Positions 1 through 34,564 of a DNA stretch of 34,564 nucleotides are shown piece after piece. The notes beneath the pieces are model-generated. The model searched no databases. It was not told where the DNA came from and saw only the letters and a program-made list of their open reading frames with translations. Source of the DNA: an uncultured Lentisphaerota bacterium. GTDB taxonomy: Bacteria; Verrucomicrobiota; Kiritimatiellia; RFP12; UBA1067. Every line of letters begins with the position of its first letter. Position 1 is the first letter of the stretch. The DNA lies in NCBI GenBank assembly GCA_900321575.1, contig ONWT01000110.1:1-34564 (forward strand), written 5' to 3'. The translations under genes and the position numbers were made by a program.

Positions 1-69
1 AAAGGGCGGCCCGATCTCAAGGCGGCGCTTGACGCGGCGATAACGGAACTCAAGGAGCGGCGGAAATGA
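1..69 (+). CDS. 3' end of an upstream gene, possibly an amino-acid-type solute-binding (SBP family 3) domain protein
   Basis: Frame 1 reads KGRPDLKAALDAAITELKERRK* and ends in TGA at 67-69, overlapping the next ATG (ATGA). The KG..DL..ALD.AI.EL pattern resembles the C-terminal helix of family 3 solute-binding proteins, but only 22 codons are visible. Confidence 0.45.
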   Translation, partial: KGRPDLKAALDAAITELKERRK

Positions 70-1718
70 AAATGCGGCAAAGGCGCCTTGTGACGCGGCT
101 GATACTGTCGGTCATAATCGCGTTTCTCGCTTCGATGGTGCTCACATGGGCGCTTCATGCGAGAATCACAAAGCGCGAAATGACCAAACTTTTCGACAAG
201 GTCTTCTCGGATGTCGGCGCCGATATACGTAGCGTGGTCGACAGCCGAATGATACGCAAGGCGATGATTCTTCGCGACTGCTACTACGAGATGCGCAACG
301 AGCCGTGGTGGAACGATCCGGACGAGTCGAGCCGCCGCCTGAAAGAGCTTGCGACAGATCTGGGGGTTGACGAAGTCATCGTCGCCAATTCAGATGGATG
401 GCTCACCCACAGCGCACGGCGCGACGAGGTAATGGCGCTGAATTTCTGCGAGGCCGAGGGGCAGGCCCGTGAATTTGCGGATCTCCTGACCACCAAGACT
501 GAAATCGCGCAACCGCTTTTGCCAAATTCGCTGCGCGGCGAAAAGATCAAGTATGTCGGCGTATGGCTCCCTGATGGAGGCTTCGTGCAAGTCGGCGGCA
601 AGGAGGCAAGCGTTCGGAACATTTCGCGCACGGCCTTGACCGGTCTTACGAGAGACTGGCATGTGAGCGGTTCGGAGGGCGGCATCTTCATCACCACGGC
701 TGGAGGTACGGTCGTTTCGCATCCCAAGGCCGGCTACGAAGGGCGCCAATGGAAGATTCCCGGGGACGATTTCTATTGGGAGAAGCGCATTATCGAAGGC
801 TTCCCCGTTTACATCGTGGTGCCAAAGTCCGCCACAGTGGCGGACAGGCGAGTTCTCGTTACGACTTCGGCATTCCTGAACGGCATGGCGCTCGTCTTCG
901 CCGCGATACTCGTGGGCGTTGTTATCGCGCGCTACATACAAGACAGAATGCGCGAACAGTCCGCAAAAGAAATGGCGATGGCGAGATGCATTCAGGAAGG
1001 CGCGATGCCGAGAGTGTTTCCTCCATTCCCGGACGAACGCAGAATCGACATATTCGCGATGATGAACACCGCCAAAGAGGTCGGTGGAGATTTCTACGAT
1101 TTCTACTTTACGGGACACAACAAGGTGGTGTTTCTCATTGCCGATGTGAGCGGCAAGGGTGTCGGCGCGGCGCTTTATATGATGAGAGCGAAGACGACGA
1201 TCAAGGGTATTGCGCAGACAGGCTTGCCGATCGACGAGGTCGCCAAGCTGTCCAACGACGCGCTGAGCCGCGACAACGACGCGAACATGTTCGTGACCGT
1301 GTGGATCGGCGAGATCAATCTCGATACAGGTGTTCTGCAATATGTGAACGCGGGGCACAACCCGCCGATTTCGATTTGCGCTTCGGGCAAGGTGGACTAT
1401 ATGAAGGCAAGATCGGGGCTGGCGTTCGGTGCCATGCCCGGCGCGAAGTATAAATCGCACGAAGTCAAGCTTGAGAAGGGCGACACGATATATCTTTATA
1501 CGGACGGCATAACGGAGCAACCCAACATAAAGGGCGAACTTTACGGCGAAGAACGGCTTATCGCAGTATTGAAGTCGCGACTGGAAAGCGGAGTAAAGGC
1601 TGTGGATGGAGCTTTCTCACCGCTCATCGACATAATCTTCAACGACACCATGAATTATGGCGGCGAAGCCGAGCAGGCCGACGATTGCACCCAACTTGTG
1701 CTGCGTTACAACGGCTGA
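66..1718 (+). CDS. Membrane-bound SpoIIE/RsbU-like PP2C (PPM) serine phosphatase with extracytoplasmic sensor region
   Basis: Two hydrophobic segments flank a ~230 aa region. C-terminal SpoIIE motifs are present: VGGDFYD, IADVSGKG, NAGHNPP, YTDGITE, DDCT. Confidence 0.9.
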   Translation: MKMRQRRLVTRLILSVIIAFLASMVLTWALHARITKREMTKLFDKVFSDVGADIRSVVDSRMIRKAMILRDCYYEMRNEPWWNDPDESSRRLKELATDLGVDEVIVANSDGWLTHSARRDEVMALNFCEAEGQAREFADLLTTKTEIAQPLLPNSLRGEKIKYVGVWLPDGGFVQVGGKEASVRNISRTALTGLTRDWHVSGSEGGIFITTAGGTVVSHPKAGYEGRQWKIPGDDFYWEKRIIEGFPVYIVVPKSATVADRRVLVTTSAFLNGMALVFAAILVGVVIARYIQDRMREQSAKEMAMARCIQEGAMPRVFPPFPDERRIDIFAMMNTAKEVGGDFYDFYFTGHNKVVFLIADVSGKGVGAALYMMRAKTTIKGIAQTGLPIDEVAKLSNDALSRDNDANMFVTVWIGEINLDTGVLQYVNAGHNPPISICASGKVDYMKARSGLAFGAMPGAKYKSHEVKLEKGDTIYLYTDGITEQPNIKGELYGEERLIAVLKSRLESGVKAVDGAFSPLIDIIFNDTMNYGGEAEQADDCTQLVLRYNG

Positions 1719-1721
1719 CCG

Positions 1722-1820
1722 GCCTATCAAGAGGAATATGTTTACGGCGATTCTCCCGCCTGAACCAAGGAATGCGTTTATTATGCCATTTGCTTCTGTC
1801 GCGGACGCCAAGAGAAGACT
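1722..1820 (-). pseudogene. Possible short remnant of an acyltransferase-3 (OafA-like) gene
   Basis: Translates as SLLLASATEANGIINAFLGSGGRIAVNIFLLIG, resembling the GG.I.VN.F.LISGY segment of acyltransferase-3 proteins. It is preceded by an in-frame stop and loses similarity at the phosphatase stop. Recognised by eye only. Confidence 0.35.
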
Positions 1821-1822
1821 TT

Positions 1823-1831
1823 ATTATATCA
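1823..1831 (-). promoter_or_regulatory. Extended -10 element TGATATAAT pointing toward the phosphatase 3' end
   Basis: Minus strand reads ATTTGATATAATAA, matching the motif found upstream of several operons in this window. Confidence 0.5.
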
Positions 1832-1980
1832 AATAACTGATGATTGTGCTCTCACTATGTTGTTTTAATGGGCACCTGCACGGACTTGATAGGTTGTGCC
1901 AATATAGAGTATTGTAGTGCCATCCGCTGGTATTTGAAAAGTCTTCGCATATTCTTTTGCCCATTCCCAGGGAGACGCGA

Positions 1981-2134
1981 GAAGTCTACCGCGCCAGACT
2001 GACAAGTCTACCGCGCTAGACTGGGAAGTCTACCGCGCCGAACTGGGAAGTCTACCGCGGTAAACTTCATAATCTACCGCGCTAGACTTCGTAATCTACC
2101 GCGGTAGATTTCACAACCTGCCGCGCTAGACTTC
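1981..2134. repeat. Tandem array of seven 22-bp imperfect palindromes, consensus GAAGTCTACCGCGGTAGACTTC
   Basis: Units start at 1981, 2003, 2025, 2047, 2069, 2091 and 2113: GAAGTCTACCGCGCCAGACTGA, CAAGTCTACCGCGCTAGACTGG, GAAGTCTACCGCGCCGAACTGG, GAAGTCTACCGCGGTAAACTTC, ATAATCTACCGCGCTAGACTTC, GTAATCTACCGCGGTAGATTTC, ACAACCTGCCGCGCTAGACTTC. Confidence 0.95.
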
Positions 2135-2316
2135 ATCTTTCTTGCGGATAATCTGCATCACCCCTCTAACTGAAGTCAACATGTGCCGCGTTTGTTCGTG
2201 CGAACAACTAGGCGGAACGGCAGTTATATATGCCCATCTCAAGCCGATCATCTGGATAGCGAGCGAACGTTGGCTCCAAGATGTGGCCGAAAGTTTCGGT
2301 GATCCAACCAGACGCC

Positions 2317-2346
2317 TTGCGCACACTCGGTAGAAAATAGTATAAT
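2317..2346 (+). promoter_or_regulatory. Sigma70-type promoter for the GT10 gene
   Basis: TTGCGC (2317-2322), 18 nt, then TATAAT (2341-2346). ATG follows 9 nt later with no Shine-Dalgarno. The same TTGCGC-18-TATAAT occurs before infA. Confidence 0.65.
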
Positions 2347-2355
2347 ACGTGGCAT

Positions 2356-3360
2356 ATGAACACAATAAGATATTGGACATCTCATGATAATAAGTCTTCG
2401 GCATATTGGAATGAGTGGTTTACCGCAACGTCTAGTGTGGTAAACCCACTAGAATTAGAGTTTTTGTATGATGAAAAGGCCCCTGATTATCTTTTTGTAA
2501 CAGAGCATATATACCATATTCCTCGGAGATTTAGAGAGTTTATTGAGTTAAACGATGGTCGTCGCATATCTGTTTTCGCAGGGGGCGAAGCGATTTCGCC
2601 TGATATGAATCTCTTTGACTATGCGTGTAGCTTTGATAAAACGCTGGTAAATGGAGACAGGTGTACCAGAAAGCCGCCATGTCTGTTCTTCAAGCATCAC
2701 ATATTCACACCATTAACTGAAGGATGTAAGGATGTTGTGTCAGAGCTGAAAAGTAAAACGGGTTTTTGCAACTTTATCTATTCTAATCCATCTGCCCACC
2801 CAAGACGTGATCAGTTGTTTTATGCAATTAGTCAATATAGGCAGGTAGACGCATTGGGACCACATCTAAATAATATAGGCAATAGGACTTCTCGAACATC
2901 GCATAACTGGCGAAGAATTCTTGTTGAGATGAAAAGACCTTATAAGTTTTCAATTGCTGCTGAAAATGCATGTTATGATGGATATGTGACAGAGAAGCTG
3001 ATATCTAGCTTTCAAGCACACACGATACCGATATATTGGGGTAGTCCTTCTGTCGCGGAAGAATTTAATCCAAAGGCCTTTATTAATGCCAATAAGTTAT
3101 CTGACGAGGAATTGATTGCTTTGGTCAAGAATATAGATGCGAATGATGAGTTGTGGTGTGAAATCGCTTCGCAACCTGCAATGACTAATGAACAGCAAGC
3201 AAATTTAGCCGTCGAAAGCGATCGGTTCGTAAAATTCAGTGCCGCTATATTCGATGCACGACCGCTAGAAGAAAAGAAGCGTGTGCCGGCAGGCTATTGG
3301 AATGATATTTATAAAAGATCGTTGATGAGGTGCGGCATGCCAAAATGGTTACGGTTTTGA
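2356..3360 (+). CDS. Glycosyltransferase family 10, alpha-1,3/4-fucosyltransferase-like
   Basis: GT10 motif YKFSIAAEN...GYVTEKL...AHTIPIYWG and FCNFIYSN, as in Helicobacter FucT-type enzymes. Confidence 0.88.
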   Translation: MNTIRYWTSHDNKSSAYWNEWFTATSSVVNPLELEFLYDEKAPDYLFVTEHIYHIPRRFREFIELNDGRRISVFAGGEAISPDMNLFDYACSFDKTLVNGDRCTRKPPCLFFKHHIFTPLTEGCKDVVSELKSKTGFCNFIYSNPSAHPRRDQLFYAISQYRQVDALGPHLNNIGNRTSRTSHNWRRILVEMKRPYKFSIAAENACYDGYVTEKLISSFQAHTIPIYWGSPSVAEEFNPKAFINANKLSDEELIALVKNIDANDELWCEIASQPAMTNEQQANLAVESDRFVKFSAAIFDARPLEEKKRVPAGYWNDIYKRSLMRCGMPKWLRF

Positions 3361-4302
3361 TTCTGGCAGTTTAAGCAATTCACCTAAACGATAATCCCAT
3401 TCAACTGGTTCAAAAGGCGTCATGCCGGCAAAGTGACAAAATGTCAATTCGCCAACTCTAAGTTGTGTGCCATCTACATAGAAGTCTACTCTTACAAAAG
3501 GGAATCGCGTTGCAAGTTTGCGGGCAACGCACAGCATTTCATTCCACTGTGGAGGTTTTGCAATCTCTGATTTGTTCACATTATAATGCTGCTTTATCGA
3601 AAGTCTCTCAAAGTTGGAAGAAAAGAATGTAAATGTCAGTTGCGCGTGTCCTTTATGTCTATTCTGCGCAATGAACATATTCAACGGCTCGCCGTTGTAG
3701 CAAAAGAACTTGTAGTCTGGCAAATCTCCGCATGCTTCAATGTATTTCTCTGCAACAATTTGCGGTTTTATCCCTTTGTAGCACCATTCAAAGAAATCAT
3801 AATAGTGATTGGACGAGGGACTCATCCAATCGTGAAGTTTCTTTTTGGTCGCCTCAACATCAAGATGGCTTTTGTCGGTACAGATTATGTTCTGTCCCGA
3901 ACCCCAATTAACTTTTAAGACAAACTTATTTGGCAAAGAGTTAAAATCTATGTCGTCTACATCTTCGTATACGCCTATAACAGGGACAAGATATTCCGCT
4001 CCAACCGTTTTCGAGATGTAGTCGCGAACCAATACCTTGTCGGCACATGTTTTGATAAGAGGATCATGGTAGTTTAAGTTTAGCCATTGGAGCTTCTCAT
4101 TAAAGCTTTTGGGATGAATTAGATCGGGAGAATACCCAACTGATTTTCTAAACATGCTGGATATGCAATATTCAATTTGCTTTTTTGTGAGACCTCTAAA
4201 TCTGTTTGCGTATAACCATGCGAATTTTGGTGAATGCCGGAAGCAATTGGCACAAAAGGACAAGGTATGGCGAAGAGGCTTGATTAGTTTGTCTTTCTGC
4301 AT
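3349..4302 (-). CDS. TupA-like ATP-grasp fold amidoligase
   Basis: Motifs PKSFNEKLQWL, ADKVLVRDY, LPNKFVLKVNWGSG, DYKFFCYNG, FVRVDFY, GELTF. Its 3' end overlaps the convergent GT10 gene by 12 bp. Confidence 0.88.
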   Translation of the reverse strand: MQKDKLIKPLRHTLSFCANCFRHSPKFAWLYANRFRGLTKKQIEYCISSMFRKSVGYSPDLIHPKSFNEKLQWLNLNYHDPLIKTCADKVLVRDYISKTVGAEYLVPVIGVYEDVDDIDFNSLPNKFVLKVNWGSGQNIICTDKSHLDVEATKKKLHDWMSPSSNHYYDFFEWCYKGIKPQIVAEKYIEACGDLPDYKFFCYNGEPLNMFIAQNRHKGHAQLTFTFFSSNFERLSIKQHYNVNKSEIAKPPQWNEMLCVARKLATRFPFVRVDFYVDGTQLRVGELTFCHFAGMTPFEPVEWDYRLGELLKLPESKP

Positions 4303-4331
4303 TAGAACACCCCGCTTTTAAGATATGTTTT

Positions 4332-5207
4332 TCAAGTTTTGCGCCTATGCGGAAATACACAGAAGTCATTTGCAAGGAATCTGGCATTTGGAATGGAAAT
4401 GTCTGATATTTGCATTCCGTTTTTCCACAACAACCATGCCAAAGACAGTTGGTCCCTACGAGAGTATTTTTCTATCATTTCCCACCATTCGCGCATCATG
4501 GCAATTACTGATGGTTCGTTGTGGCGCCTGTACAGAATGCCGTTTTCGGTCAGGCCATAGTTTTTCGGCATCCCAGACGATGAGACGAGCCTTCGCTCTT
4601 GAAGAATCTTTCTAGGGTTGTCGAGGAACTCCGACAGAACAAAATCAAACTCTTGGTAGATGCAATTACGCGTCGGATGTCTAGGTAAAATGAAAGGCAT
4701 GCCGATATCACGGATGGCATTAAAGAGGTAGGGTGAAAGTATATCGATGTTTGCATCAATATATATGCTCTCATTGTATTCGGGAAACAATACATGAGGA
4801 TGCATTTTGTGCCAACGATTATTTCTGGTGTTGTCGAGCTGATTAAAGGCTAAAGGCTTGATTTCCCAAATCCCAATATGCCCGGCTGCAATGTCCTCAG
4901 CATCATCCGTAAAGCATATATAATCCCAATCTGGATTTATATATCCAGGGCAAGCGATTTCCCTTATGTCATCATAGCCATTTGTGATGCAGGTATATAT
5001 GACAGAGGATGCTTTGCGTGTTTTTTTGTTGGCAAGATAGCTGTTTATGGCCTGGTTGTCGATGCGTCGCACATGCGTCGCTTTAGGTAGTAGCTTGGCA
5101 GTCTCTGTGTAGTAAGACTTTCCCCTTATCCAAAAAGGGAAATCTCTTTTAAGTCTATACCATATACCCCATGGTGAGGAAAGATAAGTCTTGATTCGAA
5201 GTTTCAT
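4332..5207 (-). CDS. DUF616 (TOD1/MUCI70-like) glycosyltransferase domain protein
   Basis: Motifs VIYTCITNGYD, YICFTD, KMHPH..FPEY..SIYID, HPTRNCIYQE, RDQLS. Start placed at ATG 5207 because ATG 5237 overlaps the predicted -10 element. Confidence 0.8.
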   Translation of the reverse strand: MKLRIKTYLSSPWGIWYRLKRDFPFWIRGKSYYTETAKLLPKATHVRRIDNQAINSYLANKKTRKASSVIYTCITNGYDDIREIACPGYINPDWDYICFTDDAEDIAAGHIGIWEIKPLAFNQLDNTRNNRWHKMHPHVLFPEYNESIYIDANIDILSPYLFNAIRDIGMPFILPRHPTRNCIYQEFDFVLSEFLDNPRKILQERRLVSSSGMPKNYGLTENGILYRRHNEPSVIAMMREWWEMIEKYSRRDQLSLAWLLWKNGMQISDISIPNARFLANDFCVFPHRRKT

Positions 5208-5225
5208 TGCTAGATGTAATTTACA

Positions 5226-5317
5226 ATATTGTATCATATTATTCCTACGTGATGTGTGATGAAATTACTATTCGGTAATTTTATTTAACCATGATCAAGT
5301 AAAATTTGATACAATAT
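5226..5317. promoter_or_regulatory. Dyad-symmetric bidirectional promoter with central palindromic site
   Basis: TGATACAATAT occurs on minus (5236-5226) and on plus (5307-5317). The palindrome AAATTAC-N6-GTAATTT (5262-5281) shares the same centre (5271/5272). Confidence 0.6.
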
Positions 5318-5359
5318 AAAGAAATTCAAAAAAGATGGAAGTTGTTGCCAGCGAGCTAT

Positions 5360-6610
5360 ATGATGCCGCGTATTAGAGAAATGATTGAAAAGGTTCGTGT
5401 GTGGGGGTTGACGGGAATCGTCAATTTCTTCAAGAGGGAATATGCATTTAGGATTCAGCGTCGTCGGCTTGAACGGCTTGCGCGAAAATCCAAAGCCGCG
5501 ATCCAAGTGCGTGGTATAACCGTGATTGGTGATATAACGTCAAGGGTTTCGTTGAGCAAAACTTTGCGGGACTTCATTCTTGATTTGAGAGACGCTGGCG
5601 TACCATGTCAGTCGTATGACACATGTTTAAGGCCAGAGATTCCGCCGAAAGATTCCGTGCGCGTTGTGACACCTCCTGGCGAATTTGATCTTCATCGCTA
5701 CTCACACATTGTCATGATGTATCGTAGCCCTTTGCCGAAGGATGCCGGAGTCGGCCATGTTTGCGCGAGAATCGCGTTCCATGACAGTGAGCACGGTGTT
5801 CACGATACGATGCCGTTTTTGCGAGAGAGCGGCGACGCGATAATCGCAATGTCGGACTTCAACTACAACTACTTCAAGATGGCATTTGTCAACCAGCCAG
5901 TTTACAAGATAACATATCCATTTCGTTTCAAGTCAAGAGTGGCTACACCCCGCGAGGAGTTGCGCAAAAAGTATGGCATTTCGCTGGATGATTTTGTCGT
6001 GTTCTTCAACTTTGACTTTGGTTCATATTACCGCAAGAACATCCCTGCCGCGCTAAATGCCTTTGCGTTAGCATTTAAGGGCGATGCAAAGGCTAAACTG
6101 CTTTTCAAGACAAAGGGGGCGAAAGAAAACCCAAGACAGTTCTCGGAAATGATGCGGCTTGTCGCGACGCTAGGAATCGGCAATCAGTTTGTACATGTTG
6201 CTAATTATCTTCCAAGGGCAGACGTTGACGGCCTTACTTCCGCATGCGACGTGTATATGTCGCTTCACAAATCGGAAGGTTTTGGAATAGGAATGGCCGA
6301 GGCCATGAGCCAGGGCAAGCCTGTTGTCGCAACAAACTGGAGCGCAAATACTGAGTTCTGCAAAGAGGATACTGCATGGCTTGTCCCATATGACATGGTG
6401 CCGATTCTACCGCATGAATATCCACCTTCCATGGTCGAATGGGCGAGCGCGGATGTTTCTGTCGCGGCGAAGATGCTTCGTGAGATACGTAGCAAACCAG
6501 ATGTGGTGCGAAAAAGAGCCGAGTTGGGCCGACGTTTCATAAAAGAGCGATATTCTATTGAACGGTTCAAGTCCGATGTTGATCGTTTTTTAGATAGTGG
6601 CGTAGAATGA
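5360..6610 (+). CDS. Glycosyltransferase family 4 (GT-B)
   Basis: Motifs RKNI..ALNAF and DVYMSLHKSEGFGIGMAEAMSQGKPVVATNWS (EGFG-x4-EA). Start uncertain; ATG 5360 chosen because TTG 5306 overlaps the -10 element. Confidence 0.88.
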   Translation: MMPRIREMIEKVRVWGLTGIVNFFKREYAFRIQRRRLERLARKSKAAIQVRGITVIGDITSRVSLSKTLRDFILDLRDAGVPCQSYDTCLRPEIPPKDSVRVVTPPGEFDLHRYSHIVMMYRSPLPKDAGVGHVCARIAFHDSEHGVHDTMPFLRESGDAIIAMSDFNYNYFKMAFVNQPVYKITYPFRFKSRVATPREELRKKYGISLDDFVVFFNFDFGSYYRKNIPAALNAFALAFKGDAKAKLLFKTKGAKENPRQFSEMMRLVATLGIGNQFVHVANYLPRADVDGLTSACDVYMSLHKSEGFGIGMAEAMSQGKPVVATNWSANTEFCKEDTAWLVPYDMVPILPHEYPPSMVEWASADVSVAAKMLREIRSKPDVVRKRAELGRRFIKERYSIERFKSDVDRFLDSGVE

Positions 6611-7434
6611 GTGCCGCTGCAAATGATATAGCCGCCAATGGCAAGGTCAGTCTGCGGAAGTGGCAACTAGAGCGATTGCCAGTTCTTCGTGAGACGCGAT
6701 TTCTTGTATCTAATCATTTTGATGATGTTACGATAGTTGCGTATTCCTTCCCTGCAGAAGGCGATGAAGATGCTTTTGACTTTTTAGAGTGTTCCATATT
6801 GCAGAGCTGGGCTGTTCTCGGGATGTTAAAGGCAACGATTGTGTCAAATCGACGATTCCCCAAGGTTGATGCATTCGCCGAGGCGCATGCCGACTGGGTC
6901 GATGTTCAGATTGAGCCGTCGCTGGTTCCTGGAAGGATTGAGTCGATGAGTGCAGATTGCGATGGTCGCTTGCATTCCCGCTTCAATACACCATATTGCC
7001 TTGTTGTGCAGGACGATGGCTTCCCTCTTAAAAACAATCTTGATGAGTTTCTTGGTAAGTATGACTACGTGGGCGCGCCATATGTCCGAATCGCGTGGTG
7101 GCGTTCTGTTATTTGCGCCTTGCTTGGGATGTGGGTTTCCAACGGTGGCTTCTCCTTGAGGTCTAAGCGGATATGCGAGGCTGCGGCGTATTGGTGGGAA
7201 CGGAAATACAAATCATGTCATCCTAGCGAGAAGACTATTGATGACCTTTACTACACTAGGACATTGCCGCTTCGACATTTGTCGTATAGAATCAAATACA
7301 AAATCGCAAATCACCGAACAGCCCTTCGCTTTTCGTACGACGATATAGTTTGTCAGCCAATCACGGTAAAACCTTTTGGATTTCACCGAGCTTCGACATT
7401 CGAGTTGTTAAGGCAGAAGTTTCCTGATATGTGA
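6607..7434 (+). CDS. DUF5672-family protein (putative GT-A-like glycosyltransferase)
   Basis: Motifs LVVQDDG, YDYVGAPY, NGGFSLRSK, PFGFH. ATGA overlap with the GT4 gene. Confidence 0.75.
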   Translation: MSAAANDIAANGKVSLRKWQLERLPVLRETRFLVSNHFDDVTIVAYSFPAEGDEDAFDFLECSILQSWAVLGMLKATIVSNRRFPKVDAFAEAHADWVDVQIEPSLVPGRIESMSADCDGRLHSRFNTPYCLVVQDDGFPLKNNLDEFLGKYDYVGAPYVRIAWWRSVICALLGMWVSNGGFSLRSKRICEAAAYWWERKYKSCHPSEKTIDDLYYTRTLPLRHLSYRIKYKIANHRTALRFSYDDIVCQPITVKPFGFHRASTFELLRQKFPDM

Positions 7435-7450
7435 TAAGAACCGTTACTGT

Positions 7451-7470
7451 GAAACGGTAGTAGCCGTTTC
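7451..7470. terminator. Hairpin downstream of the DUF5672 gene, possible terminator
   Basis: GAAACGG-TAGTAG-CCGTTTC forms a 7-bp stem; the U-tract is weak. Confidence 0.3.
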
Positions 7471-7476
7471 TGCTTC

Positions 7477-7727
7477 CGTAATGGCTGCGGGCGCCATCGC
7501 GTTACCTACTGCGGCAAGTATCGAGAAGCAATTTTTCCGCTATCGCTTTCGCTAGGGCGCGGGTGGGTAGTGGCGGTTATGAAATAAAAGCCGCGGCCGA
7601 CGTAGTCATGCTCTTTTAGGCGATGGTTCATTTCGAGCCCCCTGCAGGCTGGGGCTCGCTACCTACCGCAGTAGTTGCAATTGCAGGAAGGCTGGTTGAT
7701 AGGGAGGCGCCGCCTGCGGGCGTCTCC
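7477..7727. repeat. Cluster of REP-like hairpins (8-bp stem, 9-nt conserved loop, GTAG-like flank) in alternating orientation
   Basis: A 7477-7509: CGTAATGG-CTGCGGGCG-CCATCGCG-TTACCTAC. B 7634-7666: CGAGCCCC-CTGCAGGCT-GGGGCTCG-CTACCTAC. C 7727-7695 (minus): GGAGACGC-CCGCAGGCG-GCGCCTCC-CTATCAAC. A degenerate fourth copy lies near 7563-7595. Confidence 0.7.
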
Positions 7728-8503
7728 TTTGCCCCTAGGTCGAAGCGGTTTTGGGCCCTAACCAGAAGCGTGGTTGGAACTATTCTGAATATCAGCCCCT
7801 TAACTCCTTCGATAAGGCGAATCTTGAATGGCGGGAGCGTTCTGGTTATGCCAGTAAGGTCGATGTTGTTTTCGCGGCAGACATCCAGGCCGAACTTTTC
7901 CCAGTAGCCTTTATGTACGGCATCCACGAAAGGGAACTCTTTTGTTTGCGTGACGAGAAGAGGGCGCTTTTCATCCCCTACCATAAAAGAACCATATCGC
8001 TCGAATTCCCATGCGCTCTTGTTGCGCCTTGCCAGCGCGAGCAGGAAATTCCGATTCCAGATACTTGTCTGGCAAGTTACGCAGTACGCTTTGTTCTTGG
8101 GCATCTCCAGCAAATCGCTGCCGTCGACAATGCGTTCTCCAGGCGGAAGCGGATTGAGCCGAAGACTGGCGGAATCATATTGTTTTGCTTCATTTAGGCG
8201 CAACAGAAAGCGTGCCGTGTCGACAGGCTCCGAAAGAAAGTAGTCGTTCATCAACATCAGCACATAGGGCGACTCTATCTTCTCCAATGCCTCGGCCAGC
8301 ATCTCGCACCATGTCTTTCCGCGTCCTGTGAGGATGGCGCGATCGAATCCCTCGGTGGCAATCGTTTCGGAAAGCAGTGTAGTTTCGAATGGACAATCCG
8401 GCCAAAATTTGCGCCAAAGGGCAATGAATGGCTTTTCGACATCATTGTATTTGTCGCACGAGCAGACGAGGACAGTGCAGTCGTGGTTTTTTATTTTGGG
8501 CAT
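7628..8503 (-). CDS. Conserved polysaccharide-locus protein, putative GT-A-fold glycosyltransferase
   Basis: N-terminal LVCSCDKY.D..KPF...W.KFWPDCPF, YVLMLMNDYFL, and Q.SIW...SAWEFE motifs. Likely start is ATG 8503 (or 8509), overlapping the flippase stop. The listed ORF's first ~95 residues are upstream read-through. Confidence 0.65.
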   Translation of the reverse strand: MPKIKNHDCTVLVCSCDKYNDVEKPFIALWRKFWPDCPFETTLLSETIATEGFDRAILTGRGKTWCEMLAEALEKIESPYVLMLMNDYFLSEPVDTARFLLRLNEAKQYDSASLRLNPLPPGERIVDGSDLLEMPKNKAYCVTCQTSIWNRNFLLALARRNKSAWEFERYGSFMVGDEKRPLLVTQTKEFPFVDAVHKGYWEKFGLDVCRENNIDLTGITRTLPPFKIRLIEGVKGLIFRIVPTTLLVRAQNRFDLGAKETPAGGASLSTSLPAIATTAVGSEPQPAGGSK

Positions 8504-9813
8504 TTCCATATCATCAGAGCAAGCCGCAATACGCCGATGCCCGTCAGCCACCAGAGCATTGCGGGGAGCGTTGTTATGTTGTGGACAGCGAGGAAGTTCG
8601 CCACGCTTGGCGGCAGCCACGACACGAAGTATCCGTAGCCCGTGACGCAAAGCAAGAGCACGGCGTTCAAAAGGTTGAGTGGAATCAGCCATTTGAGGTA
8701 ACCGAAGCGTTCCGCCGATATCGCGGCTGTCGTGTAAAGGCCCACAACGCATGCAAGGGCGGTGATTCCTGTTTGCCACGGTATGGCCCACCAATAGGCG
8801 GAATACTGTTCGCCGTGCGGCAAAAGCCGCAAAACCGGTTCGCCTATGAAAAAGAACGGCACGGCCACAAGGCCGCAGAAAGCCAGCGTCGCGGCCGAAG
8901 CCTTAAGCAGCAGCGGCCGCATATCCTTGCCTTTCGCCGCGAGTTCCGCAGTGAAGGGGAATATCGTGAAGACCAGCGTGGCATTCAGAAATGTTGCGAT
9001 TTCCGAAAAGCGGGTAGCCATATAGTAGCCTGCCGAATCAAGATCGGGCAATCTTTGCCGCAAAACTGTCGTTTCGACAAGAGAGGATATTCCGGACGCG
9101 AGCGCACTGGCCGCAAAAACAAGGAAGAGCTTGAGGAACCGTCTTACGACCGTCTTGTTCCAGTAAGGCTCGGGTTTCGCCGACAACTCTTTTCTCAGAC
9201 AAAACACCGAGGCTGCCATATTGAAGATAGGCGTGACCGACTGTCCGACGAAATAGCCTGAAAGTGCGCGAAAAGGCATCGTGACAAGCATGGCCACAAG
9301 CCTTATCGGCGCGGCTATTACATTTATCATGGAGTATTGGCGAAACTTCTTGAGCGATTGCATCGCGTTGAGGTATATCGGCGAGACGGTCCCGACAAAC
9401 GCGGCGAACAATATCAGAATGCCGAGGGAGCCTTCGACGATTCTAATTCTTTCAAGGAATAGCGGCAGCATGAAGCGCGAAGCGACGATCGCGATGAAGA
9501 GAAATACGGCCGCAGAGACAAACACGCCGCGCATCAGCGTTTTCAGCTTGCCGAATTCGCGCGACACGGTCAGGCGCGTCAATTCATTGCGGAAAGTGTT
9601 GGCGAAGACTGCGACGGGGAGGGCCAGAAAGTTTGCGAAGTTCGCGAGCGGCATCACCGCGCCAAGCTCGGAGGGGGCCACGTACTTCGGCACGAGCCAC
9701 AGTCCGACGAAGGCGTTTAACAGATCAGCGGCGCGGCAGGCAATGAAAAGCATCAGCGAATACCACCAGAAATCGCCTAATTTCTCATGCAACCTATAAA
9801 GGAATCTTTTCAT
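8491..9813 (-). CDS. Wzx/MOP-superfamily oligosaccharide flippase-like membrane protein
   Basis: 440 aa with about 12 hydrophobic segments, ELGAV and AGYY..A.RF patterns, in a glycosyltransferase context. Confidence 0.7.
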   Translation of the reverse strand: MKRFLYRLHEKLGDFWWYSLMLFIACRAADLLNAFVGLWLVPKYVAPSELGAVMPLANFANFLALPVAVFANTFRNELTRLTVSREFGKLKTLMRGVFVSAAVFLFIAIVASRFMLPLFLERIRIVEGSLGILILFAAFVGTVSPIYLNAMQSLKKFRQYSMINVIAAPIRLVAMLVTMPFRALSGYFVGQSVTPIFNMAASVFCLRKELSAKPEPYWNKTVVRRFLKLFLVFAASALASGISSLVETTVLRQRLPDLDSAGYYMATRFSEIATFLNATLVFTIFPFTAELAAKGKDMRPLLLKASAATLAFCGLVAVPFFFIGEPVLRLLPHGEQYSAYWWAIPWQTGITALACVVGLYTTAAISAERFGYLKWLIPLNLLNAVLLLCVTGYGYFVSWLPPSVANFLAVHNITTLPAMLWWLTGIGVLRLALMIWKCPK

Positions 9814-9824
9814 CGTGTGCGAGT

Positions 9825-9833
9825 ATTATACCA
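9825..9833 (-). promoter_or_regulatory. Extended -10 TGGTATAAT for the flippase operon
   Basis: Minus strand reads ATATGGTATAATAC. ATG lies 11 nt after the hexamer with no Shine-Dalgarno. Confidence 0.75.
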
Positions 9834-9869
9834 TATTTGCGCCAAGGCACGAATCGAGGCCGGTATTTT

Positions 9870-9878
9870 TGGTATAAT
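9870..9878 (+). promoter_or_regulatory. Extended -10 TGGTATAAT for the thiN operon
   Basis: TTTTGGTATAATAT with the GTG start 8 nt after the hexamer, which is leaderless geometry. Confidence 0.75.
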
Positions 9879-9886
9879 ATCCGTCT

Positions 9887-10480
9887 GTGAAAAAATCTGT
9901 CGTTATACTTGCCGCAGGGGATTTCCCCCGCAAGGGCGGCACTGCCTGGCGCATCTTGGAGAATGCGGACGTCGTCGTTTGCTGCGATGGCGCGGCGGAT
10001 GCTTTTCGCCGCAGGTTTTCGAGGGAGCCTGATTTCGCCGTGGGCGATTGCGACAGTCTGAAGGGCGAGTTTGCGAATGTGGTCCGTATTGCCGAGCAAG
10101 ACACGAACGATCTCGAAAAAGCGGCGAAGTTTTGCCGTGCGAAGGGCTGGCGAAATCCGGTCGTGCTCGGCGCGACGGGCAAGCGCGAAGACCATACGAT
10201 AGGGAATGTCTTTCGGGCGATGGATCTCGGGCTTGAGATTGTTTCGGACTATGGCCGTTTCGTTCCGTTTTGCGGGCGCAAAACGTTTGCCGTGCAGAAA
10301 GGCTCCGCAATTTCAGTTTTTGCGGCAGATCCTGCGGCGCGAATGTCGTCAACAGGTCTTCAATGGCCTTTGGATGGCGTAGTGTTCGCGAATCCCTACT
10401 GCGCCACGCTTAACCGCGCGACAGGCGAAAAGGTTGTCATCGAAACAGACAGGCGCGCGTGCGCATATATTGCGAGGTAG
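9887..10480 (+). CDS. thiN: Thiamine diphosphokinase
   Basis: Motifs CDGAA, VGDCDS, EQDTNDLEKA, LGATGKREDHTIGN, GLQWPL. Confidence 0.9.
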   Translation: MKKSVVILAAGDFPRKGGTAWRILENADVVVCCDGAADAFRRRFSREPDFAVGDCDSLKGEFANVVRIAEQDTNDLEKAAKFCRAKGWRNPVVLGATGKREDHTIGNVFRAMDLGLEIVSDYGRFVPFCGRKTFAVQKGSAISVFAADPAARMSSTGLQWPLDGVVFANPYCATLNRATGEKVVIETDRRACAYIAR

Positions 10481-10486
10481 TGTGAA

Positions 10487-11014
10487 ATGACGGTAACGCT
10501 TGCCAGCGGAAGCCCCAGAAGGGCAAAGATATTGTCGGCTCTAGGCGTCCGGTTCGATATTATCAAGACGGACGCGCAAGAGGTGTCGTATCCCGAAGAC
10601 CCCGAACGCACCGTCGTGGAGAACGCTCTGGCGAAAGGCGCTGCGGCGGCCGGGTGCCGTAATGTGCTTTCGGCGGACACGATCGTCTGGTTCGCCAGCA
10701 AGATATACGGCAAGCCGCGCGACCTCGACGAAGCGCGAGTGTTTTTGCGGGAACTTTCGGGAAAAACACATACCGTATTCACCGGTGTTGCTTTCGACGG
10801 ACAGGCGAAGGTCGTAAAGAGCGATGTTACGTTCCGCCCGCTGAGCGACGAAAAAATAGACGAATATGTGCGGCGCGTCCGCCCAACCGACCGTGCAGGC
10901 GCATATGACATAGACGAAAGCGGCGATCTTATCGTCGAGCATTGGACTGGCAGCTACGAAAACATAATGGGGTTGCCCGTCGAGCCGCTTAGAGAATGGG
11001 GAATTGTGGAATGA
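10487..11014 (+). CDS. maf: Maf-family nucleoside triphosphate pyrophosphatase
   Basis: Motifs LASGSPRR, ADT, GKP, LSGKTH.V.TG, AGAY, NIMGLP. Confidence 0.92.
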   Translation: MTVTLASGSPRRAKILSALGVRFDIIKTDAQEVSYPEDPERTVVENALAKGAAAAGCRNVLSADTIVWFASKIYGKPRDLDEARVFLRELSGKTHTVFTGVAFDGQAKVVKSDVTFRPLSDEKIDEYVRRVRPTDRAGAYDIDESGDLIVEHWTGSYENIMGLPVEPLREWGIVE

Positions 11015-11352
11015 TGGAACTTCTTCTCAATGATCTGGCCGTTGACTGCATAATCGGCGAAAGAGCCGACGAGCGCAATCGTGCGCAGCGGCTAAGAGTG
11101 GATGTCGCGCTGAAGGTCGAAGGCAAGGCCGACGAGACCGACGATCTTGCAGACACTGTAGACTATGCGGCCCTTGCGGACAGAATCCGCAGCGCGCTTG
11201 TCGAGGCGAAATGCAAAATGATAGAGCGCGCCGCCAGGATCGTATATGAATTGTGCCTTGAAGAGAAGCGCGTCGCTTCCGCCGAAGTCGCAGTTACGAA
11301 GGCCGGTGCGGTTGCGGGGTTGGGCTCGGCGACCGTGAAGTACAGGGGGTGA
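11011..11352 (+). CDS. folB: Dihydroneopterin aldolase
   Basis: Motifs IIG....ER...QRL.VD, DDLADTVDY, MIE, V.VTK. Start at ATG 11011 overlapping the maf stop. Confidence 0.88.
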   Translation: MMELLLNDLAVDCIIGERADERNRAQRLRVDVALKVEGKADETDDLADTVDYAALADRIRSALVEAKCKMIERAARIVYELCLEEKRVASAEVAVTKAGAVAGLGSATVKYRG

Positions 11353-11358
11353 AACGCA

Positions 11359-12132
11359 GTGGCGGTCTCGGCGAATACGTCTCCGGACAATCGTCCTGTC
11401 GGCTTCTTCGACAGCGGGCTTGGCGGGCTTTGCATACTTGAAGCCTTCAAGAAGGCGTGCCCTGCGGAAAATACGGTGTATATCGCCGACTCGGCGAACT
11501 GTCCGTACGGCAATCGTCCTGCGGACGAGATACGCCGCATCTCTTTCGCGAACACGCGCGAGCTGCTGTCCAAGTACGGTTGCAAGATGATAGTCGTGGC
11601 GTGCAATACTGCGACAGCGGCCGCGATAGACGCGTTGAGAGAAAGCTTTCCGGAGACTCCTTTTATCGGCATCGAGCCCGCAATCAAGCCTGCGGCGCTG
11701 AACTCGAAAAGCGGAGTCGTCGGCGTGCTTGCCACGGCGGGGACTTTCAACGGCCGCCTGTACAGGGAAACGACTGCGCGATTTGCGCGGGACGTAACCG
11801 TAATCGCGGCCGTTGCCGACGAGTTTGTCGCGCTGGTCGAACGTGGCGAGACGTCGGGCATCGAGGCGGAGCGCACGGTAAAGGCCAAGGTCGAGCCGCT
11901 CTTGGCGGCAGGGGCCGATCATATCGTGCTCGGCTGTACGCATTTTCCGCACCTGAAACATCTTATGGAAAAGGTTGCCTGCGGACGCGCCGAAGTGGTA
12001 GACCCTTCGGACGCGGTTGTGCGGCAGGCGGAACGTGTGCTGGCAAAGATGAATCTGAAAGGCGCGACAGACGCGCCATACCACAAGTTTATCCGTACAA
12101 AAGGAGGCGGCGATGTCCAGACTTGCTGTTGA
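11359..12132 (+). CDS. murI: Glutamate racemase
   Basis: Motifs FDSGLGGL, PYG, VACNTAT, VLGCTHF; both catalytic Cys residues present. Confidence 0.95.
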   Translation: MAVSANTSPDNRPVGFFDSGLGGLCILEAFKKACPAENTVYIADSANCPYGNRPADEIRRISFANTRELLSKYGCKMIVVACNTATAAAIDALRESFPETPFIGIEPAIKPAALNSKSGVVGVLATAGTFNGRLYRETTARFARDVTVIAAVADEFVALVERGETSGIEAERTVKAKVEPLLAAGADHIVLGCTHFPHLKHLMEKVACGRAEVVDPSDAVVRQAERVLAKMNLKGATDAPYHKFIRTKGGGDVQTCC

Positions 12133-13375
12133 TGGCGGAGAGAAAATCCAAAAGACGCCATTCCCCCAATGGCCGAAGTTCGACAGAAATGCCGAGCGGA
12201 GCGTGATAGGCGCCATGCGCTCTGGGAAGGTCAATTATTGGACAGGTCTTTGCGGAAGAAACTTCGAGAGCGCTTGGTCGAAATGGCTCGGCTGCCGTAA
12301 CGCCATCACGGTTTCGAACGGAACAGCGGCCTTGCATTTGGCGCTCACGGCGCTCGGCGTCGGCTCGGGCGATGAAGTCATTTGCACGTCATATTCGTTC
12401 ATAGCGTCTTCTTTCTGCGCACTCCAGGCGGGGGCGATACCCGTGTTCTGCGATGTGGGCGAAGACCATATTATAGATCCGTCCAAGATCGAGCCTCTCA
12501 TCACAAAACGCACGAAAGCGATAGTTGTGGTGCATCTGTACGGCATGGTGGCGGATATGGATCCTATAATGTCCATTGCGAAGGCACACGGCCTTTTCGT
12601 CGTCGAGGATTGCGCCCAATGCATTGGCGGCGTCTACAAGGGACGGAAGGCGGGCACGATTGGCGATGCGGGCTGTTTTTCGTTCTGCCACTCCAAGCAG
12701 ATTACGACAGGCGGCGAAGGCGGCATGGTGTGCTGCAACAACGACGCCTTGGCTTGGACCATACGGTCGCTCAGAGACCATGGCACGGACGTGAAAGCGA
12801 AATTGGAGGGCAAGTCTTCCACAAGCGCGAGACCCTATTCGCACATACGGGTCGGATACAATTTCAGGATGACGGAACTTCAAAGCGCGATCGGCTTGAG
12901 CGAACTCGCGCGCTATGACGAGTGGAACCTTGTCCGGCGAAGAAAGCTCGGTCGCAAGCTTGTCGCGGCTTTGTCGAAACATCCGCTCGTGAAGTTTGCG
13001 CCTGTGGACACGGACGAACGCGTCAACAGTTATTGGCTGGCGCCGTTCGTTCTCAAGGAAGAGCTCTTGACGGTTTCCGTTTCCCGGTTTATCGAAGCCG
13101 TGCAGGCAGAGGGTGTAGGCGCGTATGCCATATTCTGGCCCGAAATGTACAGGGAAGACGCCTATGTGAAGCGAGTGGGCTTCGGCGGGAGAAACTATCC
13201 CTTCAACGATCCGGCCAACGGCAACCCCGAATGGTCGGCCGTCGATTGTCCCGTCGCCCGCAAGATGGCGTCCGCGACAATAGCATTCTGGACCCACCCC
13301 ACATATACTATGAGGAATATGGACGCAGACATAAAAGCCTTCAGAAAAGTCGCCTGCGCCTATATGAAGCACTAA
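12113..13375 (+). CDS. DegT/DnrJ/EryC1/StrS family PLP-dependent aminotransferase
   Basis: Motifs SNGTAALH, VHLYG, EDCAQ, FSF..SK.ITTGGEGG, GYNFRMTE. Confidence 0.92.
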   Translation: MSRLAVDGGEKIQKTPFPQWPKFDRNAERSVIGAMRSGKVNYWTGLCGRNFESAWSKWLGCRNAITVSNGTAALHLALTALGVGSGDEVICTSYSFIASSFCALQAGAIPVFCDVGEDHIIDPSKIEPLITKRTKAIVVVHLYGMVADMDPIMSIAKAHGLFVVEDCAQCIGGVYKGRKAGTIGDAGCFSFCHSKQITTGGEGGMVCCNNDALAWTIRSLRDHGTDVKAKLEGKSSTSARPYSHIRVGYNFRMTELQSAIGLSELARYDEWNLVRRRKLGRKLVAALSKHPLVKFAPVDTDERVNSYWLAPFVLKEELLTVSVSRFIEAVQAEGVGAYAIFWPEMYREDAYVKRVGFGGRNYPFNDPANGNPEWSAVDCPVARKMASATIAFWTHPTYTMRNMDADIKAFRKVACAYMKH

Positions 13376-13391
13376 TGGACAAGGAGGTACC

Positions 13392-14048
13392 ATGAAAAGA
13401 GCACCCGGCAAATACACAAGGGGAGAAGAAATCGCCAACGCGGTCACGCATGTGGTCGGTTCGCATCTTGGCGCCGCGATGTTGGCGCTTCTCGTATGGC
13501 AAGGCGCGACCAGCGACGTTGATGTCGGCTGGAAGGTCACGTCCGCCTCGATCTTCGGTTTTTCGATGATTCTTCTCTATGCAGTTTCGTCGGCCTATCA
13601 CACGGTAACATATCCTCCAGCGAAGCGTGTTCTGCATATCATGGATCATATGGCGATATATTTTCTAATCGCAGGCAGCTATACGCCTTTTTGTCTCGTG
13701 ACATTGAGGCCGGAGCATCCTGCTTTGGCGTGGTCGATATTCGGCATAGAATGGGGCGCTACGATTGCGGGGATTTTCTTCAAGCTGAAGACTACGGGAA
13801 AATTCCGTTACCTGTCGACAAGCGCGTACGTGCTGATGGGTTGGGCGGCCCTCGCCGCCATCGCACCGCTCGTCCGGACATTGCACGGCCTCGGCACGAT
13901 GTGGCTGACCCTCGGCGGGGGACTGTACACGCTGGGGTGCGTCTTTTATCTTTGGAAGTCTTTGCCCTACGCACACATGGTCTGGCATCTTTTCGTGCTT
14001 GCCGGCACCATCTCGCACTTCTTCTGCGTCCTGTGGTATGTAATGTGA
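13392..14048 (+). CDS. Hemolysin III / PAQR family membrane protein
   Basis: Motifs EEIANAVTH, SSAYH, DHMAIYFLIAGSYTPF, HMVWHLFVL. Shine-Dalgarno AAGGAGG upstream. Confidence 0.93.
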   Translation: MKRAPGKYTRGEEIANAVTHVVGSHLGAAMLALLVWQGATSDVDVGWKVTSASIFGFSMILLYAVSSAYHTVTYPPAKRVLHIMDHMAIYFLIAGSYTPFCLVTLRPEHPALAWSIFGIEWGATIAGIFFKLKTTGKFRYLSTSAYVLMGWAALAAIAPLVRTLHGLGTMWLTLGGGLYTLGCVFYLWKSLPYAHMVWHLFVLAGTISHFFCVLWYVM

Positions 14049-14063
14049 CTCGGACGCCAAATA

Positions 14064-14072
14064 TGGTATAAT
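14064..14072 (+). promoter_or_regulatory. Extended -10 TGGTATAAT for the oxidoreductase operon
   Basis: ATATGGTATAATAT lies in the 44-bp gap after the hemolysin III gene. Confidence 0.75.
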
Positions 14073-14092
14073 ATCCACAATGAGGTTTAGAT

Positions 14093-14290
14093 ATGGTTGT
14101 AGTCGATAATGAAAATTGCAAGGGATGCGGACGTTGCGTCGCCGCATGCCCCAAGAAATGCCTCGAGTTGGGCGAAAAGCTCAATTCGATGGGCATAAAG
14201 GCTGTCCAATACAAGGGCGAAGGTTGCATAAGCTGCGGCATATGCTTTTACAATTGTCCAGAACCGTATGCATTGAAGGTTGAAAAATGA
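14093..14290 (+). CDS. 2x[4Fe-4S] ferredoxin-like delta subunit of 2-oxoacid:ferredoxin oxidoreductase
   Basis: Motifs CKGCGRCVAACP and CISCGICFYNCP. Shine-Dalgarno GAGGT upstream. Confidence 0.92.
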   Translation: MVVVDNENCKGCGRCVAACPKKCLELGEKLNSMGIKAVQYKGEGCISCGICFYNCPEPYALKVEK

Positions 14291-15342
14291 CTAAATTCGT
14301 CAAAGGCAACGAAGCCGTCGTGATGGGTGCGCTCTATGCGGGGTGCGACCTTTATTTCGGCTATCCGATCACACCCGCGAGCGAAATCGCGCACGGAGCC
14401 GCAAAATGGTTCCCGATGCTTGGGCGCACATTTGTTCAGGCTGAATGCGAAACCGCGTCCATAAACATGATGTTCGGCGCGGCCGGTGCGGGAAAGCTTT
14501 GCATGACCGCTACGAGCGGTCCCGGCTTTTCGCTGATGCAAGAGGGTATTTCGTACCTCGCCGGCGCGGAATTGCCCGCAGTCGTCGTGAACATAAACCG
14601 TGCGGGGCCTGGTCTCGGCAATGTTTACCCCGAGCAGAGCGATTACACCCCCGCCGTCAAGGGCGGCGGCCACGGCAGCTACCAGACGTTCACTCTTGCG
14701 CCTGCCAGCGCACAGGAAATGTTCGACCTTACCGTGAAGGCGTTCGAGATGGCCGCGAAGTGGCGCACGCCCGCCGTGGTCTTTGCGGACGGCCTCCAAG
14801 GGCAGATGATGGAGACGGTCGAAATGCCCTCCGACGAACTGCCCAGGCCCGATTTCAGCGAGTGGGCCGCGCAAGGAGAGCCCAAGACGAGAACGAATCT
14901 CGTCAAGTCGATATATCTCGACGCGGCTCAGCAGGAACAATTCAACCGCCATCTGCAGGACAAATACGCGCAGATGCGCGAAGACGCCATCGGCGAGGCG
15001 TATCTCGCTGATGACGCCGAATTGCTCATCGTCGGCTATGGCATATCCGGCAGAATCGCCCGCACCACTGCGGAAGAGCTCCGCAAGGCCGGCGTCAAGG
15101 CAGGTGTGTTCCGTTCGGTGACGCTAAATCCGTTCCCGAGGCAGATGCTAGCGTCCGTCGCCAAAGGGCGCAAGATAATGTGCATCGAGCTCGATGCGGG
15201 ACAATTTGCCGATGATGTCCGCCTGAATCTCGCTAAGGCGGGTCTGGGCGCCGAGGCGGCGAATGTGGCGATGATCAACCGCATGGGCGGCGAAGTCGTG
15301 TCGGTCGATGATGCGGTAAAATTCGCGAAGGAGATGGTCTGA
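14287..15342 (+). CDS. vorB: 2-oxoacid:ferredoxin oxidoreductase alpha-type subunit (VorB-like)
   Basis: Motifs KGNEA, FGYPITPASE, QAECE, TATSGPGFSLMQE, RAGPGLGN...EQSDY. Confidence 0.88.
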   Translation: MTKFVKGNEAVVMGALYAGCDLYFGYPITPASEIAHGAAKWFPMLGRTFVQAECETASINMMFGAAGAGKLCMTATSGPGFSLMQEGISYLAGAELPAVVVNINRAGPGLGNVYPEQSDYTPAVKGGGHGSYQTFTLAPASAQEMFDLTVKAFEMAAKWRTPAVVFADGLQGQMMETVEMPSDELPRPDFSEWAAQGEPKTRTNLVKSIYLDAAQQEQFNRHLQDKYAQMREDAIGEAYLADDAELLIVGYGISGRIARTTAEELRKAGVKAGVFRSVTLNPFPRQMLASVAKGRKIMCIELDAGQFADDVRLNLAKAGLGAEAANVAMINRMGGEVVSVDDAVKFAKEMV

Positions 15343-16742
15343 TGGCGACGATTGAACAAAAGGGGATGTACAAGGTCTTCCCCAGAAGCGGTAAGAATGT
15401 CAGCTTCACACACTATTGCCCTGGTTGCGGCCACGGCATAATAAACAAGCTCATAGCCGAGGCCTGCGCCGAACTCGGCCTTCAGGATCGCACGATATTC
15501 GTCGATCCCGTCGGTTGCGGCGTGTTCACGTATTATTACTGGGATGCCGCCCACATATCGGCCGCCCACGGCAGGGCCAGCGCAGCCGCGACAGGCGCGT
15601 GCCGTGCCCGTCCGGATGCGGTGACGATCGCCTATCAGGGCGACGGCGATCTTGGCGCCATCGGCTTCAACAACGCTTTCCAGGCGGCCAGCCGCGGCGA
15701 GAAGTTCGGATGCATCTTCGTCAACAATTCGCTTTACGGCATGACTGGCGGACAAATGGCGCCGACCACGCTCGACGGCGAGACGACGACCACTACGCCG
15801 TTTGGACGCGATCCCGCTCTGACGGGCCACCCGCTGCACGTGTGCGAAGTGTTCGCGCAGCTGAAGGCTCCCGTCTACATCGCCCGTGTTTCGGTCGCCG
15901 ATACGCGCCGCATAATGCAGGCGAAGCAGGCCATACGCAAGGTGTTCGAGATACAGCGCGACAAGAAGGGCTATGCGATGCTTGAGATTCTTGCGCCGTG
16001 TCCGACGAACTTCAAAATGAACGCACAGGATGCCGCCGCCTTTTGCATGAACGAGATGGAGAAAGAATTCCCTCTCGGCGTGTTCAGGGACGAAACCGGT
16101 CGCGAGCCTCTCCCGCAACGCGCCATTCCGCACTCTTCCTGCTGCGCTGAACTTTTCGCCGAGAAGGTCGCAGTCGCGCCTGCCGTGAACGACACTTCGT
16201 TCGCCGAACGCCGCTTCAAGTTCGCCGGCTATGGCGGGCAGGGAATCCTCTCGCTCGGTCTCGCTATCGCCGAGGCCGCGCGACTCGAGCGTCGCCATAC
16301 GTTGTGGTTTCCGAGTTACGGTCCCGAACAGCGCGGCGGCAGCGCCAACTGTTCTGTCGTCGTTTCGGGCACGCCGATCGGGTCCCCGACGGTCGAACAC
16401 CCCGATGTTCTCGTGTGCATGAACCAACCCGCCTACGAACGCTTTGCCGGCGATGTGAAAAAAGGCGGCGTGGTGATTGTCGATTCCACCGTTCCCGTGA
16501 AGATTCAGCCGCCCGAAGGCGTCAAGCTTATCGTATGGCCGGCGATCAGGATGGCCGAAGAGTTTGGTGTGCCCAAGGCGGCGAACACGATGATGCTTGC
16601 GGCTCTCAAGAAGTTCGGCTGCACGGGCCTTTCGGGCGAGAGCCTTGAAGAGGCGTTGGTGGCGAGCTTTAAGAAGAAACCCGCTCTCGGCGAAAAGAAC
16701 CGCGAACTTCTGCGGCAGGCGGAATCGAGGGATATCGGCTGA
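15342..16742 (+). CDS. 2-oxoacid:ferredoxin oxidoreductase fused beta (TPP-binding) and gamma subunit (VorA-like)
   Basis: Beta motifs HYCPGCGHG, VGC, YQGDGD, NNSLYGMTGGQ and CPTN, followed by gamma motifs AGYGGQG, PSYGPEQRGGSA and N..ML. Confidence 0.9.
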   Translation: MATIEQKGMYKVFPRSGKNVSFTHYCPGCGHGIINKLIAEACAELGLQDRTIFVDPVGCGVFTYYYWDAAHISAAHGRASAAATGACRARPDAVTIAYQGDGDLGAIGFNNAFQAASRGEKFGCIFVNNSLYGMTGGQMAPTTLDGETTTTTPFGRDPALTGHPLHVCEVFAQLKAPVYIARVSVADTRRIMQAKQAIRKVFEIQRDKKGYAMLEILAPCPTNFKMNAQDAAAFCMNEMEKEFPLGVFRDETGREPLPQRAIPHSSCCAELFAEKVAVAPAVNDTSFAERRFKFAGYGGQGILSLGLAIAEAARLERRHTLWFPSYGPEQRGGSANCSVVVSGTPIGSPTVEHPDVLVCMNQPAYERFAGDVKKGGVVIVDSTVPVKIQPPEGVKLIVWPAIRMAEEFGVPKAANTMMLAALKKFGCTGLSGESLEEALVASFKKKPALGEKNRELLRQAESRDIG

Positions 16743-17554
16743 TGGCGGTCAAGCGCGTCCATTTTCACGTCAATGCCGACAAGCCGGAGGCAAAGTCCGC
16801 CTACGAAAGCTTGGCCGGCCGGTTGCCCGCCTACGGCATGGAGCTATGCGAAAAGGGCGCGGACGCCGATATGGTGATTGCGCTTGGCGGCGACGGCACG
16901 ATTCTGAGAGCGGCGAGAATCCATCGCGAAAAGCCCATAGCGGGTTTCAACCTTGGCGGCCTCGGCTATCTCGCGAGCGTCGAAAAGCGCGATTTCGGCA
17001 ACGCTCTTTCGATGTTGTCGAAAGGACGCTTCTCGATAGTCCGCCGCACCATGCTCGAGGCCAGGCGCAAGGGCGACGCGAAAGCTGCCGCGATTGCGCT
17101 TAACGACATCGTGCTCATGCGCGAACTTTCAGGCCATGCGGCCATGCTCGATCTGTCTGTCGACGGGCGGGGTGTCGCGCGTTATTTCGCAGACGGCCTC
17201 GTCATAGCGACGCCAACGGGCTCTACCGCCTACTCTCTCGCCGCAGGCGGCCCTGTGTTGATGCCCGATTCAGCGAGTTTTGTCGTCACGCCGATGAATC
17301 CGCATGCGCTCGGAGTCCGTCCGATGGTCGTCAGCGACAAGGTTTCCCTGTCGGCCACCCCTAGAGCGAGGGATTGCGGACGCGATGTCAAAATCGGCGT
17401 ATATGCCGATGGAGAGAACGTGATGATGCTCGCGGACGGTGAAACCATCGAAATGAAGAAATCCCCCGAATGCGCGCTCTTTGTCGAGTTTCCCGGGGGC
17501 GATCCGTATGAAGTGCTGTCCCGCAAACTCGGCTGGAGCGGCAGTATGGTTTGA
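16742..17554 (+). CDS. nadK: NAD(+) kinase
   Basis: Motifs LGGDGTILR, NLGGLGYL, ALND, DGLVIATPTGSTAYSLAAGGP. Confidence 0.95.
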   Translation: MAVKRVHFHVNADKPEAKSAYESLAGRLPAYGMELCEKGADADMVIALGGDGTILRAARIHREKPIAGFNLGGLGYLASVEKRDFGNALSMLSKGRFSIVRRTMLEARRKGDAKAAAIALNDIVLMRELSGHAAMLDLSVDGRGVARYFADGLVIATPTGSTAYSLAAGGPVLMPDSASFVVTPMNPHALGVRPMVVSDKVSLSATPRARDCGRDVKIGVYADGENVMMLADGETIEMKKSPECALFVEFPGGDPYEVLSRKLGWSGSMV

Positions 17555-17557
17555 CGT

Positions 17558-18448
17558 ATGGCGACGGACGTAAAAGAATTGATGGCTAAAGTGGGGAGGA
17601 TCCGCATCCTCACCAACCGCCTTATCGACGATCGGCTCAGCGGCGATTACCATTCCACGTTCAAAGGCCAGGGCGTCGAGTTCGATGAAGTGCGGCCTTA
17701 TATCGCCGGGGACGATGTTCGGACTATCGACTGGAATGTGACCGCCCGCACAGGCATACCGTACATAAAGCGTTTCTCTGAAGAGCGCGAATTGACCGTC
17801 GTTTTTCTCGTCGATGTTTCCGGTTCCCAGGGGTATGGTTCGCGCAACCGCTCGAAGATGGAGCTTGCGGCCGAGATAACGGCTCTTTTGGCGCTTACTG
17901 CGATTCGCAATCAGGACAAAATCGGCCTAGTGCTGTTCTCTGACACCATAGTGAAATACATTCCGCCCCGAAAGGGACGCGACAGCGTCATGCGGCTTGT
18001 GCGCGAAGTCATCGCCGCCGAGGATGGCGCCCGTGGCGGTACCGACATTGCAATGGCGCTCAAATTCCTGAACAATGTCCAGAAGAGACGGTCGGTCGTC
18101 TTTCTCGTTTCCGACTTCATGTCCGACCCGCAGAAATACGGCAATCTGCTCCGTGCTACCGCTCACCGCCACGATGTGGTTTGTGTGCATGTCAGCGATC
18201 CGGCTGAATGTGCGTTGCCCGATGCGGGTCTCGTGGAGTTGGAAGATCCCGAAACCGGTGATATTGTCCTTGTCGATACCTCAAGCGCTAAAGTGCGAAG
18301 TGCGTTCGCCGAAAAGGCGCGGGAGGACGTCGAAGAACTGCGGCGTTTTTTCGTGAAGAACGGCATCGACACCTTGAGCATTGCTACAGACAGGCCTTAT
18401 ATCAACGAGGTGCGCTCTCTCTTCAGGCGCCGGGCGAGAAAGAGGTGA
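17558..18448 (+). CDS. DUF58 domain protein (MoxR/Bat-associated)
   Basis: Motifs G.YHS.FKGQGVEFDEVRPY..GDDVRTIDWNVTAR, EERE, DVSGS, SDF. Confidence 0.93.
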   Translation: MATDVKELMAKVGRIRILTNRLIDDRLSGDYHSTFKGQGVEFDEVRPYIAGDDVRTIDWNVTARTGIPYIKRFSEERELTVVFLVDVSGSQGYGSRNRSKMELAAEITALLALTAIRNQDKIGLVLFSDTIVKYIPPRKGRDSVMRLVREVIAAEDGARGGTDIAMALKFLNNVQKRRSVVFLVSDFMSDPQKYGNLLRATAHRHDVVCVHVSDPAECALPDAGLVELEDPETGDIVLVDTSSAKVRSAFAEKAREDVEELRRFFVKNGIDTLSIATDRPYINEVRSLFRRRARKR

Positions 18449-18452
18449 AATC

Positions 18453-19376
18453 ATGACAGCGGCGCTATTGTTGGCGGCATCGTTGCTGGCGATGCAGAAA
18501 AACGGCATCGAACTCACCTTGGACGGCAATCCCGAGGTGATAGATCCAGCAAGAAGTGTTTTCGTGAAGCTTACGCTGAAATATCCCCACGATATGACTG
18601 TGGCGCCGCCCGATTTGCGCGATCGGGTGCGCGGGTTTTCCGTCGCGGAAGATTTCGAGGAGGCTCCTGTCGCCGACAAGGCGGGCTACATCACCCAGAT
18701 CGCAAATTGGCGTCTCGTGCCTGAGCCGGTTGCCGAAGAATACAAGATCGCGCCGTTTGCGGTCATGGCTTCTCCGCGCCTCTTGTCTTCGCGCAATGAT
18801 GAAGGCAAGTTCTCGTTCTACACGAAACCCGTTTATTTCAAACAGCCGCCTCCGCGCGAGAATGTGGACGGAGAGATGGAGGTGTCGGCGAAAAAAGACA
18901 TTCCGCCGCTGACATGGAAGCTTTTCGGACTGGCCGTAGCCGCTTTAGCCGCGCTTTGCGCATTGATTGCGCTTGTCGTGTACGCGCTTCTGCTGTTGGC
19001 CCGTCGAGTAAAAGAACATCGCATGAGCCCGATCGAGCGGGCGTGGGCAGAGCTTGGTAGGCTTCTTGAAAAAGATCTCCCCGGCAAGGGTCGCTTCAAA
19101 GATTTCTATGTCGAGCTTACGATGGTAGTAAGGCGTTATGTTCAGCGCAAATACGGCATCAAAGCGCCGCATATGACCACCCAAGAGTTTTTGGCGGAGT
19201 GCAGTTCGGCGCAGGGCCGTGTCGGCGATACGGGCGCCCTAAAGCGCTTCCTGGAAAGCGCCGACATGGTTAAATTCGCCGGTGTCGAGGCTACGTCCGA
19301 TATGGCGCTAAACGCCACGTCCGCCGCACGCCAATATCTCGAATGCGATTCGTCGTCGGAGGTGAAGGCGAAATGA
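18453..19376 (+). CDS. Bat-operon membrane protein (type found between DUF58 and batA)
   Basis: Signal-like N-terminus, one TM segment, then P.ERA..EL..L...KDFY.EL...VRRY......A..MTT.EF and AD.VKFA. Start at ATG 18453 after GAGGTG. Confidence 0.75.
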   Translation: MTAALLLAASLLAMQKNGIELTLDGNPEVIDPARSVFVKLTLKYPHDMTVAPPDLRDRVRGFSVAEDFEEAPVADKAGYITQIANWRLVPEPVAEEYKIAPFAVMASPRLLSSRNDEGKFSFYTKPVYFKQPPPRENVDGEMEVSAKKDIPPLTWKLFGLAVAALAALCALIALVVYALLLLARRVKEHRMSPIERAWAELGRLLEKDLPGKGRFKDFYVELTMVVRRYVQRKYGIKAPHMTTQEFLAECSSAQGRVGDTGALKRFLESADMVKFAGVEATSDMALNATSAARQYLECDSSSEVKAK

Positions 19377-20392
19377 ATCTGGCGAATCCTTGGGCCTTGC
19401 TTATGGCGCTGCCGCTCACCATTGCCGCGTGGCGGCTTCTCAGGAGAGCTCGCCGATCTGGCGTGCGCTATTCGGCGATAGCGCGCCTGCCCGCGAAGTC
19501 CGCAGGGTGGCGCGCCAGACTGGCCGCCTTGACGCCGTATGTCATGATTGCGGGGCTTTCCATGATGGTAGGCTCTTCCGCCAGACCCAGATCGCCATTG
19601 TCCCGCCAAGACAAAAGCGTGGATTCGATTGCGATTGCCATCGCTGTCGATGTGTCGGGGTCCATGTTGGCGCTTGATCTTACCCCGAAGGGACAAAAGT
19701 TCTCGATGGACACGACCCGTCTGGCGATTGCGAAGAAACTTTTCGCGGAGTTTGTCGAGAAACGCCCGGACGACCTTATCGGCCTTGTCACATTCGGCAC
19801 GTATGCCGCAACCCCATCTCCTCTTACGGCAGACCACGATGCGCTTTTGAATGTGCTCAAAGGCGTCGAAATACCGTTTCTGGACGAAGGGGAGCAGCGG
19901 ACCGCTATCGGCGACGGCCTCGCCACCGCTTTGGCGCGGCTGAAAGAAGCCCGTCCGAAATCCAAGATCGTCATATTGCTGTCGGACGGCGAGAACAATA
20001 CTGGCGCCGTCGAACCGGACGAAGCCGCAAAAGCCGCCGCCGCCATGGGCATAAAGGTGTATGCCATCGGCGTGGGCACTCGGTCGCAGCGAACTCCGGT
20101 ATTGGCGCCTATCCCTTTCGGCCGCATGACAATACAGTATGCAAATATGGAGTTTGACGAGCATCAGCTCAAATCCATCGCCTCAACAACAGGCGGAAAA
20201 TACTTTTCAGTAAACGACCGCGACTCGCTTGAAGAAGCTCTCGAGGAGATTGACAATCTCGAAACGACGCGCATCGAGACCAGCACATATGAACGGTATG
20301 CCGAACATTTTCCGCCGTTTCTTCTTGCTGGTGCGCTCCTGATTCTCGTCGCCACCTCTCTCTCCATGCTCGCAGTCAGACGCCTGGCTTGA
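19373..20392 (+). CDS. batA: BatA-like VWA domain membrane protein
   Basis: N-terminal NPWALL, ARP, MIDAS DVSGSM, D.IGLV.F, PLT.D, TAIGDGL, LLSDGENN, YAIGVG, TGGKYF. ATGA overlap at 19373. Confidence 0.85.
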   Translation: MNLANPWALLMALPLTIAAWRLLRRARRSGVRYSAIARLPAKSAGWRARLAALTPYVMIAGLSMMVGSSARPRSPLSRQDKSVDSIAIAIAVDVSGSMLALDLTPKGQKFSMDTTRLAIAKKLFAEFVEKRPDDLIGLVTFGTYAATPSPLTADHDALLNVLKGVEIPFLDEGEQRTAIGDGLATALARLKEARPKSKIVILLSDGENNTGAVEPDEAAKAAAAMGIKVYAIGVGTRSQRTPVLAPIPFGRMTIQYANMEFDEHQLKSIASTTGGKYFSVNDRDSLEEALEEIDNLETTRIETSTYERYAEHFPPFLLAGALLILVATSLSMLAVRRLA

Positions 20393-20405
20393 CCATTAAC
20401 CGCCA

Positions 20406-20423
20406 GCGGCGGTGTTTCGCCGC
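20406..20423 (+). terminator. GC-rich hairpin after the batA-like gene
   Basis: GCGGCG-GTGTTT-CGCCGC; poor U-tract. Confidence 0.35.
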
Positions 20424-20449
20424 CTTGGTTCGCTCGCGCCGCATGAAGC

Positions 20450-20551
20450 GGTAATCTTGGGTAATCGGGTAATGCCTATGGGTGGAAGACGGGCTGGAGT
20501 AGTGGGACATCTGGGACGAATGGGACAACTGGGACGGTCCTAGAGATCCCA
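20450..20551. repeat. Short-period repeats: GGTAAT x3 and TGGGAC x4 (9-bp period) plus two inverted copies
   Basis: GGTAAT at 20450, 20460, 20468. TGGGAC at 20503, 20512, 20521, 20530. Inverted variants GTCCTA at 20537 and ATCCCA at 20546. Confidence 0.75.
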
Positions 20552-20603
20552 TTAAAAGGAGCTTGCCAGAACAATGAAGGGCGAATGTCGGCCTATGCGC
20601 TGG

Positions 20604-20633
20604 TTGCGCTGATGGACGACATTATGGTATAAT
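20604..20633 (+). promoter_or_regulatory. infA promoter
   Basis: TTGCGC (20604-20609), 18 nt, then TATAAT (20628-20633) with the TG extension (ATTATGGTATAATAC). Confidence 0.8.
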
Positions 20634-20667
20634 ACACAAGTTTTACAGGTAAAATAAGGTTAAACGA

Positions 20668-20916
20668 ATGGCGAAAGAAGAAGATCAGGCGATTGAGGTC
20701 ACAGGTACTGTGACCAAGGTTCTGCCTGCAACTATGTATAAGGTAAGGCTGGAGAACGGCCACGAAGTGTTGGCGCACATTTCCGGCAAGATGCGCAAAT
20801 TCTTCATTAAGATTGCGATTGGCGATACCGTTACGGTCGAGATTTCTCCGTACGATCTCGGCAAGGGGCGCATAACCTACCGCCATAAAGACCAGACTCC
20901 GCCACCTGCGCACTGA
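20668..20916 (+). CDS. infA: Translation initiation factor IF-1
   Basis: MAKE..IEV.G.V...[23 protein letters not shown]...I.I..GD.V.VE.SPYDL.KGRITYR, with a short Pro-rich tail. Confidence 0.97.
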
Positions 20917-20976
20917 GGCGCGAAGGCGACGACAATTTAAACCAGATCAACATACCAACCCGAAAGGAAACACATC

Positions 20977-21741
20977 ATGTCAGGTCACAGCCACTGGGCG
21001 ACAATCAAGCGCGCGAAGGGCGCGGCAGACGCCAAGAAGGGCAAGATATTCTCCAAGCTCGGCAAGGAGATTACAATTGTAGTTAAGGCCAAGGGAGGGA
21101 ATCCCGACAACAACCCGACGCTGCGTACGCTCATCGCGAAGGCCAAGGCGGCGCAGATGCCCAACGACAACATTGACCGCGCCATCAAGAAGGGTACCGG
21201 CGAGCTCGAGTCGGCGGCTCTCGTCGACGCCCAGTACGAGGGCATCAAGGGCGGTGTCGCGTTCGTGGTCAACGTGCTTACCGACAACAAGAACCGCGCG
21301 GCCGCCGAAGTCGGCAACGTGTTCAAGAAGAACGGCCTCGAATTCGCCAAGCAGGGCAGCGCTTCGCGCCTCTTCGACCGCAAGGGTCAGATCATGATTC
21401 CCGCAGCGGACGGCGTTGACGAAGACACAGTGATGATGACGGCTCTCGATGCGGGCGCCGAAGACGTGGTCGCGGAAGACGGCGGCTTCACGGTCAAGTG
21501 CCAGCCCAACGATTTCACGGCCGTTCTCGAGGCGATCAAGGCCGCGGGCATCGGCGTCGACGAGGAGAACTCTTCTGTCGGCCTCGTGCCGAACATGACC
21601 ACGCCGGTCAGTGATGTCGCGACGGCGAAGTCGCTCCAGAAATTCATCGACATGCTCGAAGATCTCGAGGACGTTCAGGACGTCTACAACAACATGGAGA
21701 CGACCGACGAGGTCGATGCGGCGCTCGAAGCCGAGGGCTGA
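20977..21741 (+). CDS. yebC: YebC/PmpR family protein
   Basis: Motifs MSGHSHWATIKR.KGA.D, NP.LR, MP.DNI.RAIKKG, TDNKNR, LEDLEDVQDVY.N. Confidence 0.95.
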   Translation: MSGHSHWATIKRAKGAADAKKGKIFSKLGKEITIVVKAKGGNPDNNPTLRTLIAKAKAAQMPNDNIDRAIKKGTGELESAALVDAQYEGIKGGVAFVVNVLTDNKNRAAAEVGNVFKKNGLEFAKQGSASRLFDRKGQIMIPAADGVDEDTVMMTALDAGAEDVVAEDGGFTVKCQPNDFTAVLEAIKAAGIGVDEENSSVGLVPNMTTPVSDVATAKSLQKFIDMLEDLEDVQDVYNNMETTDEVDAALEAEG

Positions 21742-21777
21742 GCCGGTCAAACATCACAACGTCAACGGAGACTTTAA

Positions 21778-22152
21778 ATGAAACTCGAACATGTGGCGAT
21801 CGACGTGCCTGACGCAGAGGCGTTCAAGGCTTGGTGGTGCAAGAATCTCGGTTTTCGCGTTTCTTCGAATCCCGGGTTCATAATGGACGATTCCGGCGAG
21901 GCCGGGCTCGAAGTCTACCGCACGGGCGAGACGCCTGCCGCGCCCGACTACAAGGCGATGAATTCTATGACGTTCCACGTCGCTTTCGTCTCCGACGACG
22001 TTAAGGCCGATGTCGACCGTCTCGTCGCCGCCGGAGCGACTCTTGAGCAGCTAAAGCTGGAGAATCCCGCTTTCCACATGGCGATTCTGCGCGATCCGTG
22101 GGGAGTGGCGATTCAGCTCTGCCGCCGCGAGAAGTCGATTTTCATCAAGTAA
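21778..22152 (+). CDS. VOC (glyoxalase/bleomycin resistance) family protein
   Basis: Motifs LEHVAIDV.D, HVAF..DDV, LRDPWG..IQL. Confidence 0.88.
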   Translation: MKLEHVAIDVPDAEAFKAWWCKNLGFRVSSNPGFIMDDSGEAGLEVYRTGETPAAPDYKAMNSMTFHVAFVSDDVKADVDRLVAAGATLEQLKLENPAFHMAILRDPWGVAIQLCRREKSIFIK

Positions 22153-22170
22153 AACGACATAGCGCCGCGC

Positions 22171-23031
22171 ATGGCAAGCTACACGACAGCTTCGGAAAAA
22201 GCGGCAGTGCTGATGGAGGCACTGCCGTATATCCAGGATTTCAAGGGCTCGGTCGTTCTGCTGAAGCTCGGAGGGTCCGTCATGGAGGTCGAGGAGAATC
22301 TCGACTCTCTCATGGGCGATATCGCGCTCATGAACGCTGTCGGAATCAAGGTTGTCATAGTGCACGGCGGCGGCAAGGCGATATCGAGGGCGATAAAGGA
22401 GAGCGGTCACGAGCCGCTCTTTCTGGACGGTCTCAGGGTGACCGACGACAAGACCTCGGAGATAGTGCGGCGAACCCTGAACAATGTCGTCAACCCCGAT
22501 CTCGTGCGCCGTCTGCAGGAGCGCGGGGCCAACGCCAGGCCGCTGCACGGCAACTGGATATTCACGGCACGCCGCATAACCGAGCCGGACCGCGGTTACG
22601 TCGGGCGCGTTGTCGCAGTCGATACGCGTGCAGTGTGCGAGATGCTCGATGCCGGCATAGTGCCGGTCGTCACTCCGCTGGGAACAGGCGAAAGCGACCA
22701 GCATCTATACAATGTCAATGCCGACTTTGCCGCCGCAGCGCTCGCCAAGGCTCTAAAAGTCCGCAAATTTGCGCTCGTATCGGACGTGCCCGGTCTGCTT
22801 CGAGATCCGGAAGATCCAACGACGCTGTTCTCGACCCTCAGTCTGAGCGAGGTCGATTCGCTCAAGCGCGAAGGGGTCATATCGGGAGGGATGCTCCCAA
22901 AGATTGAAAGTTGCGAAGACGCCATACGTGCGGGAGTGCGAAAGGTGCACCTCGTGGACGGGCGAATGGCGCATTCGCTGCTGCTTGAAATATTCACGCG
23001 TGAAGGCGTGGGAACGGAGATAATGGAATGA
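22171..23031 (+). CDS. argB: Acetylglutamate kinase
   Basis: Motifs LMEALPYI, KLGGS, VHGGG, GLRVTD, NVNAD, GGMLPK, HSLLLEIFT.EGVGT. Confidence 0.96.
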   Translation: MASYTTASEKAAVLMEALPYIQDFKGSVVLLKLGGSVMEVEENLDSLMGDIALMNAVGIKVVIVHGGGKAISRAIKESGHEPLFLDGLRVTDDKTSEIVRRTLNNVVNPDLVRRLQERGANARPLHGNWIFTARRITEPDRGYVGRVVAVDTRAVCEMLDAGIVPVVTPLGTGESDQHLYNVNADFAAAALAKALKVRKFALVSDVPGLLRDPEDPTTLFSTLSLSEVDSLKREGVISGGMLPKIESCEDAIRAGVRKVHLVDGRMAHSLLLEIFTREGVGTEIME

Positions 23032-24227
23032 GCAACAACACACAGGACCTACTTGACGTATATAAAGCCAATGTCATGCCGACATATTCGCCTTCGCTGG
23101 TGCTTGCCAGCGGTAGCGGCGTGACGGTGCGCGACGTTGACAATCGCGTCTATTACGATTTCACGAGCGGGATCGGCGTTCACAACGTCGGCCATTCGAA
23201 TCCGAGAGTCGTTGAGGCGATCAAAGAGCAGTGCCAGTCGCTCACGCACTGTTCGAATCTATTCGTCAATACTCCGATGACGCTTCTCGCGAAGAAGCTT
23301 GTGGAGCTTTCTGGCCTTGGCGGCAAGGTGTTCTTCTGCAATTCCGGCGCGGAAGCGAACGAAGCGGCCATCAAACTTGCCCGCAAGTGGGGTTCGCAGA
23401 ACGGCGGACGTTACGAAATAGTCACGATGAGGCAGGGCTTTCACGGCCGCACTCTCGCGACGCTGGCCGCCACGGGGCAGTCGTGGTGCCAGGAGGGATA
23501 CGATCCGCTGCCGGTCGGTTTCGCATATGCAGATTTCAACGATATCGAGAGCGTCAAGGCGGCGGTCACCGACAAAACGGTCGCGATAATGCTCGAAGCC
23601 GTGCAGGGCGAAGGCGGCGTGACTGCGGCCACGCCTGAATTTATGGCGGCGGTCAGGGCGCTTTGCGACGAGAAGAATCTGCTTATGATATGCGACGAGG
23701 TGCAGTCCGGAATGGGCCGCACCGGCAATTGGTTCGCCTGGCAGGGTTACGACGTCAAGCCCGACATGTTCACGCTCGCGAAGGCGATTGCGGACGGCAT
23801 CCCGATGGGCGCGCTCGTTTCCAACGGCAAGCTTGCCGATGTTTTCACGCCCTCTTCGCACGCTTCGACATTCGGCGGCAATCCCGTCGCCTCCGCTGCG
23901 GCTCTCGCGGTGATCGACGTCATCGAGGAGGAAGGCCTTTTGGAGAATGTGGCCAAGATATCGACGCTCTTCCGCGAGGCGCTTCAGGCTCTCGTCGACA
24001 AGTACGACAAGCTTCTTGAAGTGCGCGGCAAGGGTCTCATGGTCGGGCTCGTCGTCGACGGCGACGCGAAGGAAGTTGTCGAAGCCCTTCAGGGGCAGAG
24101 CATTCTCGCTCTTACGGCCGGTCCCAATGTCGTCAGATTCCTGCCGCCGCTCACGCTCGGCGAGGATGATCTCGAGGATGCGGTCGATATGATCAGCGAC
24201 GCGCTAGACTGCATCTACGGCGAGTAA
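23028..24227 (+). CDS. argD: Acetylornithine aminotransferase (class III)
   Basis: Motifs NSGAEANEAAIKLARK, FHGRT, EAVQGEGG, DEVQSGMGRTG, TLAK, STFGGNP; directly follows argB. Confidence 0.93.
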   Translation: MSNNTQDLLDVYKANVMPTYSPSLVLASGSGVTVRDVDNRVYYDFTSGIGVHNVGHSNPRVVEAIKEQCQSLTHCSNLFVNTPMTLLAKKLVELSGLGGKVFFCNSGAEANEAAIKLARKWGSQNGGRYEIVTMRQGFHGRTLATLAATGQSWCQEGYDPLPVGFAYADFNDIESVKAAVTDKTVAIMLEAVQGEGGVTAATPEFMAAVRALCDEKNLLMICDEVQSGMGRTGNWFAWQGYDVKPDMFTLAKAIADGIPMGALVSNGKLADVFTPSSHASTFGGNPVASAAALAVIDVIEEEGLLENVAKISTLFREALQALVDKYDKLLEVRGKGLMVGLVVDGDAKEVVEALQGQSILALTAGPNVVRFLPPLTLGEDDLEDAVDMISDALDCIYGE

Positions 24228-24242
24228 GAAGCAAGGAGAAAA

Positions 24243-25553
24243 ATGTCCGAAATCCGTGTTCGCTTCGCCCCGTCGCCGACGGGCAAGGTGCATATAGGCA
24301 ATATCCGCGCGGCCATCTACAACTGGCTCTTCGCGCGCCATACCGGCGGCAAGTTTCTGTTGCGCATAGAAGACACCGACCTCGAAAGGTCCACGCCCGA
24401 AGCCATCCAGGCTCTCTTCGAGTGCATGGAGTGGCTCAAACTGGACTGGGACGAAGAGGTGTTCTACCAGACCAAGAACGTGAAGCGCCACCTTGAGGTC
24501 GTCGATCGGCTGCTCGCATCCGGCCATGCCTACAAGGTTGAGAAGACTTCGAGGGACGGCAAGACGGGCGTCGTTACGATGTTCAGGATGCCGAAGGAAG
24601 GCGTAATCGAATTCGACGACATCGTCAAAGGACACATGGCAAAGAAGGCCGAAGACATTCAGGACTTTGCCATCGTCCGCAGCGACGGCTCGCCGATATT
24701 CCATATCGCCAACGTGGTGGACGACATTGATCAGCGTGTTACGCACATAATACGAGGAGACGACCATGTCGAAAACACGTTCAAGCATATTTGCATCTTC
24801 AAGGCCTTGGGCGCGCCCGTGCCGAAGTATGGACATCTCTCCATGATAGTCAATCAGCAAGGCAAGCCGTATTCGAAACGCGACGGCGCGGCGTTCGTAG
24901 GAGAATTCCGCGAACAGGGGTATATACCTGACGCGCTATTCAACTATCTGCTGCTTCTCGGGTGGAACCCCGGCGACAACCGCGAAGTGCTTTCGCGCGA
25001 AGAGATGGTGGCGCTGTTCGAGCTCGAGAAGGTTCACGTGACGGCGGCGATGTTCGATCTGAAGAAGCTGCAGTGGATGAACGGCGAATACGTCAAGCGC
25101 CTGCCCCGTGAAGTGTTCGAGAGAGAACTGCGCGCCCGCGTCGAAGCTGCAGGCCTGTCCATACCTGAAGGGTTCGACATGCCCGCGCTCATCGACCAGA
25201 TGCAGGTCAGGACGAAGTTCCTCAACGACATGCCGTCTAACATCGCCTACTTCTTTACCGACGATTATCCTTACGACGAAAAGTCCGTCGAGAAGCGCCT
25301 GAAGAAGGACGGCGTCAAAGACACTCTGATTGATCTCGTAAAGAGATTTTCTTCCGTTTCGGAGTGGAAGGCGCCTGTTTTGGAGGCTCTCGTCAAAGAA
25401 CTGAGTCAGGGCAACGGCATGGGGCCGTGGGTGCATCCGATACGTGTAGCGGTTTCGGGGAGAATGGATGGTCCCGGGCTATTCGAAATGCTGGAAATCC
25501 TCGGCAAGGAGAAAACCCTTGCCCGTCTGCAAAAGACGGCGAGCATGTTGTGA
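24243..25553 (+). CDS. gltX: Glutamate--tRNA ligase (compact variant)
   Basis: Motifs RVRFAPSPTG, HIGN, LRIEDTD, VVDD, HIIRGDDH, SKR, LLGW, plus the C-terminal anticodon-binding domain (PIRVAVSG...GP.LF). Confidence 0.95.
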   Translation: MSEIRVRFAPSPTGKVHIGNIRAAIYNWLFARHTGGKFLLRIEDTDLERSTPEAIQALFECMEWLKLDWDEEVFYQTKNVKRHLEVVDRLLASGHAYKVEKTSRDGKTGVVTMFRMPKEGVIEFDDIVKGHMAKKAEDIQDFAIVRSDGSPIFHIANVVDDIDQRVTHIIRGDDHVENTFKHICIFKALGAPVPKYGHLSMIVNQQGKPYSKRDGAAFVGEFREQGYIPDALFNYLLLLGWNPGDNREVLSREEMVALFELEKVHVTAAMFDLKKLQWMNGEYVKRLPREVFERELRARVEAAGLSIPEGFDMPALIDQMQVRTKFLNDMPSNIAYFFTDDYPYDEKSVEKRLKKDGVKDTLIDLVKRFSSVSEWKAPVLEALVKELSQGNGMGPWVHPIRVAVSGRMDGPGLFEMLEILGKEKTLARLQKTASML

Positions 25554-26506
25554 GCAGACTGCTTGTAGGCTATAACGCTGCCGACCTGTACGAGAAGGGG
25601 CGTCGAGGCGCAAAACGCACGTCGTCTCTTCTTGACGGGGATGTCACATGCCATGTGCTGGACATATATCAGCGTCATGCCATAGAAAGGGCCCACCACG
25701 CCAAGGCGGTATGCTCGCCCCATTTGCCGGAAGGCGATTGGGACGAGATATATTTCAAGACCGGCCCGAAACATATGAGCGGCGAATTGTCGCTCGATAT
25801 GCTTCAAGAGATTGCGAAGCTTCTGGGCGGCGACATAAAAACACCGCGCTTCCATCTTGATTTTGACGGGAAAGAGCGCGACAAAAACGAACTTCTCGCA
25901 AAGATTTTGGACGATCCCTCCCGCATGAGGGATTTTTCGTGCAAGTGGAAAGCGAGTGTCCAGGGAATATCCCCGATTGAGCTGACCAGCTTTCCGGGAT
26001 GCTTCTGCCATCGCCGTCCCGACGACGGCGGACTCGCTTTGGCCGAAGTTGTCTCAAGAGAGCTTAAAGAGGTGTCGAACGAAAAGGGGCATCTGCGGCT
26101 TCTCGACATGGGATGCGGATGCGGGCTTGTCGGCTTTCTCGTCGCTTCGGCGGTCAAAGGCATCGGCCTTGTGATGGTAGACTCCCATTCGCGTGCGGTA
26201 GAGGCGGCTACACTGAACTCGAAGACTCTCGGGATACCCGCCGAAGTAATACTCGCCGACAACGGTACGCCAACGAGGATGGATTGTTCGTTCGATGTCT
26301 TCGTCGGCAATCCGCCTTACTATTCGGACTACAGAATAGCGGAGGTTTTTCTTGATACGGCCAAAAGGGCGCTCAAAAAGGGCGGACTGTGCTATACGGT
26401 TGTCAAGAACGATGCCGGACTTAGACCCGTCCAGGAACGTTACTTTCCTTCCGTCGAGGTCATTCGCCGCAGAGGCTACTGCATACTCAAGTCAATTATG
26501 GTATAA
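25550..26506 (+). CDS. Class I SAM-dependent methyltransferase, RsmC/MTS-like
   Basis: Motifs FPGCF....DDG, LLDMGCGCG, GNPPY. GTG start at 25550 overlaps the gltX stop (GTGA). Confidence 0.8.
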   Translation: MSRLLVGYNAADLYEKGRRGAKRTSSLLDGDVTCHVLDIYQRHAIERAHHAKAVCSPHLPEGDWDEIYFKTGPKHMSGELSLDMLQEIAKLLGGDIKTPRFHLDFDGKERDKNELLAKILDDPSRMRDFSCKWKASVQGISPIELTSFPGCFCHRRPDDGGLALAEVVSRELKEVSNEKGHLRLLDMGCGCGLVGFLVASAVKGIGLVMVDSHSRAVEAATLNSKTLGIPAEVILADNGTPTRMDCSFDVFVGNPPYYSDYRIAEVFLDTAKRALKKGGLCYTVVKNDAGLRPVQERYFPSVEVIRRRGYCILKSIMV

Positions 26507-26507
26507 T
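26499..26507 (+). promoter_or_regulatory. Extended -10 TGGTATAAT overlapping the methyltransferase stop codon
   Basis: ATTATGGTATAATAC; the protease ATG lies 7 nt after the hexamer. Confidence 0.75.
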
Positions 26508-26514
26508 ACAACCA

Positions 26515-27255
26515 ATGCTGAATTCAAGATATAGAGTATGTGAACTCTTCGGGATTCCGATTTATGTGAATCTCTCCTTTCTGATACTGTTGCTGCTCTT
26601 CATGTCCGATTTCGGTTCGTTCAGCCTTGGGCTTGCGGCGGCGTTTGTGTTGGCGATATCGGTAACATTGCACGAGCTTGGCCATGCGCTTACTGCGCAA
26701 GCTTTCGGCTACAGGACAAAAGACATAACGCTTTCGTTGCTTGGGGGGTGCGCTTCGCTTATTGCGCTGCCGCGCAAAGCGTGGCAAGAGCTTCTTACGG
26801 CGGCGGCCGGTCCGCTAGTCAGTTTTGCGCTCGCGGGGATAGTGTTGCTGCTTGATGTTCTTGGCGTCCGTGTCGCCAATATCTGGCTTAGAAACGTGCT
26901 GAATTATATGTTTTGGGTCAATGTTATGCTTGGTACCTTCAATCTGCTGCCGGGATTTCCCATGGATGGCGGACGAATCTTTCGCTCTGCGATGCGGGCC
27001 TTCATGTCCAGGGCGCAAGCCACGTTTATCGCCATGTGGGTAGGGCGTATCGTGGCGATTTTGTTGGGACTGCGCGGCCTGTGGTCGATCGTGAACGGCG
27101 GAGGCTGGGGCTTCGTCTCCATAATGATCGCCTGGATGATATGGCAGGAAGGCTGGCGGGAATATATGGTCGCCAGGATGGAGGCGGATTTCCGCCACTG
27201 GACGCAAGAAGATTTCAATGCCAAAGTTTCACCACCACCATATGAAAGGAGTTAA
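26515..27255 (+). CDS. Site-2 protease (peptidase M50) family protein
   Basis: HELGH zinc motif, AAAGP, FNLLPGFPMDGGR, multiple TM segments. Confidence 0.93.
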   Translation: MLNSRYRVCELFGIPIYVNLSFLILLLLFMSDFGSFSLGLAAAFVLAISVTLHELGHALTAQAFGYRTKDITLSLLGGCASLIALPRKAWQELLTAAAGPLVSFALAGIVLLLDVLGVRVANIWLRNVLNYMFWVNVMLGTFNLLPGFPMDGGRIFRSAMRAFMSRAQATFIAMWVGRIVAILLGLRGLWSIVNGGGWGFVSIMIAWMIWQEGWREYMVARMEADFRHWTQEDFNAKVSPPPYERS

Positions 27256-27264
27256 TCGTATATC

Positions 27265-28233
27265 ATGACCCAGTACGCAGGAGATTTTATGGTCTTTTCG
27301 GGTACGGCGAATCCGGCGCTCGCCGAGAAGGTCGCCAACTACCTCGGGAAGCCTCTCAACAAAATCGACATAAAGCACTTTCCTGACGGGGAAACTTTCT
27401 GCCAGGTGATCGATCCTGTCCGCGGTCGCGACGTGTTCGTGATACAGTCCGGCTCGCCGAAGCCGAATGACGCGTACATGGAACTCTTTATCATCATGGA
27501 TGCTCTCCGTCGCGGTTCGGCCGCCCGCATAACCGCTGTGCTGCCATACTATGCATACGCCCGCCAAGACCGCAAGGATCAACCACGCGTGCCGATTACG
27601 GCGCGTTTGATAGCGAATCTTCTTCAGAGGGCAGGTGCCGATCGCGTTCTCGCGATGGATTTGCACGCCAACCAGATTCAGGGTTTCTTCGACATTCCGC
27701 TTGACCACCTCAAGGCAGAGCCGGTGATTCTCAAATACATTCGCGATCAGCATTGGGCCAAGCCCGTTGTCGTCTCGCCCGATACCGGCGGGGCGAAGAC
27801 TGCTTACGGCTACAGCCGCAAGCTCGGGTGCGGACTCGCCATCGTCGCAAAGCAGCGCACGGGAGATTCGACGGTGGATGCGTTCAGTGTAGTCGGCGAC
27901 GTAAAGGACTGCGACGTCATAATGATAGACGATATGACGGCGACAGGCGGTACGCTTTCTGCTGCGGCCAAGATGTGCCGCGAGAACGGGGCCAAGTCGG
28001 TGCACGCTTTCGTTTCGCACTTTCCCCTCACCACGAAGGGTGTCGAGCGCCTTACGGCCGAGACGCAGCTTGACGAACTTGTCGTGACGGATACGATACC
28101 GCTCCGCGAGGGATTCGACCCCGCGAAGCTCCCGTTCAAGCTTACGCAGCTCTCTGTCGCGCCGCTCATCGGCGAGGCAATCAAGCGTACGCACGACAAC
28201 GCTTCGATCAACGACCTGTTCAATCACGAATGA
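27265..28233 (+). CDS. prs: Ribose-phosphate pyrophosphokinase
   Basis: Motifs F.DGE, PYYAYARQDRK, DLHA.QIQGFFD, VSPD.GG, IDDM..TGGTL. Confidence 0.97.
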   Translation: MTQYAGDFMVFSGTANPALAEKVANYLGKPLNKIDIKHFPDGETFCQVIDPVRGRDVFVIQSGSPKPNDAYMELFIIMDALRRGSAARITAVLPYYAYARQDRKDQPRVPITARLIANLLQRAGADRVLAMDLHANQIQGFFDIPLDHLKAEPVILKYIRDQHWAKPVVVSPDTGGAKTAYGYSRKLGCGLAIVAKQRTGDSTVDAFSVVGDVKDCDVIMIDDMTATGGTLSAAAKMCRENGAKSVHAFVSHFPLTTKGVERLTAETQLDELVVTDTIPLREGFDPAKLPFKLTQLSVAPLIGEAIKRTHDNASINDLFNHE

Positions 28234-28805
28234 AGGTTGTCGTAGGGCTGGGCAATCCAGGCCAGCAATACGCGGATACGCCTCATTCAATCGGGTTTGA
28301 GGCGGTTGACGCGCTGGCCGCCGGGATTGGTGCCGCTTGGGAGCCTAAGAAGGCTTTCAAGTGCCTTATGGCTAGGGGAACGCTGAAGGGCGTTCCCGTA
28401 TTGCTCATAAAGCCGCAGACTTTTATGAACCTCTCCGGAGAGTCTGTAGCCCCGGCAGTAAAATACAACAATGCGCAGGCTTCGGATCTGCTAGTGGTGC
28501 AGGACGATATCGACCTGCCTGCTGGTCGCATCCGCATCAGAAACGGCGGTTCTTGCGGCGGACACAACGGCGTGCGCAACATTATCGAGCATCTTGGGAC
28601 ACAATCTTTCACGCGGCTGAAACTCGGTGTCGGCAAAGAGAGGGGTAATGTCATCGGGCACGTCCTGGGCAAATTCGACCCCGAGACCAGGAAGGTCATG
28701 AATGTAGTGGTGGAGGAGGCCGTCAAAGCGATTGCGGCAATAGTGTGCGAAGGGCCCGACAAAGCCATGAATTTGTTCAATTCTTTCAATGCAACGGCAG
28801 GGTGA
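28230..28805 (+). CDS. pth: Peptidyl-tRNA hydrolase
   Basis: Motifs VGLGNPG..Y..T.H..GF, KPQTFMNLSG, GGHNG.R.II, HVLGKF. Confidence 0.95.
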   Translation: MKVVVGLGNPGQQYADTPHSIGFEAVDALAAGIGAAWEPKKAFKCLMARGTLKGVPVLLIKPQTFMNLSGESVAPAVKYNNAQASDLLVVQDDIDLPAGRIRIRNGGSCGGHNGVRNIIEHLGTQSFTRLKLGVGKERGNVIGHVLGKFDPETRKVMNVVVEEAVKAIAAIVCEGPDKAMNLFNSFNATAG

Positions 28806-28810
28806 TCAAA

Positions 28811-30000
28811 ATGCAGACCGTAACAACTCAGATTAAAAACTCAATGGCATCGTCCAGCTGGATTCGCCGAATGTTCGAAAAGGGGCTGGAGCTTAAAAAG
28901 CAGTATGGCGAAGACGCCGTATGCGATTTCTCGCTGGGCAATCCCGACGTGCCGCCGCCGGAGCGCACGAAAGACGCACTTGCGCATATTGCGGAAAATG
29001 CGGTAAAACCGCTTGGCCTCGGCTATTGCCCGAACGCCGGCATACCCGCCGTTCGCGAAACGATGGCCAACGCGCTCACCGTACAGCAGGAAATGCCAAT
29101 CGGCGCCAAGGATGTCGTAATGACAGTAGGTGCCGCAGGTGCTCTCGTGTCGTTTTTCAGGGCTGTCATCGAGCCTGGCGACGAAGTGATTACGCCCGCG
29201 CCCTATTTCGTCGAGTACGGAGCCTATTGCGGACATTTCGGCGGTATCCTGAAACCGGTTCCGTCGTTGCCGCCGACATTCCGTCCGGATGTAGCCGCAA
29301 TCGCGGCTGCGGTGACACCAAGGACACGTGCGATAATCGTCAACTCGCCGAACAATCCGACCGGGTGCATATATTCTCTGGAAGACCTGAAACAGCTCGC
29401 AGCTGTGGTCGATTCGGTCAACGAAACACGTGAGCGGCCACTCTTTCTTCTTTCGGACGAGCCGTATCGCGCGTTCGCTTACGATGGAGCGAAAGTTCCG
29501 GCGATACTGCCGCTTACAAAATTCGCCTGCGTCCTCGGCAGCTTTTCGAAGACTCTCTCTCTTGCCGGCGAACGCATCGGATACTTTGTGGCCAATCCCG
29601 AAATGCCCGACCAGACGTCGCTTATCGCCGCAGTTACGCTCACCAACCGCACTCTTGGATTCGTCAACGCTCCGGTAATAGGCCAGCGTCTTGCGGCAGA
29701 ACTTGTGAACGAGACTGTCAATCTCGATATCTACAACAGGCGCCGCCTGTTGATGGCGAAGGTTCTTGCCGATGCTGGCATAGAGTTCGAAATGCCCAAA
29801 GGGGCTTTTACTTCTTTGCCAAGAGTCCTGTCGAGGATGATGCCGTTTTCGTTGATGCGCTCCTGAAGGAGAAGATTCTGGTCGTGCCGGGTAAGGGGTT
29901 CGGCTTTGGCGGATACGTGCGGCTCAGCTGCAGCGTGGACGAGAAGATAATAATCCGCTCGGCCGAAGGTTTCAAGCGTGCAATGGCGCAGTTCCAGTAA
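28811..30000 (+). pseudogene. Class I/II PLP-dependent (aspartate-type) aminotransferase interrupted by a 1-nt frameshift near 29806-29809 (real lesion or sequencing error)
   Basis: Motifs DFSLGNP, NSPNNPTG, SDEPY, SFSKTLSLAGERIGY. After PKGAF the expected YFFAKSP...ILVVPG.GFG..GYVRLS...FQ* continues in the -1 frame to TAA 29998-30000. Confidence 0.85.
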
Positions 30001-30001
30001 G

Positions 30002-31282
30002 ATGCACGGCGATTCTGCTAGTCCTCTCGCCGCCAGAATGCGGCCTCAGACAATTGAAGAAGTCGTCGGCCAAGACCATATTCTTGGGCCTGGGAAACTG
30101 TTGAGAAGGGTGATCGAGGCCGATCGCCTGACAAATGTGATTTTCTACGGTCCGCCAGGCTGCGGAAAGACCACTCTTGCCGAAGTCATTGCCAAGGCGA
30201 CGAAGCGGAATTTCGTGCGCGCATCTGGCGTATTGTCCAATGTGGCAGATATCCGCGCGATATGCAATCGCGCAAGAAACGAACTTGGCGGAGAGGGGAC
30301 GATTCTCTTCATTGATGAATTGCACCGCTTTAACAAGTCGCAGCAGGATATTTTGCTGCCATATGTCGAAGACGGAACTGTCGTTTTGATCGGTGCCACT
30401 ACACACAACCCTAATTTCTTCATAAACACGCCGTTGACTTCCCGTTCGCTGGTTTTCGAGCTAAAACCGCTCTCTCCCCAAGCCATAGGGATTCTTCTGG
30501 ACCGTGCAGTACGCGATAAGGAAAATGGGGTTGGCGATATCAATGTCGTCTTTGACGAGGACGCGAAAAACTTTCTGGCGACTATTTCGGAAGGAGACGC
30601 GAGGCACGCTTTGACTGCGCTCGAAATAGCTGTTCGTTCCACAGCTACGGACGATGAAGGGCGCGTCCATCTAACTCTGGACATAATCCAGGAGTGCGTA
30701 CAACGTCGCCAAGTGAAATACGACAAGACCGAAGAAGGACACTACGATACGATTTCGGCCTTCATAAAGTCAATTCGAGGCAGCGATCCGGACGCGGCGA
30801 TATACTGGCTGGGCAAGATGCTGGTTGCTGGCGAAGATCCCCGTTTCATAGCTCGGCGGCTTGTGATTAGCGCATCGGAAGATATCGGCAACGCCGACCC
30901 TAGAGGCTTGACCGTCGCAGTGGCCGCAATGCAGGCGTGCGATTTTGTAGGTATGCCCGAATGCGCAATAAACCTTGCACAGGCCACGACCTATCTAGCT
31001 TCGGCGCCAAAATCCAATGCGAGTTGCATGGCGATTTCCGAGGCGATGGCTGATATAGAAAGCGGAGCGGTTCAGCCCGTTCCCGAACATCTCAAGAACA
31101 AACACATAAAAGCGATCGGCTCCAACGAAGTCACCGAATACAAATATCCGCATAACTTTGCCAACCATTATGTGAAGCAGGAATATATGTATGCGCCAAA
31201 GCAGTATTACCGCCCGACGCAACAGGGATATGAAGCGACAATAGGGAAGAGACTTGAAGCACTAAAGCCTAAGTTTACATAA
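30002..31282 (+). CDS. rarA: Replication-associated recombination protein A (MgsA/RarA AAA+ ATPase)
   Basis: Motifs PLAARMRP, GPPGCGKT, DELHRFNK.QQD, HYD.ISAFIKSIRGSD.DAA, ASEDIGNADP, YKYPH. Start at ATG 30002. Confidence 0.96.
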   Translation: MHGDSASPLAARMRPQTIEEVVGQDHILGPGKLLRRVIEADRLTNVIFYGPPGCGKTTLAEVIAKATKRNFVRASGVLSNVADIRAICNRARNELGGEGTILFIDELHRFNKSQQDILLPYVEDGTVVLIGATTHNPNFFINTPLTSRSLVFELKPLSPQAIGILLDRAVRDKENGVGDINVVFDEDAKNFLATISEGDARHALTALEIAVRSTATDDEGRVHLTLDIIQECVQRRQVKYDKTEEGHYDTISAFIKSIRGSDPDAAIYWLGKMLVAGEDPRFIARRLVISASEDIGNADPRGLTVAVAAMQACDFVGMPECAINLAQATTYLASAPKSNASCMAISEAMADIESGAVQPVPEHLKNKHIKAIGSNEVTEYKYPHNFANHYVKQEYMYAPKQYYRPTQQGYEATIGKRLEALKPKFT

Positions 31283-31295
31283 TCTGCCTTATTGG

Positions 31296-31315
31296 AAGCG
31301 GATGCGTTTGCTTTT
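31296..31315 (+). terminator. Possible intrinsic terminator after rarA
   Basis: AAGCGGA-TGCG-TTTGCTT stem with G-U pairs followed by TT. Confidence 0.3.
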
Positions 31316-31323
31316 GAATTATT

Positions 31324-31332
31324 TGGTATAAT
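31324..31332 (+). promoter_or_regulatory. Extended -10 TGGTATAAT
   Basis: ATTTGGTATAATAT, followed by a GGAG Shine-Dalgarno and ATG 31359. Confidence 0.75.
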
Positions 31333-31358
31333 ATACGCATAATTTACGGAGACAACCA

Positions 31359-32225
31359 ATGGACACAGAAATACCGCAGAATGCACTCAGCGTATACGGC
31401 CAGGATTCTGGCGTGGATGATTTTCCAGTGTTAAAGGCATTTCAGCAATACATAGATGCGGAACAAAACAAAGCACGACGCAGGATGGTTACGCTTTGCA
31501 TCTTTTTCGGTGCGCTTATGGCGATAGTCGTAGCCGTATTCATGTTCATGCTGTATGGCATCAATGAGCGCAACCAGCTTTTGAGCGACAGGCTTGTGGA
31601 ATACGCGATGCGCGATCGCGACCGACTCATCGCACAGCCTCCGCAGCCTGTTGTGCAGTCCGTGCCCGACAACTCGGCGAACGAGGCTGCAATGCGGGCA
31701 ATGACCGACACATTGCTGGCGCTCCAGAAACAGATGGCGGAGCAACAGCAGTCGCAGTCGGCGCAACAAAAAGCACCGCCGACATACGAGGAAATGGAAA
31801 TTGAGAGAAAAACACGGGAAGCTGAAGAGAAAATCAGAAGGGCAAGAGCCCTTCTCGATGCCGAAAAGAAGAAACTTGCCGAAGAGCGCGAGAAACTTCA
31901 TTATGAAGAGGTCGAGCGCCAACGTCGCCGCCTCTATCCCGAATACTACGAAAACCAAGCGGCGACAAAGCCCTCAGAGACGCCCTCTACACCGACGGCA
32001 ACCAAACAAACATCGGCGAACAAACCGATCAAACCTCAAATTTCCGATAGCGATATCGCCGACATTCTGCGCGAGGTTGACGATGCTACAGGAATCCATG
32101 ATGCCGACGCAGAAGATATAGATGACGATTTCGAAGACGCCATCGAGTATTTCAGCGATGACGAATATCAAATCCCCGTAAAAATCGAGGGAACGTCCAC
32201 AAAGTGGCACGTTCCCCTCGACTGA
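31359..32225 (+). CDS. Hypothetical single-TM protein with coiled-coil and acidic C-terminus
   Basis: Has its own promoter and Shine-Dalgarno, a hydrophobic segment (LCIFFGALMAIVVAVFMFMLYG), an E/K/R-rich helix and a D/E-rich tail. No family recognised. Confidence 0.75.
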   Translation: MDTEIPQNALSVYGQDSGVDDFPVLKAFQQYIDAEQNKARRRMVTLCIFFGALMAIVVAVFMFMLYGINERNQLLSDRLVEYAMRDRDRLIAQPPQPVVQSVPDNSANEAAMRAMTDTLLALQKQMAEQQQSQSAQQKAPPTYEEMEIERKTREAEEKIRRARALLDAEKKKLAEEREKLHYEEVERQRRRLYPEYYENQAATKPSETPSTPTATKQTSANKPIKPQISDSDIADILREVDDATGIHDADAEDIDDDFEDAIEYFSDDEYQIPVKIEGTSTKWHVPLD

Positions 32226-32247
32226 TTTGTTCGGAAACTCCGCTTAA

Positions 32248-34047
32248 TCAGCGGTTTGTCGCGTATAGCGGACCGAAGTTCTTGCACGCGCGGTAGTCCG
32301 CGCCTGTCGGATCGTCCGAAGCGCCGAAGAGTCCCCAGCAATGAGGCTGGTATACTTGTTCTTCGGGCACATTGTGCATCGCGACAGGGATTCTCAGCAT
32401 GGACGCTAGCGTGATCAGGTCGGCGCCGATGTGGCCATAGGCGATTGCGCCATGGTTCGCCGCCCAGGCGTTCATTACTGAGTAGACATCCTTGAAGAAA
32501 CCCTTCCCTGTGAGACGGGGAGTGAACCACGTGCAAGGCCATTCGGGGTTTGTGCGGAGCATAAGCTTTTCGTTCTGAGCCTTGTCTAGCTCGACCGACC
32601 ACCCTTCGGCAATCTGTAGCACGGGCCCCTGCCCTTTCACATAGCTTATACGCGTCATCGTAAGCGGCATGCCGGCAGGAGTCAAGAACGAACTCGAGAA
32701 GCCGCCGCCACGGAAATATTCCACTCCGGCCGGAACCCACTTCGTCGCCTTCATTGTGGCATCAATGTCCTTTTGCGAGACATCCCACCAATTTTTGAAG
32801 ACGCGCTTGCCCTTCTCCTTCATTTCACCAGCGGCATCAAGGCAGCAGCTGCCGGAATTCAGGAGGTGGATTATGCCCTGCTTGGCGATACCAGAGAGCC
32901 CCTTCCCGGTGGTACGCTTCACGGAGGCATCGCTCCAGTATGTGCGCACATCGGCGAACATGGACGCCTTGTTCGTCAAGAGATACATGAGCAACATGCA
33001 TACGCCGTTTAGCGAGTCGTTTTCGGTGGCGACCACTTGCGGCATCTTCGGCCCGTTCCAGTCGAACGAAGTGTTGCAGAAAGCCTCCATAAAGTCGCCA
33101 TTCGGCCAATGGTCGGTCCACTGCCGCTGCCCCTGGAAGCCCGCCGCTATGGCATTGCGCCCTACGGCCTCCTCGCCAAAGCCCATCTCGGCCAGTTTTG
33201 GATTGCCGACCATCATATCGCGCATTATTATCGCCATCTTGACGACATATTCCCAGTCGGCATCCTTCTGCTCGCGGGTTTTCTGTATGTTCTTCGGATT
33301 GTAGTCCTTGCCCTCTTTGCAGAACTTCTTGACCCAAGCAAGAGCCTTGCCGTACTCTTCCTTGTCGTAGATTCCCTCGGCGATGCGACGTTCGATCTCG
33401 CACATGTCCATATTCTCTGGACGCATTCCCAGATAATCCTGGAAGAAGTCCACATTGACGAACGAACCGGCGATACCCATCGCGCTCGAGCCGACCGAGA
33501 GGTAGCTCTTGCCCTTCATCATCGCTACAGCGAGACCGGCCTTGACGAAACGGAGAATCTTTTCTTTCACGTCTTCAGGCACGCTGGTGTCGGTGGCGTC
33601 CTGCACTTCGCGTCCATATATGCCGTAAGTGGGCATTCCCCTTTGCGCATAGCCCGCGAGCATGCAGGCCAGATATACCGCGCCGGGACGCTCGGTGCCA
33701 TTGAATCCCCATACCGCTTTGGGAATCTGGGGATCGGCATCCATCGTTTCCGTTCCGTAGCACCAGCAAGGCGTCACGGAAAGCGAAACGCCGACATTGT
33801 TCTCGCGGAACTTCTTCGCGCACTTTTCCGCCTCGTAGACGCCGCCGATCGTGGTGTCTGCGATGACACACTCGACGGGCGAGCCGTCGGGATATTTCAG
33901 ATTGGACGAAATCAGCTTGGCCGCCGTTTCGGCCATCTTCATCGTCTGCACTTCAAGCGATTCGCGGACGCCACGACGGCGCCCGTCAATGATAGGACGG
34001 ATGCCGACCTTGGGGAATCCGTTCATGGTCCATACTGTTTGATTCAT
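32248..34047 (-). CDS. fucI: L-fucose isomerase
   Basis: Motifs [72 protein letters not shown]. Shine-Dalgarno AAGGAG upstream. Confidence 0.97.
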
Positions 34048-34048
34048 T

Positions 34049-34564
34049 TCACTCCTTGTTTGTAGTGTTTGTTCTGAAAATCAACGCATACGCCATCACT
34101 ACGGCGAAGCATATCGCCGGCACGATGAACGACGCTCTGAGAGACATTTGCGAAAGCTTCAGATTCGCATCCCACATCGCGTCGAAACAACGCGTCGCGA
34201 TGCACCAGAAACTGCCGCTGTCACCGATAATCCCGGCCATCCAAGGCGTGATTATCGCACCGCCGAGAATCGCCATGATAAGGCCCGACGCGCCCAGCTT
34301 GAGCGCCCTCTGGTCGAGACCTCCAAGCGCCATGCCGTATATTGTCGGGAACATCAGCGACATGAAACCGCTCATCGCCACGAGGCAGAGTATGTTGAGC
34401 GAGAACGGAAGACCCTTCACGGTGAACAAAACATTCGTTGGCAAAAGCATTACTCCAGCGCAGCACACTATCGCGCACGCCGCGAATATCGCCATCATGA
34501 CCGCCGGATTTAAGAACTTCATGAGCCATGTCGCGATCCAGCGGCACACAATGAACAGCACTAT
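34049..34564 (-). CDS. fucP: L-fucose:H+ symporter-like MFS transporter (3' part; runs off the window)
   Basis: Motifs [32 protein letters not shown]; immediately upstream of fucI. Confidence 0.85.

Follow-up and report, generated by a model that had tools for sequence, protein, structure and literature searches.

The question raised by this locus is what a tandem array of seven 22-bp units, lying in the non-coding DNA between a SpoIIE/PP2C-type phosphatase gene and a glycan cassette, represents, and which molecule, if any, recognises it. The stretch of DNA analysed (34,564 nt; hereafter, the window) belongs to a metagenome-assembled genome (MAG), designated G000, of 1.44 Mb in 119 contigs, which is 82% complete.

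The array was comprised of seven head-to-tail units, each of exactly 22 bp, with 0 indels, and the CCGCG core was identical in 7/7 units. The junction tetramers were, in order, GACA, GGGA, GGGA, TCAT, TCGT and TCAC, with the junction type changing at unit 4 from purine-rich (GACA, GGGA) to pyrimidine-rich (TCAT, TCGT, TCAC). Units 1-4 retained the left arm AAGTCTAC, and units 4-7 retained a terminal TTC. Each of these features agreed exactly with the description given in the initial annotation of this DNA. The units abut, with 0 spacers, which rules out a CRISPR array, as had also been stated there. TRF analysis returned a period of 22 with 6.9 copies, 77% matches and a score of 120, and a period-44 row for the same array with a score of 149. 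A two-unit pattern, allowing up to 2 mismatches, gave 18 + 5 matches against the own genome (G000), compared with 0 + 1 for the reversed control pattern. The window array is far above chance. The features are listed in Table 1; half-unit-like sequence, similar to the candidate eighth unit in its placement beside the array, also borders other copies of the element (CCAAGTC... on the right, ...TTGG on the left).

Table 1. Features of the window at and around the 22-bp tandem array.
Feature	Position	Strand	Remarks
SpoIIE/PP2C-type phosphatase gene, upstream neighbour	66..1718	+	PF07228, E 3e-50
TGATATAAT, extended -10-like	1823..1831	-	Faces away from unit 1, 149 bp from the array
Seven-unit tandem array, 22 bp	1981..2134	.	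Diverged member of the dispersed TCTACCGCG array family
Central unit 4	2047..2068	.	Centre of the array-wide dyad
Candidate decayed eighth unit	2135..2156	.	Weak positional similarity, by eye, low confidence
Conserved non-coding leader, array to first glycan gene	2135..2347	+	Homology with metagenome contig L145
TATAAT hexamer	2341..2346	+	9 nt before the ATG at 2356; by reading the sequence
GT10 fucosyltransferase gene, downstream neighbour	2356..3360	+	PF00852, E 8e-17

The initial annotation had allowed for an assembly artefact. A Logan contig of 579 nt from run X1, which is possibly the source sample of the assembly, covers positions 1919-2497, and hence the entire array, with 0 differences. 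In run X2, from another study, contigs were found over 1871-1991 and 2026-2267, none of which bridges the whole array. A metagenome contig (L145) carries an orthologous array in which a single one of the 84 overlapping bases differs from the window. The window array is not an assembly artefact.

Neither is it a single-occurrence minisatellite, a possibility that the initial annotation had also named. The own genome contains three 7-unit arrays, on contigs C84, C49 and C92, and the two siblings of the window array (C49:1172-1325 and C92:23711-23864) have unrelated flanks. By a three-unit pattern, the element was also present in G077 (8 loci), a MAG that is related and carries the label Kiritimatiellae, and in G078 (1 locus), both first detected by an exact-pattern scan of the species genomes. 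It was further present in 13/24 metagenome stretches. The window array shares 77-86% identity with the eight G077 arrays. Copies number 1-8 per genome and contain 5-9 units each, contig-end-cut copies being left out. In most copies at different loci, the unit variants follow one another in a common order, namely palindromic, CCTAACT-type, CCAGACT-type, palindromic, CYAGACT, CYTAATT and palindromic. In units 2 and 6 the right arm is of the CCTAAC/TT type, and in units 3 and 5 it is CCAGACT/CYAGACT, with units 1, 4 and 7 fully palindromic; the window copy has diverged from this order. As the order is common to most copies, the block of ~154 bp was copied whole and was not grown separately at each site. 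The conserved order is visible only once the copies from G077 and the metagenomes are added; when the three own arrays were compared by themselves, the unit-by-unit homology in register 0 was no better than in shifted registers. No orthologous array was found after the G077 SpoIIE homologue, a gene of only 69% identity.

Across 15 aligned copies, the left half of the unit (TCTACCGCG) and the ACT at unit positions 18-20 were invariant or nearly so, and unit positions 14-17 were variable. Because the left half and ACT are fixed while positions 14-17 vary, the unit behaves as a direct repeat with partial dyad symmetry, and less as a decayed palindrome. The initial annotation had described a polarised decay of palindromes; the pattern of arms on which that description relied was present, and the comparison of copies refines the interpretation as decay. 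One-sided conservation within the unit, as read from the alignment, fits the recognition of a site better than the upkeep of a stem. On the pairwise sequence comparisons, the array is better conserved than its flank: between the window and L145, 1/84 array positions differ as against 23/214 flank positions (Fisher p 0.004), and between C49 and the metagenome locus L147, the counts are 5/154 and 29/294 (p 0.014). Gene conversion among the copies could contribute to this difference.

The element is not the only array of its kind in the own genome. In a TRF analysis of the whole genome, periods 22 and 23 were sharply over-represented (17 and 14 rows, respectively), and after merging there were 36 arrays of 20-24-bp period, a few of which look coding. 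The unit sequences differ between the arrays and are mostly palindromic (AAAGTAGTACTACTTT, TACCCCTAGGGGTA, TTTTACCGCGGTAAAA, TTCTGCGCGCAGAA). Many of the arrays lie at contig ends, with unlike types often side by side, and many lie just 5' of extended -10 promoters of the TGGTATAAT type; the distance to the nearest extended -10 is 60-350 bp and the phase is not fixed. The neighbours are ordinary housekeeping genes, none of which recurs among the G000 arrays, and no large paralogous regulator families were found in the own genome. Among 16 array-bearing intergenic regions, 12 were tandem, 4 divergent and 0 convergent, against a baseline of 58/253 convergent regions among those of at least 150 bp (0/16, binomial p 0.03). 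The class avoids convergent intergenic regions, which is the opposite of the REP and MITE habit. The palindromic hexamer cores were also considered as restriction sites that might be depleted from the genome or concentrated in the arrays, and the counts were unremarkable.

HU-like proteins had been named in the initial annotation among the possible neighbours of such an array, and one was found in G077. A gene of 254 aa (L174, the same as L116, on contig C46) with a weak match to PF14848 (HU-DNA_bdg) lies beside a copy of the element. A distance of 31 bp separates its start from a 7-unit array with 77% identity to that of the window, and its ribosome-binding site is within ~30 bp of that array. 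At a paralogous G077 locus (C34), the array is kept together with a gene fragment (pseudogene). In G000, an HU-HIG-type gene (C106) lies 84 bp from an array of another family; the L174 and C106 proteins are distant paralogues (23% identical). The PF14848 family search returned 13 matches in G000, G077 and G078, including one pseudogene fragment beside a copy of the element; 5 of the 13 reach the cut-off, and L174, with 28.8 bits, is just below the cut-off of 30. A TRF array of 21-24-bp period was present at 10/13 of these loci. By eye, 8/11 genes had at least three sites at 22-24-bp spacing within ~150 bp of the ATG, and one more had two.

The association extends across the genus. An alignment of 12 members (A3) had a match in 32/61 genus genomes, with up to 9 per genome and often in adjacent pairs. 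In a set of 29 loci from 29 other genomes, scored for arrays of period 19-25, an upstream array was present within 320 bp in 11/29 and within 1 kb in 17/29, and a downstream array in 2/29 (upstream versus downstream, p 7e-4). Such arrays were present at 1/29 control SpoIIE-homologue loci (17/29 versus 1/29, Fisher p 7e-6), a control that is a different gene set and not length-matched intergenic DNA, in genomes that are related and not independent samples. Of the 12/29 loci without an upstream array, 4 have less than 250 bp of upstream sequence. In the array-rich genome G023, a looser threshold gave 3 weak family matches, 2 of which have a 22-bp array upstream. The units differ among paralogues, and the unit type is kept among orthologues; for instance, C106 in G000 and L179 in G008 both have AGTACTA-type units. 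The G073 gene L194 has CCCTAGGGGTA arrays, its 47%-identical G000 orthologue (C96) is cut by a contig end, and the CCCTAGGGGTA array family is found at many G000 contig ends. No other gene was a conserved neighbour of the HU-HIG genes. HU-HIG-type genes are thus associated with upstream arrays whose units are specific to the paralogue, and it is this part of the initial proposal, an array for a dimeric, nucleoid-organiser-like protein, that gained indirect support. An upstream array could also be just a part of the promoter or gene cassette of the family and not a protein-binding site.

Searches of the own genome, an assembly that is 82% complete and interrupted at arrays, detected no orthologue of L174, and no L174-like remnant was seen next to any of its three arrays of this family (tblastn, E 0.43 or worse). 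As the orthologue was not found there, the partner of the window array is hypothetical in G000. In Bacteroidota, 9/24 PF14848 loci had a 20-23-bp array within 1.5 kb, a count made without a matched control, and the single PF14848-like gene of an Alloprevotella MAG with TACCGCGGTA-core arrays had no array in ~390 bp of upstream sequence. The pattern of gene and array may reach beyond PVC, into Bacteroidota.

The AF2 model of the L174-type protein (pLDDT 74.9) had as its best Foldseek match PDB 4FMR, a Bacteroides 'putative bacterial DNA binding protein' (E 1e-10, 258 columns). The C-terminal domain of the model was Ig/TIG-like by Foldseek, and the nearest Atlas clusters were those with PF14848, PF14734 and PF18291. 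On the description of the clade in Burroughs et al. 2017 (PMC5499826), the partner proteins belong to the HU-HIG clade of the HU/IHF superfamily. The passages of that paper drawn on here describe a clade that has expanded in a lineage-specific manner, diverges fast and occurs in gene pairs, without operon partners. The partner genes likewise encode an HU-like domain with a C-terminal Ig-like domain, form an expanded family (up to 9 per genome) with frequent adjacent pairs and no conserved operon partner, and have diverged fast (14-22% identity to the first A3 sequence). In two respects the present family differs: its lineage is Kiritimatiellae (PVC) and not Bacteroidetes, and arrays lie upstream, with one unit per paralogue, whereas the same passages of PMC5499826 mention no associated DNA repeats. 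Those authors judged sequence-specific DNA binding by HU-HIG proteins unlikely, on the ground that in 4FMR the DNA cleft is occupied by the Ig domain, and proposed a role in genome conflict, possibly through RNA or protein binding (PMC5499826).

An HU-HIG-type gene is absent from the window, and the window array is therefore an orphan copy. It is followed by an AT-rich glycan cassette (2356-7434) with a GC content of 41-44%, compared with ~56% elsewhere, in which the fucosyltransferase gene is the first and further glycosyltransferases follow. The leader between the array and this gene was 89.3% identical to that of L145 over 214 columns, with the homology ending at 2347, just before the ATG; the gene that follows the leader in L145 is a different glycan gene. 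From its position, the TATAAT hexamer is a candidate promoter, which would give a leaderless or near-leaderless mRNA for the cassette. The consensus promoter scan did not call this hexamer, and no -35 is present. A leftward extended -10, like that in the left flank of the window array, was found in 14/25 copies (approximately 9/14 flank groups). RNA-run coverage of the window was confined to 1200-1417, in one run, and the array is outside it. The initial annotation had placed the array at the boundary of the glycan cassette; as other copies adjoin unrelated genes, the position of the array at the cassette edge looks incidental.

With a rough probability of 0.5, our reading is that the window array is an orphan and the target of an HU-HIG paralogue of the L174 type, the binding being predicted from the sequence patterns described above. 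The window array is one copy of a dispersed cis-element of ~154 bp, with 5-9 units of 22 bp, and the cis-element is part of a wider class of tandem arrays, specific to the lineage, in which the periods are 21-24 bp and the units dyad-symmetric. Every family of arrays would be the cognate target of one paralogue in a rapidly diversifying HU-HIG-type family. A protein dimer would recognise the unit core, TCTACCGCG..ACT, in a nucleic acid that may be duplex, cruciform or RNA. The 22-bp spacing corresponds to two helical turns, and would place successive dimers on one face of the helix and permit cooperative assembly, with units 1, 4 and 7, full palindromes in the canonical element, as the putative strong sites. 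An array placed before the protein's own gene would provide autoregulation, and the orphan arrays, each of them in an intergenic region that bears a promoter, would bring that protein to further loci. At the window, recruitment to the 5' border of the variable glycan cassette might modulate local transcription or DNA architecture.

An alternative, which we consider unlikely, is that the array acts as RNA, in a UTR or between cistrons, where a long imperfect hairpin would stabilise, terminate or process the mRNA, or might be what the HU-like protein binds, by analogy with the reported case of HU and REP325-derived RNA in E. coli. As RNA, the + strand of the window array folds into a single long hairpin (-73.6 kcal/mol, z -9.2), sibling arrays likewise fold to long hairpins, and the opposite strand was more stable in 22/23 copies, by a mean of 20 kcal/mol. 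In the copy at L174, a promoter-like site and the ribosome-binding site enclose the array, on the stabler strand, and at four non-orthologous loci the array begins 72-81 bp past the stop codon. The suggestion in PMC5499826 that Ig-fused HU-HIG proteins may bind RNA or protein would also fit. Pairing was analysed in three registers (global, unit-centred and junction-centred) in 15 aligned 7-unit copies; on the + strand, 74.0%, 57.1% and 70.4% of the cells were paired, respectively, and on the opposite strand, 81.0% in the global and 68.7% in the unit-centred register. However, covariation did not exceed that of column shuffles in any of these registers, whichever strand was taken (the observed value was reached in 70-500 of 500 shuffles), in a test that has little power because the mean column identity is 92%, and ~12 of the 20 kcal/mol between the strands is compositional. 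With no covariation and a strand difference that is largely compositional, a role as RNA is unsupported, and the same covariation result gave no support to the possible cruciform or hairpin element of the initial annotation. The orientation relative to the flanking genes is also mixed (approximately 9 groups versus 4), the sense direction at the window is the weaker strand, arrays of the class occur in divergent intergenic regions (4/16), and no terminator was called.

It is likewise improbable, in our assessment, that the array is a selfish or neutral modular palindromic repeat without host function, comparable to BOX, BIME or MITE elements. In that case the block would copy itself or spread by recombination or gene conversion, slippage would change the number of units, and adjacency to HU-HIG genes would reflect a shared origin or an insertion preference. 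Several observations are of the kind expected from such a repeat: the range of 5-9 units, with orthologous loci that differ by one unit (7 at C49, 6 at L122); an element that follows one G077 gene (L113) and is missing after the homologous G000 gene (C116); G/C toggles at unit position 14, between strains and between paralogues, which suggest conversion; flanks common to paralogous copies over variable lengths (58-140 bp); and the low copy number. Against this, Y1/RAYT, rve and DDE_Tnp_1 transposases were not found in G000, G023 and G077, which are incomplete MAGs, and the HUH/RAYT neighbours envisaged in the initial annotation had no counterpart in G000 (PF01797, 0 matches). No target-site duplication or flanking direct repeat was seen by eye in ~14 flank groups, and BLAST of the flanks against the own genome gave no clean empty site. 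The ends of the array are inverted (GAAGTCT...AGACTTC), as the terminal repeats of a MITE would be, and as are those of any array of palindromic units. No convergent region is among those with an array, although selfish repeats usually find a safe haven there; the flank has diverged more than the array; and arrays lie upstream of the HU-HIG gene at 17 loci as compared with downstream at 2, with paralogue-specific units. A further reading has the array as the operator, or an enhancer-like site, of an ordinary transcription factor outside HU-HIG, such as an oligomerising regulator with palindromic targets at a spacing of two helical turns, which would control the glycan cassette. This would account for the dyad symmetry and 22-bp spacing of the units, for an array 200 bp upstream of TATAAT and the first glycan gene, and for the extended -10 promoters near arrays of the class. 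It is nonetheless very unlikely, as other copies are beside unrelated genes, no recurrent neighbouring regulator was found, a large paralogous regulator family is absent from the genome, and the promoter distance is not fixed. Least credible is a plasmid-type iteron origin or partition centromere, both of which the initial annotation had entertained. The geometry of seven 22-bp units is that of the R6K gamma origin, and chlamydial plasmids also carry tandem repeats of 22 bp, a lead that was dropped when the plasmid and phage BLAST searches gave E 0.6 or worse (best match E 0.6 for each). The neighbours are SpoIIE, glycosyltransferases and chromosomal housekeeping genes, no rep or par gene was present among the scanned neighbours (for the window, 36 ORFs without a rep/par Pfam family and without a parA/parB or parM/parR operon), and there are at least 3 copies per genome.

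An array recognised by an HU-HIG paralogue, the reading that we prefer, has partial precedents. The view in the initial annotation that this is not a named element was upheld: an Rfam scan of 1500-2600 gave none at threshold, with mir-BHRF1-2 the only match (25.8 bits against a threshold of 87), and full-text searches of the literature turned up no account of such arrays. Pneumococcal BOX elements are modular intergenic repeats with end modules, variable internal tandem units and a stable fold, and neither a transposase nor a cognate protein family is known for them. The present arrays share with BOX the modular intergenic nature, the variable unit number and the stable fold, but the internal unit of BOX is approximately twice as long, and there is no sequence relation. 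The sites of the R6K, RK2 and lambda origins and the ARG and TyrR boxes are 21-23 bp apart, centre to centre, and are bound cooperatively on one face of the helix, and several iteron or operator arrays mix strong and weak sites. Those arrays are each confined to a single, defined origin or promoter next to the gene for Rep, O, ArgR or TyrR, whereas the present arrays are dispersed, have a unit order conserved as a block, and have a candidate binder with an HU fold.

IHF sites occur in BIMEs. Like BIME and RIP elements, the arrays are dispersed intergenic clusters of palindromic units, tied to a protein of the HU/IHF fold and capable of forming a cruciform or RNA hairpin; the protein in those systems, unlike the paralogue-specific partners here, is general HU or IHF. 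The E. coli system includes REP325 with HU (Qian et al. 2015, PMC4550694), and a 2026 preprint disputes its chromosome-organising role. REP sequences are defined in PMC3733652 as 20-40-bp hairpins with an unpaired GTAG or CGTC tag at one end. In the present unit, GTAG is inside the symmetric arm (..CGCGGTAGACT..) and is not an unpaired tag; REP units are also longer, alternate in orientation and are accompanied by RAYT genes, of which none was found here (PF01797, 0 matches in the 82% complete G000). The usual placement of REP and BIME elements, mostly 3' of genes and between unidirectional or convergent ORFs, was not seen for these arrays, with their 12 tandem, 4 divergent and 0 convergent regions. 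A MITE also found no support, with no target-site duplication by eye and 0 matches to rve and DDE_Tnp_1 in the three incomplete MAGs named above.

A wider reading, which we put forward tentatively as a possibility, is that HU-HIG proteins are sequence-specific binders of arrays, each fast-evolving paralogue co-diversifying with its own family of arrays of dyad-symmetric, ~22-bp units, of which one would lie at its own gene and the rest would be dispersed over intergenic DNA with promoters. Such arrays might then serve as a private, lineage-specific form of chromatin-like marking or regulation, or as a self/non-self tag in genome conflict, a suggestion that we hold with the same reserve.

The finding turns an odd repeat into a testable pairing of protein and array for a large HU-like family without a known ligand, and offers candidate cognate DNA (or RNA) elements that differ from paralogue to paralogue. 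Were binding refuted, the arrays would stand as modular intergenic repeats of a new family, found in uncultured Kiritimatiellae of the rumen. Were it true, the breaks of MAGs at arrays in these gut bacteria would be accounted for, and orthogonal pairs of protein and array would become available as engineering parts. The HU-HIG proteins would gain a function, together with a route by which an architectural DNA-binding fold acquired sequence specificity.

Across the source genome, tandem arrays of 20-24-bp period numbered 36 after merging (examples in the table). Their units differ and are mostly palindromic. Many of the arrays are located at contig ends and thus probably break the assembly. A tandem array of a longer period (65/66/131 bp, 4.6-6.5 copies) was also present in this genome, at C94:11820-12441. 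In the two composite non-coding regions, on contigs C88 and C62, three to five distinct array types are placed next to one another around an AT-rich stretch. The two arrangements are copies of each other, inverted and not identical, and their architecture looks origin-like.

In sequencing runs X1-X3, the summed contig depth rose 3- to 8-fold in the array bins of the window (1940-2087), and loose contig ends at this position ran into the flanks of the copies on contigs C92 and C49. Reads from these sibling arrays therefore accumulate at the window array.

Coordinates of the arrays and associated features (C, contigs of the source genome; L, loci retrieved from other genomes)
Feature	Position	Details
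20-24-bp-period array	C20:10686-10773	
20-24-bp-period array	C106:1521-1609	
20-24-bp-period array	C103:9920-10100	
20-24-bp-period array	C62:75-340	
Composite non-coding region	C62:1-340	
Composite non-coding region, 20-24-bp-period arrays	C88:23250-24027	
23-bp-period array	L210:2613-3019	17.7 copies; closely downstream of strong PF14848 gene, Bacteroidota genome
23-bp-period array	L209:2359-2443	3.7 copies; closely downstream of strong PF14848 gene, Bacteroidota genome
TATAAT hexamer	within window 2341-2358	6-9 nt ahead of start codon
TATAAT hexamer	C90, around 4360-4380	6-9 nt ahead of start codon
AT-rich glycan cassette	window 2356-7434	GC 41-44%

A MAG labelled Alloprevotella (Bacteroidota) carries 22-bp arrays of 4-5 units at approximately ten loci (including L082, L089, L105, L110 and L127), with the TACCGCGGTA core of the window array family and a left flank conserved among the arrays. 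No array was found in the upstream sequence examined of its sole PF14848-like gene. Among the Bacteroidota PF14848 loci, 9 of 24 had a 20-23-bp array within 1.5 kb, a count made without a control. The search pattern also matched two long 22-bp-period arrays (7 and 21 units) containing TCTACCGCGGG in a Sporosarcina genome (L090), which are probably unrelated to the window array family.

In a related MAG (G077, contig C7), two neighbouring HU-HIG paralogues (L172/L176) have a single array in common, located upstream and made up of a 23-bp unit in 9.6 copies. Adjacent HU-HIG gene pairs are frequent in the genus, which suggests that, by analogy with the heterodimeric IHF, the paired proteins may form heterodimers.

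The position of the TATAAT hexamer so close to the start codon points to mRNAs of the source organism commonly being leaderless or nearly so. Homology between the window and its orthologous metagenome contig (L145) is lost from 2347, at the promoter and ATG, beyond which L145 encodes a different glycan gene. Judged from this comparison, the AT-rich cassette is a replaceable and strain-variable glycan locus.
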